From: Eubacteriales bacterium
GTDB lineage: Bacteria > Bacillota > Clostridia > Oscillospirales > QAKW01
Assembly (NCBI GenBank): GCA_045541455.1
Contig: JAZQJA010000032.1
Location: forward strand, 2,831-66,830
DNA: 64,000 nucleotides
Direction of reading: 5' to 3'
A program made the translations under genes and the position numbers. Numbering within the stretch: the first letter of the stretch is position 1; the number at the start of each line of letters is the position of its first letter. Shown in pieces: positions 1 to 64,000 of the stretch. Under the pieces are notes generated by a model. It did no database searches. It saw nothing but the letters and a program-made list of their open reading frames with translations, and was not told the DNA's origin.

Positions 1-2
1 TT

Positions 3-245
3 AAAAATGTTTATGTTGGAGTATTTACGCAGGTTGCCGATGCTGACGGAACTACAAAATGGGAACAGCTTGGCGAACTTTATCACGGCACCTCCCAATG
101 TAACGACTATGACTCTAACATTTTTAATGGCTTTGATCAATCAATCAATACTGACCGTTGGCGGTCTTCACAAACATATCACGGCGTAAACTCCGGATCT
201 ACAATAGAAAATGTCATAAGCGGTTATAAAAATTCTCTTGCATAA
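3..245 (+). CDS. C-terminal fragment of an unidentified protein (5' end lies outside the window)
   Basis: Frame 3 is open from the window edge to TAA at 243-245 (KNVYVGVFTQVADADGTTKWEQLGELYHGTSQCNDYDSNIF...VISGYKNSLA*). A strong hairpin terminator follows about 12 nt later. The listed ORF 7..189 is in a different frame and looks non-coding. No family recognised. Confidence 0.4.
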   Translation, partial: KNVYVGVFTQVADADGTTKWEQLGELYHGTSQCNDYDSNIFNGFDQSINTDRWRSSQTYHGVNSGSTIENVISGYKNSLA

Positions 246-256
246 AATATTTTAAT

Positions 257-305
257 AAAAAAGCAACTATCTCCCAAAGTCAAAGGTGATAGTTGCTTTT
301 TGGTT
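257..305 (+). terminator. Rho-independent terminator
   Basis: Perfect 11-bp stem aagcaactatc (261-271) / gatagttgctt (288-298), followed by tttggtttt. Confidence 0.7.
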
Positions 306-422
306 TTATATCTTCTTTTTTACAGAAACGGTGCTTGGTGATATACCGTTTAGGTTTGTGTGCTTTATTTTTGTCAACTACTCTTAAAGATAACTAAATA
401 TACCGCCAATTATTATCTATAA

Positions 423-935
423 TCATATTTTTGGTGCGATATAACCCCGCTTTTTAAGAGCAGTGCCTATTTTATCAAGGATTTCTTCTGAATCGGCACG
501 AACAGTGTGATAATGATACCCGCCTGTTATATTCATAAGCTCCGTGGATTTTCCTGTTCTGACACCCTCAATAAACTGTTTTACATGAAGGGGCGAGAAA
601 ATGTTTAACGGTGCGACCATTTTACCGTAAACCTTATGCCAAACGAATACATCAACAACAGTACCGCCGAGATTGACAATCAGATTTAGTTCATCTTCGG
701 TTTGTTCGGTTGTATGGTGTACTTTAAATACACGCTCTTTCAAAGGTGATTTTTGAATGATATACCCATAGTGAGTAGAAAGAATATCGTACCCCAATCC
801 CTTTAGCACAGTAATATCTTGCACAATTATTTGCCTTGATACACCAAATTCTTCTGACAGTTTAGCGCCGGATATAGCTTCTGTAGATGATAGAAGCAAA
901 TTGACTATTGCTTTTCTTCTGTCATGAGCCTTCAT
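423..935 (-). CDS. niaR: NiaR (YrxA)-type transcriptional repressor of NAD biosynthesis
   Basis: 170 aa with an N-terminal HTH (ISGAKLSEEFGVSRQIIVQDITVLK) and a C-terminal His-rich 3H-type domain. It is the last gene of the nadABC string on the same strand. Its RBS AAGGGGTGA overlaps the nadC stop. Confidence 0.85.
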   Translation of the reverse strand: MKAHDRRKAIVNLLLSSTEAISGAKLSEEFGVSRQIIVQDITVLKGLGYDILSTHYGYIIQKSPLKERVFKVHHTTEQTEDELNLIVNLGGTVVDVFVWHKVYGKMVAPLNIFSPLHVKQFIEGVRTGKSTELMNITGGYHYHTVRADSEEILDKIGTALKKRGYIAPKI

Positions 936-947
936 GTATTCACCCCT

Positions 948-1799
948 TTATACAGCGTGTAAATTTTTAAGAGAAAGATCTAAAATCGGAGAAGAGTGTG
1001 TAAGTGCACCACTCGATATATAGTCTACACCAATATCGGTAAGTTTTGCAATATTTTCTTTTGTTACATTTCCGCTGCACTCAGTTTCTGCTTTTCCGGC
1101 ACAGAGCTTAACAGCCTCTTTCATGTCCTGGGCACTCATATTATCCAGCATTATGATGTCGGCACCTGCCTCAAGCGCTTCTTTCAACATATCTAAGTTT
1201 TCTACCTCAACCTCAATCTTGCGAACGAATGGTGCATATTCTTTTGCCATCAAAACAGCCTCTTTAACGCCGCCTGCAGCACCGATATGGTTATCCTTTA
1301 AGAGAATACCGTCACTGAGGTTATAACGGTGGTTATATCCGCCGCCAACCTTTACGGCATACTTTTCAAATATGCGCATGCCCGGTGTGGTTTTACGGGT
1401 GTCGAGGAGTTTTGTTTTGCTTTCTTCCAACAGACGCACGATATGGCGGGTGTAGGTTGCAATACCGCTCATACGCTGTAAGAAATTCAGCGCTGTTCTT
1501 TCACCGGAAAGAAGCACACGGATATCACCGCGAACGACACCTAGTTTTTGTCCTTTTTTCACCTCATCACCGTCTGCGCAGGTGAAAGTTACTTCGGTTT
1601 TATCGTCAAGAAGTTCAAAAACTCTCTTGAAAATATCAAGGCCGGCAATAACGCCGTCTTCTTTACAGATCAGTTCAACCTCACCTAGCTGATACTGTCT
1701 CATAACAGAGTTGGTGGTAATGTCCTCGCTTGTAATATCCTCCTGCAAAGCAAGAAGGATAAGGTTGTCTGCATTAAGTTTCATCGAAATATTATTCAT
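948..1799 (-). CDS. nadC: Nicotinate-nucleotide pyrophosphorylase (quinolinate phosphoribosyltransferase)
   Basis: Motifs LLSGERTALNFLQRMSGIAT, DTRKTTPG, KDNHI and IMLDNM. Start moved from the ORF-track alternative start (1880) to the ATG at 1797-1799, which is preceded by AGGAGA. Overlaps the nadB stop by 8 nt. Confidence 0.9.
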   Translation of the reverse strand: MNNISMKLNADNLILLALQEDITSEDITTNSVMRQYQLGEVELICKEDGVIAGLDIFKRVFELLDDKTEVTFTCADGDEVKKGQKLGVVRGDIRVLLSGERTALNFLQRMSGIATYTRHIVRLLEESKTKLLDTRKTTPGMRIFEKYAVKVGGGYNHRYNLSDGILLKDNHIGAAGGVKEAVLMAKEYAPFVRKIEVEVENLDMLKEALEAGADIIMLDNMSAQDMKEAVKLCAGKAETECSGNVTKENIAKLTDIGVDYISSGALTHSSPILDLSLKNLHAV

Positions 1800-3066
1800 G
1801 GCTGTTTTTCTCCTTTTCAATTGCATCCAAAACGATTTTCTTATATTTTTCCGCATACCCCTCATACTGAGAAGCATCAACTAAAACTTTAGTACAATGC
1901 TGCACGCGGGTGTAGTTATCAATAATGTGCGTTGCCGCTCTTTTTGCAAACACAAGGCTTTCAAGCAGCGAATTGCTTGCAAGGCGGTTTCTGCCGTGCA
2001 CACCGTTGCAAGCCGTCTCACCTGCTGCATACAAACGGTTCATTGACGTTTTACTGTACCTGTCAACATCAATACCGCCCATAAAGTAGTGCTGCGACGG
2101 AACAACCGGAATGGGTTCTTTGGTTGCGTCATAACCCGCTTCAAGACAACGCTGATAAATGTTAGGGAAATGTGTTTTAATTTCTTTGACAGGAATGGGT
2201 GCCATAGAAAGCCAAACGTGTTTACTTCCTTCTTTTTTCATTTCCGCAAAGATGGCACTTGCAACTACGTCACGAGGCAACAGCTCATTAACAAAGCGCT
2301 CTCCTTTGGAGTTAAGTAATATTGCGCCCTCACCACGAACCGACTCGGAAATTAAAAACTCTCTGCCTTCATTTTCGGTGTAAAGCGTTGTAGGATGAAT
2401 TTGAATATAGTCAATATGCTGCAACTTGATGCCGTATTTCAGCGCCAGAGCAATCGCATCACCGGTAAGGTGCTTATAGTTGGTGGAATGCTCAAACACG
2501 CCACCAATTCCGCCCGTTGCAAGAACGGTATAGTCAGCCTGAATTGCAGAATAAACACCGTTTTCATCGTGTCCGATAATGCCGTGGCACTCATTGTTAT
2601 CACAAATTAGGTCAACCATCGTATAATTTTCGATGATTGTTATATTCTCTCTGTTTCTTGCCGTTTCAAGAAGATGAGAGGTAATCTCTTTGCCGGTTTC
2701 ATCTTCGTGGAAAAGAATACGGGGATTACTGTGTGCGCCTTCTCGTGTGTATGTAAACTCTTTCCCGTTCATTTCAAAGCGAACGCCGAAAGATACAAGA
2801 TCAGAGATAACCTCTCTGGATGAATGAATCATAATGTGAACCGAGTCGGGATTGTTCTCATAATGACCGGCTTTCATTGTGTCTTCGTAAAAGGCATCAT
2901 AATCCTTTTCGTCACGCAAAACACATATACCGCCCTGTGCCAGAAACGAATCGCTTCTGCGAGCCTTGTTTTTTGTTACAACGATTATGTTTTTATCACA
3001 AGGCAGATTAAGTGCACAGTAAAGGCCTGCTACACCGCTTCCTACAATTAAAATATCTGTTTTCAT
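1792..3066 (-). CDS. nadB: L-aspartate oxidase
   Basis: FAD fold DILIVGSGVAGL at the N-terminus. Also RSDSFLAQGGI and RLYAAGETACNGVHGRNRLASNSLLE. Start taken at the ATG 3064-3066, 1 nt after the nadA stop; the track start at 3132 lies inside nadA. Confidence 0.9.
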   Translation of the reverse strand: MKTDILIVGSGVAGLYCALNLPCDKNIIVVTKNKARRSDSFLAQGGICVLRDEKDYDAFYEDTMKAGHYENNPDSVHIMIHSSREVISDLVSFGVRFEMNGKEFTYTREGAHSNPRILFHEDETGKEITSHLLETARNRENITIIENYTMVDLICDNNECHGIIGHDENGVYSAIQADYTVLATGGIGGVFEHSTNYKHLTGDAIALALKYGIKLQHIDYIQIHPTTLYTENEGREFLISESVRGEGAILLNSKGERFVNELLPRDVVASAIFAEMKKEGSKHVWLSMAPIPVKEIKTHFPNIYQRCLEAGYDATKEPIPVVPSQHYFMGGIDVDRYSKTSMNRLYAAGETACNGVHGRNRLASNSLLESLVFAKRAATHIIDNYTRVQHCTKVLVDASQYEGYAEKYKKIVLDAIEKEKNSHE

Positions 3067-3067
3067 A

Positions 3068-3967
3068 TTATTTTGCAAGTTCCAACATCCTCTCAAGAGG
3101 TTTAAGTGCGCCTTTACGCAGGGCATCGTCAACAGTTATTTCCTTATCTTCTTTTTGAAGAACCGACAAAACGGACTCAAGTGTATTCAGCTTCATATCA
3201 GCACAGCACGGATGTGGGTTTGGATAATAAAAACGCTTGTCCGGGTTATCTGTAATCAGTTTATAATCTACACCGTCTTCGGTAACAACGATAAACTCTG
3301 TCGCTTCACTACTCTTAGCATAGGCGATGATATCCGCCGTGCTGCCGATATAGTCAGACAAAGCAAGAACCTCCGCTTCACATTCGGGGTGAGATAATAC
3401 CGGTGCATTTGGATGATTATCCTTTTGGGCTTTTACCTGCTGTGCAGTGATGGCAGCGTGGATAGGACAACATCCGTCGTTTAGAATGATATTCTTTTCC
3501 GGTACCTGTTTTGCAACAAAGCTTCCGAGGTTATGGTCGGGAATAAAGAAAATGTTTTTGTTGGGTAAAGCCCTTACAATTTTCACAGCATTAGATGATG
3601 TTACACAAACATCACTCTTGCATTTAAGCTGTGCAGTTGAGTTGATATAGCAGACAACTGCAAGGTCATCGTATTTAGCTCTCATTTCTTCGATGATACC
3701 GTCCGAAACCATGTGAGCCATAGGACAGTCTGCAGCAAGGTCAGGCATTAACACCTTTTTGTCAGGATTGAGTATTTTTGCACTCTCTCCCATAAACTGA
3801 ACCCCACAAAACACGATTATATCCGCATCAGATTGTTTTGCAATCTTTGCAAGATAGAATGAATCTCCGACATAGTCGGCAATGCCCTGCACTTCGGCAG
3901 GCGCATAGTAATGAGCAAGAATAACAGCATTCTTTGCCCTCTTTATTTGTTCGATTTGATTTTTCAT
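3068..3967 (-). CDS. nadA: Quinolinate synthase
   Basis: 299 aa with VILAHYYAPAEVQGIADYVGDS, PDLAADCPMA, YINSTA and SHPECE, all typical of NadA. Confidence 0.9.
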   Translation of the reverse strand: MKNQIEQIKRAKNAVILAHYYAPAEVQGIADYVGDSFYLAKIAKQSDADIIVFCGVQFMGESAKILNPDKKVLMPDLAADCPMAHMVSDGIIEEMRAKYDDLAVVCYINSTAQLKCKSDVCVTSSNAVKIVRALPNKNIFFIPDHNLGSFVAKQVPEKNIILNDGCCPIHAAITAQQVKAQKDNHPNAPVLSHPECEAEVLALSDYIGSTADIIAYAKSSEATEFIVVTEDGVDYKLITDNPDKRFYYPNPHPCCADMKLNTLESVLSVLQKEDKEITVDDALRKGALKPLERMLELAK

Positions 3968-3994
3968 ACCTTTTACCTCATCACACGAACCTAT

Positions 3995-4051
3995 TGTAAA
4001 CTGAGGTTAATTATACCGCTTATATTTACATCTGTCAACTAATCTGTAAAC
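3995..4051. promoter_or_regulatory. Three copies of a TGTAAA(C)/TTTACA heptad around the nadA promoter (candidate NiaR operators)
   Basis: tgtaaac at 3995-4001 and 4045-4051, with inverted tttaca at 4025-4030. The 4025/4045 pair brackets the -35 box and the third copy lies downstream of the -10. Assignment to NiaR is inference only. Confidence 0.25.
4010..4038 (-). promoter_or_regulatory. Consensus sigma-A type promoter for the nadABC-niaR operon
   Basis: On the minus strand: TTGACA (4033-4038), a 17-nt spacer, then TATAAT (4010-4015), about 40 nt upstream of the nadA ATG. Confidence 0.5.
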
Positions 4052-4090
4052 TTTTAAAGTTTATATTTAGTAAATTTGCTTTTTGAATAA

Positions 4091-4130
4091 ATTATGCTAT
4101 AATAATCGCAAACGATTATTATAGCATAAT
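4091..4130. repeat. Perfect 18-bp-arm inverted repeat (hairpin family C)
   Basis: attatgctataataatcg (4091-4108), loop caaa, then cgattattatagcataat (4113-4130). The core tataataatcg-N4-cgattattata recurs at 49316-49341. Contains TATAAT at 4099-4104. It ends 29 nt before the ATG at 4160. Confidence 0.9.
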
Positions 4131-4159
4131 ACAATAATTTTGTTAAGGCGGATCATACA

Positions 4160-5971
4160 ATGAAGTTATTGGACTTTTCCATTTCTAAATTTAATGACAC
4201 CATGCAAGAAGATGTCTCTAAACAAGCGCTGAATTTTTGCAAGGCTGTTATTCTTTCACCAACAAAAATATCCTTGACGCTAAAGCATAGTCCTGAGCAT
4301 ATTCATACGCGGTATGCGGTACTAAATCCGGATTTGTCGGTTGACTATAGAAATGATTTTGCATATTATTACTATGGGGTATCCCCAAAAATTGACAGTT
4401 TTTCTGTTATAGATGCAATTTCTAATCTTACATTTATGACTATTGAAGGGCTTAACACCTATATTTCCGGGCATTGCACTGAATTTATGCTTCACGAAGA
4501 TCAGGCGGAATATTTGCCGGATGTCGCAAAACTGATTTTGCTTACGGTTGCTTCAAAATACGGAATTGAAATCAAGCGATGCGATGAGTTAAACTTCTTA
4601 ACTGATGCTGACAGTGCCTTTTCTGCAATAGTCTCCCGTGATAAAACGGAAGACACTTTTCTTTTTCACGGTTGTCCTTGTCCGGAACTTATAGAACGGC
4701 TAAAGCCATACCGATTTATTAACCATAACGATGTTTGGCAAATAGATGATAACGGCATCGGTTTGCAGGAAATTTATGCCGATAAGGCAAATATAAAACT
4801 TCTGGTTGGAAAAGTTTTTTATTCCGGTGTACTTTTGAAAGCGCTTGAAATTAACAAGCAAAAATATAATTTTGAAAACAGCGGTATCTCCAATTATCAG
4901 CTCATCTACGAACGCAGTTCATTTGCAATGGTTTGCGCATTGGATGATAATTATGTAGGTCACCCCCTGCTTAAAGAAAGCCGTTCAAAGTTGGAGAAGT
5001 TTTTCCGTTATGATGACGATTGTAAACAGCTCTTGTCCAAGCAACTCTCATCCGACTGCCTTGATGACGAGCAAATTTTAGCCTACGTTAACGAATATAT
5101 GAAAAGCAGTTATAATGTAAACCAAATCGGAGTTTCCAGCAATATCAAAACGCCCAAAGGAGAAATCTTATTTGGCTTACGCGCTTCTAAAAATATTGAC
5201 GACGGGTCCCTTTATCCAAGTGTGAATGGCAATGCCGAAGTTTACGATGAGGACGTTCAATTTTACAACAACTCTGTTTATGAAGATTTGCCGACTGTCC
5301 ATATACATAAAAAGCGAAGTGATCTATTGGGCGAAATTGCCCGAGAGGCTTACGGCGAACTTAATATTACTTCTACCAAGGAATCTTGGTCTTGCCACGG
5401 AATGATCATTTCCGGCAACCTACCTAAAGACAATTGTTCAAACAGACGATGCCACTTTAACATTCTTTTTGAAAACGAGATTGATGAAACGCTCGACGAA
5501 ATAAAAATGCGCTATCGCAAAGCCAGTGAAGCGTTTGAAAATAAAAATTTTGCTGCGATAATCATAAAATATTATAAAACCAGAGTTCATGGCTTATTTG
5601 GCGACATAGTACGCTTTCTTCAGCAAATTCTTCAAAGTAAAGATTTTATTGAATCTATTTTGCTTCTTTTGGTTGCTTTTATCAGCATAAAAACCATTGA
5701 TTTTTCCTTTGAAAATATTTCTTCACTTCTTTCTATTCTGTTTGCAAGCATTATTTTGCTTACAACCATTTTAAAGATTATTCAACATACCGTAAAAATG
5801 TTTCGAAATGCGAAAAGTACCAAAAGAATTTGTGTCTACGGAAGTATGTCATACACTTCTCTTTGCCGCAAAATTTCGAAAGTTATGAAAATGAAATATC
5901 ATCCTGCCGCCTATGCTTCTTTTAAGATGCACATTGAAAATCTGGTCTATAACGATTTGCAGGATAAATAA
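4160..5971 (+). CDS. Orphan 603-aa protein: large soluble N-terminal region plus two C-terminal TM helices
   Basis: Long uninterrupted ORF with RBS AAGGCGGA 7 nt before the ATG. Hydrophobic segments FIESILLLLVAFISIKTI and LLSILFASIILLTTILKII lie near the C-terminus, followed by a basic tail. No family recognised. Confidence 0.6.
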   Translation: MKLLDFSISKFNDTMQEDVSKQALNFCKAVILSPTKISLTLKHSPEHIHTRYAVLNPDLSVDYRNDFAYYYYGVSPKIDSFSVIDAISNLTFMTIEGLNTYISGHCTEFMLHEDQAEYLPDVAKLILLTVASKYGIEIKRCDELNFLTDADSAFSAIVSRDKTEDTFLFHGCPCPELIERLKPYRFINHNDVWQIDDNGIGLQEIYADKANIKLLVGKVFYSGVLLKALEINKQKYNFENSGISNYQLIYERSSFAMVCALDDNYVGHPLLKESRSKLEKFFRYDDDCKQLLSKQLSSDCLDDEQILAYVNEYMKSSYNVNQIGVSSNIKTPKGEILFGLRASKNIDDGSLYPSVNGNAEVYDEDVQFYNNSVYEDLPTVHIHKKRSDLLGEIAREAYGELNITSTKESWSCHGMIISGNLPKDNCSNRRCHFNILFENEIDETLDEIKMRYRKASEAFENKNFAAIIIKYYKTRVHGLFGDIVRFLQQILQSKDFIESILLLLVAFISIKTIDFSFENISSLLSILFASIILLTTILKIIQHTVKMFRNAKSTKRICVYGSMSYTSLCRKISKVMKMKYHPAAYASFKMHIENLVYNDLQDK

Positions 5972-6000
5972 AAAGCGTGGTGAAATTCACCTCGCTTTTT
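5971..6000. terminator. Bidirectional terminator between convergent genes
   Basis: aaaagcgtggtga / tcacctcgctttt stem with one mismatch, flanked by A- and T-runs. Sits between the stops at 5971 and 6036. Confidence 0.6.
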
Positions 6001-6035
6001 AAAATGTTTAAAACCTATTTCATATTAGCATATAT

Positions 6036-6719
6036 TTAAAGCACATCTTTCACGGCGATAATGAAAGTAGCGGTGCCGTTGTAAGTGCCTGCATACTGAA
6101 TTTTGCTTTCGTCAACGGCAAAGGTAATGCTGACATTACCGCTAGCGGCGGTTTCGGGGTTAACTGCAAGTATCTCACCGCCTGCGGCAACAGTTTCGCC
6201 GTTTGCTTTAACGGTGTAGTCAAGGGTTATATCCTCACCGCATGTTATGGCGAAATTATTATTGGCAGCAAGGCAAACGGATACATACTTGCCCTTGTTT
6301 ACAACAACATTTTCCGCCGAAACGGTAACTGCATTGCCGTCAATAGTTACATTTTCAGGAATGGTTACGGTGTAGGTGGGTGCGACAACGTACTCTAAAA
6401 CTGCCGATTCATTAGTATATTTAAGTTCTAAATTAAGTGTGGAGTCTTTTTGGATACTGTAATCTTGCAAGGAATTCCCATCCTCTAAGATTTTACCCGC
6501 AAAAATAAGCTTTTGTTGGTCAGGCGGGATGCCCTCTTTGTCTTGTATTTTGGCTTTAACATCCTCAATGCGATCTGTCGGTTCAACTTCAATGGTAATG
6601 TGTTTTCCTGCAAGTGTTTTGACAAAAATCTGCATAGCGTTTGCCGTTGTTATTATAGATAAAATAAGGCAAACAGAAAGTGCTATCATAAAAAATCGTT
6701 TTATCATTTTTTTGTTCAT
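6036..6719 (-). CDS. Secreted protein: Sec signal peptide + eukaryote-like ubiquitin domain (no GG tail) + beta-rich C-terminal domain
   Basis: RBS AAAGGAG upstream of the ATG at 6719. Signal peptide [28 protein letters not shown]. This is immediately followed by [71 protein letters not shown] (nt 6423-6635). By hand alignment that matches canonical ubiquitin at 56 of its first 71 residues without gaps. Confidence 0.85.
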
Positions 6720-6753
6720 TATCCTGACTCCTTTACTATCACTATAGTTAATA

Positions 6754-6781
6754 CGAGTAAAACGTACATTAAATCAAATAT
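6754..6781. repeat. 28-nt intergenic box, copy 1 (cgagtaaaacgtacattaaatcaaatat)
   Basis: Matches 49257-49284 at 27 of 28 positions. A partial copy (ggacattaaatcaaatat) lies at 49301-49318. Sits 34 nt upstream of the ubiquitin-like gene start. Confidence 0.8.
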
Positions 6782-6805
6782 CTCGGGTTAAATGTTGCAC
6801 ATTTT

Positions 6806-7786
6806 TTAAACTGTTAAAACTACTTTTCCAACATTTTGGCCTTTATAAAGAATGTCTTGTGCTGCTTGGGCTTCGGTTATGGGTAAAACCTTGTAGATAG
6901 TCGGTTTCACTTGTCCGCTTTCCACTTTAGGCCATACATTTTTCACAAGTTCTGCTAAAATTTGCGCTTTCACCTGCGGTGTTCTTGAACGCAATGTTGA
7001 ACCTATAATTCTTACGTTTCTTACATAAATATTTTTAAGGTCAATTTCGGTTTTTGTGCCGGCTAAAGCGGCAATCATAATCCAACGTGCACCGTGCCTT
7101 AAATAATGAATGCATTTTCCCATTATTTCTCCGCCCAGACAGTCAATGGCAACATCAACGGGGTGCCCGTTTTCAAGTTCTTCTTTCAAAACTTCTGCTA
7201 TATCTTCTTTTGTTGTAACAATAACCCTGTCGGCATTTAAATGCTTAATACTATTAGCAATTTCATCAGTTAAAACAGTAGTAATTACTCTTATACCAAA
7301 GGCTTTAGCCATAGGAATAATTACAGAAGCCAATCCGCTTGCACCCGCATTCATTAAAAGGGTGTCGCCCTCTTTAATGTTTCCTTCAATAAATAGATTA
7401 AGATAGGCGGTTGCAAAAGCTTCGGGGATAGCCGCAGCCTCTACCATTGTGCAGTTGTTAGGCACAGGCATTAACATATCGTATTTAACATTAGCGTATT
7501 CTGCATAACCGCCGCCACCCAAAAGGGCACATACCTTGTCGCCGATTTTCCAGTTCGACTTTTCTTTAGCACCGTCTGCAATTTCAACAATAGTACCCGC
7601 AATCTCCAGTCCCATCCATTCAGGACAGCCTTCAGGTGGGGGATAATCACCCTCTCTTTGCATTAAATCGGCACGGTTAATGGCTGCCGCCTCAATTTTT
7701 ATAAGACAGTCGTCATTTTGCAAAATGGGGTCGGGAACGTTGTCCCATCTTAAAGATTTATCATTGTTTACAAGTATCGCTTTCAT
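6806..7786 (-). CDS. NAD(P)H:quinone oxidoreductase-like MDR family protein
   Basis: 326 aa with AINRADLMQREGDYPPP and a GASGLAS nucleotide-binding loop. The C-terminal GKVVL is typical of the Qor/PIG3 group. Confidence 0.8.
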   Translation of the reverse strand: MKAILVNNDKSLRWDNVPDPILQNDDCLIKIEAAAINRADLMQREGDYPPPEGCPEWMGLEIAGTIVEIADGAKEKSNWKIGDKVCALLGGGGYAEYANVKYDMLMPVPNNCTMVEAAAIPEAFATAYLNLFIEGNIKEGDTLLMNAGASGLASVIIPMAKAFGIRVITTVLTDEIANSIKHLNADRVIVTTKEDIAEVLKEELENGHPVDVAIDCLGGEIMGKCIHYLRHGARWIMIAALAGTKTEIDLKNIYVRNVRIIGSTLRSRTPQVKAQILAELVKNVWPKVESGQVKPTIYKVLPITEAQAAQDILYKGQNVGKVVLTV

Positions 7787-7990
7787 AACATTTTATCCTT
7801 AGTATAATTTTAATTCTGTTTTCAATTCTTCTTTAATAGAAAGAAAATCATCTGTTTTTAGTCCTGTTGTAAGGTTTTTGCTTTAATAGCTTATGTCAGC
7901 CGTATGTGTTCCTAATGTTCTTTTGCCGCCTATTAAAAGCACTTTTTTATACATATTTAAGGCAATACACCGACAAATTGTTTTCTCCCA

Positions 7991-8989
7991 TTATTTTCCA
8001 CAAGCCTTTAATACTGTTTTATAAAGTTCGAGTTCGTAATCAAGAGTATATGTATTTTGCTTTTCGCCGTTTATATACTGTGCAAAGGAATGCATCATAT
8101 TATCGTATCGGTCAAAAGCATCAGAGATTTCTTTTTTATATTCCGTGTGCCATTTTGTAGAATTGCGGACAACTTTGTGAGTTTGCAGTTTGCTATGGTC
8201 TGGCAAAAGCCACTCAAGCGGTTTTAGTTCAACTGTACCCTTTGTACCGGTTACTACAAGCTGGCGCCTTTCAAAACCGCCCAGTTCTACCGCAGTGGTT
8301 TTTGCAAAGGAAATTCCGTTTTCATATTCAAAAACTGCCATACCAAAATCTTTTGCGGTAACACCGTCAATACCCGAACATTTGTTTAACGCAATTATTT
8401 TTTTAGGCTTTCCTTGAATTTTTAAAATCAAATCAACCAAATGACAGCCTAAATAAAACATCATACCGCCGGGCAAATTTTCAAGCCACATACGCGTTGA
8501 AGCAGGGTGTGTGCAACTCATCTGTGCTTCAACACTGATTATATCGCCAAGTTCACCGTTTTCAATCTTCAAAAGCAACTCTTTTATATATGGATTATAG
8601 CGGTACATATAACCTATATGAAAAACTTTGCCGGTGTTTTTCATAATGGAAATAAGTTTTTCAAAATCGGCAAGCTCTCTGCCGCCCGGTTTTTCCATGT
8701 GTATGTGTTTGCCGGCGTTTGCCGCCATTAACGCATATTTTGTAAGGTATATTTCGTCAGTTTCTATTGTAACCGCTTCAATTTCAGGGTTGTTTAACAC
8801 CTCGGCTAATGTGAGTTCTTTATATCCATCAAAAACTTCTGCCTTTTTTGAAAGCCGTTCTCTTTCGTTTTCCGGCAAAACATAACCTGCTATTTCAAAT
8901 ACATCGCTTTGATTTTTAAGGCTTTTAAAAATCTCATTAGAATGGCTGTATGTGTTAAGCCCTATATGAGCAATTTTAATTTTTTTCAT
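7991..8989 (-). CDS. Gfo/Idh/MocA family oxidoreductase
   Basis: N-terminal Rossmann KIKIAHIGLNTYSH and the EKP motif (HMEKPG). Start moved to the ATG 8987-8989 (GGAGAG RBS), away from the TTG at 9001. Confidence 0.8.
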   Translation of the reverse strand: MKKIKIAHIGLNTYSHSNEIFKSLKNQSDVFEIAGYVLPENERERLSKKAEVFDGYKELTLAEVLNNPEIEAVTIETDEIYLTKYALMAANAGKHIHMEKPGGRELADFEKLISIMKNTGKVFHIGYMYRYNPYIKELLLKIENGELGDIISVEAQMSCTHPASTRMWLENLPGGMMFYLGCHLVDLILKIQGKPKKIIALNKCSGIDGVTAKDFGMAVFEYENGISFAKTTAVELGGFERRQLVVTGTKGTVELKPLEWLLPDHSKLQTHKVVRNSTKWHTEYKKEISDAFDRYDNMMHSFAQYINGEKQNTYTLDYELELYKTVLKACGK

Positions 8990-9106
8990 TATTCTCTCCA
9001 ATACAAAGTTCGGATTTTTTTAAAAGCAACAAAGAGAATTTTTAAGATTTTCATAACTTTATATTTTAATTATATTTCTTTACAATTTTTAGGTCAACCC
9101 CCTTAT

Positions 9107-9286
9107 TTATAAAAAGACAAAATAATTTACATTCAATATAGCACTGCGTAATTTATTGTTTTTTTCGGCAACCGAAGCGATATTTATAATTCTTCCAAAG
9201 CCGTTTTGTGCAAACTTATGTGCAACTGCTCTGCCTATGCCTACTGCAGCCCCTGTTATCAGGGCGGTTTTACCTTTAAAATTCAT
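9107..9286 (-). pseudogene. Remnant of a short-chain dehydrogenase (SDR) gene
   Basis: A 59-codon ORF below the track cutoff: MNFKGKTALITGAAVGIGRAVAHKFAQNGFGRIINIASVAEKNNKLRSAILNVNYFVFL*. The SDR N-terminus (TGxxxGIG) joins directly to the mid-protein IINIxS strand and then terminates. It shares the MNFKGK start with the intact SDR at 10059..10823. Confidence 0.45.
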
Positions 9287-9300
9287 TTTAACTACTCCTT

Positions 9301-10059
9301 TTAAAAATCAATGCTATCACGAATTATTTTCATATTTTGCAATAAAGGTTGTGCGGCAGTCGACAACGCATCGTGTTCATACACGCAAAGTGCCATACAG
9401 CAGCCAAGTTTTATGCCTAAACGGCGGTGCAAAGTACACTCGCCGCCTGAAAGAAATAAAAACGGTGCGCCAAGCTCTTGCTTTAAAAGGTTGGTAATGC
9501 GCAAATTTTCTATCTGCTGTTCCATATCGTCTGCTGCGGTTACAATTTTAATTATATCCGCACCCCTGCGCTTTTGCTCAAAGGCTATTTCAAGCACGCG
9601 TTTGGCAGGTGCAAACTTATATAAGTGAGAAGACATAAGCACTTGTGCACCCATATCGTGCAATTTTGAGATAAGCTCCATTTGCTTTTTTATAGCTTCC
9701 TCATTGTCAGTAAGTTCTTCGGGGTGTTTGCAAAACATATCCCCCATAACATCACAAAGGGTTGCACCGCTGCTTGCAAGGGTGACAAGCCCTTTGGCTA
9801 ATTCATCGTCGCTTTTACCACTATTATTAGCACCCCTGTAATTTGTAACATAACAAGGCTTGCCTTTCATTTCTAAAAAAAGTTTTTTATATGTATCGGG
9901 ATTGTGATATTCAGGTTTTAAAGATTCCACTTGTAAGCCGTATGCATCGGCACCAAGGCAGTTGGCGTTTCTTATTCTGCCAATTGCAGTTTCGGGGGTT
10001 TCGCATTGAAGCATAACTGTAAGTAAGGGAGTTTCATTATTCAAAAAACTTTTTGCCAT
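9301..10059 (-). CDS. Type I 3-dehydroquinase-like (DHquinase_I fold) protein
   Basis: Candidate Schiff-base Lys in ADIIKIVTAA and His in VLMSSHLY. Start taken at the ATG 10057-10059, which overlaps the upstream SDR stop by 1 nt (TAATG). Confidence 0.65.
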   Translation of the reverse strand: MAKSFLNNETPLLTVMLQCETPETAIGRIRNANCLGADAYGLQVESLKPEYHNPDTYKKLFLEMKGKPCYVTNYRGANNSGKSDDELAKGLVTLASSGATLCDVMGDMFCKHPEELTDNEEAIKKQMELISKLHDMGAQVLMSSHLYKFAPAKRVLEIAFEQKRRGADIIKIVTAADDMEQQIENLRITNLLKQELGAPFLFLSGGECTLHRRLGIKLGCCMALCVYEHDALSTAAQPLLQNMKIIRDSIDF

Positions 10060-10823
10060 TATTTCCACCTGCCCATAGCATTTCTTCCACCGTCTATCAT
10101 AATATTTTCACCGTTTATAAACTGTCCTTTTTCAGAGGCTAAAAATAAACATAAATCAATTATTTCCTGCGGGTTTGCGGCTCTGCCGAGCAGTGTTTTC
10201 ATATTTGACATAGCGGCACGGGTCAGCACAGGGCCGGGAGACACACAAACACAGCGGATACCGTGCTTGGAACCGTATTGTGCAATAGATTTAGTAAGCC
10301 CAAACATAAGCCCTGCCTTTGCAGTTGGATAATCCATACCATAGCCATCGCCTTCTGCACCGGTAATAGAGCCGATATTTATTATCAAACCGCTTTTTTG
10401 TTCTCTCATTTGCTTTAATACAGCGTGTGCAAAATAGAACGGGCCTTTCAAATTCACATCAATACCCCAATCATAAACATCAATCGGAACATCGGGGAAT
10501 TCGGGATATACATCGCGGTCAACCTTTTGCATACGAACAGCGGTTCCGCCTGCAAAATTTGCCATTACATCAATTTGTCCAAAAGTTTCTACTGCCTTAT
10601 CTCTTGCATTACATACTTGTGCATAATCACGTATATCACACAAAATGCCAATTGCTTTTCCTTTGCCTTGCGTGTTTATTTGAGAAACCTTTTCATTTAA
10701 AACTTGCTCATTTATATCGCACATAACAACATTACCGCCAAGTTTTGCCCAGTTTTGAGCAAACAAAAGCCCCATTCCCGATGCGGCACCTGTTGAAATT
10801 GCAACCTTACCTTTAAAATTCAT
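10059..10823 (-). CDS. SDR family oxidoreductase
   Basis: STGAASGMG Rossmann motif, INIGS, and the YxxxK catalytic motif (YPTAK). Confidence 0.85.
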   Translation of the reverse strand: MNFKGKVAISTGAASGMGLLFAQNWAKLGGNVVMCDINEQVLNEKVSQINTQGKGKAIGILCDIRDYAQVCNARDKAVETFGQIDVMANFAGGTAVRMQKVDRDVYPEFPDVPIDVYDWGIDVNLKGPFYFAHAVLKQMREQKSGLIINIGSITGAEGDGYGMDYPTAKAGLMFGLTKSIAQYGSKHGIRCVCVSPGPVLTRAAMSNMKTLLGRAANPQEIIDLCLFLASEKGQFINGENIMIDGGRNAMGRWK

Positions 10824-10869
10824 GCTTTCAACCTCCTTTTATTATATTATATACTGCTTGTAAATAGCA

Positions 10870-10885
10870 AAAATCGTACGATTTT
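10870..10885. promoter_or_regulatory. Perfect 16-bp palindrome in a divergent promoter region (candidate operator)
   Basis: aaaatcgtacgatttt, located between the SDR operon start (10823, minus) and the AraC-family gene start (10962, plus). Confidence 0.3.
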
Positions 10886-10961
10886 AACCTTTTTGATACT
10901 TTTTAGTTATAAAACTTGAAATTATTTAAGAAAAATATTATAATTTTAAAGGTGATTATAA

Positions 10962-11717
10962 TTGAGTATATTTAAAAATACAGTAATTACAAATATTTAT
11001 CCGACAACAACCGTTTTTTCGGAAAAAGGACGCAAAGCAATTACAAAAAACAGGTTGTGTTGGGGCTTGTCTTTTTGCATAGAAGGTCAAATTACTTATA
11101 CGCAAAACGGAAAAACATTTGTTTCTAATGCAAAAAATGCAGTTTTGTTGCCCAAAGGTGCCACCTATTCGCTTAGCGGTGATAAAGAAGGGCTTTTCCC
11201 CGTAATCAACTTTGAGTGCAGTAATTTAACTGCCGACACAATTGTTATATTTCCTTTATCAGATGCAAAATCATATATAAAAGATTATAAAATACTTTCA
11301 AACTGTTTTTTGTTTGATAACAAAAAATTAAAGCAGTTTCAATTACTGTATAATATAATGGAGCGGTTAGATTTTGAACAATCAAAAAAACCGTTATTTT
11401 CCATAATAAATTATATAGAAACTCATATTTCGGATAACAGTATTACAAACGAAATACTGGCTCAAAAAATGAATATTAGTGAAGTGTATCTGCGAAAATT
11501 ATTTTTATCTAATTTAAGCATTACACCAAAACAGTATATACTGGATCTTCGTATTAAAAAAGCAAAAAAATTACTGGCAGACAGTAACTATACGGTAACC
11601 AAGATTTCTGAAAGATGCGGTTTTTCAAGCCCATATCATTTTTGCAGAATTTTTAAAGAAAAAACCGGCATGTCACCCACCCAATACGCCAAATTCAACA
11701 AGATTTACCAAATATAA
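10962..11717 (+). CDS. AraC family transcriptional regulator
   Basis: N-terminal cupin-like domain plus a C-terminal double HTH (TKISERCGFSSPYHFCRIFKEKTGMSPTQY). TTG start with an AAAGGTGA RBS. Confidence 0.85.
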   Translation: MSIFKNTVITNIYPTTTVFSEKGRKAITKNRLCWGLSFCIEGQITYTQNGKTFVSNAKNAVLLPKGATYSLSGDKEGLFPVINFECSNLTADTIVIFPLSDAKSYIKDYKILSNCFLFDNKKLKQFQLLYNIMERLDFEQSKKPLFSIINYIETHISDNSITNEILAQKMNISEVYLRKLFLSNLSITPKQYILDLRIKKAKKLLADSNYTVTKISERCGFSSPYHFCRIFKEKTGMSPTQYAKFNKIYQI

Positions 11718-11733
11718 AACCGAGGTGTTTTTA

Positions 11734-13089
11734 ATGAATGACTGTTTAAATTTTAATGGCAAATTAACTGTTCAAGCAGACAAAAGAATGAATAACAAAA
11801 CCGTAAAAAAACTTTGGAATAGTTTTTGCTTTGGTGATATCACGCTTGATATAAAATCAGTCGATGATTGCATTTTTCGTCTAGGCGATACAAAATTGCC
11901 TGATTTAAATGATGGTAAAGAATACGCACTGCGTGTTGATAAAAACGGTGCCGCAATCGTCGGTAAAGATTACGGCGGGCTGATGCGCGGCTTTATATCT
12001 CTGCTTATGAAAATCGAATGTGCAGACAGTGGTTTTATAATTAAACCTGTCACAGAACAGAGCAATTATAAAATCAAAAACCGTATGATACATATCTGCG
12101 TTTTTCCCGAAAATGATTTGTATTTTATTAAAAAACTCATTCGTCTTGCGGGGCTTTGCCAATACACACATATCGTTATAGAATTTTGGGGTATGCTTAA
12201 GTACGACTGCTTAAAAGAACTTGCTTGGCCACACGCTTTTTCAAAAGAACAGGTAAAAGAGCTTATTTGCGAATGTAGGGAGTTTGGTATTGAGCCAATT
12301 CCGATGTTTAATCAATTGGGGCATGCCACCGCATGCCGCATTATCAACGGTAAGCACGTGGTGCTTGACCAAAACCCAAGGCTGCAGCATCTGTTCACCC
12401 CTGACGGCTGGGCATGGAATATTCATTCTGACAAAACGCGCACTTTGCTCAAAAATATTCGAGGGGAACTTTATGCGCTGTTTGGCGATGGCACATATAT
12501 GCACATTGGATGTGACGAGGCATATTACTACACCCGTTGCGATGAAGAACGTAAAAAACTTCCCGATTTCTTAAAATATCTCACCGACGAGGTGGTAAAA
12601 GAGGGCAGGCGCCCAATGGTTTGGATGGATATGATGTTGGAGCGCGATAAATATAATAAAAAGGTGCGGGCTTATGCCACTTGTGCGCCAGACGAGGTGG
12701 AAATTATGCAAAGTGCATTAAATCCTGCAACTGTAATGGTGGACTGGCAGTATAATATGAAAGAGGCACCTATCGAAACTATGCTAAGTCTTAAAGATAA
12801 TATACACGATGCCATGGGTGCACCGTGGTATGAGCCTGATAACTATGCCGCCTATGTTGATACTGTAACCGAACACCAAATGTTTGGTATTATGATGACA
12901 ACCTGGCATACACTTTATCAGCATATGCACAGCATTTTAGGCTGTGCCAAAAAATGCGGTGCTGTCACTTTCCCTTGGTCGCAGTTTAGCGGACTTCGCG
13001 AGGAAACTGCAACACTTTTTCGCAGAGTAAGTTTTGAGGGTAACACCTATACCGATAGCGGTTGGGCAAAGCATCAAATAGAGGTGTAA
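11734..13089 (+). CDS. GH20-like TIM-barrel glycoside hydrolase (tentative beta-N-acetylhexosaminidase family)
   Basis: HIGCDEA resembles the GH20 H-x-G-G-D-E catalytic segment; FNQLGHA is also present. Start moved to the ATG at 11734 (GAGGTG RBS). Confidence 0.5.
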   Translation: MNDCLNFNGKLTVQADKRMNNKTVKKLWNSFCFGDITLDIKSVDDCIFRLGDTKLPDLNDGKEYALRVDKNGAAIVGKDYGGLMRGFISLLMKIECADSGFIIKPVTEQSNYKIKNRMIHICVFPENDLYFIKKLIRLAGLCQYTHIVIEFWGMLKYDCLKELAWPHAFSKEQVKELICECREFGIEPIPMFNQLGHATACRIINGKHVVLDQNPRLQHLFTPDGWAWNIHSDKTRTLLKNIRGELYALFGDGTYMHIGCDEAYYYTRCDEERKKLPDFLKYLTDEVVKEGRRPMVWMDMMLERDKYNKKVRAYATCAPDEVEIMQSALNPATVMVDWQYNMKEAPIETMLSLKDNIHDAMGAPWYEPDNYAAYVDTVTEHQMFGIMMTTWHTLYQHMHSILGCAKKCGAVTFPWSQFSGLREETATLFRRVSFEGNTYTDSGWAKHQIEV

Positions 13090-13240
13090 TATTACACTCT
13101 TGCAATCAATCGGCTTAATACTCGGTGTTGTGTCAATTGTGTTATTAAAATTATAATTTAAGAGTATCTTTTACTAAAATGCAGCGTTTACTTTTTACAG
13201 TTGTTATGATATATTTAATAAAAGTGCCAAGAGAGGAATA

Positions 13241-13912
13241 ATGATGATACAAGAAAATTTATTTGAAAATATAAAATATCTTATTTCGTATCCTGATAAC
13301 TTCAGTGCCGATAAAAAATATCCGCTAATTGTTTTTTTGCACGGTGCAGGCACAAGGGGTAATGACTTAGACACCTTAAAAAACAATCCGAGTTTTGTTA
13401 ATTTAAAAAAGCGTCAAATCCGCGAATATATACTGCTTGCGCCATTGTGCAGTGTTAACAACTGGAACGAAATTATGTCATCATTAATTAATCTTGTCGG
13501 CTATGCAAGACAACTTGAATATGTTGATATAAAACGTGTGTATCTTACCGGTGCCAGTATGGGCGGCTACGGAACTTGGGAACTTGCATCTCTCCGTCCT
13601 GATTGGTTTGCATCTATTATGCCTGTTTGCGGCGGCGGTATAAAATGGATGACATATACGCTGGTTGACATTCCCATCCGTGCGTTTCACGGTATTTGTG
13701 ACAATGTTGTAGACCCAATTGAAAGTCTTGAAATGGTAAAAGCAGTTAACCGCCGTGACGGCCATGCCGAACTTATTCTTTTCCCAAAACTAAAACATAA
13801 CTGTTGGGATAAGGTTTATTCGACAGAGGAAAATTACGATTGGCTGTTGTCCTTTTCAACAGATCGCGACAAAACACTTATCGAGCAGTTATCGGGACAA
13901 TACTACGGATAA
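13241..13912 (+). CDS. Alpha/beta-hydrolase fold esterase (phospholipase/carboxylesterase-like)
   Basis: Oxyanion region LIVFLHGAG, nucleophile elbow GASMGG, and late Asp/His (ICDNVVD, KHNCWD). Confidence 0.7.
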   Translation: MMIQENLFENIKYLISYPDNFSADKKYPLIVFLHGAGTRGNDLDTLKNNPSFVNLKKRQIREYILLAPLCSVNNWNEIMSSLINLVGYARQLEYVDIKRVYLTGASMGGYGTWELASLRPDWFASIMPVCGGGIKWMTYTLVDIPIRAFHGICDNVVDPIESLEMVKAVNRRDGHAELILFPKLKHNCWDKVYSTEENYDWLLSFSTDRDKTLIEQLSGQYYG

Positions 13913-13913
13913 A

Positions 13914-13953
13914 AAACAGGCTGTAAAAAACTATAGTTTTTTACAGCCTGTTT
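13914..13953. terminator. Bidirectional terminator (hairpin family B, copy 1)
   Basis: aaacaggctgtaaaaaac, loop tata, gttttttacagcctgttt: a perfect 18-bp stem. The 15-bp arm core is identical to the hairpin at 40314-40357. Confidence 0.75.
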
Positions 13954-13968
13954 CATTTGACATAAAAA

Positions 13969-14889
13969 TTAATTATTTAAAATATATTCCTGAGCAAAAT
14001 GCACAGCAACAGCGCCGTCTGCAACGGCAGTGACAATCTGCCGGACCGCTTTTGTGCGTACATCGCCTATGGCAAACACACCGTCAATGTTTGTTTTGGT
14101 GCTTTCGTCTGCCACAATATACCCCGAACTGTCAAGATTTAGTTGAGTTTTAAACATTTCTGTCACAGGGCTTCTGCCAATGCTTATAAATGCACCGTCG
14201 ACTTTTAGTTGTTCAGTACTGCCATCGTTGTTTTTAATTTTGATTTTGTTTAGTTTTTGGTCATAAATAAAGCCGTCAACCTGTGCGTTCCATTTAAACT
14301 CTATATTATTCGCTGTTAAAAGCGGGTCGCGGTATATTTTTTCAGCCCGCAAAGAATCTCTGCGGTGAATAAGATAAACCTTTTCACAAATTTTAGATAA
14401 AAGCATTGCATCTGCAGCGGCAGAGTTTCCGCCGCCAACAACTGCAACCGTTTTGCCGCGGTACATCATGCCGTCACATGCGGCACAGTAGGCAACGCCC
14501 CTGCCTATAAGGTTTTCCTCGTCCTTTATTCCAAGGTGTTTATGGTCTGCACCCGTTGCAATAATAACAGTTTTGGCATAAAAATCACCTGCATCGGCAG
14601 TGATTTTTTTAGTAGCAGCTTTCAAATCGGTAAAAAGTACCTCAGTTTGTATTGTCTTTGCCCCAAAGCGCTGTGCCCCGTTTTGCATTTTTTGACCGAG
14701 TGTGAAACCGTCAATCCCCTCATCAAAACCGGGGTAATTGTCAATTTGTTCAGTCTGCGTCATTTGACCGCCGGCAGAAAATTTTTCAAGCACAAGCGTT
14801 TCAAGCCCGGCCCTTACGGCATATAGTGCTGCTGTATACCCTGCGGGACCTCCGCCGATAATTATTGTGTCATAAACTTTTATATCCAT
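13969..14889 (-). CDS. trxB: Thioredoxin-disulfide reductase
   Basis: GGGPAG FAD motif, redox CAACDG, and a GGGNSA NADPH motif. Start at the ATG 14887-14889 with an AAAGGAG RBS. Confidence 0.9.
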   Translation of the reverse strand: MDIKVYDTIIIGGGPAGYTAALYAVRAGLETLVLEKFSAGGQMTQTEQIDNYPGFDEGIDGFTLGQKMQNGAQRFGAKTIQTEVLFTDLKAATKKITADAGDFYAKTVIIATGADHKHLGIKDEENLIGRGVAYCAACDGMMYRGKTVAVVGGGNSAAADAMLLSKICEKVYLIHRRDSLRAEKIYRDPLLTANNIEFKWNAQVDGFIYDQKLNKIKIKNNDGSTEQLKVDGAFISIGRSPVTEMFKTQLNLDSSGYIVADESTKTNIDGVFAIGDVRTKAVRQIVTAVADGAVAVHFAQEYILNN

Positions 14890-14986
14890 AATAAAAGCTC
14901 CTTTCGGCATTCTGTTAATAGTATAACCGAAAAGAGCTTTTGTTTTGTGAATTTGTCACCCAGCCTGCCTTTCGGCATACTTTTTA

Positions 14987-15295
14987 TTATGAGAGCATAT
15001 CAAGTATCTGTGCTTTAGGTTTGGCTCCTGTTGATTGATTTACAATTTTGCCGTCCTGCAATACAAACAACGACGGAATACTCATCACCTGAAACGAAGC
15101 GGCAAGTTCGCTTTCTTCGTCTACATTTATTTTGCAGACTTTGTACTCAGGGTGCTCATTTGCAATTTCTTCGACGATGGGTCCTACCATACGGCAAGGA
15201 CCGCACCAATCTGCATAGAAATCGACAAGAACTTTTTTATCGCTTTTTAAAACTTCATTTTCAAAATTGCTTTTATTTACTTTAATAACAGACAT
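14987..15295 (-). CDS. trxA: Thioredoxin
   Basis: 102 aa with a WCGPC active site. Confidence 0.9.
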   Translation of the reverse strand: MSVIKVNKSNFENEVLKSDKKVLVDFYADWCGPCRMVGPIVEEIANEHPEYKVCKINVDEESELAASFQVMSIPSLFVLQDGKIVNQSTGAKPKAQILDMLS

Positions 15296-15312
15296 ATTAA
15301 ACCCTCCTGTAA

Positions 15313-15822
15313 TTAAAGCACAAGTGAAGGTGCGCTGTAAATCCTGCCTGCCAATTCTTGATTGAGCATATAAAGGCCTTTAGGGTCACTGCCAAAAAGC
15401 TCCATTTTAGAGATAAGGTCGTTTGCGTTTGTTTCTTCTTCACCTTGCTCTTTAACAAACCAGTCTAAAAACTGCATTGTACGAAAATCGCGCACGTCAT
15501 AAGCCGCGCCGTAAATGTCGTTTATAAGCGATGTCACATATTTTTCGTGCTCAAGACCTGCTTTGAGAACATCTATATGAGAGGAGAATGTTTTGTCGGG
15601 CTTGTCAATTGCTTCAAGTGTTACAGGCATATTTTCGTTTTGAAGGTAGGTGTAAAACAGCATTGCATGGTCCCGCTCCTCTTGGGCCTGAATCATATAC
15701 CAGTTTGCAAATCCGTCAAGTCCGTTTGCCTTGAAATAGTTTGAAAAATCGAGGTAAAGATATGCAGAATAAAATTCTTTGTTAATTTGCTCATTTAAAA
15801 GCGCGTGTACTTTTTTATCCAT
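15313..15822 (-). CDS. Ferritin (non-heme, Ftn-type)
   Basis: LNEQINKEFYSAYLYL and QAQEERDHA ferroxidase-centre segments. Start at the ATG 15820-15822 with an AAAGGAG RBS. Confidence 0.85.
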   Translation of the reverse strand: MDKKVHALLNEQINKEFYSAYLYLDFSNYFKANGLDGFANWYMIQAQEERDHAMLFYTYLQNENMPVTLEAIDKPDKTFSSHIDVLKAGLEHEKYVTSLINDIYGAAYDVRDFRTMQFLDWFVKEQGEEETNANDLISKMELFGSDPKGLYMLNQELAGRIYSAPSLVL

Positions 15823-15853
15823 AATAAACACTCCTTTAATAATAAGTATCTAA

Positions 15854-15882
15854 ATAATAGCATGATTCCAATTAAGTGTCAA
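15854..15882 (-). promoter_or_regulatory. Putative promoter of the ferritin-trxA transcription unit
   Basis: Minus strand: TTGACA (15877-15882), 17 nt, TATTAT (15854-15859). Confidence 0.4.
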
Positions 15883-15910
15883 TTATACATAAATTTAATT
15901 AAAAATTTAT

Positions 15911-17164
15911 TTAATCTTTTTTAATAGTTTGTCGTACATATAATATGGCTGTAATTGTCAAAAGTAAACTGATAAAAGAAGTAACCTGTTGGGCATAAAC
16001 GGGCAGACCTAAAAATGTATTGCCCTGATTTTGCACAAACGATACGAGCGGGCTTGCAATAAGCGTTGCAATAAAACCCACTGTGCCTGCCATTGCTTGA
16101 CAAAGCGCCAATGAATCAGCGCGCTTTTCGGGGGCGATATAGTCAAATATAAGATTAGTCAGCGCACTGTTAATTCCGCCCATAGCGATTCCGTGAATAA
16201 GATAGTAAAGCGCAACGGCAACTTTTGCTGTGGCGGGTGTTGCAAAAGTAAAACAAAGATAACTTGCACCAAGTACCAACAGGCATTTTTCTGTCATTAT
16301 TGCAAATGAATGTTTATCGGCATATTTTCCCCAAAACCGTGAAACGAGAATACGTGTTACACTGCCAAAAATGGTTAACGCTGATACGAATGTAAGACTA
16401 AACCCCAGTTCGTTTATATTATAAGTGCCGTAAAAGGGAACGGAAAAGTAAGTACCTGCATAGTACAGCACAAATACTACTGTAATGTGTAAAACTTTTT
16501 TGTTTGTTATAAGTTCTTTTATAGTATTGGTCAATTTTGCAGTCGGTTTATAAGGAATTGGTTTTTCGGGGGTGCCAAGCATACACAAAGTGTGCAGTAC
16601 CGTCATAACCAACATTATGGCACCTGCAAGCATAAATGCCGTTTTAAGTTGTCCTTTTGACGCAAAAGTGTCAATAAGTGCCCCCATAGCGAACTGAAAA
16701 ATCATTCCTGCTATAAGCGAAATTATTTCCTTGCTGGCTGTAAAACGGCCGCGTTTACCGTCCTCTACCAGTGACATAAGCCAGTTTATTTTTTTGGGGT
16801 GTACTATATAGTATAGAATATATGCTAAAAAAACCGCTGCTATAAACAGTGCCGTTTTTATCGGCTTTCGCAAATTTAAGATAGGTATTATATACAGTAG
16901 AGAAAATAAGACCTGATTTATAACACTCATTACTATAACAACAGGTTTCATTTGCCGTTTGTGTAAAAAAACCGAAAACAACTGAAAAAGGCAACCAAGC
17001 GATATAAAAGAAGAAAGAATACCTGTAAGGCTGTCGGAAAAGCCCAGTTGTTTAGTGAGTGTTGCAAGAAAAGAACCTGCCACCAGAATAGAAATCAAAT
17101 ATTCCAGTGCCGCCTGGGCTGTATAAAGCGCACGGCCTTTTTTACAAGCGCTTTCTGTCACCAT
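15911..17164 (-). CDS. MFS transporter
   Basis: 417 aa and hydrophobic throughout (about 12 TM). The ATG directly abuts the stop of the upstream glycoside hydrolase. Confidence 0.75.
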   Translation of the reverse strand: MVTESACKKGRALYTAQAALEYLISILVAGSFLATLTKQLGFSDSLTGILSSFISLGCLFQLFSVFLHKRQMKPVVIVMSVINQVLFSLLYIIPILNLRKPIKTALFIAAVFLAYILYYIVHPKKINWLMSLVEDGKRGRFTASKEIISLIAGMIFQFAMGALIDTFASKGQLKTAFMLAGAIMLVMTVLHTLCMLGTPEKPIPYKPTAKLTNTIKELITNKKVLHITVVFVLYYAGTYFSVPFYGTYNINELGFSLTFVSALTIFGSVTRILVSRFWGKYADKHSFAIMTEKCLLVLGASYLCFTFATPATAKVAVALYYLIHGIAMGGINSALTNLIFDYIAPEKRADSLALCQAMAGTVGFIATLIASPLVSFVQNQGNTFLGLPVYAQQVTSFISLLLTITAILYVRQTIKKD

Positions 17165-18508
17165 CTATATGTCACCTTCTATATAACATACCTGATTTGG
17201 TAAAAGAGTAAACGCAGTTAAATCTATATCCACTTTTTCTAAACTATGAGATTCATCTATAATATAACAGCTCATTCCTTTTTCATTAATACAAAGCTGT
17301 TTTGATACATCGCTGTAGTTTGAAATTAAAATACATTTCTTTTGGCCATTTACAGCGGCAAGGGTGTAAATGCCGTTTTCGTCGCAACTGCATTGAGTCT
17401 GTGTGCCTTTAAACATTTTGCCAAACGCTTTAAAAGTATAGTAAACAGGGGTTGCTTTACCGGTGTAGAAATTAAAAAATCCGCCGTATGCACCTGCTAA
17501 GATGCGAGCATCATAATAAAACAGCATATCGGTAGGGCTGTTTTGCATTTCACAAAGCATAGCACAAGCAGCAGCACCTGCACGTGCGGTGCCGTGGTCA
17601 GAAAGCGCGTGCGCATTGTTCCACTCGTTAAGATGTGTTTCAAGCCCTAAAAAACCGTAACTCTCTAAAGTTTTATTAATATAGTCTGCTTGCAAACGTG
17701 TGTGCTTTACATCTTCATAAGTATGCCATGAGAAAAAGTCGATAGGAGAGGAGTGCTCTGTTATGTAATCCATAAAACCAAGGAAAAAATTTAAACGGAA
17801 AGTATGTTTTTCATACCGCTCGCTTTTTGGCCATGGTGTCATATCCAAACCGTACTTTTCGGGATGATAAAAAATACCGCAAAGGCAAGAGGCAGCATAA
17901 CCACCTACCTTGATTTTATCGCCAAAGCATTTTTTTAAATGCTTTGCAGTTACATCGTAAAGTTTATAAAACTGTAACGGTGTGCCGGTCCACATCTGGT
18001 TTTCAATACCAACGCCGTTTTCAGGTTCGTTCCATATTTCCCAATATTCAATACCGTAATTAAAGCCGTCTGCCCAACCTTCGTTATAATGGCGGATTAT
18101 ATGTTCGCAAATTCGTGCCCATTTATCATAGTCTTTTGGCGGATGAATTCTGTACGCTTTAATTGGCGCTTGGTTTTCAATGGTAACACCAAGGCGAAAA
18201 ATGGGCTTTAATTCGTATTGCGCCATTGCCTTTAAAAGAACATCTGTAAATGCAAAATCATACGATTTAGGGTCGTTTTCATCAGCATCAAAGTCACGAA
18301 AGATGTTGGGAATATCCACAAACCTATACGAGCCAAACGCACCGCCTACATCATGAAGACGCGAAAAGGGAATGTTGGCATCTCTTAAATATGCCATAGG
18401 TGAGAAATCGAATTTTTTAAACCCACCGCGAAACGGCGGCTGCCCCACAGCGTGCATTGCTTTAACAGCGCCGAGTTTTTTAGAAAAATCCACTTTAATT
18501 TCTTTCAT
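17165..18508 (-). CDS. Clan GH-A glycoside hydrolase, GH39-like
   Basis: The YWEIWNEPEN acid/base motif is followed by FYKLYDVTAKHLKK..IKVGG. A candidate nucleophile lies in HLNEWN. Confidence 0.6.
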   Translation of the reverse strand: MKEIKVDFSKKLGAVKAMHAVGQPPFRGGFKKFDFSPMAYLRDANIPFSRLHDVGGAFGSYRFVDIPNIFRDFDADENDPKSYDFAFTDVLLKAMAQYELKPIFRLGVTIENQAPIKAYRIHPPKDYDKWARICEHIIRHYNEGWADGFNYGIEYWEIWNEPENGVGIENQMWTGTPLQFYKLYDVTAKHLKKCFGDKIKVGGYAASCLCGIFYHPEKYGLDMTPWPKSERYEKHTFRLNFFLGFMDYITEHSSPIDFFSWHTYEDVKHTRLQADYINKTLESYGFLGLETHLNEWNNAHALSDHGTARAGAAACAMLCEMQNSPTDMLFYYDARILAGAYGGFFNFYTGKATPVYYTFKAFGKMFKGTQTQCSCDENGIYTLAAVNGQKKCILISNYSDVSKQLCINEKGMSCYIIDESHSLEKVDIDLTAFTLLPNQVCYIEGDI

Positions 18509-18573
18509 AGTTCTACTCCTGCATTTTTTTAAAAATTGTACCCGCTTTTTAATTGCTTTGTCAATAAATTTGC

Positions 18574-18592
18574 TTTCGAAAACTTTTCGAAA
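18574..18592. promoter_or_regulatory. Perfect 9+1+9 palindrome upstream of the GH39-like/MFS operon (candidate operator)
   Basis: tttcgaaaacttttcgaaa, between the terminator at 18595-18627 and the GH start at 18508. Confidence 0.3.
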
Positions 18593-18594
18593 TT

Positions 18595-18627
18595 AAAAAA
18601 GCAGTAAACTAAGTTTACTGCTTTTTT
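18595..18627. terminator. Bidirectional rho-independent terminator
   Basis: gcagtaaac, loop taa, gtttactgc, flanked by A6 and T6. Lies just downstream of the stop at 18639. Confidence 0.7.
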
Positions 18628-18638
18628 AATTAAAATTG

Positions 18639-19868
18639 TTATGTGTTAAATGTAAATTCGTTTCGCAGGCTTCTGTCAAACAAGTGCTTTAATACTGCAG
18701 ATGCTTTTGCATTTTTGTATAGTATTTGATATACCGCCTCGCAGATGGGAAGTTCCACGCCGTATGCTTTGCCGAGTTTTCTTAATGCTTTTACTGTGTA
18801 ATATCCTTCTGCCAGTTTATCAAACGGTTTTCCCAAAACAATGTTTTTGCCGAAGTTAAGGTTATGAGAGTGCTTTGAAAAAAGGGTGGCTTCGTAATCG
18901 CCCAGATGGCACAATCCGTATACCGTAGCTGAATTTCCGCCCATTGCAACTATAAGCCGTGCAATTTCGTTTGTGCCCCTTGCCATCAGTGCGCCTTTTA
19001 AAGAACTTAAATCAAGCCCTTCCAGTATGCCTGCGGCAATTCCCATTACATTTTTGGCGGCGGCGCCGATTTCGTTGCCGATTAAATCAGTGCCGTAATA
19101 AAACCTGATAAGGTCGCTTGAAAAACTTTTAATTAAATTATCTTTAACCAGTTCGTTGTTGCCGTCTATTACCATACAGTTTGGTACACCGCGGTAAAAT
19201 TCCTGAACATGTCCGGGCCCCAGCCATACGGCGATTTCATTACTGTGCTTAAGTGTGTCCGATGCAATTTGTGACAATCTGCGCCCCGTTTCTATTTCAA
19301 GGCCTTTCATACACAAAATAATGGTTTTGTCTTTAATTTTAAGATTTTTCAGGTCGTTTACAACATTTTGTAATTGCTGTGCCGATACAGAAATAATAAT
19401 ATAATCACTTTTGTTAAGAGAATTATAGTCGGTTGACAGTTTAATGCTCTCTGGCAGTTTTAAATATTCATTTTCTCTGCTTTTAAGCAGTTTTTTCATA
19501 TTTGGCGAGCTATCTCTTCCGTACAACACAACTTTGTGCCCGATTTTATTGAGATACCACGCAATAAAACTACCCCATCGTCCACAGCCTATTACCGTTA
19601 TGTTTTTTGGAGTTCTTACTTCTTTTGGAAAAATTATTTCTTTTTGATATTTGATTCTTGTAATGTCGGCACCTAATATATCGTTAATTGTGATACCGTA
19701 AATTTCCGACAGTTTTAGCAATATTTCCACATCGGGAATGGTCACTCCCGTTTCCCATTTAGAAACAGCCTGTCTTGTGACATCAAGCCTGCTTGCAAGT
19801 TCGTCTTGTGTTATCTTGTAATATTTACGAAGAGTTTGTAAATACTTTCCGATAGCTATACTGTTCAT
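18639..19868 (-). CDS. Fusion protein: XRE-type HTH domain + NAD(P)-dependent glycerol-3-phosphate dehydrogenase (GpsA)-like domain
   Basis: Residues about 5-65 are ITQDELASRLDVTRQAVSKWETGVTIPDVEILLKLSEIYGITINDIL (HTH_3). The rest has ITVIGCGRWGSFIAWYL (GxGxxG), CMKGLE, GPGHVQE and AAKNVMGIAAGILEGL, typical of GpsA. Confidence 0.8.
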   Translation of the reverse strand: MNSIAIGKYLQTLRKYYKITQDELASRLDVTRQAVSKWETGVTIPDVEILLKLSEIYGITINDILGADITRIKYQKEIIFPKEVRTPKNITVIGCGRWGSFIAWYLNKIGHKVVLYGRDSSPNMKKLLKSRENEYLKLPESIKLSTDYNSLNKSDYIIISVSAQQLQNVVNDLKNLKIKDKTIILCMKGLEIETGRRLSQIASDTLKHSNEIAVWLGPGHVQEFYRGVPNCMVIDGNNELVKDNLIKSFSSDLIRFYYGTDLIGNEIGAAAKNVMGIAAGILEGLDLSSLKGALMARGTNEIARLIVAMGGNSATVYGLCHLGDYEATLFSKHSHNLNFGKNIVLGKPFDKLAEGYYTVKALRKLGKAYGVELPICEAVYQILYKNAKASAVLKHLFDRSLRNEFTFNT

Positions 19869-19974
19869 ATCGTCACCTCTTAATTATTATAAAGTAAGGT
19901 GCTGCCAAATAAAAGCAACTTAAATTTGCTTTTAAATTAAATGTGCAAAAGCAATCAAACAAAACAGGCCGTTT

Positions 19975-21336
19975 TTAACAAGACTTTATTTGTTTTTTGC
20001 GCTTGTTGTAAACTATATAGAATATTACAAGTAAGATTATAAAGGTAAGAGTCCAGGTTATAGGGTATGATACATACAGCATATCCGGCGTGTGAAATTT
20101 CGGGATACTGAAAACGGTGTAAATCCACAATATTCTAAAACCGCATACACCGAAAATGGTTGTAAACATTGTAGAAAGTGATGCGCCCATACCGCGCAGT
20201 GTGCCCGAGGTGACTTCCATAAGCCCGCCCAAAAAATATGGCAGACAGATGTAGGAAAACCTAATCATACCGCAGGCGATAGCTTCGGCAGAATCGGTTA
20301 TGTAAATTGACAAAAGCGACGGCCCGAAATAATATACTGTAGCACCGAGTATTGAGCCCGATACTGTAACACAGGCAAGACAAATAAGCATTGTGCGGTG
20401 CACACGCTTGTAATTACCCGCACCCGTATTTTGCCCTGCAAAGTTCATTGCCGTTTGGCAAAATGCGTTGTTTAATACATACACAAACCCTTCTATATTG
20501 CCTGCCGCAGACGCACCCGATACAAATGTAGCACCAAACGAGTTTACCGACGACTGAATTATAACATTTGATATTGAAAACATGGAACTTTGTATTCCTG
20601 AGGGAATACCAATCATCAGCATTTTCTTTAATGAACGAATATCTATTTTAATTTTAGAAAAATAAAATTTACACGCGTCGTCTCTTTTCATAAGTGCGCG
20701 CAACGCAAGTAAAGCCGACAGCATATTTGAAATTGATGTTGCAAGCGCAACACCTGCAACATTAAGGTGAAACGCAGTTACAAAAACAATGTTTAATACA
20801 ACATTTACAAAGCCTGCAAGAGTTAAAAATTTAAGCGGTGATTTTGTATCACCTGCCGCGCGCAAAATTGCCGCACAGAAGTTGTATAATACCATAAAAA
20901 CCGAACCTGCAAAGTAAATGTTTATGTAGGTTGCCGACAGATGTAAAATTTCAGCCGGTGTGTTTAAAAGTTTTAAAATGGGGGTGGCACAGCTTATACC
21001 GATAACGGTAATTATTATACCGCAGCCCAGTGCCACGGGAATTGCCGTGTGTATAGTGCGACTTACTTGTTTGTCATCATGCCCGCCTATTGCGTGCGCT
21101 ACCGTAACACCCGATCCTATAGAAATGCCCATAAAAAAGTTTACGATAAGGTGTATAAGCGAAGATGTAGCACCGACAGCCGCCACAGAATGACTGCCGC
21201 AAAATCTGCCCACTATAACAAGGTCTGCAGCATTAAATAAAAGTTGTAAAATTGTCGTCAAAACAATAGGTATAGTGTATAAAATAATGTTGGGCAAAAG
21301 CGGCCCTGTACACATATCCTTTTTAAGTTTTCCCAT
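19975..21336 (-). CDS. MATE family efflux transporter
   Basis: 453 aa with 12 TM. The N-terminus LPNIILYTIPIVLTTILQLLFNAADLVIVGRF is typical of MATE. Confidence 0.85.
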   Translation of the reverse strand: MGKLKKDMCTGPLLPNIILYTIPIVLTTILQLLFNAADLVIVGRFCGSHSVAAVGATSSLIHLIVNFFMGISIGSGVTVAHAIGGHDDKQVSRTIHTAIPVALGCGIIITVIGISCATPILKLLNTPAEILHLSATYINIYFAGSVFMVLYNFCAAILRAAGDTKSPLKFLTLAGFVNVVLNIVFVTAFHLNVAGVALATSISNMLSALLALRALMKRDDACKFYFSKIKIDIRSLKKMLMIGIPSGIQSSMFSISNVIIQSSVNSFGATFVSGASAAGNIEGFVYVLNNAFCQTAMNFAGQNTGAGNYKRVHRTMLICLACVTVSGSILGATVYYFGPSLLSIYITDSAEAIACGMIRFSYICLPYFLGGLMEVTSGTLRGMGASLSTMFTTIFGVCGFRILWIYTVFSIPKFHTPDMLYVSYPITWTLTFIILLVIFYIVYNKRKKQIKSC

Positions 21337-21374
21337 AGTTTATCACCTTCAAACTAAATTATAATACAATAAAA

Positions 21375-21402
21375 TAAAAAAACAAGTCAAAGACTTGTTT
21401 TT
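21375..21402 (-). terminator. Rho-independent terminator
   Basis: aacaagtc, loop aaa, gacttgtt, with a T-run on the minus strand. Overlaps the stop of the 21401..21823 gene. Confidence 0.6.
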
Positions 21403-21823
21403 AAAATAATATTTTAACTTTAAATTCGTTGCCGCATTTGGCACAGCGAACGGTGTGCGTACCTTTTTTTATAGGTAGGCGCATTACCGCTTTACAACGC
21501 TTGCAAGTACGGTATCTCTTTGAACGAATGTCACGAATACGCACATAATTTGTTGTAAAAAATGCCTTAAACGGACGTATTATTTTTAAAAATACAGCGT
21601 TTTCCCGTTGACGCTTATAGTGATTTTTTGACATCAGTCTGAATAATAGCCAAACTAATGTAAGGGACATTAAAAGGGCAATTATTTCCGATTCTACTAT
21701 TATATTTATTACAAATAGTACAAAATATAATATTAATAACCCATAGTAAAGGGAATCGGGCCCATATCTGCCTTGCATAAAACGGGCGAATTTATATTTT
21801 AACGGTTCTTTCAAATTAAACAT
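21401..21823 (-). CDS. Membrane protein with a C-terminal zinc-ribbon
   Basis: Two hydrophobic helices followed by CKRC..17 aa..CAKC (RTCKRCKAVMRLPIKKGTHTVRCAKCGNEF). Confidence 0.6.
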   Translation of the reverse strand: MFNLKEPLKYKFARFMQGRYGPDSLYYGLLILYFVLFVINIIVESEIIALLMSLTLVWLLFRLMSKNHYKRQRENAVFLKIIRPFKAFFTTNYVRIRDIRSKRYRTCKRCKAVMRLPIKKGTHTVRCAKCGNEFKVKILF

Positions 21824-21829
21824 TCCTTT

Positions 21830-22426
21830 CTATCTGCAACAAAAACAGCAAAGTCTGGCAAGAATATATGCAGCAAACAGTTTTCCCCAACTTGTTGCCA
21901 TTGGTGAAAAAATTGTACGGCGCTGATAAAACTCGGTCTGTCCGGTTTTGAGTTTTTCAAGCAGTGAACGATAGGTATAGTTAGAAGGCTCCATGTTAAC
22001 AGCCTGCTGTGCGTGGCTTATGGCAGTTATACCGTTGCCCGACTGTGAATGCGCAATAGCACTAAGGTAATACCATCGTGCAGTTCTGGGTGTGACATTT
22101 TGCAGTATATACAGCGCTTGCTCATACATACCTTGGCGCAAATATGCATCGGCAGAGTCGAGCGGGGACAACCCGCTTTGGCGGTGGTAACCGCCGCTGT
22201 ATGAACTTTGTCCGTAACTTGAATATCCACCGGTGTTATATCCACCTGCTTCACCCTTTTTAATGCGATCGTATGCATCGTTTATCTCCATCATTTTTTG
22301 CGCCGCAGTCTCGTCGTTTGGGTTTAGGTCGGGGTGATACTTTTTAGCAAGTTTTCTGTATGCTTTTGTAATTTCGTCTTCGCTCGCGTTAGGTGACACG
22401 CCGAGCACTTTATACGGGTCAGTCAT
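21830..22426 (-). CDS. J-domain protein with a G/Y/S-rich linker, TPR-like region and a C-terminal CCFCC tail
   Basis: DPYKVLGV...KKYHPDLNP (HPD motif). The C-terminus is [19 protein letters not shown]. Confidence 0.8.
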
Positions 22427-23201
22427 TTTTATATCCTTTTAATCTTAGTTTAATCCATACACCGCTGTACAGTACATTTTCAATAATATCACAATTTTTT
22501 GTTATGTTAAGGCTGTCATACGCTTTTACACAATCGCCCATAACTGTTTCAAGCATAGGTAAAAATTCGCTTTTGGTCATACTTACAAGTGGGTTGTACC
22601 TGCAATTTTTAAGATCGCCTTTAAAATCACATACCGCATCGTACAGATATATAAATCTGCCAAGATGATATCCAAACTCATAGCATTTTTCAGTAAATAC
22701 AAGCCCCAGTAAATGCCCAAAAATATTAGCAGGAATATCGGGGTTGTTTTCGTTTCTGTTTTCGGCATCAAAAAGTTTTGCAAGACACTTTTCAATGTCA
22801 GAGCATAACTTAGGCTGTCGTGACTTTGCTTTTTCAAACTTGTTTTTAAACAGTTTTGTAAAAAGCACGGCTTTTAATGAACCGCCATCGGCAATATCGT
22901 CCTTTGCGTTTAAGTATGTAAGCAAAATTGTAACATCGGCGGCATAGTCTGCCAAAGTTGAAACGTTACAATTTCGCTTTTTGAAAAAGTGATATGGGCA
23001 ACGGCAGATACCGTTACAATCATTTTTGTTTAACGAGTCAAGTACGGTAAGCAAAAACGCGGTATCAAAACTTAGCACAAACCGTGCCAACGCACCGTAA
23101 TTTTTTTGGAGTGCGTGGCACAGTCCGCAATAGTACTGTTTATATCGTCGCTGTGCTTTTTTTGAAAGCGACTGTATGTCGGCGGTGATAACGCCGAACA
23201 T
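22419..23201 (-). CDS. Cys-rich uncharacterised protein (resembles the DUF5685 family from memory)
   Basis: 260 aa with YYCGLCHAL and [11 protein letters not shown] cysteine clusters. Overlaps the upstream ABC gene by 1 nt and the downstream J-domain gene by 8 nt. Confidence 0.5.
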
Positions 23202-25798
23202 TATTCGGTGCGCAAGGCTTCAACGGGGTCTCTTTTAGCAGCAAACCGCGATGGAATAAGCCCTGCAATAAAGGTAAGAGCAACACTTATAATAACAAGT
23301 ATAACGGCAGCGCCTGTGGGCAGTACCGCCGACAGCGTTTCAATGCCTGTAAGTGAGTGAAGTATTGCATTAATGGGTATTAACAACAGCAGTGTAACGC
23401 CGATACCTATAGCGCCGGCAGTAAAGCCGACAATGGTTGTTTCTGCATTGAATACCCGTGAAATATCGCGCTTTGAAGCGCCGATTGAACGCAAAATACC
23501 AATCTCTTTGGTACGTTCAAGCACCGAAATATAAGTTATGATTCCAATCATTATTGACGATACTATAAGTGATATTGCAACAAACGCAATAAGTACATAG
23601 GATATTGCATTTACAATGGTAGTAACCGAACTCATAAGCATTGCAACAGTATCGGTGTAGGTGATTTTATCCTCTTCTTTTGCATTGTCGTTGTAATTTG
23701 AAATAAGGTCGGTAACTTTGTCTTTTGCATCAAAGTCTTTGGGGTAAATGTTGATTGCCGACGGCTTGTCGGTGTCAACATAGCCAAGTAACGCAAGGTT
23801 TGACTCAAGCGTTGCCTGTGTCTGCATAAAAGCATTTCCGTACTGGATAAGCATAGCGTCGGGCATTGAGAGATACTGCTGCATTTCGGGGTCGTTTGCA
23901 AGATACGCACGGATTTCGTCAGCAGTGTATTCTTTTTGCTCAAACGAAAGGCCTGAAAACATATCGGTGCTGTCATTTTCAAGTTGCGCTTTAACAACAT
24001 CGCTTGCGTTGACCTTATCAATAAGTTTTGTCATAAGTGCGGTGGTGTAGCCAATGCTTCCTGCTGTAGAAGATGCCATGTCTTCGTCGTTTGCACGTAC
24101 GATACCTACAACCGAAAGTTCTGTTGCATCTTCAAGTTTTGTAGTTACAGCAGTGTCAGACAATTCTGTTATAAGTTTTGTCTGCTCGTTATAAGAATAA
24201 TAGTCGGCGTCGGTCAGCACTTTAAACTTAACATTGCAAAGCTCATCAAAACTGTAGTTTGGCGATTCAATTTTACCGTCGTACTCTTTACCTTCTGCCA
24301 TCGCTTTTTGCGACTGTTCAAGATAGTCTTTTACTAAATCAATATCGCGTATGCCAAGTGAATACAGCGTGTAGTCTGAAACTTGATTATTGTCGTCAAC
24401 AATAAGGACAACTTCGTCACTGTTTTGGGGCAGTCTGCCATAAATAACATCGTAAGTTTCGGTAATATAATCACTGTTGCCGACAAGTTCTGTCCATACA
24501 GTCGACATCGAAGCCATTGGTGACATTGATGCGGTGTTGCCCATATCAAGTCCTAACACTTCGTACATCTCAAATATGTTTGAAATGCCTTTTCTGTATC
24601 CGTCATCTTTAGCATCGTAATAGGTGTTGAGTTTGGTAAGATAGGTGTACTTAATATCGTTGGTACACTCTTTCATTTCCTTGCTGTCATCTAAAAACGC
24701 CTTAAAATCGGTCATATTATTGGTGGTAATGCCAGCCGTCATCGATTCAATCATCTGTACCATAACATCGTTTGAATAAATGGTGTTTTCATCAGTTTTT
24801 TCAGTTTCACTCATATTAGAACTCATAAACGATGTTATAAGTGCGTTTGTATCCATTGTCGTTTCGTTAACGGTAATGGGGTAACTTGCCATTGTGCTTT
24901 CTTCAATGCTTGTAATGTACGCAGATACACCTGTAGATACCGACATAATTAGCGCAATTCCGATAATACCGATAGAGCCTGCAAAAGATGTCATAAGAGT
25001 TCTAGCCTTTTTGGTAAGCAGGTTGTTTAGTGACAGCGACAACGCAGTAAAAAACGACATTGACGGTTTTTTCTTTTTACCCTTCTTTTCGGCAGGAGGC
25101 TGAGCGTTTGCCATTTCGTCGGTGTAGGGCATAGTGTCGCTTGTGACAGTACCGTCAAGCAACCGTATAATTCTTGTCGAGTACTGCTCGGCAAGTTCGG
25201 GGTTGTGCGTTACCATTATAACAAGGCGGTCTTTTGCCACCTCTTTTAACAACTTCATAATCTGTACCGACGTTTCAGAATCAAGCGCGCCGGTCGGCTC
25301 GTCGGCAAGCAAAATTTCAGGGTCGTTAATAAGCGCACGCGCAATAGCAACCCTTTGCATTTGTCCGCCTGACATCTGGTTTGGTTTTTTACGCAACTGG
25401 TCGCCAAGCCCTACCTTATTTAAAACCTCTTTGGCACGGCGTCTGCGTTCGGCCTTTGACACGCCTGACAGTGTAAGTGCAAGTTCGACATTTGCAAGTA
25501 CCGTCTGGTGCGGGATAAGATTATAACTTTGAAATACAAAGCCTACCGAACGGTTGCGGTAAGAGTCCCAATCTCTGTCTTTAAACTGTTTTGTCGACTT
25601 TCCGCGTATAATAAGGTCACCCTCGGTATAGCGGTCAAGCCCGCCTATAATGTTAAGCAGGGTTGTTTTACCGCAGCCCGATTGCCCCAGTATCGACACA
25701 AACTCATTCTTTCTAAACCTAAGTGACACCCCGCGAAGTGCTTCAACGCTTTCACCGCCGGTTTTGTAAACCTTTGTAATGTTTTTTAAATTAAGCAA
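23201..25798 (-). CDS. Fused ABC transporter ATP-binding protein/permease (MacB/FtsX type)
   Basis: Walker A GQSGCGKTT, signature MSGGQMQR, Walker B LLADEPT. This is followed by a large extracytoplasmic domain and a C-terminal FtsX-like 3-TM bundle. TTG start. Confidence 0.85.
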   Translation of the reverse strand: MLNLKNITKVYKTGGESVEALRGVSLRFRKNEFVSILGQSGCGKTTLLNIIGGLDRYTEGDLIIRGKSTKQFKDRDWDSYRNRSVGFVFQSYNLIPHQTVLANVELALTLSGVSKAERRRRAKEVLNKVGLGDQLRKKPNQMSGGQMQRVAIARALINDPEILLADEPTGALDSETSVQIMKLLKEVAKDRLVIMVTHNPELAEQYSTRIIRLLDGTVTSDTMPYTDEMANAQPPAEKKGKKKKPSMSFFTALSLSLNNLLTKKARTLMTSFAGSIGIIGIALIMSVSTGVSAYITSIEESTMASYPITVNETTMDTNALITSFMSSNMSETEKTDENTIYSNDVMVQMIESMTAGITTNNMTDFKAFLDDSKEMKECTNDIKYTYLTKLNTYYDAKDDGYRKGISNIFEMYEVLGLDMGNTASMSPMASMSTVWTELVGNSDYITETYDVIYGRLPQNSDEVVLIVDDNNQVSDYTLYSLGIRDIDLVKDYLEQSQKAMAEGKEYDGKIESPNYSFDELCNVKFKVLTDADYYSYNEQTKLITELSDTAVTTKLEDATELSVVGIVRANDEDMASSTAGSIGYTTALMTKLIDKVNASDVVKAQLENDSTDMFSGLSFEQKEYTADEIRAYLANDPEMQQYLSMPDAMLIQYGNAFMQTQATLESNLALLGYVDTDKPSAINIYPKDFDAKDKVTDLISNYNDNAKEEDKITYTDTVAMLMSSVTTIVNAISYVLIAFVAISLIVSSIMIGIITYISVLERTKEIGILRSIGASKRDISRVFNAETTIVGFTAGAIGIGVTLLLLIPINAILHSLTGIETLSAVLPTGAAVILVIISVALTFIAGLIPSRFAAKRDPVEALRTE

Positions 25799-25922
25799 TT
25801 CCTATTTACCTTCTTTAAGTTAATTTTTAAGTAATTGTATCATATATTATAAAACTAAAAAAGTAAAGTACTGTCGTTTATTTTTACCGAATATTAACAA
25901 TTTATAAAAATTTCTTAATATA

Positions 25923-25965
25923 TTGACTTTCTGGTGTATAATGCTATAATTAATTAACGTGTTAA
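25923..25965 (+). promoter_or_regulatory. Putative promoter plus short inverted repeat upstream of the marR-ABC operon
   Basis: TTGACT (25923-25928), 16 nt, TATAAT (25945-25950). It is followed by ttaac-gt-gttaa (25954-25965), a plausible MarR autoregulatory site. Confidence 0.35.
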
Positions 25966-25985
25966 CTAATTTTTGAGGTGAACAA

Positions 25986-26429
25986 ATGAACAGCTATAAA
26001 GAAACGGTGGGGTATATGATGCGCATATTGCGTATGCACCGCTGCCGTATTGAGCAGTTTGTGACAGAACTCAATGTGCATCATTCACAGCACAGGGTTT
26101 TACTGTATCTTAAAAACCACACCGCACAGTCGCAAAAGGAACTGGCGCAGGCGTTTCACATAAGCCCTGCAGCTATGGCTGTAACTTTAAAAAAACTTGA
26201 AAACGGCGGGTTTATACACCGTAATGTTCAAAAGGCCGATCTCAGACAAAATAACATTCAAATCACCAAAAAAGGTGTTGACGTTATAAAACTGAGCGGC
26301 GAGTTTTTTGAAAGTCTTGACAGCAAGATGTTTGAAGGTATTACAGATGACGAACTTTCTACTTTTAAACTGTGCCTTGAAAAGATGGAAAAAAACCTAA
26401 AAGGAGAAAACAATGAAAAGATGGATTAA
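25986..26429 (+). CDS. MarR family transcriptional regulator
   Basis: 147 aa with a winged-helix segment SQKELAQAFHISPAAMAVTLKKLENGGFIHR. Overlaps the next gene by 17 nt. Confidence 0.8.
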   Translation: MNSYKETVGYMMRILRMHRCRIEQFVTELNVHHSQHRVLLYLKNHTAQSQKELAQAFHISPAAMAVTLKKLENGGFIHRNVQKADLRQNNIQITKKGVDVIKLSGEFFESLDSKMFEGITDDELSTFKLCLEKMEKNLKGENNEKMD

Positions 26430-28152
26430 ATACGTCAAACCCTATCTGCCTTTTTTCATACTCGGTCCGTTGTGTATGATTGTAGAGGTAGTGGGTGAGG
26501 TGCTTATGCCCAAGTTTTTGTCAATGATAGTTGACAGTGGTGTTGCAAATGCTGACAGCATTTATATTGCCAAAATATGTGCACTTATGATACTCACAGC
26601 AATTTGTATGATGGCAGGCGGTGTCGGCGGTGCCTACTTCGGTGCAAAAGCGGCAGTAAATTTTGCTGCTGATGTCCGTCGTGATGTGTATGCAAAAATA
26701 CAAAAGTTCTCGTTTGCAAATATAGATAAGTTTTCAACCGGCTCGCTTGTCACCCGCCTTACAAACGATGTAACGCAAATTCAAAACTTTGTAAATACAC
26801 TGCTCAGAATGTTTTTGCGTGCCCCCGGTATGCTTATCGGCGCGCTGATTATGGCTATAACAATGCAGCCCAATCTTGCAGCAGTGCTTGCAGTGGCAAT
26901 TCCTGCAATTTTTGTTGTGCTTATATTTATAATTAAGGTAGGTTTTCCGCGTTTTGGTATGATGCAGTCTAAAATCGACGCGCTCAACTCAAACATACAG
27001 GAAAGCATAACAAATGTGCGCGTTGTAAAATCGTTTGTCCGTGAGGATTTTGAGGTTAAAAAGTTCCGTCACGCAAATGCCGACCTTAAAAATACCGGCA
27101 TCAGCGCAATGATGGTAATGATTTGTATGAATCCGCTGACTACCCTTATTATGAACTTTACAGTCGTTGCGGTTTTGTGGTTTGGCGGTAAAATGGTAAT
27201 GAACGGCGCCATGCCCGACGGTGACCTCATCGCGTTTATAAGTTATATCAATCAAATTTTGCACTCACTTGTTATGGTAACAATGATGTTTATGTTTTCA
27301 TCGCGTGCGCTCGCCGCAGGTAAGCGTATAGGCGAGGTGCTTGACGAGGATATTGATATTGACGACTTGCTTGCCAAAAACCCCAACGCGACCGTGACAG
27401 ATGGTAATATCGAATTTAAAAACGTTAGTTTTCGTTATTATAAAAACAGCGAGGGTAAGGTGCTTGATAATATAAACCTTACTATAAATTCGGGAGAAAC
27501 GGTAGGTATTATCGGCTCTACCGGCTGCGGCAAAACCACTTTGGTTTCGCTTATCGCCCGCCTTTACGATGCCGATGAGGGTGAGGTTTTGATTGACGGT
27601 GTAAATGTCCGTGATTACAGCCTTTATAACTTGCGTGAGGGCGTTGGTATGGTGCTGCAAAAAAATGTTTTGTTTTCGGGCAGTATTGAAGACAACTTGC
27701 GCTGGGGCGACGGTGATGCCACTGACGAACAAATAAAAACCGCTTGCCAAAACGCGCAGGCAGACCTCTTTATTTCAGGTTTTAAAGACGGTTATCAAAT
27801 GGAACTCGGTCAGGGCGGCACAAATGTGTCGGGCGGACAAAAACAGCGTCTTTGTATTGCGCGTGCGCTTTTGAAAAATCCAAAAATACTTGTGCTTGAC
27901 GACTCTACAAGCGCTGTCGACACAGCTACCGAGGCTAAAATTCGCTCTACATTTAAAAATCAACTTAAAAACAGCACAAAAATCATTATCGCACAACGCA
28001 TTTCGTCAGTTATCGACGCCGATAAAATCGTTGTTATGGACGACGGTGTTATAACCGGCATCGGTACACATTCGCAACTTTTGGAAAACAATACCGAATA
28101 CCGCGAAATTTATTACTCTCAAAATGAGAATAAGGAAGGGGGCGCGGCATAA
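26413..28152 (+). CDS. ABC exporter, fused TMD-NBD half-transporter (subunit 1)
   Basis: Six N-terminal TM helices. Walker A GSTGCGKTT, signature VSGGQKQR, Walker B LVLDDSTS. Confidence 0.9.
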   Translation: MKRWIKYVKPYLPFFILGPLCMIVEVVGEVLMPKFLSMIVDSGVANADSIYIAKICALMILTAICMMAGGVGGAYFGAKAAVNFAADVRRDVYAKIQKFSFANIDKFSTGSLVTRLTNDVTQIQNFVNTLLRMFLRAPGMLIGALIMAITMQPNLAAVLAVAIPAIFVVLIFIIKVGFPRFGMMQSKIDALNSNIQESITNVRVVKSFVREDFEVKKFRHANADLKNTGISAMMVMICMNPLTTLIMNFTVVAVLWFGGKMVMNGAMPDGDLIAFISYINQILHSLVMVTMMFMFSSRALAAGKRIGEVLDEDIDIDDLLAKNPNATVTDGNIEFKNVSFRYYKNSEGKVLDNINLTINSGETVGIIGSTGCGKTTLVSLIARLYDADEGEVLIDGVNVRDYSLYNLREGVGMVLQKNVLFSGSIEDNLRWGDGDATDEQIKTACQNAQADLFISGFKDGYQMELGQGGTNVSGGQKQRLCIARALLKNPKILVLDDSTSAVDTATEAKIRSTFKNQLKNSTKIIIAQRISSVIDADKIVVMDDGVITGIGTHSQLLENNTEYREIYYSQNENKEGGAA

Positions 28153-30023
28153 TGTCAGCACGCAGTATAGAAAAACTCCGTCAGCAATACCGTGGCACTT
28201 CCAATGCACCTGCAGGACGCGGCGGTCCCGGTGGACCGCGTGGACCGCGTGGCCGCGGACCCGGCGGTAAGCCTAAAAATATGCGCATTACAATGTCACG
28301 CCTTTTAAAATATCTGGCAAATTATAAATGGCGTATTATAACCGTTATAATATGTATGTTGTTTTCAACGCTTTCAAGCCTTGCAGGGTCCTACATTCTC
28401 CGCCCCGTAATCAATGGGCTTGTTGACCCTGATAAAACAGTCGGACAAAAACTTACAAGCCTTGTTTCAATGATAGTTGTAATGGTTGCAATTTATCTTG
28501 TTGGTGTGGTTTTTACCTACCTTCAACAGCGGCTTATGCTCGGCGTGTCGCAAAGCGCGATAGAGCGTATACGTAATGACCTTTTTGATAAAGTTCAAAC
28601 CCTGCCTGTCAGTTTTTTTGACAAAAACCCCACCGGTGAGGTTATGAGCCGTTTTACAAACGACGTTGATAACATCGGTATGATGCTTGACAGTTCGGTA
28701 GTATCACTCATTTCGGGTGCGGTTAATATAATCGGTACACTCGTGATGATGTTTTATACTAATATATGGCTTACCCTTATCACTATTTTCTTTACTCCCA
28801 TTTTTATTTTCGGCGGTAATGCCATTGCAAAGATAAGCCGTAAATATTACTCTGCACAGCAAGCCGCCCTTGGCGCCGTAAACGGATATATCGAAGAAAC
28901 CGTTTCCGGACAAAAGGTAATAAAGGTGTTTAATCATGAGGGCGTTTGTAAAGAGGAATTTGGTCTTTTAAATGAGGACTTGCGTGATAAACAGATAGGC
29001 GCTCAGTTCTGGGGCGGTATTATGGGTCCCATTCTCGGCAATACCTCGCAGATAAGTTATGCACTAACAGCAGGCATAGGTGGTATTCTTTGTGTGCTTG
29101 GCAAGTTTGACCTTGGCGGCCTTACCGTGTTTGTGCAGTATGCCCGCCATTTCTCAATGCCTATAAATAATATAGCACAGCAAATGTCGTCAATATTTTC
29201 GGCGCTTGCAGGTGCCGAGCGTGTGTTTGGCATTTTAGATCTTGAGCCCGAACCGTCAGACCGTGCCGACGCACAAAGCACAAAGGATATGAAAGGTTAT
29301 GTCGAACTTAAAAATGTCACTTTTGGCTATAATCCCGATAAGATTATTCTTAAAGATATTTCTCTTTATGCAAAGCCGGGCCAAAAAATTGCATTTGTAG
29401 GTTCAACCGGTGCGGGAAAAACAACAATAACAAACTTGCTTAACAGGTTTTATGATATTCAAAGCGGCTCAATCACCATAGACGGAATTGACATTCGCGA
29501 CTACAAGCGCTCACAACTGCGTGAAAAAATCGCTATGGTTTTGCAAGATACACATCTGTTTAGCGGTACCATACGCGAAAACATTCGCTACGGCAGGCTT
29601 GACGCTACCGATGAAGAGGTTATTGCAGCTGCAAAAACGGCAAGTGCACACAGTTTTATTATGCGTCTTGAACATGGGTATGACACCGTTATCGAGGGTG
29701 ATGGTGCAAACTTATCACAAGGACAGCGTCAACTACTCAACATTGCCCGTGCCGCACTTTCAAAAGCGCCGATACTTGTTCTCGACGAGGCAACAAGTTC
29801 GGTTGACACCCGTACCGAACGGCATATAGAACACGGTATGGACCGTCTTATGAAAGAACGTACTACCTTTGTTATTGCACACCGCTTGTCAACTGTTCGC
29901 AATTCAAATGCCATTATGGTTTTGGAACAGGGTGAAATTATCGAACGTGGTGACCACTACGATTTGTTAAAACAAAAAGGGCGTTATTACGAGCTGTATA
30001 CAGGCAAACGCGAACTTGATTAA
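28152..30023 (+). CDS. ABC exporter, fused TMD-NBD half-transporter (subunit 2) with a Gly/Arg/Pro-rich N-terminal extension
   Basis: Walker A GSTGAGKTT, signature LSQGQRQL, Walker B LVLDEATS. The start overlaps the upstream stop (TAATG). The N-terminus is GRGGPGGPRGPRGRGPGGKPKN. Confidence 0.9.
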   Translation: MSARSIEKLRQQYRGTSNAPAGRGGPGGPRGPRGRGPGGKPKNMRITMSRLLKYLANYKWRIITVIICMLFSTLSSLAGSYILRPVINGLVDPDKTVGQKLTSLVSMIVVMVAIYLVGVVFTYLQQRLMLGVSQSAIERIRNDLFDKVQTLPVSFFDKNPTGEVMSRFTNDVDNIGMMLDSSVVSLISGAVNIIGTLVMMFYTNIWLTLITIFFTPIFIFGGNAIAKISRKYYSAQQAALGAVNGYIEETVSGQKVIKVFNHEGVCKEEFGLLNEDLRDKQIGAQFWGGIMGPILGNTSQISYALTAGIGGILCVLGKFDLGGLTVFVQYARHFSMPINNIAQQMSSIFSALAGAERVFGILDLEPEPSDRADAQSTKDMKGYVELKNVTFGYNPDKIILKDISLYAKPGQKIAFVGSTGAGKTTITNLLNRFYDIQSGSITIDGIDIRDYKRSQLREKIAMVLQDTHLFSGTIRENIRYGRLDATDEEVIAAAKTASAHSFIMRLEHGYDTVIEGDGANLSQGQRQLLNIARAALSKAPILVLDEATSSVDTRTERHIEHGMDRLMKERTTFVIAHRLSTVRNSNAIMVLEQGEIIERGDHYDLLKQKGRYYELYTGKRELD

Positions 30024-30036
30024 AGAAGGTATAAAT

Positions 30037-30534
30037 ATGAAAAGCGAAAATCTAAAACAATTTATTATGGCAGCGCTGTTTGCTGCTCTGACTTTTGTTG
30101 CAACCTGCATAAGCCTGCCAATCGGCAGTTTCGGGTATGTCCATATCGGTGATGCCGTAATTTATTTTGCGGCAGCAACTCTGCCACTCGGCTATGCTTT
30201 GCCCGCAGCCGTTATCGGCGCAGGGCTTTGCGATTTGGCGCTCGGATATGTTGCATATATCCCTGCTACAGTTATTATAAAAGCGCTTATTGTACTTGCA
30301 ATTAAACTTATTATACGCATTTGCAACGGCAAGATAAAACCGCTTGCGGTAAGCCTTGCCGGTATTATAACGGTGCTTGGCTATTATTTTGCCGATGTTT
30401 TGCTTCTTATAATATCGGCAAGCGAAATGTCTGCCGCTTTCATGTCGTCACTAGGCGGCATAGGAATGAATTTCTTACAGGCACTTGCCTCTGCGGTGTT
30501 GTTTGCAGTGCTGTTAAAAGTAAAACCGAAATAA
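30037..30534 (+). CDS. Small multi-pass membrane protein, possibly an ECF-type S component
   Basis: About 165 aa with 5-6 hydrophobic helices. ATG at 30037 with an AGAAGG RBS. The family call is tentative. Confidence 0.45.
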   Translation: MKSENLKQFIMAALFAALTFVATCISLPIGSFGYVHIGDAVIYFAAATLPLGYALPAAVIGAGLCDLALGYVAYIPATVIIKALIVLAIKLIIRICNGKIKPLAVSLAGIITVLGYYFADVLLLIISASEMSAAFMSSLGGIGMNFLQALASAVLFAVLLKVKPK

Positions 30535-30543
30535 AAAAAGCCA

Positions 30544-30584
30544 AACGGAGATACTTCAAAGGAAGTATCTCCGTTGATTTTTTA
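30544..30584. terminator. Bidirectional terminator (hairpin family A, copy 1)
   Basis: Perfect 14-bp stem aacggagatacttc (30544-30557) / gaagtatctccgtt (30562-30575), loop aaag, then gattttttat. Nearly identical to 31631-31672. Confidence 0.8.
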
Positions 30585-30631
30585 TAAAAATCGTTTTGTT
30601 GAGATTTAAAAATGTTATGGTAGATAAACTA

Positions 30632-31123
30632 TTAAAACTCATTTTTTAAAATTGGCAATTTTATAACGTGTTTTCCTTTTTTTATGGCGTAATCAAGAGC
30701 AATCCTGGTTCCGCTTTTTCGGTTGACGGGTGAATTTTGTTCATCATAGTAAACGATACAAAATTGGCTGTTATTTATCATTTCATAGTTGCGCTTAATA
30801 TAAATTGCTCTGCCTGCGCCTATTATCTTTTCGGGATAATAGGTGTCTTCATAACTTTCTAAAAGATAACTTTTATAATGCTCACTAATATATGGATATT
30901 CCGCCCGCACATAAATTCGTTTTATGTGCGGGTATTTTTCTTTGATTTTTGTTACAAGGTCAAGACAGAAATCATTAAAACAACTTTTACTTCCGAAAAG
31001 AAAGGTATCAACATTTTCGTTTAAAATCATTTTTTCAACAATATCGTAAAGGTTTGTTTTTAATTCCTCGGTTTCAGTTATCAAACTATGACCAAAAACA
31101 CAACAAGTATGATATTTATTCAT
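30632..31123 (-). CDS. Divergent SLOG-superfamily (YpsA/DUF1273-like) protein
   Basis: 163 aa, similar in length and layout to the paralog at 44297..44815. Compare CCVFGHS with CFFTGHR, and FLFGSKSCFNDFCLD with FLCGGAVGFDQYAAN. The Gly-rich loop is degenerate here. Confidence 0.55.
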   Translation of the reverse strand: MNKYHTCCVFGHSLITETEELKTNLYDIVEKMILNENVDTFLFGSKSCFNDFCLDLVTKIKEKYPHIKRIYVRAEYPYISEHYKSYLLESYEDTYYPEKIIGAGRAIYIKRNYEMINNSQFCIVYYDEQNSPVNRKSGTRIALDYAIKKGKHVIKLPILKNEF

Positions 31124-31199
31124 ATTTTCACCTCTTAAAGAATACTATAAGCAAGAAAATTATGCTTTTTAATATTTATAGTATATCTATTTGGGTTAT

Positions 31200-31241
31200 C
31201 AATATCAATAGTATGTAGAATATTTATAACAATATCAATAG
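31200..31241. promoter_or_regulatory. Two 12-bp direct repeats in the divergent SLOG/XRE promoter region (candidate operators)
   Basis: caatatcaatag at 31200-31211 and again at 31230-31241, 30 bp apart centre to centre. Confidence 0.3.
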
Positions 31242-31263
31242 ACTCTAATATAGAGGTGATTTT

Positions 31264-31602
31264 ATGAGTGATTTAGCTAAAATTGTTGGTCAGCGTATCC
31301 GTAATTATAGAACGCAACTTGGCTTAAGTCAAGAAAAGTTAGCCGAACTTGCCGGTTGCCACCCGACATATATCGGTCAGTTAGAACGCGGAGAAAAGAA
31401 TGCCACATTGGAAAGTATTGATAAAGTTGCTTGTTCGTTAAAAATATCATTATCTAAACTTTTCGAGAATCTTGGCGGCGAAAACACTTCTGCTCGTAAT
31501 TTACCTCTTGAATGCTATGAGTTTTTATTAACAAAAAGTCAAGAAGAGCAAGAAAAGATTATTAAGATTCTTATGGAGATAGAACAATACAAAGATAACT
31601 GA
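31264..31602 (+). CDS. XRE family HTH transcriptional regulator
   Basis: RIRNYRTQLGLSQEKLAELAGCHPTYIGQLERGEKNATLESIDKVACSL. RBS GAGGTGA. Confidence 0.8.
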   Translation: MSDLAKIVGQRIRNYRTQLGLSQEKLAELAGCHPTYIGQLERGEKNATLESIDKVACSLKISLSKLFENLGGENTSARNLPLECYEFLLTKSQEEQEKIIKILMEIEQYKDN

Positions 31603-31630
31603 TTTATTAAAACAAAAATTACTCTGCTAT

Positions 31631-31672
31631 AACGGAGATACTTCCTTGCGAAGCATCTCCGTTAATTTTTAT
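31631..31672. terminator. Terminator (hairpin family A, copy 2)
   Basis: aacggagatacttc (31631-31644), loop cttgc, gaagcatctccgtt (31650-31663, one mismatch), then aatttttataaa. Confidence 0.7.
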
Positions 31673-31676
31673 AAAG

Positions 31677-31712
31677 AAAAATGACACTTTCGATTTTTGA
31701 AAGTGTCATTTT
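31677..31712 (-). terminator. Rho-independent terminator of the lepA-to-U32 operon
   Basis: 12-bp stem aatgacactttc / gaaagtgtcatt, with a T-run on the minus strand after the stop at 31739. Confidence 0.7.
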
Positions 31713-31738
31713 GGGTTAGATATCTTACGGAGTACAAA

Positions 31739-32950
31739 TTACGCTCTTAAAATATCGCCGTCTTTAATGTCAAACGGCATAGTTATAAAAAACTCTTGGT
31801 AGGGGTGCGGGCAACTGTCAATTACATTCATTTTGCTGTCAAACATATTTTCTATAACAAACGGGCGCCCTGTCATACCGGGCGATAAAACCTCGGCATT
31901 TTGCCCCACTGATACCTTGTTTTTTTGAATAAACTTTGCAAGTTTTGTATCTTTGTCATAACCTACGCAGTCGGCAAGGTATGCTTTTGATTCAAGATAC
32001 CCTGCGCTGTTTGCAAGTTTAGGGTCGTTTTGGGGTGTGTCAAAGAAAAATCCGGTGTCATATTCACGGTGTGATACACTTTCAAGTTCTAAAAGCCACC
32101 GCTCGTCAAACTGATACGCATTGGGGTTTTTAATGTAACTGTCAATTGCCAACCGATATGCGTTTGCAGTAACTGCGGCATAATAAGCGCTTTTCATTCT
32201 GCCCTCTATTTTAAAAGACGTAATACCGCTTTGCATAAGGGCGGGGATATGTTCTATCATACAAAGGTCTTTTGAGCCAAACAAAAGCGTGCCACGCTCC
32301 GACTGCTCTGCTGTAAGCGGCATTTCAGGGCGTTTTTCTTCGGCAAACTTGTAAATCCAACGGCACGGCTGTGCACAAGCGCCGCGGTTTGCATCTCTGC
32401 CTGTAAAGTGGTTGGATATAAAGCAACGTCCGCTGTAAGATATGCACATGGCACCGTGAATAAACGCTTCAAGTTCAAGCTCTTTTGGCGTTTTTGCACG
32501 TATATCTGCAATTTCGTCAAAAGTGAGTTCGCGCGACAGTACAACGCGCTTGGCACCAAGGTCCATATACATTTTAGCACTTTGCGCCGATAATACAGAT
32601 GCCTGAGTTGAAATGTGAATTTCGCGGTTGGGCGAAAGTTCCTTTACAAGTGACAGCACACCAAGGTCGGCAATTATGTATGCATCAAAATCAATATCTT
32701 CAATTTCTTTTAAATAGTTTGTAAGTGCAGGATATTCAAACGGGTGCAGCATAACATTAAGGGTAAGATACACCTTTTTGTTTCTTTGGTGACAGTATTG
32801 CACGGCGCTTCGCATTTCGTCAACCGAAAAACAGCCGGCAAGCGCACGCATACCAAACTGTTTTCCTGCAAGATAAACAGCGTCTGCACCGTAATGCACC
32901 GCCGCCTTTAACTTTTCAAAATTGCCCGCAGGCGATAATAATTCTACCAT
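31739..32950 (-). CDS. Peptidase U32 family protein
   Basis: VELLSPAGNFEKLKAAVHYGADAVYLAG N-terminus. GAMCISYSGRC and ANRGACAQPCRW cysteine segments are typical of U32. Confidence 0.85.
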   Translation of the reverse strand: MVELLSPAGNFEKLKAAVHYGADAVYLAGKQFGMRALAGCFSVDEMRSAVQYCHQRNKKVYLTLNVMLHPFEYPALTNYLKEIEDIDFDAYIIADLGVLSLVKELSPNREIHISTQASVLSAQSAKMYMDLGAKRVVLSRELTFDEIADIRAKTPKELELEAFIHGAMCISYSGRCFISNHFTGRDANRGACAQPCRWIYKFAEEKRPEMPLTAEQSERGTLLFGSKDLCMIEHIPALMQSGITSFKIEGRMKSAYYAAVTANAYRLAIDSYIKNPNAYQFDERWLLELESVSHREYDTGFFFDTPQNDPKLANSAGYLESKAYLADCVGYDKDTKLAKFIQKNKVSVGQNAEVLSPGMTGRPFVIENMFDSKMNVIDSCPHPYQEFFITMPFDIKDGDILRA

Positions 32951-33195
32951 TACTCACCAATCTCCGACAGTGCTTTTGCAAGTTGGTCGGGGCAGGAAGT
33001 TGACTTAAATCCGCACTTTATCCCCTCAAGTCTGTCTATAACTTCGCTTACTTCCATTCCCTCAACAAGCGCACAAATTCCCTGTGTGTTGCCGTTGCAA
33101 CCGCCTATAAATTCACAGCTTTTAACAATGCCGTTATCAACTTCAAAGCGTATTGCGCGTGAGCAAACGCCCTGCGTTTTATATTCATAAACCAT
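32950..33195 (-). CDS. Small TSCPD-domain 4-Cys protein (TIGR03905-like)
   Basis: 81 aa with YKTQGVCS, GGCNGN and the KSTSCPDQL motif. Start at the ATG 33193-33195 (AAAGGAG RBS). Overlaps the U32 start by 1 nt. Confidence 0.7.
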   Translation of the reverse strand: MVYEYKTQGVCSRAIRFEVDNGIVKSCEFIGGCNGNTQGICALVEGMEVSEVIDRLEGIKCGFKSTSCPDQLAKALSEIGE

Positions 33196-33197
33196 TT

Positions 33198-34250
33198 TTA
33201 ACACTCCTTTGCAGTTATGCTTGAAATAATTGTATTTGATAAGTAAAATCCTTTATCAGTAAGTATCAGCCGTCCGTCTTTGCGGGTGGCAAAACCGCCA
33301 GCTTCAAGTTGTAAAATAAACTTTTTGCTGTTTTGTAAATATTTAAGGTCTACACCCAAATCGGTGCGAAGCCCTAACATTATTTTTTCAAATAACGGGT
33401 CTGTTATCCGCTCACATTCATCAAAATCAAAGTTGTCTTTGTTTATAAATGTATTAATATCGCTTTTAAAACAGTAACGGTTACTGCCTATTTTTGAGTG
33501 TGCGGCAGGGCCCAACCCCAAATAATCATCGCCCGTCCAATAAGCACTGTTGTGTCTGCTTTCAAACCCGCGCTTGCAGAAGTTTGAAATTTCGTAGTGT
33601 CGGTAATCTTTAAGGCTTTCACACAAAATTTCGTACATCTGTGCTTCAAGTGCCTCGTTTGGCTTTGCAGTGTTATAAATGGGTGTGCCTTTTTCAATTT
33701 GCAGATTGTAGCATGAAATGTGCGGTATATCAAGCGCTTTAAGAGTTTCAATATTTTTTTTAAAACTTTGGGCACTTTGAGAGGGCAACCCGAAAATAAG
33801 GTCGCAGCTTATGTTGTCAAACCCACATTCCCGTGCAAGCAAAATTGTGTCAAGCGCCCGTTTACTGTCATGCAGTCTGCCAATTAATTTAAGTTCGCTG
33901 TCGCAAAGCGACTGAACCCCAATCGACAGCCGGTTTACCCCCACACTTTTAAGCGCTTGCAGTAATTGTCTGTCACAACTTTCAGGGTTAATTTCAACTG
34001 TTATCTCGGCATCTTTTTGCACATCAAAATACTTATAAACACTTTCGATAACCGGTATAAGCCTGTCCCCTAATATGCTCGGCGTTCCGCCGCCAATATA
34101 CAGCGTTTTTATCTTTTTACCGCCGTGAAACTTTACGCACCGTATAATTGCGTCGATATATTGCTCACGGTAATCGTCTGTGATTGAATAAAACGAGCAG
34201 TAAAAGCACTTGCGTTTGCAAAACGGGATATGAATGTAAAGTGAAACCAT
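33198..34250 (-). CDS. hemW: Radical SAM heme chaperone HemW (HemN-like)
   Basis: Begins MVSLYIHIPFCKRKCFYCSF (CxxxCxxC). Start at the ATG 34248-34250, 1 nt after the lepA stop. The longer track ORF overlaps lepA. Confidence 0.85.
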   Translation of the reverse strand: MVSLYIHIPFCKRKCFYCSFYSITDDYREQYIDAIIRCVKFHGGKKIKTLYIGGGTPSILGDRLIPVIESVYKYFDVQKDAEITVEINPESCDRQLLQALKSVGVNRLSIGVQSLCDSELKLIGRLHDSKRALDTILLARECGFDNISCDLIFGLPSQSAQSFKKNIETLKALDIPHISCYNLQIEKGTPIYNTAKPNEALEAQMYEILCESLKDYRHYEISNFCKRGFESRHNSAYWTGDDYLGLGPAAHSKIGSNRYCFKSDINTFINKDNFDFDECERITDPLFEKIMLGLRTDLGVDLKYLQNSKKFILQLEAGGFATRKDGRLILTDKGFYLSNTIISSITAKEC

Positions 34251-34251
34251 A

Positions 34252-36060
34252 TCAGTTGTCCGAGTCAAGTTTAAGTACCGCCATAAATGCTTCTTGCGGA
34301 ACCTCAACATTACCGAGTGAACGCATACGCTTTTTACCCTCTTTTTGCTTTTCAAGAAGTTTCTTTTTACGGGTGATGTCACCGCCATAGCATTTGGCAA
34401 GAACATCTTTTCTAAGCGCTTTTACCGTTTCACGCGCAATGATTTTACCGCCAACTGCAGCTTGAATGGGTATTTCAAACAACTGGCGCGGTATGTGTTC
34501 TTTAAGTTTTTCTGCCATTTTGCGAGCCCTGGGGTATGCCTTGTCGGTATGGACAATAAACGACAGTGCATCAACCACTTCTCCCGACAGCATAATGTCA
34601 AGTTTAACAAGTTTTGACACCTTGTAGTCTGACAACTCGTAATCAAGAGATGCATAACCGCGTGTGCGGGATTTCAGAGTATCAAAAAAGTCGTATACAA
34701 TTTCGCCCAAAGGCAGTTCGTAGTGTATATTTACACGGGTTGTGTCGAGGTATGTCATATCTTTAAATATGCCGCGTCTGTCTTGACACAGTTCCATAAT
34801 GTTGCCCACAAATTCCTCAGGCGCTATTATATCCGCTTTGACATACGGCTCAAGCGTCTGTGCAATTTCTGCAGGGTCTGGGTAGTTTGTCGGGTTTGAG
34901 ATATATTCCTTTTCGCCGTTTGTCTTTTCTACAAGATAGGAAACAGATGGTGCAGTGGTTATAATGTCCAGCATAAACTCGCGTTCAATACGCTCTTGAA
35001 TAATTTCCATGTGCAGCAGTCCCAAAAAGCCGCAGCGGAAACCAAAACCGAGTGCCGCCGAGGTTTCGGGCTCAAACATAAACGAAGCGTCGTTGAGTTT
35101 GAGTTTTGCAAGCGCGTCTTTAAGGTCGTCGTATTTTGCGCCGTCTGCAGGATAAATACCCGAAAACACCATTGGCGTACACTCTTTATAACCTGCAAGC
35201 GCCGTTTGGCATGGGCGGTCAGCGTGCGTTACGGTGTCGCCCACACGAGTGTTTTCAACATTTTTAATTGATGCTGTAAAATAACCTACATCGCCTGCTT
35301 TAAGTATTCCTGTTTGTTCAAGGCCGAGCGGGCGCATAAAGCCGCATTCTACAACTTCAAATTCTGCACCTGTCGCCATCATACGAATAACATCACCCGT
35401 TTTCAAAGTGCCGTCCATCATACGAATGTAAACGATAACGCCCTTGTAACTGTCATAATAACTGTCAAAAATGAGTGCTGAAAGCGGTGCATTGTCGTCA
35501 CCTGTCGGCGCCGGTATGTTTTGTACTACCGCTTCAAGCACCGATTCCATATTAATATTCATTTTAGCCGATACGAGAGGCGCATCCTCTGCAGGAATTC
35601 CGATAATATCCTCAATTTCGTGTATAACGCGCTGAGGGTCGGCAGACGGCAGGTCAATTTTGTTAATTACAGGTACAAGTTCTAAGTTGTTGTCAAGTGC
35701 GATGTAAGTGTTGGCAAGTGTTTGCGCCTCAATACCTTGTGAAGCGTCAACTACAAGTACTGCCCCCTCACAAGCCGCCAAAGCGCGCGAAACCTCGTAG
35801 TTAAAGTCAACATGTCCAGGTGTGTCAATAAGGTTAATTGTATACAGTTTACCGTCTTTTGCCCTGTAGTCAAGGTGGACAGCGCGTGCTTTTATTGTAA
35901 TTCCGCGTTCGCGCTCGAGCTCCATATTATCAAGTAATTGGTTTTCCATTTCACGTTGCGTAACGGCATTACAAATTTCAAGCAGTCTATCGGCAATAGT
36001 TGATTTTCCGTGGTCGATATGTGCTATTATAGAAAAATTTCTTGTATTCTCTTTACTCAC
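34252..36060 (-). CDS. lepA: Translation elongation factor 4
   Basis: 602 aa with [20 protein letters not shown] and NKID. The C-terminal domain is typical of LepA. Confidence 0.95.
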
Positions 36061-36937
36061 TTATTTCCTCTTTCTCTTCAGGGATTTGGTCGATGTATAA
36101 ATCAAAGTCTGACATATCAGTCACAACTTCTTCATTTTTAACGACGGGTGCTTGTGCACTGTCAAGTTTTGCAAGAATTATAACGCCTAAAACAGCAACA
36201 GCAATTTCAAACAGCGCAAAAACAAACTCTGTTATATATAACTGTGTTACCTTTCCGAAAGCAAAAGCGATTAGTTTTGCAAGCGAGGTGGGTGCGCATA
36301 TTGAAATATACAGCATTGTAAAAGCACCTAACCGCTTTTTACTTATATTTACACCCGCTTTTGAGCAACTGAAACTTATAAGCATCATTGCAAGCGCACA
36401 TATTGTAAGTATTTCCAGTTTGCTTTCACTTACATGAACTTTTTCAAACGAATCAAAAAACGCTTTCACGCCGTAAACACAAATGTATATTGGCGGAAAA
36501 AAGCCAAGTACGGCGGTAACACGGCTTGTGCGTTTTGCAAACGCGTCGAATGCAAGCAACGCAAAGTATAAAGCCGACGCAAACGACAAAATTGCAACCC
36601 AGTCTAAAGTTTTGTTAGCCATCATTTGTCCAAGGCGTACACCACTGTCAAACAGCAACACAGCCGCTGCCGTAATCGAAACGCAGCCTGCACCGCTGTT
36701 ATTTAAAAGTCCGTTTGCGTAACTTTCTGTTTTGTCACCGATAAACAGCCACAACACCGCGATTAATGCCAAAACACCTATCACACCGTATAGCGACACA
36801 CTTAGTACTTTGTCAAAAACCGAATTAATACTAAACAGCCCTGAATTGTCAATAATAAAAATATACTGTAAAACGCGCAGTACCGCAGTTGTTAAAAATG
36901 CGGCAAGCGAAATTATCAAACCGTGTTTTGCTTTCAA
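36053..36937 (-). CDS. Integral membrane protein of unknown function
   Basis: 294 aa with about 8 hydrophobic helices and an acidic C-terminal tail. Overlaps the lepA start by 8 nt. Confidence 0.55.
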
Positions 36938-37028
36938 TGTAAGTACTCCTTTTAAAAATAGACATATTTAGTTTATTATACTATATAAATTATAAAAAAT
37001 AAATACCCATTTGAAAAATCTGTCCGTG

Positions 37029-37057
37029 TTGACAAAACGTGAGTGCGAATATATAAT
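37029..37057 (+). promoter_or_regulatory. Consensus sigma-A promoter of prfB
   Basis: TTGACA (37029-37034), 17 nt, TATAAT (37052-37057), 30 nt upstream of the ATG at 37088. Confidence 0.55.
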
Positions 37058-37087
37058 ATTGAAAGATATTTTTTAAACGGAGTTATT

Positions 37088-38185
37088 ATGATTATTATTG
37101 ACGAATACAAAATCCGCCTGTCTGCTTTAAAAGACGGGCTTGATAACCTGTATAATGCACTGAAACTTGACGAGGTTAAGCAAAAACTTAAACAGGACGA
37201 AGAACTTACAGCACAAGACGGTTTTTGGAATGATATGGAACGCAGCCAAAAGGTGTCGCAGTCTATTAAAAATGCAAAAGACACTATTGCCGAATATGAA
37301 AAACTTGTCCGTCAGTACGACGACCTTGCAACGCTTATTGAATTTGCCGATGACGGTGCGTTGGACGAGGTTGAAAGTGAAATTGTCGAGGGTTTTCCGG
37401 TGTTTGAACGTGACCTTGACAGCGCAAAACTTAAAACCTTGCTGTCGGGTGAGTATGACAAAAACAATGCCATTCTTACATTTCACGCAGGCGCAGGCGG
37501 TACCGAAGCGCAAGATTGGGTGGAAATGCTTTATCGTATGTATACAAGGTTTGCACAGCGCCACGACTACAAAATCACAGTACTTGATATGCTGGATGGT
37601 GATGAAGCCGGTATAAAAAGTGCCTCAATTCTTGTTGAGGGCGTTAACGCTTACGGCTATCTGAAAGGTGAAAACGGTGTGCACCGTCTTGTCCGTGTGT
37701 CGCCGTTTGACTCGTCGGGCAGACGCCATACATCATTTGCATCTTTAGAGGTTATGCCCGAACTTGACGACGATATAAATATAGAAATACGTGACGAAGA
37801 CTTAAAGGTTGATACCTATCGTGCATCGGGTGCCGGCGGTCAGCATGTAAATAAAACCGAAAGCGCCATTCGTATTACCCACATACCCACAGGGGTTGTC
37901 GTTGCGTGCCAAAACGAGCGTTCTCAGCATAAAAATCGCGATATGGCGATGAAAATGTTAAAATCCAAACTTGTTGAAATAAAAGAACGCGAACACCTTG
38001 AAAAAATCGAGGATATAAAGGGCGAACACATGCAAATTGGTTGGGGTTCGCAAATCCGTTCGTATGTATTTATGCCGTATACTCTTGCCAAAGACCATCG
38101 CACCGGTTTTGAGTCGGGCAATATCAACGCCGTTATGGACGGTGACATAGATGGGTTTATAAACGCTTATTTGCTATCACTTTAA
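37088..38185 (+). CDS. prfB: Peptide chain release factor 2 (single continuous frame)
   Basis: SPF tripeptide (RVSPFDS) and the GGQ motif (SGAGGQHVNKTES). ATG at 37088 with a GGAG RBS. No in-frame UGA near codon 25. Confidence 0.9.
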   Translation: MIIIDEYKIRLSALKDGLDNLYNALKLDEVKQKLKQDEELTAQDGFWNDMERSQKVSQSIKNAKDTIAEYEKLVRQYDDLATLIEFADDGALDEVESEIVEGFPVFERDLDSAKLKTLLSGEYDKNNAILTFHAGAGGTEAQDWVEMLYRMYTRFAQRHDYKITVLDMLDGDEAGIKSASILVEGVNAYGYLKGENGVHRLVRVSPFDSSGRRHTSFASLEVMPELDDDINIEIRDEDLKVDTYRASGAGGQHVNKTESAIRITHIPTGVVVACQNERSQHKNRDMAMKMLKSKLVEIKEREHLEKIEDIKGEHMQIGWGSQIRSYVFMPYTLAKDHRTGFESGNINAVMDGDIDGFINAYLLSL

Positions 38186-38186
38186 T

Positions 38187-38219
38187 AAAAAAACTGCACA
38201 AAGTTTGTGCAGTTTTTTT
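38187..38219 (+). terminator. Rho-independent terminator
   Basis: actgcacaaa / tttgtgcagt stem followed by T7. Confidence 0.75.
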
Positions 38220-38332
38220 GTTTAGAATGCAATACAAATGTATCAGTTATGTTACATTTTAAAATTGCGCGTTGACTATCAGTATTAATATATATATAAT
38301 CAAAATATCAATAAATCCGGGAGGAAATTGTA

Positions 38333-40297
38333 ATGAAACTTGCAAAAAGCTTACTTTCTGCTTTAATCATTGTTATTTTAAGTTGCACCATGTGTGTTTC
38401 TACATTTGCGGCTTATAACGATGTTGCTGCAGACAACGAAAACCTTAAGGCTATCGAATTTGTCGATAAACTCGGTGTTATTCCAAGTACTTGGAATGGT
38501 GATTTTAAACCCGACCAGTACCTTACACGTGCCGATGCACTTATGGCTGTTTACAGAACGCTTTACGGCAGTGATATTAACAAAGCTGAATATGAAGAAG
38601 CTGCAAACGCTATTGAATACATAGAATCGGGTGAAACGGGCGACGTTTCTGCTACTGCAGCACTTCGTTATTATATAGCATGGGGTATTGATAATTATAT
38701 TGTGGCATCGTCTACAGAAAACTCAATGTTCCGTCCTTCAGAGCCTGTTACGGCAAACGAACTTTCTGCTTTGCTTGCAAAAATTCTTCGTCTTGTAGAA
38801 GATGAAAACGCACAGTTCCCTGACGGTTATACCGATCTTGTTTCTGAACTTATGGGTTCTGTAGAGGCTGGTGAAGACCCCGTTACAAGAGAACAGGCAG
38901 CTGTTATTTTCACAAACGCTATTACATCTGTTGAGGGCACTCCCGGTGAACTCGGTGTTTACACCGACTTTGACGGTGCTCCTCTCGATTCACTTGCAGT
39001 AAATGTATTCTGTATGGATACAGTTGACCTTGTAATCCGTGCAACTACAACAAGAAATCTTGGTTACAACGTTAAAAACGGTACACTTCTTTCAAACGGT
39101 GCCGACATCGACTTGGGCTCTGACTTCTCTGATTATATCGGCTACGGTATCTCACTTACATACCGTGATTCAGATGCTTCGGGTACATACACCGAGGATG
39201 AGGAAGTTTTGACATACTCAATCAGTTCAACCAAAACAGTAACCGTTCCCGCTTCAAGCCTTAAAATTTCATCAGGTAGTTCAATTGCTGTTGAATCCGA
39301 ATCGGGCACATTAAACTTAGGTTCGTCAACATATATGTATCTAAACGATAATCCTTGGCCTTTAAATGACGACAAGTACGATCTTATTAAACTTGTTACA
39401 TCAATTGGTGTTGACACAACAATCGAATCGCGCGACGGTTTCTTGTTTAAATGTATGCAGGCTACATCAACAGATACAGTTTATGCAACAGTATTTGCAA
39501 CAGAGTCAAAACCCGGTAAAGTTGTTGGTATTAACAATGGTTATTACACAATTTTAGACTATTACTATGCAGGTTCTGACAATGAATACAGAACTTATAA
39601 TGTTCTTGATTGTAAATTTGGCACAACCGTTAAGGTTGGTGATTATGTAAGTTTCTACGAAAGCGGAGATAAAGTATATATCAATCCCGGTAACACTCTT
39701 ACAGCCGGTGTTAAAGAAACAAAAGTTGATAAATATACAGGTGTGTTCTCCATTGTATTTGACAATGATGTTTCAGGTTTCAAACATGCTTTCTATGTAG
39801 AAGGTGATACACCTATCGTTGCAAACAAAAAAGGTGAAGGCGAGAAATACAACTTTATTATGGATGACACAGGTGATAACTATGTTATTACTTGGGAAGC
39901 AATAAAAACAAACTACAAAACATTAGAAATTACAGAACTTACTGATGATGCTGCAAAATCAAGCATTACCGTTAAGGCTGTTGACCTTGCTACAGGCAAA
40001 GAAGTAAAGGCATTTACTGTTAAATATGACAACATCAACGCACCTACAGCATTAAAGGTCGGTGACATTGTTAACTACAGCGACAACGGTGCCGAAACTC
40101 CCAAAGCATATCTTGAAAAGAGAGCTACTATAACAGTTCAGGTTATGGATATGGGTGATCATATAATAGATATGAACACAAATAAAGTTTATTACAAGAG
40201 CCAGTATATTAAAGACGGCGGTGTTTTAGAGTCGGGCTTTACATATAAACTTACTCTTGATATGGCAAACTGTGTTGTAACTGCTGAAAAACTTTAA
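38333..40297 (+). CDS. Secreted SLH-domain cell-wall-associated protein
   Basis: Signal peptide ending FAAY. N-terminal SLH-like repeats (FVDKLGVIPSTWNGDFKPDQYLTRADALMAVYR; FRPSEPVTANELSALLAKI; VTREQAAVIFTNAI). The roughly 450-aa C-terminal region is unassigned. Confidence 0.7.
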   Translation: MKLAKSLLSALIIVILSCTMCVSTFAAYNDVAADNENLKAIEFVDKLGVIPSTWNGDFKPDQYLTRADALMAVYRTLYGSDINKAEYEEAANAIEYIESGETGDVSATAALRYYIAWGIDNYIVASSTENSMFRPSEPVTANELSALLAKILRLVEDENAQFPDGYTDLVSELMGSVEAGEDPVTREQAAVIFTNAITSVEGTPGELGVYTDFDGAPLDSLAVNVFCMDTVDLVIRATTTRNLGYNVKNGTLLSNGADIDLGSDFSDYIGYGISLTYRDSDASGTYTEDEEVLTYSISSTKTVTVPASSLKISSGSSIAVESESGTLNLGSSTYMYLNDNPWPLNDDKYDLIKLVTSIGVDTTIESRDGFLFKCMQATSTDTVYATVFATESKPGKVVGINNGYYTILDYYYAGSDNEYRTYNVLDCKFGTTVKVGDYVSFYESGDKVYINPGNTLTAGVKETKVDKYTGVFSIVFDNDVSGFKHAFYVEGDTPIVANKKGEGEKYNFIMDDTGDNYVITWEAIKTNYKTLEITELTDDAAKSSITVKAVDLATGKEVKAFTVKYDNINAPTALKVGDIVNYSDNGAETPKAYLEKRATITVQVMDMGDHIIDMNTNKVYYKSQYIKDGGVLESGFTYKLTLDMANCVVTAEKL

Positions 40298-40313
40298 TTT
40301 TTAACAATACATA

Positions 40314-40357
40314 AAAAGCAGGCTGTAAAAAACAATTGTTTTTTACAGCCTGCTTTT
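40314..40357. terminator. Terminator (hairpin family B, copy 2)
   Basis: aaaagcaggctgtaaaaaac, loop aatt, gttttttacagcctgctttt: a perfect 20-bp stem. Confidence 0.75.
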
Positions 40358-40461
40358 AATTAACAACGAAACTAACTTTAATTTTATTTAAAAAAATTAT
40401 TCATAATTTTGAAATAATACCCGTCTATAATAAATATATAAAAACGAAGGGTTGGGTTACA

Positions 40462-41694
40462 ATGAACGATAATTTTAACAATTCAAATTATACATTTTCG
40501 CCAAACGGCGAATATCGTGGTTACGGATATACCGACAAGCCCAAACAGAAAAAACCGAAGAAAAAACTCGGCACTGTTTCAACCGTTGCAATATGTGTTG
40601 TATTTTCACTTATCGCCGGGGTTGCGGGCGGCGCACTGGGTGCGGTAATTATCGGTGATGGCGCCGGTAATGCGGTGCTTGGCAATACGGCAGTAATTTA
40701 CCGCGATGTTAACATTGCAGACAAAGACGGAAACGACATTAAAAATGCCTTGACTGTCGGACAGATTGCCGATATGGCAAAAGATAGTGTGGTTGAAATT
40801 ACAACCGAGGCAGTGCAGACCGGCTCGTTTATGATGCAATATGTAAGTGAGGGTGCCGGCAGTGGTGTGATAATCACTGAAGACGGCTATATTGCTACAA
40901 ATTATCACGTAATTGACGGTGCGACTAAAGTATCTGTCCGTACAACTGACGGAACAAGTTATGAAGCAAAAATTGTTGGCGGCGATGAAAAAAGTGACCT
41001 TGCTGTTTTAAAAATAGAGGCTAAAGAACTTGTAAGCGCAGTTGTTGGCGACTTTGAAAAATGCAAGGTGGGTGATACGGTTGTTGCAATCGGCAATCCG
41101 CTTGGCCAACTTGGCGGGACTGTTACCGACGGTATTATAAGTGCGCTTGACAGAGAAATTACAATTGATAATAATATAATGACGCTTATTCAAACCAACA
41201 CCGCAATAAACCCCGGCAACTCGGGCGGTGGGCTGTTTAACCAAAGCGGTCAACTTATTGGTATTGTAAATGCAAAATCATCCGGTGAAGACGTTGAAGG
41301 TCTTGGTTTTGCAATTCCTATTGATGTTGCAAGCACCGTAATTTCCGACCTTATCGAGCACGGCTATGTAACAGGCAGGGTCGAAACAGGCATAGAAGTT
41401 TTAGAGATAAACGATTTTCACACCGCTATGTATTACCGTGTGTCGCAAGCAGGCCTTTATGTATACAGTGTAGAAGACAACTCGCACGCACAAAGGGCAG
41501 GTTTTAAAGCCGGCGACCTTATAAAATCGCTTGACGGCCTTTCAATTACGACCGAAGAAGAATATAACAAAATATTAAAAGACCACGCCATAGGCGATGT
41601 TATAAGTGTTGTGGTAGTACGGGGCGGAAAAGAACTCACTTTAAATCTTGAATTGTACGAGTACACCCCAACAACCGGCAACCAGATATTCTAA
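40462..41694 (+). CDS. HtrA/DegP-family serine protease with a PDZ domain
   Basis: N-terminal TM anchor. The catalytic triad context is TNYHVI, DLAVLK and GNSGGGL. C-terminal PDZ (AGFKAGDLIKSLDG). Confidence 0.85.
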   Translation: MNDNFNNSNYTFSPNGEYRGYGYTDKPKQKKPKKKLGTVSTVAICVVFSLIAGVAGGALGAVIIGDGAGNAVLGNTAVIYRDVNIADKDGNDIKNALTVGQIADMAKDSVVEITTEAVQTGSFMMQYVSEGAGSGVIITEDGYIATNYHVIDGATKVSVRTTDGTSYEAKIVGGDEKSDLAVLKIEAKELVSAVVGDFEKCKVGDTVVAIGNPLGQLGGTVTDGIISALDREITIDNNIMTLIQTNTAINPGNSGGGLFNQSGQLIGIVNAKSSGEDVEGLGFAIPIDVASTVISDLIEHGYVTGRVETGIEVLEINDFHTAMYYRVSQAGLYVYSVEDNSHAQRAGFKAGDLIKSLDGLSITTEEEYNKILKDHAIGDVISVVVVRGGKELTLNLELYEYTPTTGNQIF

Positions 41695-41731
41695 ATTAAT
41701 TTTTTAGAAAATAATACAACCTTTACAAAAT

Positions 41732-41765
41732 AAAAATATCGCATAAAATTTTATGCGATATTTTT
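41732..41765. terminator. Bidirectional terminator
   Basis: Perfect palindrome aaaaatatcgcataaaa / ttttatgcgatattttt between convergent genes. Confidence 0.75.
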
Positions 41766-41772
41766 TATTGTT

Positions 41773-43407
41773 TTATTTTTTTATGTATCCCAAAGATTCG
41801 TGGAACTCGTTGCCTGAAAGCGCATATTTTTTCACTTTTTCGGCAAAAGAGGAATTACATAACCTTGTATTAAGGTTTAAGATGTTCGTGTCCCATGTAA
41901 AGACATATTTAAGAATGGCAAACGACTCATCCTCTTGCTTTATATCAAATAAGTTTTGGAACTTTATGATATTGCTGTTTTCGTCAAGCAGTTGCTTAAG
42001 AGTGCTGTCAAGTAACCATGAATGGCAGGTAAAATTCTCATATTCAAACTCAGGAAAATGCTTTGTAAAAAATACCTTTGCACGTGCTATAGATGCCTGA
42101 CACTCTGCAATATCAAGCGGTGCGCCGGCGGGTATGTGAATTTCTATAACATTGTTTTCATATTTGTCTTTACCCATGCAAAACTGAAGTCTGCCGAGTT
42201 TAAACAGTTTCATAGAAAGGTGACGTGAAAGCCAACAAAGTTCACCAAGGTACAGCCCGCCTTTTATCTGACTCCATGTATTTGTCCAGATAACAATATC
42301 ACTAAGCGTGTCAATTAATATTTCATTGTCTATGCCCTTGTTTTTATATTTGGTTTCAAGAAGGTGGGCAAAGTAGAGAAATGACAAAAGGTTGCGCGCC
42401 CCGTCTTGACAGTTTTTGTCATAACCGTCAATGGTTATCGCGTCGGATATTTTGAGTTGTGACAGTGCTTTATAAAACTCGTTGTTATATTCTTTTGGGA
42501 AGTTAAGTCGAAGATACATATCTTCAATTATCTTTTGCATATCCTGCCTTACAGGCGACCAATGTTTGTCGTTATCACAGTCGGGACTTATGTGGTTATG
42601 CACCAATTCGGTTTTGCCGAGAAAACGGAAAAGATTATCACGGTAGAGTTTTTGGCGGTTTTCAAGGCTTACACCAAGTTCGTCCATTATCTTAGCGTCA
42701 ATGTCAAGCCATTTTGTGCACCACTCGGCGCGGTAACTGTCTGCAGACGCATCAGTGCCGAACATTATGTTGTCACCGACATCGTAACCAATGGTATACA
42801 GTTTTGTAATAAGTTCGCGTCGGTATATTTCAGGGGTGCCGGGGGTGATGTCAAAAAACATCTCTGCCGTTTTTTTATCGCCGCCTGCATTCATAAATTT
42901 ACCGTACATTGCAATACACTCGTCTATCCACGGCCACGAACAATGCCCCATTGAAAAGCGCAGGCCTTCTATCTTTAAAAGCGGCTCCCAGTTAAGAGGT
43001 CTGTTGTGGTTTGAGGAAACCTCACCGTCCCATAATATTCCCGAATGGAAAAATACAGGCTTGTTTAAAGCCGCAATCTCGCGTAGCAGAGCCATAGGAG
43101 TGTCTTCATAGATATAGTAGTCTGTGCATATCATTTTAAAAGCGGCAATACCGCGGTCGGCTGCTTTCTTTATATTTTCAAAAATGTCTTTTTCGTAAGG
43201 GTGTATCCACATAACAGGGAAAAGCCTGTCGGGATAGCCTTTAGTCCAGTTAAGAACGGTATTAAGGCGGGTTTCAAAATCTGCACTATGAGGCCAGTCG
43301 GAAAATACACAGCCGCCGTAAACACCCGCTGTATCCATTTTGTCTAAAAGTGATTTCGGGTTGGGAGTGCCGCCAAAGTTATGTATATGCATATCAAATA
43401 TCTGCAT
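41773..43407 (-). CDS. Two-domain protein: N-terminal metal-dependent amidohydrolase (TIM barrel) + C-terminal acyltransferase-like domain
   Basis: The N-terminus MQIFDMHIHNFGG (HxH metal motif), together with later FHSGI and GTDA segments, fits the amidohydrolase_2 fold. The roughly 260-aa C-terminal half resembles uncharacterised acyltransferase-domain proteins (tentative). Confidence 0.55.
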   Translation of the reverse strand: MQIFDMHIHNFGGTPNPKSLLDKMDTAGVYGGCVFSDWPHSADFETRLNTVLNWTKGYPDRLFPVMWIHPYEKDIFENIKKAADRGIAAFKMICTDYYIYEDTPMALLREIAALNKPVFFHSGILWDGEVSSNHNRPLNWEPLLKIEGLRFSMGHCSWPWIDECIAMYGKFMNAGGDKKTAEMFFDITPGTPEIYRRELITKLYTIGYDVGDNIMFGTDASADSYRAEWCTKWLDIDAKIMDELGVSLENRQKLYRDNLFRFLGKTELVHNHISPDCDNDKHWSPVRQDMQKIIEDMYLRLNFPKEYNNEFYKALSQLKISDAITIDGYDKNCQDGARNLLSFLYFAHLLETKYKNKGIDNEILIDTLSDIVIWTNTWSQIKGGLYLGELCWLSRHLSMKLFKLGRLQFCMGKDKYENNVIEIHIPAGAPLDIAECQASIARAKVFFTKHFPEFEYENFTCHSWLLDSTLKQLLDENSNIIKFQNLFDIKQEDESFAILKYVFTWDTNILNLNTRLCNSSFAEKVKKYALSGNEFHESLGYIKK

Positions 43408-43422
43408 AAGTTTCTCCGTTTT

Positions 43423-44310
43423 TTATTTTACAAATGTATCTGTAAATTTTCTAAGATATTTACCTAGATATTCAACAGTGTCTTCAAGACTGTAGCCAAG
43501 TTTTGCAAGGTTTATTTCGTAGTTATAAACACCGTTATATCCCACTTCTTCAAGCGCATTAAAGGTGTCTTTCCAATTAATAGTGCCTTGTCCTGGAATA
43601 AGGTGCTGGTCAGAACAACCGTTGTTGTCGTGAAGATGTAAAACCTTAGTGCGTGCACCAAACATTCTTATAAAATTGCCTGCTGATAAAAAGCCTGCAT
43701 CAATTGCAGCGTTTGTGTGTCCTGTGTCCATACAAAATGCTTTCATATCAGTCGGTATGCTCTCATACTCTTCAAACATTCTTTCAGGATGAGCAAAATG
43801 GTCAAAACCTGCAACACCTTTGTGTTTGCAGCGTCCAAAAGTTTCAAGACACATTTTAACCTTAAACTGTTCAGCACAGGGCAAAATTTGGGCATACATA
43901 TTTTGATTTTCAATATGCATTTCCTTTGCAGTTTTGTCAAACCCCCAATGCATTGTCGAAATGCAGTGAACAACAGTATAGTCGGTGCCCAGTATGCGTG
44001 ATGCCTCAATTCCGCAGTTTGCTATGTGCAAAAGTTCTTCGTTTTTTTGTGCATCGGGAGTGTATGCGCCGACAAGGTTGTGTGTTTGTGCAATTTCAAT
44101 GCCAAGTTCGTCTGCTTTGTTTTTAACAGTTGTAAAGTATTCCAAAAACTCATCGTGGCCCATATTGTAAACATCAGGCCTTGAACGTTTGCCGTAGCCT
44201 ACAACGTCAAAATCAACAGCGTCAAAGCCTGCTTTTTTTGCCATTTCAAGCGCTTTTAAATCGCCGTAGCGTGCCTGAAGTGTGCCAACGCTTAAACTAA
44301 TTTTTGCCAT
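43423..44310 (-). CDS. Sugar phosphate isomerase/epimerase (xylose isomerase-like TIM barrel)
   Basis: FDAVDF, CLETF, DTGH and LHLHDN segments are typical of the AP_endonuc_2 fold. Start at the ATG 44308-44310 with a GAAGGAGAG RBS. Confidence 0.75.
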   Translation of the reverse strand: MAKISLSVGTLQARYGDLKALEMAKKAGFDAVDFDVVGYGKRSRPDVYNMGHDEFLEYFTTVKNKADELGIEIAQTHNLVGAYTPDAQKNEELLHIANCGIEASRILGTDYTVVHCISTMHWGFDKTAKEMHIENQNMYAQILPCAEQFKVKMCLETFGRCKHKGVAGFDHFAHPERMFEEYESIPTDMKAFCMDTGHTNAAIDAGFLSAGNFIRMFGARTKVLHLHDNNGCSDQHLIPGQGTINWKDTFNALEEVGYNGVYNYEINLAKLGYSLEDTVEYLGKYLRKFTDTFVK

Positions 44311-44815
44311 AATAAATCTCTCCTTCATCCATGACCGTTTTAATGTTAGTTATTTCACAGCCCTTTTTAAGAGCAAGGTCAACCGTGTATTTTGTGCCGC
44401 CGCTGTTTTTGCGTAAAAAACAGATACAATAGTCACTGTGCATTACAAGTTCTCTGTTGCGCTTGTGCATACACCCACTGTAATATTTGTCCGAAACATA
44501 ATGAATTTCATCTGCCAATTCTAAAGTATTACGGTATATTTTCTTTTGAAAATCGCTAAAATACTTGTCTTGATCTTTGCAAGGAAGAATAAGTATAAGT
44601 TTTGTTTGCGGTAACTTTTTACGCAGTTTTATAACTTCATTTGCTGCATACTGGTCAAAACCCACAGCACCACCGCAAAGAAAATATCTGCAGCCGCGCG
44701 AATAATGGTCCAACAGTATGTCTTGCATATATTTATCAAGAAAGATGTATTCGTTTTGGGTAATATCGCGGTGCCCTGTAAAAAAGCACGCCTTATTTTG
44801 TTCAATGTTCATCAT
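44297..44815 (-). CDS. SLOG-superfamily YpsA/DUF1273-like protein
   Basis: CFFTGHRDI N-terminal motif and a Gly-rich loop FLCGGAVGFDQYAANEV. About 170 aa. Overlaps the upstream kinase stop and the downstream isomerase start. Confidence 0.7.
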   Translation of the reverse strand: MMNIEQNKACFFTGHRDITQNEYIFLDKYMQDILLDHYSRGCRYFLCGGAVGFDQYAANEVIKLRKKLPQTKLILILPCKDQDKYFSDFQKKIYRNTLELADEIHYVSDKYYSGCMHKRNRELVMHSDYCICFLRKNSGGTKYTVDLALKKGCEITNIKTVMDEGEIYYGKN

Positions 44816-46148
44816 AAATCAATTCAAACTTTGTGTATTCGTTAATCTCGCTTTGTACCGTTATACGTGCATTCATTGCTTTTGCACATTCAAGCGCAAT
44901 TGCAAGCCCCAGCCCGCTTCCGCCGGTCTGACGCGAGCGAGCTTTGTCGGTGCGGTAAAACCGTTCAAAAACGTGTTTTAAATCCTCTTTATCAATGCCT
45001 ATACCATTATCCCAAACCGAAACGCTATTGTCCTTAACGCTGATAATAACGCGTCCGCCCTGTTTGGAATATTTAACGGCGTTGGTTAAAAGGTTTGTAA
45101 TAACAGTAACCGTTTTGTCAAAATCAGCCTTGGTTTCACCTTTGCCATTAACTGTTATTTCAATACCCTTTTTGTCTGCTTCAAATTTTAATGTGTCTGC
45201 AATATCTGTGCAGATTTTAAATAAGTCGATTTTTTCGTTGGCAGTAATTTTTTGCTCAAGCCTTGAAATTTTAAGTAGTTGCGATACAATATCGGTCATT
45301 CTGTCAACTTCGCTGTCAATTACCGTTAAAAACTTTTTCTGTGTGTCGCTGTCAACTTGGGTGTTGCAAAGCGTTTGGCTGTAACTTTTAATAACGGTAA
45401 GCGGAGTTTTAAGTTCGTGCGATACGTTGGCAACAAACTCTTTTCGTGAAGTTTCTGCTTGTTTTAATGTATTAAAATCGTCTTGTATCTGACTTCCCAT
45501 TTCGTTAAAAACACGGCATAAACTTCCCACTTCATCCGCTGTTTTAATCTCAATTTTTTCAAACTCGCCTTTAGACATACGCTTAGCCCCGTACTCCAGT
45601 TTTTTAAGAGATGCGGTAAGACGCTTTGAAATTATAAAACTTAATAACAGCGCAAGCCCGATTCCTATAATAAGTGCTTGCAAAAACAAAAACGAAATTT
45701 CGTAAATACCGTCAAGCAACTCACGTTTAGTATCAACTATATAAATCAATATGCCGTTTTCAAGCGGTTTTGCACAGCATATTATTTTATCAGTGATTGA
45801 GTCTGTAACGGCAAATTCTCCCAGTAAACCCTTGTTTAACACTGCACTTTTTTCAATAATGCCGCCAGAAGCGGAACTTTTTACAATATTGCCGTTTAAA
45901 AATATGTAATAATCTTTAACTGATGTGTTGCACAGTTGCTGACTTTTGTTGTCAAGATAATTTTTGGCTTTGTCAACACTGTCAATTTGCGATACGGCGC
46001 CGTCCTCTAAAAGCGGCAACACCGTTTTTTCAAAATCACGGTGGTAGTCAACGGTCATATTTACAATTAAAATGGCGCCCACAAATGTAAGTACTGTGAT
46101 TACAACCGCAAGTATTGAAATGTTAATTTTTGTAGAAATCTTTTTCAT
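44802..46148 (-). CDS. Sensor histidine kinase (2 TM, HAMP, HisKA, HATPase_c)
   Basis: H-box FVANVSHELKTPLT, N-box LLTNAVKYS, and G-boxes DNGIGI and GGSGLGLAI. Confidence 0.85.
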   Translation of the reverse strand: MKKISTKINISILAVVITVLTFVGAILIVNMTVDYHRDFEKTVLPLLEDGAVSQIDSVDKAKNYLDNKSQQLCNTSVKDYYIFLNGNIVKSSASGGIIEKSAVLNKGLLGEFAVTDSITDKIICCAKPLENGILIYIVDTKRELLDGIYEISFLFLQALIIGIGLALLLSFIISKRLTASLKKLEYGAKRMSKGEFEKIEIKTADEVGSLCRVFNEMGSQIQDDFNTLKQAETSRKEFVANVSHELKTPLTVIKSYSQTLCNTQVDSDTQKKFLTVIDSEVDRMTDIVSQLLKISRLEQKITANEKIDLFKICTDIADTLKFEADKKGIEITVNGKGETKADFDKTVTVITNLLTNAVKYSKQGGRVIISVKDNSVSVWDNGIGIDKEDLKHVFERFYRTDKARSRQTGGSGLGLAIALECAKAMNARITVQSEINEYTKFELIYDEH

Positions 46149-46816
46149 ACTATATAATACCCCACACCCCGTCGGCTGAGAATAATCTCAGGTGTGCCGG
46201 GTGCAAGTTCAATTTTGGCACGCAGCCTGCCAATTGCAACATCAACGGTGTGTAAATCACCCAGATACCCGTCGTATCCCCACACTTTTTCAAGTATCTG
46301 TTCGCGAGTTATAACTTTGCCGCGGTTTTTTACAAGTAACGACAAAATTTCAAACTCCTTTTTGCTTACAGAAAGTTCGTTTTGTCCGCGAAAAACGGTG
46401 TGCTTTGATAAATCTATCGTAATATCACAAACCTGCATAACTCCGTTTTGACTAATGCCTGCACGGTTTAAGTTTACTTTAATACGTGCAATAAGTTCAT
46501 TTATCGAAAACGGCTTTGTCATATAATCATCAGCCATCAGCGAAAGCCCTTCAAGTTTATCCTGCTCATCATTACGTGCGGACAGTATAATAACGGGTAT
46601 GTCAGACTTTTCGCGCAGTGATTTTAACACTTCAAAACCGGACATTGAGGGCAGCATAACATCAAGCACAAGCAGGTCAAAGCGCTCATTAAAAAGTCGC
46701 GCAAGCCCTGCCGCACCATCATACTCCTGCACCGCCTCAAATCCTGCATTTTTAAGGTTGAACGCGATTATAGAGGATATATTTTCATCGTCTTCTAAAA
46801 TTAAAATTCTGCTCAT
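46145..46816 (-). CDS. OmpR/PhoB-family response regulator
   Basis: Receiver domain ILILEDD...LLVLDVMLP...KPF and a winged-helix C-terminus (LSRRGVGY). ATGA overlap with the kinase gene. Confidence 0.9.
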   Translation of the reverse strand: MSRILILEDDENISSIIAFNLKNAGFEAVQEYDGAAGLARLFNERFDLLVLDVMLPSMSGFEVLKSLREKSDIPVIILSARNDEQDKLEGLSLMADDYMTKPFSINELIARIKVNLNRAGISQNGVMQVCDITIDLSKHTVFRGQNELSVSKKEFEILSLLVKNRGKVITREQILEKVWGYDGYLGDLHTVDVAIGRLRAKIELAPGTPEIILSRRGVGYYIV

Positions 46817-49161
46817 CAGTCACGCTTTACCATCATTTCCTGATATTCTGACATAGTCATATTTACCTGGCGCGGTTTTGCACCCTCGTACTCGCCGATG
46901 ATACCCTTTTCTTCCATTATGTCAATAATTCTTGCAGCCCTTGCATAGCCGAGTTTAAATTTACGCTGAAGGTTTGAAGTAGATGCTTTTCCGCTTTCAA
47001 TTACAAACTCAACGGCAGGCCAGAACATCTCATCTAAATCCTCGTCTTCCGAACTGCCGCCTGCGGCACCGCCGTCTTTTTGAGAGTAATTTTCCATAGC
47101 GTCGTTTGCACTTTCATCGTATTGTGCAGTGCCCGAATATTTTTTAATATATTCAACTACCGATTCAACTTCGGCGTCGCTTACAAAACAACACTGTATT
47201 CTGCGCGCCGCGCCCATTGTTCTGCCTTTAAAGAGCATATCACCCTTACCAAGCAGTTTTTCAGCACCCGAACCGTCGAGTATAACGCGCGAGTCGGTGT
47301 TGGACGTAACGGCAAAAGCAATTCTTGAGGGGACATTGGCTTTGATAAGTCCGGTTACTACATTAACAGATGGCCGCTGTGTTGCAATAATCAGATAAAT
47401 ACCTGCAGCACGCGCTTTTTGGCACAACCTTACAATGTAATCCTCAACCTCTTTTGCACATGTCATCATAAGGTCGGCAAGCTCGTCAATTACAATTACA
47501 ATTTGCGGCATTTTTTCACAGTTTTCCGAGTGCTTTGCGGCATAGGCGTTGTAACCGTGAATATTTCTGGCGTTAACGCTAAAAAACATATTGTACCGCT
47601 TTTCCATTTCGTTTACCGCCCACTGCAAAGCGCCTGCGGCTTTTTTGGGGTTTGAAACAACAGGTACAATAAGGTGAGGTATTTTGTTGTAAACTTCAAG
47701 TTCAACTACTTTCGGGTCAATAAGTATAAGTTTTACATCTTCGGGTGATGCCTTGTAAAGAAGCGACATCAAAATGGTGTTTATACATACCGATTTACCC
47801 GAACCTGTAGCACCTGCAACAAGTAAGTGCGGCATATCTGACAGGTCGCCGTAAACAAGGTTACCAGAAATATCTTTGCCCAACGCCACGGTTAGCGGAT
47901 TTTTGGAGTTTACAAACTCGTCAGAGTCAAGCAACTCTTTTATATATACCATACTTTTTTTCTTGTTTGGCACCTCAATACCAACCGCGGCTTTACCCGG
48001 AATTGGCGCCTCGATACGTATTGTTGTTGCAGCAAGCGACAGCGCTATATCGTCGGCAAGCGATGTTATTTTAGAAACGCGAACACCCTTGCTTGGTGAT
48101 ATTTCATAGCGCGTTACGATAGGGCCTACAGATGCACCAACCATTGTGGCATCTATGCCAAAATCAGACAACGTTTGCATAAGTGTTTTTTCTGTTTGCA
48201 TAAGTTCTTGACGGGTAATTCCGCCCGTTTGTTTTGGTGTTTCCAGCAAACTTTTAGGCGGGAACATATACATCTGTTGCTGCTCACCCGAAATCTCTTG
48301 GCTTTCGCTTTTCTTTGCGCGCGGTTTGCGTGCCGGTTTTAGCGCTTCTATGTTTGCAGTTGTTACATATTCGTCGGCGTTTACATCGTCATGCACAAAA
48401 AACGGTATACTTGAAAACGGTTTTATTTCAACATCGTCACCGTCGATAATAATTTCAGGTTCAGCCGTCGGTTCGTCTTGCATTGCAACAGGTTCTTCGT
48501 CAACAAAAACATCAATTTTCTTTGCGCGCCGTGGCTTTTCAACCACTTCAGCGCGAACCGCTTTTGGCTCGCTTTTTTGCTCTTTTGCAAAAACAGATTG
48601 TATTTTACACCAAATCTGATAGAGAGTTATATCGAAAAATGTCAGAGCCGAGATAAGTGCAAGTGCTATAAAAATAATGGCAAAACCTATCTTTGTCAAA
48701 AGGCATATTAGTGGGTATGCAACAATACCTCCCACAATACCGCCGGCACGGCCTGCCATATCAACAATGCCGTCAGGTATAAATTCTAAAAAGCCAAACG
48801 AACCAAAATATTCTTTAGGTTCAAACAGATAACACACGCCCGAAAGCGAAATAACAAGCATAAGGCCTGTCCACAACCGAACTGACAGTGCAACTTTGCT
48901 TTCGCGGACAAGCGAAATGCCAAGCCATAAAGTAAATGCAGGCAAAAAATATGCCCCCGCACCGAACATTGTGTGCAACACCGAGTGTAAAACTGCACCG
49001 AACGCGCCAAGTGCATTTATGTATACTGATAAAAGCAACAAAAGGGTTACCGCAAATGAAATAACAGCAATAACACTTTCAAGTACTTCGTGCCGTAATT
49101 TTTTTGGCGCAGGCGTACTTGCTGCTTTTTTCGTTGTTTTAGTTTTTTTGTTTGTAGCCAT
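46816..49161 (-). CDS. ftsK: DNA translocase FtsK/SpoIIIE family
   Basis: N-terminal TM helices and an acidic/basic linker. Walker A GATGSGKS, IVIDELADLM, and a C-terminal gamma winged-helix (LQRKFKLGYARAARIID). Confidence 0.9.
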   Translation of the reverse strand: MATNKKTKTTKKAASTPAPKKLRHEVLESVIAVISFAVTLLLLLSVYINALGAFGAVLHSVLHTMFGAGAYFLPAFTLWLGISLVRESKVALSVRLWTGLMLVISLSGVCYLFEPKEYFGSFGFLEFIPDGIVDMAGRAGGIVGGIVAYPLICLLTKIGFAIIFIALALISALTFFDITLYQIWCKIQSVFAKEQKSEPKAVRAEVVEKPRRAKKIDVFVDEEPVAMQDEPTAEPEIIIDGDDVEIKPFSSIPFFVHDDVNADEYVTTANIEALKPARKPRAKKSESQEISGEQQQMYMFPPKSLLETPKQTGGITRQELMQTEKTLMQTLSDFGIDATMVGASVGPIVTRYEISPSKGVRVSKITSLADDIALSLAATTIRIEAPIPGKAAVGIEVPNKKKSMVYIKELLDSDEFVNSKNPLTVALGKDISGNLVYGDLSDMPHLLVAGATGSGKSVCINTILMSLLYKASPEDVKLILIDPKVVELEVYNKIPHLIVPVVSNPKKAAGALQWAVNEMEKRYNMFFSVNARNIHGYNAYAAKHSENCEKMPQIVIVIDELADLMMTCAKEVEDYIVRLCQKARAAGIYLIIATQRPSVNVVTGLIKANVPSRIAFAVTSNTDSRVILDGSGAEKLLGKGDMLFKGRTMGAARRIQCCFVSDAEVESVVEYIKKYSGTAQYDESANDAMENYSQKDGGAAGGSSEDEDLDEMFWPAVEFVIESGKASTSNLQRKFKLGYARAARIIDIMEEKGIIGEYEGAKPRQVNMTMSEYQEMMVKRD

Positions 49162-49256
49162 TTTGACCTCTCTATACAGTTATTCTATTTTATTATATCA
49201 TGAACACAAAGTGTTATGATATAATTGTCCATGTTTTACGGTTGCCGTGAAAGCGG

Positions 49257-49341
49257 CGAGTAAAACGGACATTAAATCAAATATAATAATCGTTTGCGAT
49301 GGACATTAAATCAAATATAATAATCGTTTGCGATTATTATA
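49257..49341. repeat. Composite intergenic repeat: 28-nt box + exact 34-bp tandem duplication + family C hairpin
   Basis: The box cgagtaaaacggacattaaatcaaatat is at 49257-49284. The unit ggacattaaatcaaatataataatcgtttgcgat occurs twice back to back (49267-49300 and 49301-49334). The hairpin tataataatcg, loop tttg, cgattattata is at 49316-49341. Confidence 0.9.
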
Positions 49342-49398
49342 TCATATAAAAATTTAATTTACTACTATTATTTTTTATATATAAATAAAGTCGTTTAC

Positions 49399-49427
49399 TT
49401 GACAGCACTTTGTAAAAGTTGTATAAT
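49399..49427 (+). promoter_or_regulatory. Consensus sigma-A promoter of rny
   Basis: TTGACA (49399-49404), 17 nt, TATAAT (49422-49427), 43 nt upstream of the ATG at 49471 (RBS GGGAGG). Confidence 0.55.
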
Positions 49428-49470
49428 TTAAAAGGCTATATATGCTAAATTCAAAAGGGAGGATTTTAAA

Positions 49471-51024
49471 ATGTCATCAACGGTTTTAGTTGCCGTTGCT
49501 GTAGGTTCCGCCCTTGTTATCGGATTTATTGCTTTTATATGTGGATTTTTTTATAGGAAATCGGTATCGGAAAAACAAATCGGTTCTGCTAACGATGAAG
49601 CCAGAAGAATAATCAATGAGGCGATAAAAACAGCCGACACTAAGAAAAAAGAGGCTATACTTGAAGCGAAAGAACAGTTACATAAAGAGAGAACTGAGCA
49701 AGAACGCGAACTCAAGGAGCGTCGTGTCGAGGTAACAAGGCAGGAAAAACGTCTTCAGCAACGTGAAGAAAGTCTTGATAAAAAATACGATAATCTTGAC
49801 AAAAAAGAAGAAATTTTAAACGAAAAAATTAAAAAAGCAGAGGAAACTCAGGCAGAGGCAGACGAGGTTAAGCGTGCACAGGTAGCTGTGCTTGAACGCA
49901 TCTCGGGCTTTACGGCTGATGCTGCAAAGGCTGAACTTTTCCGTCAACTTGAAGAACAGTTGCAACACGATTATGCGGTTAAAATTTCGGAGTACGAAGC
50001 AAGATATGCAGAAAACGCTGACGAAAAAGCACGCAATCTGTTATCTCTTGCAATTCAAAAATGTGCGGCAGACCACGTTGTCGAATCAACAGTGTCTGTT
50101 GTTGCACTGCCAAACGATGAGATGAAGGGCAGAATTATCGGTCGTGAAGGCCGTAATATACGCTCACTTGAAACAATCACGGGTGTTGACCTTATTATTG
50201 ATGACACACCAGAGGCTATTACTGTTTCCAGCTTTGACCCGATTAGGCGTGAGGTTGCAAGGCTTACACTTGAAAAACTCATTTCAGACGGCCGTATCCA
50301 TCCTGCACGTATTGAAGAAACGGTTGAAAAAGTTCGCCGTGACCTTGAAATAACAATGAAAAAAGAGGGCGAGCGCGCTGTGTTTGAAACCGGTGTGCAC
50401 GGTGTACACCCCGAATTTATTAAACTTTTGGGACGTCTTAAATACAGGACAAGTTACGGTCAAAATGTACTCAATCATTCTATTGAGGTGGCTCAGCTTT
50501 GCGGACTTATTGCGGCAGAGATGGGTGAGGATGTTGCCCTTGCCAAAAAGGCGGGTCTTCTCCACGATATAGGCAAGAGTGTTGACTTTGAAATGGAAGG
50601 TTCGCACATTCAAATCGGTGTTGACCTTGCTAAAAAGTACCGTGAGTCTGCAGGCGTTATTCACGCTATTGAGGCGCATCACGGTGATGTTGAAACAAAA
50701 ACAAACATCGCGGCTATCGTTCAGGCTGCAGATGCCATTTCGGCTGCAAGGCCCGGTGCACGCCGTGAAAACCTTGAAAATTATATTAAGCGCCTTGAAA
50801 AACTTGAGGAAATTGCAAACTCCTTTGAAGGTGTTGAAAAAACATTTGCAATTCAAGCAGGCCGTGAGATCAGAATTATGGTTAACCCCAATGACGTTTC
50901 TGACGATCAGATGGTATTGCTGACTCGTGACATCTGTAAAAAGATTGAAAACGAGCTTGAATATCCCGGTCAAATTAAGGTTCACCTTATTCGTGAAAAC
51001 CGCGCGATAGACTACGCAAAATAA
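49471..51024 (+). CDS. rny: Ribonuclease Y
   Basis: N-terminal TM helix, a long coiled-coil (E/K-rich), KH domain [12 protein letters not shown], and HD domain LLHDIGK. Confidence 0.9.
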
Positions 51025-51079
51025 TTATGACACCCCGAAAAGCCAAACTTTTCGGGGTGTTGGTTTATAGGATGGAATA

Positions 51080-51508
51080 ATGAAAAAAGTTGATTTAGTG
51101 ATTGATAAAATGTACGAAAACAGGGTGCAATTGCTAAAATATTTTGCAGTTGCCTTGGTTTGTGCACTTTTTCGCACTCTGCTTGACAGCAGTTTGCAAA
51201 TAATCGGTGTGGCTGCATCGGGGGCTGAACTTACGGCTTATTCGCTGTGGGCGCTTGTTATGTTCTGGCCACTTAAAAAATTTGTTTTTAAATACCGTGC
51301 AAACGATATTTTTGCCTTGCTAAACCGCTTTTTTGTTTACCTTATGTGTGTTGCACTGCTGTGGCTTGCAAAGCAAATTTTGGTGTCGTTGCTTTATATT
51401 TTAACTAATAATATAACTGTTGCTTTAGCGCTTGGCGGTATGTTTTGCGAACTTATTTGTCTTGTGTTAATGTTTAAGGTGGCGTTTAAAGTTAAAAAAG
51501 ATAAATAA
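51080..51508 (+). CDS. Small 4-TM membrane protein, possibly GtrA-like
   Basis: 142 aa with four hydrophobic helices. The family call is tentative. Confidence 0.4.
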   Translation: MKKVDLVIDKMYENRVQLLKYFAVALVCALFRTLLDSSLQIIGVAASGAELTAYSLWALVMFWPLKKFVFKYRANDIFALLNRFFVYLMCVALLWLAKQILVSLLYILTNNITVALALGGMFCELICLVLMFKVAFKVKKDK

Positions 51509-51577
51509 TTGTTGTTTTTTGCTTTTTTATACTATATAATTATTTTATTGAGATACTAATAATCGGAGGTAATTAAT

Positions 51578-51745
51578 ATGAAAAATAAAAACACCCTCAT
51601 AATAGTTATATCTGTCATAGTTGGCGTGCTGGCAGCGGTGGCTGCAACACTGGTTGTGCTTAAACTTGTGAAAAACAAAAAAGAACTTCAGCCAACAAAT
51701 ATAATGTTTGAAAACGATTTTGAAAAGGACCCTGTAGAAGACTAA
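51578..51745 (+). CDS. 55-aa single-pass membrane peptide (below the ORF-track cutoff)
   Basis: Strong RBS GGAGG 8 nt before the ATG at 51578. Sequence MKNKNTLIIVISVIVGVLAAVAATLVVLKLVKNKKELQPTNIMFENDFEKDPVED*. A terminator follows directly. Confidence 0.45.
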   Translation: MKNKNTLIIVISVIVGVLAAVAATLVVLKLVKNKKELQPTNIMFENDFEKDPVED

Positions 51746-51746
51746 T

Positions 51747-51786
51747 AAAAAAGCGCGTAGCCAAATTTTTGGTTACGCGCTTTTTT
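51747..51786. terminator. Bidirectional terminator
   Basis: gcgcgtagcc / ggttacgcgc (one G-U pair), flanked by A6 and T6. Lies between convergent genes. Confidence 0.7.
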
Positions 51787-51808
51787 ATTAATTGTTAGTA
51801 AAGTGAAA

Positions 51809-53248
51809 CTAAAACTTTTTCCAGGCGTGGCGGCTAAACAGCATAAGCATAGGGAATAACTCAAGCCTGCCCGCCAGCATATCGAATATCAAAACCAGTT
51901 TCGCGCCTGCCGAAAAAGTCGAAAAGTTTCCTGCGGGCCCTACAATTTCAAGGCCGGGACCGATATTATTAAAGGTTGCAGCAACCGATGTAAAAGTTGT
52001 CACAAGGTCTTTACCGTCAAACGACACCAGAAATATTGACAATGCAAATATTAAAACATAGGTCACAAAAAACACATTGGTTGTACGTACAACTTCGTGA
52101 GGGATTTGTTTACCGTTTAGTGTGATTTTTTTAACACTGCCGGGATGGATATACCCGTGCAATTCTTTAGCTACCGTTTTAACAAGAATAATAAGCCGTG
52201 AAACTTTCATACCGCCGCCCGTAGAGCCGGCACACGCGCCTATAAACATAAGAATAACAAGTACTGTTTTTGATACCTGTGGCCATAAATTAAAGTCAGT
52301 CGTTGAAAAACCGGTGGTTGTGATTATCGAACCAACTTGAAATGCCGATTGTTGAAGGGCTATACCAATACTGCCGAAAATTTCACGAATGTCAACAGTA
52401 ATAATGGCAATTGCCGCCGCTATAATGACAAAATAGGTAAGCACCTCTTCATTTTTAAAGGCGCGCTTAAAACGTTTGCAGATAAGTAGAAAATAGAAAT
52501 TAAAATTAATGCCAAACAACAACATAAATATTGTTACAACTACTTGGTTATACATAGAATAACCGGCAAGGCTTGTATTTTTAACTCCAAAGCCGCCGGT
52601 GCCTGCCGTGCCGAAAGCCGTGGTAACGGCATCAAATAACGGCATTTTTCCAATTAGTAAAAATACAATTTGCAAAAGTGTTAGTACAATATATATCGAG
52701 TAAAGAATTTTGGCATTGGTTTTAACCTTGGGCGCAAATTTGTCAACCGAGGGACCAGGGCTTTCTGCTTTCATAAGGTTCATGTGGTTGCCGCTGCTCA
52801 TCGGCAAAACGGTAAGTATAAACACAAGCACGCCCATACCGCCAATCCAGTGGGTAAAACTGCGCCAAAACAGCATACTTTTGGGCAAAACTTCAACATC
52901 GGTTAAAATGCTGGCACCGGTCGTTGTAAAACCGGACACCGTTTCAAACAGTGCGTCGATAGGGTCCCGTATTGCACCGCTTATAATAAACGGCAAAGCA
53001 CCGATAATACTTAAAGCAAGCCAACTAAGCGCCACTATTACAAATCCCTCTTTGGCGTGTAGTTCGGCGCGTTTGGGTCGGGTCAGTTTAAACGGAAAAC
53101 CAATAATAACGCAAAGCGCAATACAAATCAGAAAAGCAATACCGCAGCTCTCACCGTAAATTAAAGAAACAGCAAGAGGCAACAGCATAAGCAGTCCCTC
53201 ACAGCATAAAATATACCGCAATATATATGCAATCATTCGGTAGTTCAT
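51809..53248 (-). CDS. trkH: TrkH/KtrB-family potassium uptake membrane subunit
   Basis: 479 aa and polytopic. Repeated pore-loop-like segments (SGFTTTGAS, GTAGTGGFG, TTTGFST, GSTGGGMK). Confidence 0.85.
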   Translation of the reverse strand: MNYRMIAYILRYILCCEGLLMLLPLAVSLIYGESCGIAFLICIALCVIIGFPFKLTRPKRAELHAKEGFVIVALSWLALSIIGALPFIISGAIRDPIDALFETVSGFTTTGASILTDVEVLPKSMLFWRSFTHWIGGMGVLVFILTVLPMSSGNHMNLMKAESPGPSVDKFAPKVKTNAKILYSIYIVLTLLQIVFLLIGKMPLFDAVTTAFGTAGTGGFGVKNTSLAGYSMYNQVVVTIFMLLFGINFNFYFLLICKRFKRAFKNEEVLTYFVIIAAAIAIITVDIREIFGSIGIALQQSAFQVGSIITTTGFSTTDFNLWPQVSKTVLVILMFIGACAGSTGGGMKVSRLIILVKTVAKELHGYIHPGSVKKITLNGKQIPHEVVRTTNVFFVTYVLIFALSIFLVSFDGKDLVTTFTSVAATFNNIGPGLEIVGPAGNFSTFSAGAKLVLIFDMLAGRLELFPMLMLFSRHAWKKF

Positions 53249-53259
53249 AGTTTTCAGCC

Positions 53260-54618
53260 TCAGTCATCAATAATATCCGAAATATCGTCAAGTCCTTTTT
53301 CCAGTGTCACAACAATTACCGAGTCACCTTTTTCAATGCTGTCGTTACCGCCGGGGATTATAATTTTGTCGTTACGGCAAATACAGCAGATAAGCAGATT
53401 TTGTTTAAGGTTTAAACTCATAATAGGTTTTGATGTAACGGGCGAGTCTTCGTTTACTGCAAACTCAATTGCCTCAACTGTGTTGTCAAGTAGACGGTAA
53501 AGCGTTGAAACGTTGTTGCCTGCCGAGTTTTTCAGTGCACGGACATATTGCATAATATAGTCAGCGGTGAGATACTTGGGATAAATAACACTGCCTATAT
53601 CCAACTCCTTTATAATATTGTCAAAGTCTAAACGGTTGACCTTGGAAACAAGTTTTGCATTTGAAATATCTTTTGCAAACATAGACAGGAAAATGTTTTC
53701 CTCGTCAATGTGTGTATTGGCAACAAAAGCACCGGCAGACTCAAGCCCTTCATCAAGCAATAATTTTTTGTCGGTGTCGTCACCGTGTATAACGGTAACT
53801 TCGGGTAAAAGTTCGTGCAGTCTTTCACACCGCTCGATGTTGCTGTCAATTATTTTAACGTCAACACCAGACTTTATCAATTTTTTGGAAAGGTAGTAGG
53901 CAATGGTGTCGCCGCCCACAATCATGGCGCTTTTTACCGGCTTGTGTTTTAGCGACAGTTTTGACAGAATGTTGCGCACTTTGCCGCCTTCCGCCACAAA
54001 AGAAACAGTGTCGCCCGCTTTGATAAGTGTACTACCAAACGGTATAATAACCTGTGTGCCGCGTTCAATTGCACACACAAGCATTTCAGCACCCGTCTTT
54101 GAATATATTTCGCGTATTTCGGCGTTTGCAAGCGGTGAACTTTCTGTAATTTTTATTTTAACTAATTTCACTTTACCTTTTGCAAATGAGTCAATGTTTT
54201 CTGCTGATGGGTATTTTAAAATATGTGCAATTTCCGATGCTGTTTCAAGTTCGGGATTAATTGTGCGAGTAATACCCAGGCTCTTTTTAATAAAGTCTGT
54301 TTCGCCGCTGTAAATAGGGCTTCTTACTCTTGCTATAGTATGGCATTTGCTTGCTTTTTTTGCCATAACACAACAAAGCAGATTAATCTCGTCCGATTCG
54401 GTAACCGCAATCAAAATATCTGCATTTTCAATTCCCGCTTCTTCTAAAACAGTAATGCTTACGCCGTTGCCGCATACACCCATTATATCAAAGCGCTCGG
54501 TAAGTGTTGCAATTTTATTTTCGTCTTTGTCAATTACGGTAATATCGTGTTCCTCACCTGACAACTGTCCTGCAAGGGTAGTACCGACCTGACCGCAACC
54601 AATAATAATTATGTTCAT
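53260..54618 (-). CDS. trkA: Trk system potassium uptake protein TrkA (tandem RCK modules)
   Basis: MNIIIIGCGQVG Rossmann and a second MIVGGDTIAYYL module, each followed by an RCK_C-like region. Confidence 0.85.
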   Translation of the reverse strand: MNIIIIGCGQVGTTLAGQLSGEEHDITVIDKDENKIATLTERFDIMGVCGNGVSITVLEEAGIENADILIAVTESDEINLLCCVMAKKASKCHTIARVRSPIYSGETDFIKKSLGITRTINPELETASEIAHILKYPSAENIDSFAKGKVKLVKIKITESSPLANAEIREIYSKTGAEMLVCAIERGTQVIIPFGSTLIKAGDTVSFVAEGGKVRNILSKLSLKHKPVKSAMIVGGDTIAYYLSKKLIKSGVDVKIIDSNIERCERLHELLPEVTVIHGDDTDKKLLLDEGLESAGAFVANTHIDEENIFLSMFAKDISNAKLVSKVNRLDFDNIIKELDIGSVIYPKYLTADYIMQYVRALKNSAGNNVSTLYRLLDNTVEAIEFAVNEDSPVTSKPIMSLNLKQNLLICCICRNDKIIIPGGNDSIEKGDSVIVVTLEKGLDDISDIIDD

Positions 54619-54755
54619 AATTTTACCACTCTATTAAAGTTATTTGTATAAGTATATCACATTAAATTTATACTAGCAATGATATTTTATTAAAAAATAG
54701 TCTTTACATCAGTGTGTGTTTTAGTATAGAATAAAAGAAAAAGGCGGAAAAATCT

Positions 54756-55811
54756 ATGCGAAAACTCAAACTCATATCAGCGTGGCTATTAATTGTTGTG
54801 TTGCTTTGCGGCTGTGCAAAAACAAACCCACCTGCTCAAACCCCTACAGACGAACAGCAAAACGATAATTCTCAGCAACAACCTCAAACACCAACCGGCG
54901 TTAAAAATCCGCTTACCGGCGAATATTCGCTTACTGACGAAACACAATTGTCATTAAGGCCTGTTGCAGTGTCTGTAAATAACCAACTTACAGCGCGTAA
55001 ATGCCAGTCCGGCCTTAATGATGCCGATATAATATATGAAACTTACGTTGAGGGTGGCCTTACCAGAATACTTGCTTTATATAAAGATATTTCCAAAGTA
55101 GGTGAAATTGGTTCAATCCGTTCAGCACGTTACGATTTTGTTGATTTGTGCCTCGGACACGATGCGACTTATATTCATGCGGGAATTGACCCCACATATT
55201 GTCAGCCGTATATAAAAGAAATGAATGTAGACAGCGCAAACCTGCTTTATGGTTCACTTTATAGTTATGCTTACCGTATTGAAAACGGGCTTGTGTTTGA
55301 ACACACACTGTACTCAACAGGCGAAAACCTAAATAAAATGTTAAAGGATAAAGGCTGGCGTACAACTGTAAAAGACGATTACAAAGGTGACTGGCAAGCT
55401 TTTAATAACGAAACTAAAAAACTTACAGGTGGTACTGCTACAAGCATCACTGCAAAGTTTTCGGGTGATTTTATAACCACATTTAAGTATGATGCGCAAA
55501 AAGATGTGTATATAAATGGTGAGCGTAAGGACTGGCATACAGGAAATGACGTTGCAGTTAAAAATGTTGTTGTGCTGTTTACAAGTCTTAAGATGTTCGG
55601 TGACGGTTATAGGGTAAAAGTAGGTCTTACAGGCGGTGAGGGTTATTATTTCTCAAACGGCACTTACCAGAAAATCAAATGGACCAAGGGCGGCGCATAC
55701 GACAGTATGAAGTTTACCGACGAAAACGGAAACCCGCTTAATTACAATCCGGGAAATTCGTGGGTTTGTATGGTAAGCAACGATATGCGCGGTGCTTTTA
55801 AATACGAATAG
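54756..55811 (+). CDS. DUF3048 (YerB-like) lipoprotein
   Basis: Lipobox LLCGC followed by a Q/P/T-rich linker. Then NPLTGE, RPVAVSVNN, SGLNDADIIYETYVEGGLTRILALY. Confidence 0.7.
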   Translation: MRKLKLISAWLLIVVLLCGCAKTNPPAQTPTDEQQNDNSQQQPQTPTGVKNPLTGEYSLTDETQLSLRPVAVSVNNQLTARKCQSGLNDADIIYETYVEGGLTRILALYKDISKVGEIGSIRSARYDFVDLCLGHDATYIHAGIDPTYCQPYIKEMNVDSANLLYGSLYSYAYRIENGLVFEHTLYSTGENLNKMLKDKGWRTTVKDDYKGDWQAFNNETKKLTGGTATSITAKFSGDFITTFKYDAQKDVYINGERKDWHTGNDVAVKNVVVLFTSLKMFGDGYRVKVGLTGGEGYYFSNGTYQKIKWTKGGAYDSMKFTDENGNPLNYNPGNSWVCMVSNDMRGAFKYE

Positions 55812-55821
55812 AGGTACTTTT

Positions 55822-56331
55822 ATGGATTTTAATAAAGTTTTACAGTCGCGCTATTCAGTGCGTAGTTTTGCGTCAACCCCGGTTGAGCAACAAAAGATAG
55901 ATAATATTTTAAATGCATTTAAATCGGCTCCTACTGCTATGAATATGCAGCCGGTGCGTGTATATGTTGTAAATAATCCCGATACTGTTAAAAAAATGAC
56001 CAAAGCAACCCCGTGCGTATACGGTGCACCGCTTATTTTTGCAATATGCCACGATGATGATAAGTGTTGTGTTCAGCAAAGCGGAAGACGGCTGGGCGAA
56101 ATGGACGCGTCAATTGCTGCGACATATATTATGCTTGCCGCTGCAAACGAAGGGCTTGGCTCTTGCTGGGTTTGTAGGTTTGACGCTGATGTTACAAAAC
56201 AGGTGCTGGGGATAGAGGATAACAAGATAGTACAATGTCTTATGATAGTCGGCTACCCCGAAAAAGACAGCGCGCCGTCGGATAGACATTTTAAACGCCT
56301 TGACCTTAGTGAAAGCGTAATATATAAATAA
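55822..56331 (+). CDS. Nitroreductase family protein
   Basis: Begins MDFNKVLQSRYSVRSF; also SAPTAMNMQP. Start at the ATG 55822 (GAGG RBS). Confidence 0.8.
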   Translation: MDFNKVLQSRYSVRSFASTPVEQQKIDNILNAFKSAPTAMNMQPVRVYVVNNPDTVKKMTKATPCVYGAPLIFAICHDDDKCCVQQSGRRLGEMDASIAATYIMLAAANEGLGSCWVCRFDADVTKQVLGIEDNKIVQCLMIVGYPEKDSAPSDRHFKRLDLSESVIYK

Positions 56332-56334
56332 AAT

Positions 56335-56366
56335 AAAAAACATCGCATTTAAATGCGATGTTTTTT
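56335..56366. terminator. Bidirectional terminator
   Basis: aaaaaacatcgcattt / aaatgcgatgtttttt, a perfect palindrome between convergent genes. Confidence 0.75.
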
Positions 56367-56385
56367 ATTTTATGGTTTTTTAGTT

Positions 56386-58053
56386 TTAACCGATATATCT
56401 CATGGCATTAACAGCTGTTCCGTTAATTCTTAATTCAAAGTGAAGGTGCGGTCCGCTTGAATTACCGGTCGAACCAATTCTACCAATCTGCTGACCCTGG
56501 TAAACGGTATCACCTACAGAAACATTAATAGAACTTAAATGTGCGTACCATGTTGCATATCCGTTTGCGTGGCTTATTTTAATAACTTTGCCGTAGCCGC
56601 CTGACCAGCCTGCAAAAATTACAGTACCCGATGCCGATGCGAAAACAGGTTTTCCGTAAGCACCACTCATTGTAAGGTCAGTGCCTTTGTGTCCTGCGTA
56701 ACCGCCATAGCCACACGATACATAACCGCCGTTTATGGGACGTATAAATGTGCCGGTACCGGCGAGAGGCGATGTACTAAGCGGAAGCGCTTTTGTGCCC
56801 ACATAAATCTCTTTAGTAACGGGCTCTCTTGTCACGGTTTCTGAAATAATGTTCTTTTCAACCTGTGAGCCGTCAATATAGGTAACCTCTGCTACAATGT
56901 CTTTTTTGCCGACCCTGCCCGCAGTTTTAACCTTTGTCTGTGTTTTATACATTGAACTGTCTTGAATTTTTACAGTGTCGTAAGCAATATCTTCAGTATA
57001 TGAAATTGTTTTTACAATTTTAATGCCAAGATAAACCTCAGGCTGAGAAATATTGAGCTTTCTGCCTGGAACAAGGCGTCTTTCATCAAGCTCGGGGTTG
57101 AGCGCATAAAGCTGCGCTTTTGAAAGGCCTGTTGCCTTTGCTATATCAGAAAGATAATCATCTTCTTGAATTGTGTAGTACATAGGGTTTGTTGAACTTG
57201 AAAATTTAGCGCGTATATCGTCTTCACTCAAAAAGTAAGACGGTGCAAAGATGCCTTTTTTAATTTCAACATCAGCAACAAATTCAACACTTTCATTTTC
57301 AGCACCCGTCTGGTAGGGGGCTTTTAGTTCGCCCAGAACATTGGTTATTTCTTCTTTGGTCTCAGTTGCTGCAACAAGTTTGCCGTCAACATATAAACCG
57401 TAATGCTGGCCGATTTCTTCACAGACGATTGAATATACATCTTTATAAATATCTTCGTTTTCAAGCTTGGATTTATTTACAATGGCAAATGAATATTCAG
57501 GAGATGACGCCATAACATAATTCTCGCCGATTGATTTTCCAAGGTCAGTTTCCACCTCAGAAACAACGCTTGAAAATGCCGCTTCATCCTCAACATAACC
57601 AATTGTTTCACCGTTGACGGTAACTTTAAGTGCAAGCGCATAAAAATTAGTCGAAAAAATAATTGCAACAACTGCCACAACAGATGCGGCCGATGCCCAG
57701 TACGAAAAATCACGCACAATGCTTTTTGGTACAAGCATTAAAAGCTTTATTATTTTTACTGAGTAATATTTTGTATAATGTATTACAAACTCGCCTGTTT
57801 TATAAGTGAAAATAATTGCGGATTTAATTGTGTTTACAATAAATTTAATTACCGCAATTACTGTGTTTTCAACTGCAAGGCCTACATTATATATGAATTT
57901 AATAACGCTTTCGCCAATATGTGCAATTCCGTGTGCAAGCCCTTTAAACGAAAAGTTTTTTGCAGCGTGTCCCAATTTGAAACAACCGCGCAACACTGCT
58001 TTTATCGGGGCTAGCATTATATTTTTAAGTTTTGCAAAAAAATCTTTTTTCAT
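56386..58053 (-). CDS. M23 family metallopeptidase with LysM and G5 domains
   Basis: LysM (YTIQEDDYLSDIAKATGLSKAQLYALNP), a G5-like segment (KTAGRVGKKDIVAEVTYIDG) and M23 motifs HKGTDL, WYAHLS and GPHLHFE. Start at the ATG 58051-58053 with a GGAG RBS. Confidence 0.85.
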   Translation of the reverse strand: MKKDFFAKLKNIMLAPIKAVLRGCFKLGHAAKNFSFKGLAHGIAHIGESVIKFIYNVGLAVENTVIAVIKFIVNTIKSAIIFTYKTGEFVIHYTKYYSVKIIKLLMLVPKSIVRDFSYWASAASVVAVVAIIFSTNFYALALKVTVNGETIGYVEDEAAFSSVVSEVETDLGKSIGENYVMASSPEYSFAIVNKSKLENEDIYKDVYSIVCEEIGQHYGLYVDGKLVAATETKEEITNVLGELKAPYQTGAENESVEFVADVEIKKGIFAPSYFLSEDDIRAKFSSSTNPMYYTIQEDDYLSDIAKATGLSKAQLYALNPELDERRLVPGRKLNISQPEVYLGIKIVKTISYTEDIAYDTVKIQDSSMYKTQTKVKTAGRVGKKDIVAEVTYIDGSQVEKNIISETVTREPVTKEIYVGTKALPLSTSPLAGTGTFIRPINGGYVSCGYGGYAGHKGTDLTMSGAYGKPVFASASGTVIFAGWSGGYGKVIKISHANGYATWYAHLSSINVSVGDTVYQGQQIGRIGSTGNSSGPHLHFELRINGTAVNAMRYIG

Positions 58054-58232
58054 CAAAACACTCCGTAACAAAATTATATCAAAAAATTACAATTTAGTAA
58101 CAACTATTGATATGATACAATACTTTTGTAAGAAAATCAAGCCTTTTTTGTAATTTTTAAAAACTAATTTCTAAATACCGCGTTATAATACTAATATATA
58201 CATAGAATAGGTAAATATTACAAATCGGTAAC

Positions 58233-58268
58233 AAAAAAGCACTTAGGTTTATACCCTAAGTGCTTTTT
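58233..58268 (-). terminator. Rho-independent terminator
   Basis: gcacttagg / cctaagtgc stem flanked by A6/T5, immediately after the stop at 58270. Confidence 0.75.
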
Positions 58269-58269
58269 A

Positions 58270-59385
58270 TTATTCTTCGTCTTCAATATTAAGTTGGTCT
58301 TTAATCTCGTCAATTGAGGGATATTGCGATTGTGACTCAGACTCTGTATCAAGAGTTTTGATATTAACAACAGACAGTTTTTCAAGCAGAGAATCGTTGT
58401 ATTTAACACCTATGCGCTCTTTTAAATCGTCAAGCAGGTCTGCCGATTCTTCACTCATCATATTTTCAATAAGTGTTACTAAAGTGTCTTTGTCAATTTC
58501 ACCATCGGTAAACGAGTATCTTTGCATAATATGAAAGCCGAGGTTTGTTTGGACAAGTCTGATTTCGCCGATTTCCATATCAAATGCTGCATTATGAAAC
58601 ATACGGGTGTACGATGTGTCATCTTTTGAAAAGATATACCCGTCGGGGCTTGTTGTCATACCGGGGTCTTCGCCGTACTCGTCAATAAGTTTATCAAAGT
58701 CCTCGCCGTTTAGCGCCTTTTTATAAATATTATCAGCTTTATCGGCTATTTTTTGCTGTTCAGGTTTTGAAAGGTCATTGTCTGCGTCATCTTTAGTTGA
58801 CAAGAAAATATGTTTAACTTTTGTATAATACTCATCGTAATACAACTTTAAATCTTGTTGTGACACAGGGTTTTCCTTGCTGTCAGGACCAAAATAGTGC
58901 ATAATTACAGCCGTCTTTTTTGCTTCGTTATAATATTGCTCTTTAAGATCATCGTATGTATATCCCTGCAAAGCAAGACTTTGTTCAAGCTTTTCTTTAC
59001 TGCCTGCCTGAGAAACATATTCATTCATTGTGTTTTCAATTTTATCTGTTACATCTTTATCAAGTTGTAACCCTAATTCGTCAAAATGTATTGAGTAAAG
59101 AGTGTAAGAAATAATATAACTTTGAACCATCGAGTCAAGATATTGTTGTACTGTCGCCGAATACGACTCGTCAATAAACTGTGTCCATATCTCATCAGTT
59201 TCCTCAAGGTCGTTACTTGTGAAAAATTGTGATTTTATACTTACAGCCGTTGCCTCATACTTTTCGGCACTGATTTTTTTGTCACCTATTGTAAGGGCAT
59301 ATTTATTAGAAGAACAGGCAGAAGCACCGGTGAGTATAATCACCGCGGCGCACAGTGCACTTAAAACTTTTATGAATCTATTCAT
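58270..59385 (-). CDS. PrsA/SurA-like peptidylprolyl isomerase lipoprotein
   Basis: Lipobox-like LTGASAC. PPIC-type parvulin segment (KVKHIFL...GEIRLVQTNLGFHIMQR). Confidence 0.7.
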   Translation of the reverse strand: MNRFIKVLSALCAAVIILTGASACSSNKYALTIGDKKISAEKYEATAVSIKSQFFTSNDLEETDEIWTQFIDESYSATVQQYLDSMVQSYIISYTLYSIHFDELGLQLDKDVTDKIENTMNEYVSQAGSKEKLEQSLALQGYTYDDLKEQYYNEAKKTAVIMHYFGPDSKENPVSQQDLKLYYDEYYTKVKHIFLSTKDDADNDLSKPEQQKIADKADNIYKKALNGEDFDKLIDEYGEDPGMTTSPDGYIFSKDDTSYTRMFHNAAFDMEIGEIRLVQTNLGFHIMQRYSFTDGEIDKDTLVTLIENMMSEESADLLDDLKERIGVKYNDSLLEKLSVVNIKTLDTESESQSQYPSIDEIKDQLNIEDEE

Positions 59386-59561
59386 ATTTATATTTCCTCC
59401 GCATTTTAAACTTGGATATTAAATTGTATATAATATAATCATTTATGATTTAGCATTTATGATTATTATATCGTTATACGTGCAGTTTGTCTATAACCAA
59501 AATGTTAAAAATGTATAAAAAACGATTTACCTTGTAAGAGTTTTATGTTATATTTATTAAT

Positions 59562-60884
59562 ATGAAAAAGAATGATGAATTACAAGTGTATATAGAAGGC
59601 TACAGTTCTGAGGGGTATGGCGTTGCAAAACCCGACGGTTTTGTGCTGTTTATTCCAAACACCATAAAAGGTGAAACAGTTATAGCGCATGTTACAAAGG
59701 TAAACAAGCATTTTGGTTACGCTTTTGTAAAAGAGGTTGTTACCCCATCCCCTTGCCGTAAAACTCCCGATTGTCTTGCTTTTAAAAAATGCGGCGGCTG
59801 TGCGCTGTGGCATATCGACTACAGCGAGGAGATGGAGTTTAAACGGCAAAAGGTTATGCAAAACCTAAAAAAAGCGGGTATTGATTTTAATGTGCCCGAT
59901 ATTTTGTCGCCGTCGGCTAAAACAGGTTACCGCAATAAAGCGCAGTATCCCGTGCGCGAACAAAACGGGCAGGTGTGTGTCGGCTTTTACCGTGCTAATT
60001 CACATACCGTAATACAAAGCCAATGCCTTATCCAACCCTCCGTTTTTGATGAAATAGCAAACGCTGTAAAACGCTTTATGATTCAAAAAAATATATCTGC
60101 ATATAACGAGCAAACGCTGTCAGGTACCGTTAGGCATATCTATCTTCGTCGTGGCGACGGCATTATGCTCTGCCTTGTCGTGAATGGTGAAATGCCTTAT
60201 AAAACCGAATTTGCGCAAACACTTTCGGTACAATTTAAAGAAATTAATACTATATGTATAAATTATAACAGTAAAAATACAAATGTAATTTTGGGTGATA
60301 AATACGAAAATCTGTTAGGTGACGGTTGTATTACAGACACATTGCTTGGCAAACGGTTTAAAATTTCGCCGTCGGCATTTTATCAGGTAAACCACGATGG
60401 GTGCGAGTGCCTTTATTCTGTTGTCAAACAATTTGCAGCAGTTAAAAAAGACGAGCGGGTGCTTGATTTGTATTGTGGCATTGGTACGATAGGTCTTTGC
60501 GTGGCGGACAACGCGCGTGAACTGGTCGGCGTGGAGATAGTAGAGGCTGCGGTGGCGGATGCCAAAGCAAACGCAAAGGCAAACGGCATTCAAAATGCAC
60601 ATTTTTATGCCGATGATGCAGGCAATATTGCAAAAGTTGCAACGGGCAACTTTGATGTTATTATAGTCGACCCGCCCAGAAAAGGCTGTGACAAAAAAAC
60701 ACTTGACTTTATAATTGACAAAAAGCCTGCGCGCCTTGTTTATGTTTCGTGCGACAGCGCGACACTTGCGCGGGATTTAAAAATACTGACAGAGGGCGGT
60801 TTTAAACTTATGGAAGTCCAGCCCGTTGATATGTTTCCAAAAACAAGCCATATTGAAACGGTAGTCTTGCTTTGTAAAATATGA
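59562..60884 (+). CDS. 23S rRNA (uracil-5-)-methyltransferase, RumA/RlmD family
   Basis: N-terminal TRAM domain. Fe-S cysteines (C..C..CGGC), SAM motif LDLYCGIGTIGL, DPPRKG, and the catalytic C in YVSCDS. Confidence 0.85.
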   Translation: MKKNDELQVYIEGYSSEGYGVAKPDGFVLFIPNTIKGETVIAHVTKVNKHFGYAFVKEVVTPSPCRKTPDCLAFKKCGGCALWHIDYSEEMEFKRQKVMQNLKKAGIDFNVPDILSPSAKTGYRNKAQYPVREQNGQVCVGFYRANSHTVIQSQCLIQPSVFDEIANAVKRFMIQKNISAYNEQTLSGTVRHIYLRRGDGIMLCLVVNGEMPYKTEFAQTLSVQFKEINTICINYNSKNTNVILGDKYENLLGDGCITDTLLGKRFKISPSAFYQVNHDGCECLYSVVKQFAAVKKDERVLDLYCGIGTIGLCVADNARELVGVEIVEAAVADAKANAKANGIQNAHFYADDAGNIAKVATGNFDVIIVDPPRKGCDKKTLDFIIDKKPARLVYVSCDSATLARDLKILTEGGFKLMEVQPVDMFPKTSHIETVVLLCKI

Positions 60885-61627
60885 TAAAGTCTATAAAAAC
60901 CAATTTAATAACCAAAATGCCGGTTTTCTTTTATGAAACAACCGATTCTACCAACCTGCGCGCAAGGGAGTATCTTAAAACGGGCAAAAAAACGCCCGCA
61001 CTGTTTATTGCAAATAGCCAAAGTGCAGGCAGGGGCAGACTTGGTAAAAGTTTTTACTCACCAAAGGACACGGGCATTTATATGACCTATGCCTTTTCGC
61101 CTGAGATTGCGCTTGACAGCGCGGTGTCGGTAACTACTGTGGCGTCTGTTGCGGTAATGCGCGCAATTGAGCGTGTGTGTGGTAAAAAAACTATGATAAA
61201 ATGGGTAAACGACCTTTATCTTGACGGCAAAAAAGTATGCGGTATTCTTGCCGAAGCAGTAACAGACGGTGCCGTTTTAAAGCACATTATTATCGGTGTC
61301 GGTATTAACCTTACAACCGCTGTTTTTCCTGACGATATAAAAGATACGGCGGGCAGTATAGGAAGTAACGATAAAGCACGGCTTATAGGTGAAATTGCAA
61401 ATGAGTTTGCAATTTCAGATTTTTTTAATTTTGACAGATATATTGACGAGTATAAATCTCGGTCAATGGTTTTGCTAAAAGAGATAACATATATTGAAAA
61501 CGGTAAGTGTATTGACGCCGTGGCTGTAGATATAGACTCTGCTGGCGGACTTGTCGTGCGCCATTGTGATGGCAGTTTAAAAACACTGCGTTCGGGTGAA
61601 ATAAGCATAAAAATGAGGCAAACCTAA
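60881..61627 (+). CDS. birA: Biotin--[acetyl-CoA-carboxylase] ligase (no N-terminal HTH)
   Basis: GRGRLGKSFYSP and KWVNDLYLDGKKVCGIL motifs. ATGA overlap with the upstream gene. Confidence 0.85.
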   Translation: MIKSIKTNLITKMPVFFYETTDSTNLRAREYLKTGKKTPALFIANSQSAGRGRLGKSFYSPKDTGIYMTYAFSPEIALDSAVSVTTVASVAVMRAIERVCGKKTMIKWVNDLYLDGKKVCGILAEAVTDGAVLKHIIIGVGINLTTAVFPDDIKDTAGSIGSNDKARLIGEIANEFAISDFFNFDRYIDEYKSRSMVLLKEITYIENGKCIDAVAVDIDSAGGLVVRHCDGSLKTLRSGEISIKMRQT

Positions 61628-61655
61628 GTTTGCCTCATTTTTTATATTGTGATTT

Positions 61656-63314
61656 TTAATCGAGCATATCTAAAACAGTGTCGTGGAGTTTAACATAAAA
61701 CTCTGCATTTCTCGGATAACTGTCAAATGTAAGTTCTCCGCCAGCCAAATCCAAAACAAGCTGTTTTACTTTTTCTTTACCTATTTTCTTTTCGAGTTCT
61801 AACAACAAAAGTCTGTCCTGAAGTCCCTCATAGAACACAACAGCACGTAAAGATTCAATAGCACCGTTGTTGTAGGGGTAAACAGAAAACGGGTCGCCTG
61901 AAGGCCAAGCCTGTAAACCGTCTGTTGTAGCAAACGGATTTATAAGACATTCGCTTCCTGCTGAGTAGTAGAAGTTGTAACCCCACTGTAAGAAACCGTC
62001 CATATCATACATATATAACTGAACGCCGCTTACACGGTTGCGGTATGACGGCATTGCAAAGAAACGGTTAGCAACATCTTGACCTTGTGAACAGCAGTAG
62101 TAGCACCAACGCTCTTTAAATGTTCTTTCAAGGAAAGGACCGATATGGTTTGTTGCAGGTACAGGATATTCAACAAGTCCGTTGTCATAGTATGCAACAT
62201 TTGAAAGAGCATCCATAATCTTAACATTTGTAATATATTTAGAAACAATGCTCTTAGCTCGCGAATAGTTGTTATAGTCATTTTCACGCTTGTCAGACGG
62301 CTCGTCTGAAATGTGGAAATAGCAGTTTTCTGCAATACCGAGTTTTTGAATATGCTCGTTTATTGCGGGTAAGAACTGTGAAAGGAAGTTTTCGTAAAGC
62401 GGGTCGTTTGAAGCAACATGCCAGCCAAACAATTTTACATCCTTGCCGTTTTCTTTAACAACAATTTTCGGGCAAGCGTTTGCGCCCCACTGTGTAAACA
62501 GATGGCTCATTTCAAAATACTTAATTCCGTATTTGTGGCAGATGTTAACCCATCTGTCAAGCAAATCAAAGTTGAAACTGTATTTATCACCGTTCTTTTC
62601 AATCTTTACAAGCTGCATTGTCGGGCGCTCAGCACCGATTTTTGTGTCAAGTGCAGGCGTGAAAAGAGGTGTGAGCAGCATGGTAATACCTATGTGTGCT
62701 GCAGTTTTGATAAAGTTTTCAATGAGTTTCCAGTGCTTTTCACTCATCATTTTAACGCCAAAATGGTCAGCAATACAGTCACAGTGGAACCATTGTGACA
62801 TTTTAAGATCGCTTTTGCCGATAACAGCGTTTTTAACTTCAATTACAACCTTAACTTTTGTTGAAACTTCGTCAGCGTTGTCTGTAATAGTAATATTGAT
62901 GGGGTAACTGCCAACTTCCAAATCCTGCGGAAGTTCAAGAGTGTACCAGATAGATGTGCAGTTATATCTGTCGGCTTTTATAAGATTTTTGTCTTTAACG
63001 GGGAATAAAACATCAGGATAAAAGCCGGGCTCTTTCGATATGTAATCATCGTCACTTCTTTCAAGATAAGCGGGAAGTTCAGACGGAACGTGAGCCACGC
63101 GGTACATAGAAATGTACTTAGAAAGTTTTGAACGGTTTGCAATTTTAAGAGAAACACCGTTTTGACGTACAGGATCAATGGGTTTAAATACCATTAACTG
63201 AAATGAAACACGCTCGCCCCTTGCGGCTTTGAGTGTTTTGATTTCTGCTTTGCTTTCAAAGGTATCTCTTATAAGTATCTTTTCAAGCGATGAAACAGCC
63301 TTCGCTAAAACCAT
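61656..63314 (-). CDS. DUF4091-type (GH123-like) glycoside hydrolase candidate
   Basis: 552 aa. The N-terminal beta-rich region followed by a TIM-barrel-like region with WFHCDC..HFG resembles DUF4091 proteins. Called from memory only. Confidence 0.5.
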   Translation of the reverse strand: MVLAKAVSSLEKILIRDTFESKAEIKTLKAARGERVSFQLMVFKPIDPVRQNGVSLKIANRSKLSKYISMYRVAHVPSELPAYLERSDDDYISKEPGFYPDVLFPVKDKNLIKADRYNCTSIWYTLELPQDLEVGSYPINITITDNADEVSTKVKVVIEVKNAVIGKSDLKMSQWFHCDCIADHFGVKMMSEKHWKLIENFIKTAAHIGITMLLTPLFTPALDTKIGAERPTMQLVKIEKNGDKYSFNFDLLDRWVNICHKYGIKYFEMSHLFTQWGANACPKIVVKENGKDVKLFGWHVASNDPLYENFLSQFLPAINEHIQKLGIAENCYFHISDEPSDKRENDYNNYSRAKSIVSKYITNVKIMDALSNVAYYDNGLVEYPVPATNHIGPFLERTFKERWCYYCCSQGQDVANRFFAMPSYRNRVSGVQLYMYDMDGFLQWGYNFYYSAGSECLINPFATTDGLQAWPSGDPFSVYPYNNGAIESLRAVVFYEGLQDRLLLLELEKKIGKEKVKQLVLDLAGGELTFDSYPRNAEFYVKLHDTVLDMLD

Positions 63315-63417
63315 GGTTTTGCACCTTCCTTTTAGTAGTTTAGTTCAATATATAATAAACAAAATTTAAAATCAACTATTTAACCTTTTTTATAACAAAA
63401 AAGCCCGAAATTATAAA

Positions 63418-64000
63418 TTACTTGGTTCCGAAAATTCTGTCGCCTGCATCACCAAGACCGGGAACGATATAACCGTTCTCGTTAAGTTTTTCGTCAACAC
63501 AAGCACAGTAAATCTGTATATCGGGGTGTGCTGTCGAGAGTGCTTTGATACCTTCGGGAGCAGCGATAATACACATAAATTTAATGTTTTCACCGCCATA
63601 TTCTTTAATGCGTGTAATGGCATCAATCGCAGAACCGCCAGTTGCAAGCATGGGGTCTGTAACAATTATAAGACGTTTGTCAATGTTGCTTGGCAATTTA
63701 CAGTAATATTCGTGAGGTATAAGCGTTTTTTCGTCACGGTACATGCCAATGTGTCCAACCCTTGCAGACGGAACGAGTTTTAAAATACCGCCAACCATGC
63801 CAAGTCCTGCACGTAAAATCGGAACAACTGCAAGTTTTACACCTTTTATCATGTGTGCAGTTGTTGTAGTTATAGGAGTTGTAACTTCAACATCCTCAAG
63901 CGGTAAATCGCGCATTGATTCAAAACACATAAGCATTGTGATTTCTTCAATAAGTTCACGGAATTGTTTTGAAGGTGTGTCTACAGAGCGCAGTATTGAA
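63418..64000 (-). CDS. upp: Uracil phosphoribosyltransferase (5' end outside the window)
   Basis: The PRPP motif [11 protein letters not shown] and GLGDAGDR are present. The frame stays open upstream of the track start to the window edge (..[24 protein letters not shown]..). Confidence 0.9.

Follow-up and report, generated by a model that had tools for sequence, protein, structure and literature searches.

A trichomonad-type ubiquitin joined to a pilin-like module in a predicted secreted protein of Oscillospirales

A real, near-eukaryotic ubiquitin, the archetypal eukaryote-only protein, is encoded behind a signal peptide in the chromosome of a Firmicute. The gene was found in a 64-kb stretch of DNA (referred to as the window), and the same protein carries a C-terminal β domain that is predicted to resemble pilins. 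Comparison with homologous proteins suggests surface display of ubiquitin by the window bacterium and its relatives. In our reading, which we hold to be somewhat better than evenly probable, the window protein is a Sec-exported subunit of a surface fibre, and its head is a ubiquitin that cannot be conjugated.

Results

Gene organization and expression signals

The gene is complete in the ORF list (6036..6719, minus strand), with 227 codons and a stop codon that specify a signal peptide, ubiquitin, a linker, and a pilin-like β domain. Its translation is exactly the 227-residue protein quoted in a preliminary description of this DNA, including the C-terminal domain of ~125 residues and its last residues. 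A ribosome-binding site read from the sequence (AAAGGAG, 6728..6734, minus strand) is located 8 nt 5′ of the first ATG. The promoter scan gave no match to the sigma-70 consensus in the 86-bp spacer 5′ of the gene; a weak TTGATT-18-TATTAA was found by eye at 6777-6748 on the minus strand, and the gene may be co-transcribed with the upstream quinone oxidoreductase gene. The terminator scan identified an intrinsic terminator, GGTGAATTTCACC with a T-run (5969..5991, minus strand), which is common to a convergent gene for a 603-residue protein. This hairpin 3′ of the stop codon is bidirectional, as the scan matched both strands. No rRNA, tRNA, or Rfam features were present within the 64-kb window.

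Residues 1–28 (6636..6719, minus strand) are a predicted Sec-type signal peptide according to sequence features and the family alignment, in agreement with the preliminary description. Four Lys/Arg residues within positions 1–8 are followed by a 17-residue hydrophobic stretch and by A-N-A abutting Met1 of ubiquitin, and the predicted signal peptidase I site is ANA↓MQIF. The signal peptide can be aligned with those of 54 family members, and the AxA site adjoins the ubiquitin Met1 in 12 out of 12 ubiquitin fusions examined. Residues 3–21 form a helix in the full-length model.

Ubiquitin domain

The ubiquitin domain, of trichomonad type, spans residues 29–100 (6420..6635, minus strand) and was assigned from PF00240, sequence identities, PDB ranking, and pLDDT (~90 for this domain in the predicted structure). 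PF00240 matched residues 31–100 with an E-value of 3.9e-26 and 91.1 bits against a gathering cut-off of 25.4. BLASTP against human ubiquitin aligned residues 29–100 with 56/72 identities (78%), 65/72 positives, and no gaps. This equals the 56 identities over 71 positions previously counted by hand because position 72 is an Arg to Lys change. K6, K11, K27, K29, K33, K48, K63, L8, and I44 are all retained, and the H68N and V70E replacements were also read correctly in the preliminary description.

The conjugation tail is lost, as had been noted: residues 72–76 are KYTNE in place of RLRGG, and the chain runs on into the β domain. An exposed Gly76 of LRLRGG is needed for E1 activation and conjugation. 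Since the window ubiquitin has no GG tail and would be extracellular, it is not conjugatable. LRLRGG is intact only in one relative (L019, with a ubiquitin 72/76 identical to the human protein), where it is internal. The neighbourhood of the gene contains no E1-, E2-, or E3-like genes, and the cytosolic and nuclear setting of eukaryotic ubiquitin is not matched, with a predicted Sec signal abutting Met1.

Most ubiquitin-binding domains use the L8–I44–H68–V70 hydrophobic patch. In the window copy the patch is not intact, as L8 and I44 are kept while H68 and V70 are changed, and in the family its retention by weighted frequency is 0.21 for L8, 0.75 for I44, and 0.82 for V70. Across the family the β1–β2 hairpin, to which L8 belongs, varies and carries a 3-residue insertion in the commonest clade. 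Binding of classic ubiquitin-binding domains through the I44 patch is therefore doubtful, and the earlier suggestion that the protein could bind ubiquitin receptors is weakened for the window copy. Exposed residues in the C-terminal half of ubiquitin are conserved in the family, namely D52 (0.92), T55 (0.95), Q62 (0.96), K63 (0.79), T66 (0.91), and K48 (0.78).

Donor of the ubiquitin

The proposal that the domain was acquired from a eukaryote is supported, and the donor type can be sharpened to parabasalid by shared derived residues. All eight of the lineage-specific residues of trichomonad ubiquitin (H12, T20, R22, D25, N54, Q57, S60, and D64) are also found in the window copy. Its identity to a Tritrichomonas foetus polyubiquitin unit is 64/72 (89%), and the relative L009 reaches 70/72 to this unit and 62/72 to human ubiquitin. 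The best match to a single ubiquitin in the PDB was 5xy3_m from the T. vaginalis ribosome, with 143.5 bits versus 126 for human ubiquitin. Judging from these residues and identities, the window ubiquitin is a capture from a parabasalid (trichomonad) ubiquitin gene. Beyond the trichomonad type it carries T9A, L15I, R42K, Q49I, T55S, H68N, and V70E. Parabasalid ubiquitin is made as polyubiquitin or as a ribosomal fusion, whereas the bacterial copy is a single, exported unit that has lost residues 72–76. A recent transfer from sampled trichomonads was rejected on the nucleotide identity to their ubiquitin genes, which is 0.66–0.75 with saturated synonymous sites. Acutalibacteraceae have been documented inside parabasalids.

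A bacterial gene and not a chimera

Ubiquitin is abundant wherever samples contain eukaryotes, and metagenome assemblies are the source of most family members. Both facts favour an artefact in which a bacterial gene was joined to a ubiquitin read from a protist by chimeric assembly or eukaryotic contamination, a concern already raised in the preliminary description. An identical protein (P0024) is present in NCBI, including an NCBI genome contig, and a 98% variant (P0121) is carried, with the same flanks, by at least 24 independent contigs in JGI, ENA, and Logan, which represent several projects and assemblers. The housekeeping genes of the window (RNase Y, FtsK/SpoIIIE, LepA, and an SLH protein) are those of a Firmicute, and the relatives place the window in Oscillospirales. 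The fusion is in frame and equipped with a bacterial signal peptide, ribosome-binding site, and terminator; its diverged homologues number in the dozens and are under purifying selection, and the low nucleotide identity to trichomonad genes given above also argues against a stray read. The composition is host-like, with a GC3 of 0.36 compared with 0.33–0.43 for the neighbours, and a compositional island at the gene was rejected because GC and GC3 are unremarkable. The artefact is thus effectively refuted already, and we assign it a negligible probability. No relative was found in an IMG/VR scan for phage carriage.

Linker and β domain

Residues 122–227 (6039..6356, minus strand) form a predicted pilin-like Ig-fold core with a conserved final strand, as indicated by a model of the β domain alone (pLDDT 94.2, pTM 0.83) and Foldseek. 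The top ~30 PDB matches were almost all chaperone-usher pilins or pilin domains, including CfaB, CS17, CsuE, PapE, the PapG pilin domain, PapA, FimG, FimA, and Caf1, with probabilities of ~1.0 and TM-scores of 0.53–0.59. The E-values were modest (best 6.6e-4), and Ig-like sandwiches are common among proteins. In its predicted structure, the C-terminal domain corresponds to the truncated Ig-like fold of chaperone-usher pilins. Sequence comparison of the β domain gave nothing above threshold in Pfam, NCBIfam, or a profile search of PDB sequences. Scattered matches were all sub-threshold, with SCPU in 4/32 members, DUF4402 in 6/32, and also MrpH_C and StkG. A TasA/camelysin-type or cohesin-type identity was rejected, as the fold and sequence matches included neither type.

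The linker and first strand, residues 104–121 (6357..6410, minus strand), are a candidate donor strand on the basis of family conservation, low pLDDT, and analogy with Pam pili (see below). The two most conserved blocks of the family are PxYTVTIP in the linker and YAGxYxGTxTF in the final strand. In the full-length monomer model the pLDDT of residues 103–115 stays under 50; the same residues are coil in the β-only model, in which residues 11–20 have a pLDDT of 94. The conserved amphipathic linker is left out of the fold in the monomer models. An artefact of alignment depth may explain the low linker pLDDT. The window protein has neither a sorting motif nor a hydrophobic tail at its C-terminus (...IIAVKDVL), and no wall-binding domain was found on it.

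A family with interchangeable heads

The full-length homology search was swamped by eukaryotic polyubiquitins and gave the identical protein plus eukaryotic ubiquitin units. The β domain defines an unannotated family of ~1,450 clusters (50% identity, E ≤ 1e-10), which was found in gut MAGs of humans, ruminants, and birds. Ubiquitin is present in 78 of the 237 family proteins collected; these 78 are from gut MAGs of Oscillospirales, as all hits were from MAGs, and the signal peptide–ubiquitin–β layout was observed in 11 GTDB species representatives. A few homologous ubiquitin fusions carry the NCBI label "ubiquitin-like protein", and the literature searched contained no account of ubiquitin fusions from Firmicutes. 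With dozens of homologous fusions in the databases and a large Oscillospirales family, BfUbb of Bacteroides is not the sole precedent that it had been taken for. The β domain, previously regarded as an extra part, is the family-defining module: it is C-terminal, and the N-terminal heads are ubiquitin, GLUG repeats, Listeria-Bacteroides repeats, others, or none.

The ubiquitin of P0298 is of Entamoeba type (149.8 bits to 4gsw versus 137 to human ubiquitin), and the L012 and P0222 proteins have β domains that are 95% identical and ubiquitin domains that are 49% identical. The occurrence of different eukaryotic ubiquitin types on near-identical β backbones indicates that capture or swapping of ubiquitin was repeated, and a single acquisition for the whole family was rejected on the same grounds. 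This recurrence argues for selection on ubiquitin itself. Purifying selection was detected between the L011 and L015 ubiquitin domains (ω = 0.16). Between the window protein and L009, pN is 0.08 for ubiquitin and 0.41 for the β domain with saturated synonymous sites; a dN/dS value for this pair presumes one capture, and if the two were captured independently the synonymous divergence arose in protists.

These data bear on the possibility that ubiquitin is only a highly stable, fast-folding, protease-resistant N-terminal cap or spacer with no specific ligand, so that any compact domain would serve. The same position can be filled by many unrelated heads or left empty, the hairpin including L8 varies and has acquired an insertion, and the I44 patch of the window copy is disrupted, all as such a cap would allow. 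The repeated capture or replacement from different eukaryotes on near-identical backbones, the strong conservation of exposed residues in the C-terminal half, and the fact that ubiquitin evolves several-fold more slowly than the attached β domain in some pairs are at odds with it, and we consider a mere cap unlikely.

Operons of the relatives and the orphan window copy

The operons of the relatives encode TM180, several β-domain paralogues with other heads, N280, and a LytTR two-component system. TM180 consists of an N-terminal transmembrane helix and a β domain of ~110 residues and was present in 19 of 36 loci. N280, present in 25 of 36 loci, is a wall protein that carries a sortase signal of SPQTG type, a transmembrane segment, a basic tail, and a prealbumin/CarboxypepD_reg-like domain. 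By their position only, TM180 and N280 are candidates for a membrane-anchored chaperone and an anchoring terminator, respectively. No sortase gene adjoined the operons examined, whose flanks contain an IS200 transposase, VanZ, TspO, and BspA-type LRR proteins. The operons of the relatives, whose host is a monoderm, gave no matches to an usher or a PapD-like chaperone. Neither TM180, N280, nor other β-domain genes were found within the 64-kb window, and the window copy is therefore an orphan, whose product may function on its own in a soluble, secreted form.

The orphan state, with no assembly genes nearby, and the lack of an anchor on the window protein itself are also what would be expected of a freely secreted, BfUbb-like antibacterial toxin, in which the β domain would be a receptor-binding or uptake module and ubiquitin would poison competitors. 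BfUbb is likewise a eukaryote-derived ubiquitin of a gut bacterium with a signal peptide and no terminal Gly-Gly, is not conjugatable, and kills competitors. BfUbb is reported to be 63% identical to human ubiquitin and closest to an entomopoxvirus ubiquitin (PMC3352274). Compared through these reported identities, the trichomonad-type window ubiquitin and BfUbb are independent acquisitions. BfUbb is a free, diffusible toxin of ~76 residues from a Gram-negative bacterium, whereas the window protein is a 227-residue protein of Clostridia fused to a pilin-like module, and its family has an operon-encoded anchor and membrane partners. In that family ubiquitin is one of many exchangeable heads in multi-paralogue operons with a wall anchor. 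Neither an immunity gene nor surroundings typical of a toxin were observed. BfUbb is imported by a Bacteroides SusCD transporter and targets a periplasmic PPIase (PMC11467351); this route is not described for monoderms. A BfUbb-like toxin role is possible, and we rate it as improbable.

Discussion

Proposed role of the window protein

The combination of a constant β module, a fold like that of chaperone-usher pilins, and many alternative heads favours display at the surface, as part of an assembled structure, over a role as a freely diffusing effector. In the mechanism that we propose for a surface fibre subunit, signal peptidase would cut at ANA↓M, so that the mature protein would start exactly at Met1 of ubiquitin. 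The pilin-like C-terminal module would be the constant part on which the varied N-terminal heads are mounted. A surface fibre or complex would be built from such modules, probably through donor-strand complementation via the linker as in Pam pili, and ubiquitin would be displayed extracellularly as the head domain. The likely role of ubiquitin would be that of a binding or mimicry surface toward gut eukaryotes (protists or the host) or another partner. Fibre assembly and surface display of the window protein are inferred, and any target of the displayed ubiquitin is speculative.

Pam pilins consist of an N-terminal domain, a conserved linker strand, and a chaperone-usher-like truncated Ig domain, with the linker as the donor strand (bioRxiv 10.64898/2026.03.03.709456). 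The linker and groove are their most conserved parts, membrane-anchored helpers replace the usher pathway, and the operon also encodes single-domain pilins and an anchoring terminator; these pilins were reported to be exclusive to CPR bacteria (bioRxiv 10.64898/2026.03.03.709456). Compared by description, the Clostridia family shares with them a monoderm host, the order of head, linker, and chaperone-usher-like domain, and a conserved linker. By this analogy, the linker of the window protein may act as a donor strand. The two systems differ in that TM180 has one small β domain while the Pam helper has two, and in that the anchor of Clostridia carries a sortase signal.

Chaperone-usher pilins share with the window family the predicted C-terminal truncated Ig fold and a conserved C-terminal strand motif, and tip adhesins of the FimH type similarly place an N-terminal head before a C-terminal pilin domain. 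In contrast to these systems, the window family has no sequence membership, no gene for a periplasmic chaperone or an outer-membrane usher in its operons, and a monoderm host. It also has several head-bearing paralogues per operon, and its donor-strand exchange is only putative. With sortase-assembled Gram-positive pili, the loci of the relatives have in common a protein with an SPQTG (LPXTG-like) signal and a prealbumin/CarboxypepD_reg-like domain, but the ubiquitin-bearing and other β-domain proteins lack both a sorting signal and a pilin motif. Covalent polymerization of the β-domain subunits by sortase is unlikely, since these signals are missing and no sortase gene adjoined the operons examined.

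The partner could also be the animal host, whose cells or immunity would be affected by displayed or shed ubiquitin, for instance by way of extracellular-ubiquitin signalling or because it is a cross-reactive antigen. Signalling roles have been reported for extracellular ubiquitin (reviewed in PMC10892293), anti-ubiquitin antibodies cross-react with BfUbb, for which mimicry of an autoantigen has been discussed (PMC6194340), and the family inhabits human, ruminant, and bird guts. The ubiquitin types match those of protists (trichomonad and Entamoeba) and not of the host, which may reflect the donor only, and the C-terminal tail is missing; action on the animal host thus appears quite improbable. 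A broader version of the surface-fibre proposal, which we put forward tentatively and at well below even chances, is that Oscillospirales repeatedly captured the ubiquitin of co-resident protists, such as trichomonads and Entamoeba, as heads of usher-independent donor-strand pili, for attachment, uptake, or survival inside protists or the host.

Implications

Among bacterial copies of eukaryotic ubiquitin, only BfUbb of Bacteroides had previously been studied. The window locus represents a second case, which is independent and far larger, concerns Gram-positive gut bacteria, and has an identifiable donor (trichomonads). Recurrent capture into one slot is a strong sign of selection for extracellular ubiquitin itself, and a near-native ubiquitin on a bacterial surface also bears on antigenic-mimicry hypotheses. 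Questions that become testable are the ligand of extracellular ubiquitin, usher-less donor-strand pili in Firmicutes, and gut bacteria–protist associations as a driver of eukaryote-to-bacterium gene flow. The operons of this unannotated pilin-fold family suggest an uncharacterized surface-fibre system of monoderms, which could account for the adhesion of uncultured, abundant Oscillospirales to particles, protists, or the host. If this is true, the ubiquitin-decorated fibres would constitute a new class of Gram-positive pilus, in which ubiquitin serves outside the cell, without enzymatic activity, as an adhesin or mimic.

Gene structure and bacterial origin

The ubiquitin-fusion gene occupies 6036–6719 on the minus strand, and the 227-residue protein of the preliminary description is the exact translation of this ORF. 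Residues 31–100 matched Pfam PF00240 with an E-value of 3.9e-26 (91 bits against a cut-off of 25.4 bits), and a gapless BLASTP alignment of residues 29–100 to human ubiquitin gave 56/72 identities, in agreement with the near-eukaryotic ubiquitin domain recognized earlier. All seven lysines, L8, and I44 are retained, and the reported H68N and V70E changes were correct. The conjugation tail is lost as described, with RLRGG replaced by KYTNE and the chain running on past the ubiquitin. The claimed signal peptide was also borne out: the N-terminus has Sec-type parts, with A-N-A immediately before ubiquitin Met1. These sequence features indicate a protein that is predicted to be exported, with its mature N-terminus at Met1.

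A ribosome-binding site (AAAGGAG) is located on the same strand, 8 nt 5′ of the first ATG. The hairpin terminator 3′ of the stop codon is common to the fusion gene and its convergent neighbor (4160–5971, plus strand), which encodes a 603-residue protein with hydrophobic C-terminal segments and without a Pfam or NCBIfam family. This neighbor is present beside the ubiquitin gene on every contig of the species but was not found adjoining the ubiquitin fusions of other species. A scan of the 86-bp spacer 5′ of the gene (6720–6805) found no consensus sigma-70 promoter, and the gene may therefore share a transcript with the quinone oxidoreductase gene located 5′ of it (6806–7786). By eye, the spacer has only a weak TTGATT-18-TATTAA.

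Chimerism or contamination was effectively excluded by three observations. The same neighbors, namely quinone oxidoreductase, Gfo/Idh/MocA oxidoreductase, the 603-residue protein, and nadABC, also surround P0121, a variant with 98% identity, on no fewer than 24 contigs of JGI, ENA, and Logan assemblies, which reach up to 204 kb. The window is otherwise unremarkable as Firmicute chromosome, with genes for LepA, FtsK/SpoIIIE, RNase Y, an SLH-domain protein, an M23/G5/LysM peptidase, and ABC transporters, and the GC (0.38) and GC3 (0.36) of the ubiquitin segment are inside the range of its neighbors. The SLH protein (654 residues; 38333–40297, plus strand) has an N-terminal S-layer-homology domain, is otherwise without recognized domains, and implies that the cell surface of this organism bears an SLH-anchored layer.

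Donor of the ubiquitin domain

Eukaryotic polyubiquitins from a full-length homology search were cut into 76-residue units for comparison with the ubiquitin domain. The clearly best-matching unit was that of Tritrichomonas foetus, which was also present on two metagenomic contigs. This unit has eight non-canonical residues (H12, T20, R22, D25, N54, Q57, S60, and D64), all of which occur in the bacterial domain. Identity to the trichomonad unit is 64/72 versus 56/72 to human ubiquitin; the corresponding values for a relative, L009, are 70/72 and 62/72. Independently, the top single-ubiquitin match among all PDB chains was 5xy3_m, the ubiquitin-L40 protein of the Trichomonas vaginalis ribosome. 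On these sequence comparisons, the donor lineage is assigned to the parabasalids. Recent transfer from a sampled trichomonad species was ruled out, because nucleotide identity to the T. foetus and metagenomic trichomonad polyubiquitin genes is 0.66–0.75 and synonymous sites are saturated.

Repeated capture and selection

The trichomonad signature was found in 65 of the 77 collected ubiquitin domains. The homologous protein P0298 and its relatives carry a different one (N20/S22/D24/A25/K54); the best match of P0298 was Entamoeba histolytica ubiquitin (4gsw; 149.8 bits versus 137 for human ubiquitin), and its gene belongs to a cluster of several paralogues, recovered independently on contigs of two samples. 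Yet other signatures, of neither type, were observed in P0269, P0222, and L016. The histories of the two domains are also discordant. The C-terminal beta domains of L012 and P0222 are 95% identical while their ubiquitins are of different types and 49% identical, and the values for P0247 and P0269 are 86% and 68%, respectively. The ubiquitin studied here is closest to that of L009 (90%) although the beta domains of the two are only 42% identical; the nearest relative of the window's beta domain is in P0124 (66%). Because of these other-type ubiquitins and discordant histories, we conclude from sequence that this one position has repeatedly received or swapped cassettes of different eukaryotes. 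In an Oscillospiraceae MAG (L019:995–1696), a ubiquitin that also lacks the trichomonad signature has 72/76 identity to human and keeps LRLRGG with the beta domain in frame directly behind it; unlike the protein of the window, this fusion could therefore be open to cleavage of the deubiquitinase type.

The only mobile-element gene beside any locus was an IS200-like transposase (L008:9233–9814), which lies immediately 3′ of the operon of a Faecousia MAG. Viral contigs yielded no relatives.

Between two Faecousia loci sharing a bacterial-specific three-residue insertion (L011 and L015), the ubiquitin dN/dS was 0.16. Against L009 or L008, the window's ubiquitin has a pN of 0.08–0.10 versus approximately 0.40 for the beta domain; synonymous sites are saturated, and part of the synonymous divergence would have arisen in protists if the captures were separate. 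Residues 41–71 are highly conserved in the family, including the exposed K48, D52, T55, Q62, K63, and T66, while the beta1-beta2 hairpin is variable (weighted frequency of L8, only 0.21). Repeated capture and strong constraint argue that the ubiquitin itself is under selection.

Fold and distribution of the beta domain

The beta domain had no significant Pfam, NCBIfam, or PDB sequence match. A model of residues 100–227 built with 48 sequences had a pLDDT of 94.2 and a pTM of 0.83, and its Foldseek matches in the PDB were nearly all chaperone-usher (CU) pilins or adhesin pilin domains (CfaB, CS17, CsuE, PapE, PapG, PapA, FimG, FimA, CooA, and Caf1; probability ~1.0, TM 0.53–0.59, best E-value 6.6e-4). 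At the level of predicted fold, the domain is thus pilin-like. In the full-length model (pTM 0.45) the two domains are unpacked against one another, and the conserved linker (residues 103–115) has a pLDDT below 50. Conservation across the family peaks in two blocks, one formed by the linker with the first strand (PxYTVTIP) and the other by the last strand (YAGxYxGTxTF).

Searches with the C-terminal 128 residues alone retrieved signal-peptide proteins of ~155 residues, forms with a C-terminal extension, and forms with ubiquitin inserted behind the signal peptide. The scan of GTDB species representatives gave 35 loci, each of which lies in a Clostridia MAG of animal or human gut origin (including Faecousia, Acutalibacteraceae, Oscillospiraceae, Ruminococcus, 'Eubacterium', and Lachnospiraceae), and 11 of the loci encode the signal peptide–ubiquitin–beta domain fusion. 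The AxA cleavage site abuts Met1 in every fusion examined. A profile search yielded 1,910 proteins after clustering at 90%, with PF00240 in about half of the top 120; a few of the matches are labeled 'ubiquitin-like protein' at NCBI. An exhaustive HMM search gave 1,453 clusters at 50% identity (E ≤ 1e-10), in which the domain nearly always either forms the very C-terminal end of a larger protein or comes straight after the signal peptide. Literature searches found no paper describing these Clostridia proteins.

A recurrent head of ~110 residues, marked by a DSxGDGW motif and unmatched in Pfam, is carried on the same module (L017:7602–8666, L018:7605–8666, and L023:2773–3594); many short members have instead a C-terminal extension of ~65 residues (INFTxDGTxYQAEEGMT...). 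The profile matches 31 separate stretches of P0315 (2,195 residues), which suggests that whole or incomplete copies of the domain are repeated in a long tandem array.

Operon context in relatives

In relatives, the typical gene order is a LytTR response regulator, a GHKL kinase, TM180, a giant beta-domain protein with GLUG or Listeria-Bacteroides repeats, the ubiquitin fusion, two to four short beta-domain proteins, and N280. TM180, an N-terminal membrane helix followed by a beta domain of ~110 residues, adjoins beta-domain genes in 19/36 loci. N280 (25/36 loci) is secreted and contains a CarboxypepD_reg/SpaA-like domain; its C-terminus is a sortase sorting signal, in which an (S/T/P)PQTG motif precedes hydrophobic residues and a basic tail. 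Usher, PapD-like chaperone, and sortase genes were not seen in the operons examined. The operon looks like an undescribed Gram-positive surface-fiber system in its own right.

The operon is conserved around beta-domain genes in L008, L010, L013, L018, L043 (e.g. L043:2712–11314), and others; its ~180-residue membrane-anchored protein has a conserved LNWNNWFG motif and its ~283-residue wall protein an SPQTG sorting signal. BspA-type leucine-rich-repeat surface proteins (PF13306), one longer than 2,300 residues, flank several operons (L010:11179–12612, L019:5016–7682, and L043:1–2127).

Proposed function

Pam pilins of monoderm CPR bacteria consist of an N-terminal domain, a conserved donor-strand linker, and a C-terminal CU-like truncated Ig domain, and assembly of the pili relies on membrane-anchored chaperones in place of an usher, with a terminator subunit as the anchor (2026 preprint, bioRxiv 10.64898/2026.03.03.709456). 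The Clostridia family corresponds to this plan feature by feature, and on that basis we propose that the protein is a subunit of a surface fiber or complex with ubiquitin as the exposed head; the mode of assembly and the donor-strand role of the linker would follow by analogy. The window's gene is an orphan, with no TM180, N280, other operon partner, or further beta-domain gene within the 64 kb, and this copy may instead act as a soluble secreted protein. Binding of this copy to classical ubiquitin receptors is argued against by H68N, V70E, and the family-wide variability of L8. For the proposed exposed head, the protist provenance of the ubiquitin and the documented intracellular association of Acutalibacteraceae with parabasalids suggest protists or the host as targets.

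By domain the protein belongs to the ubiquitin family, but the features that define ubiquitin function are missing: it has no GG tail, its I44 patch is disrupted, and it is predicted to be exported rather than cytosolic. The likeness to CU and Pam pilins in predicted fold and layout does not establish membership. The closest studied case is BfUbb, the secreted ubiquitin of Bacteroides fragilis, which shares the signal peptide and the logic of a non-conjugatable ubiquitin but has a different origin, architecture, and host envelope, and probably also acts in a different way. We rate the protein as a eukaryote-derived secreted bacterial ubiquitin, and its interest lies in the identifiable donor, the recurrent capture, and the uncharacterized pilus-like system that it reveals.
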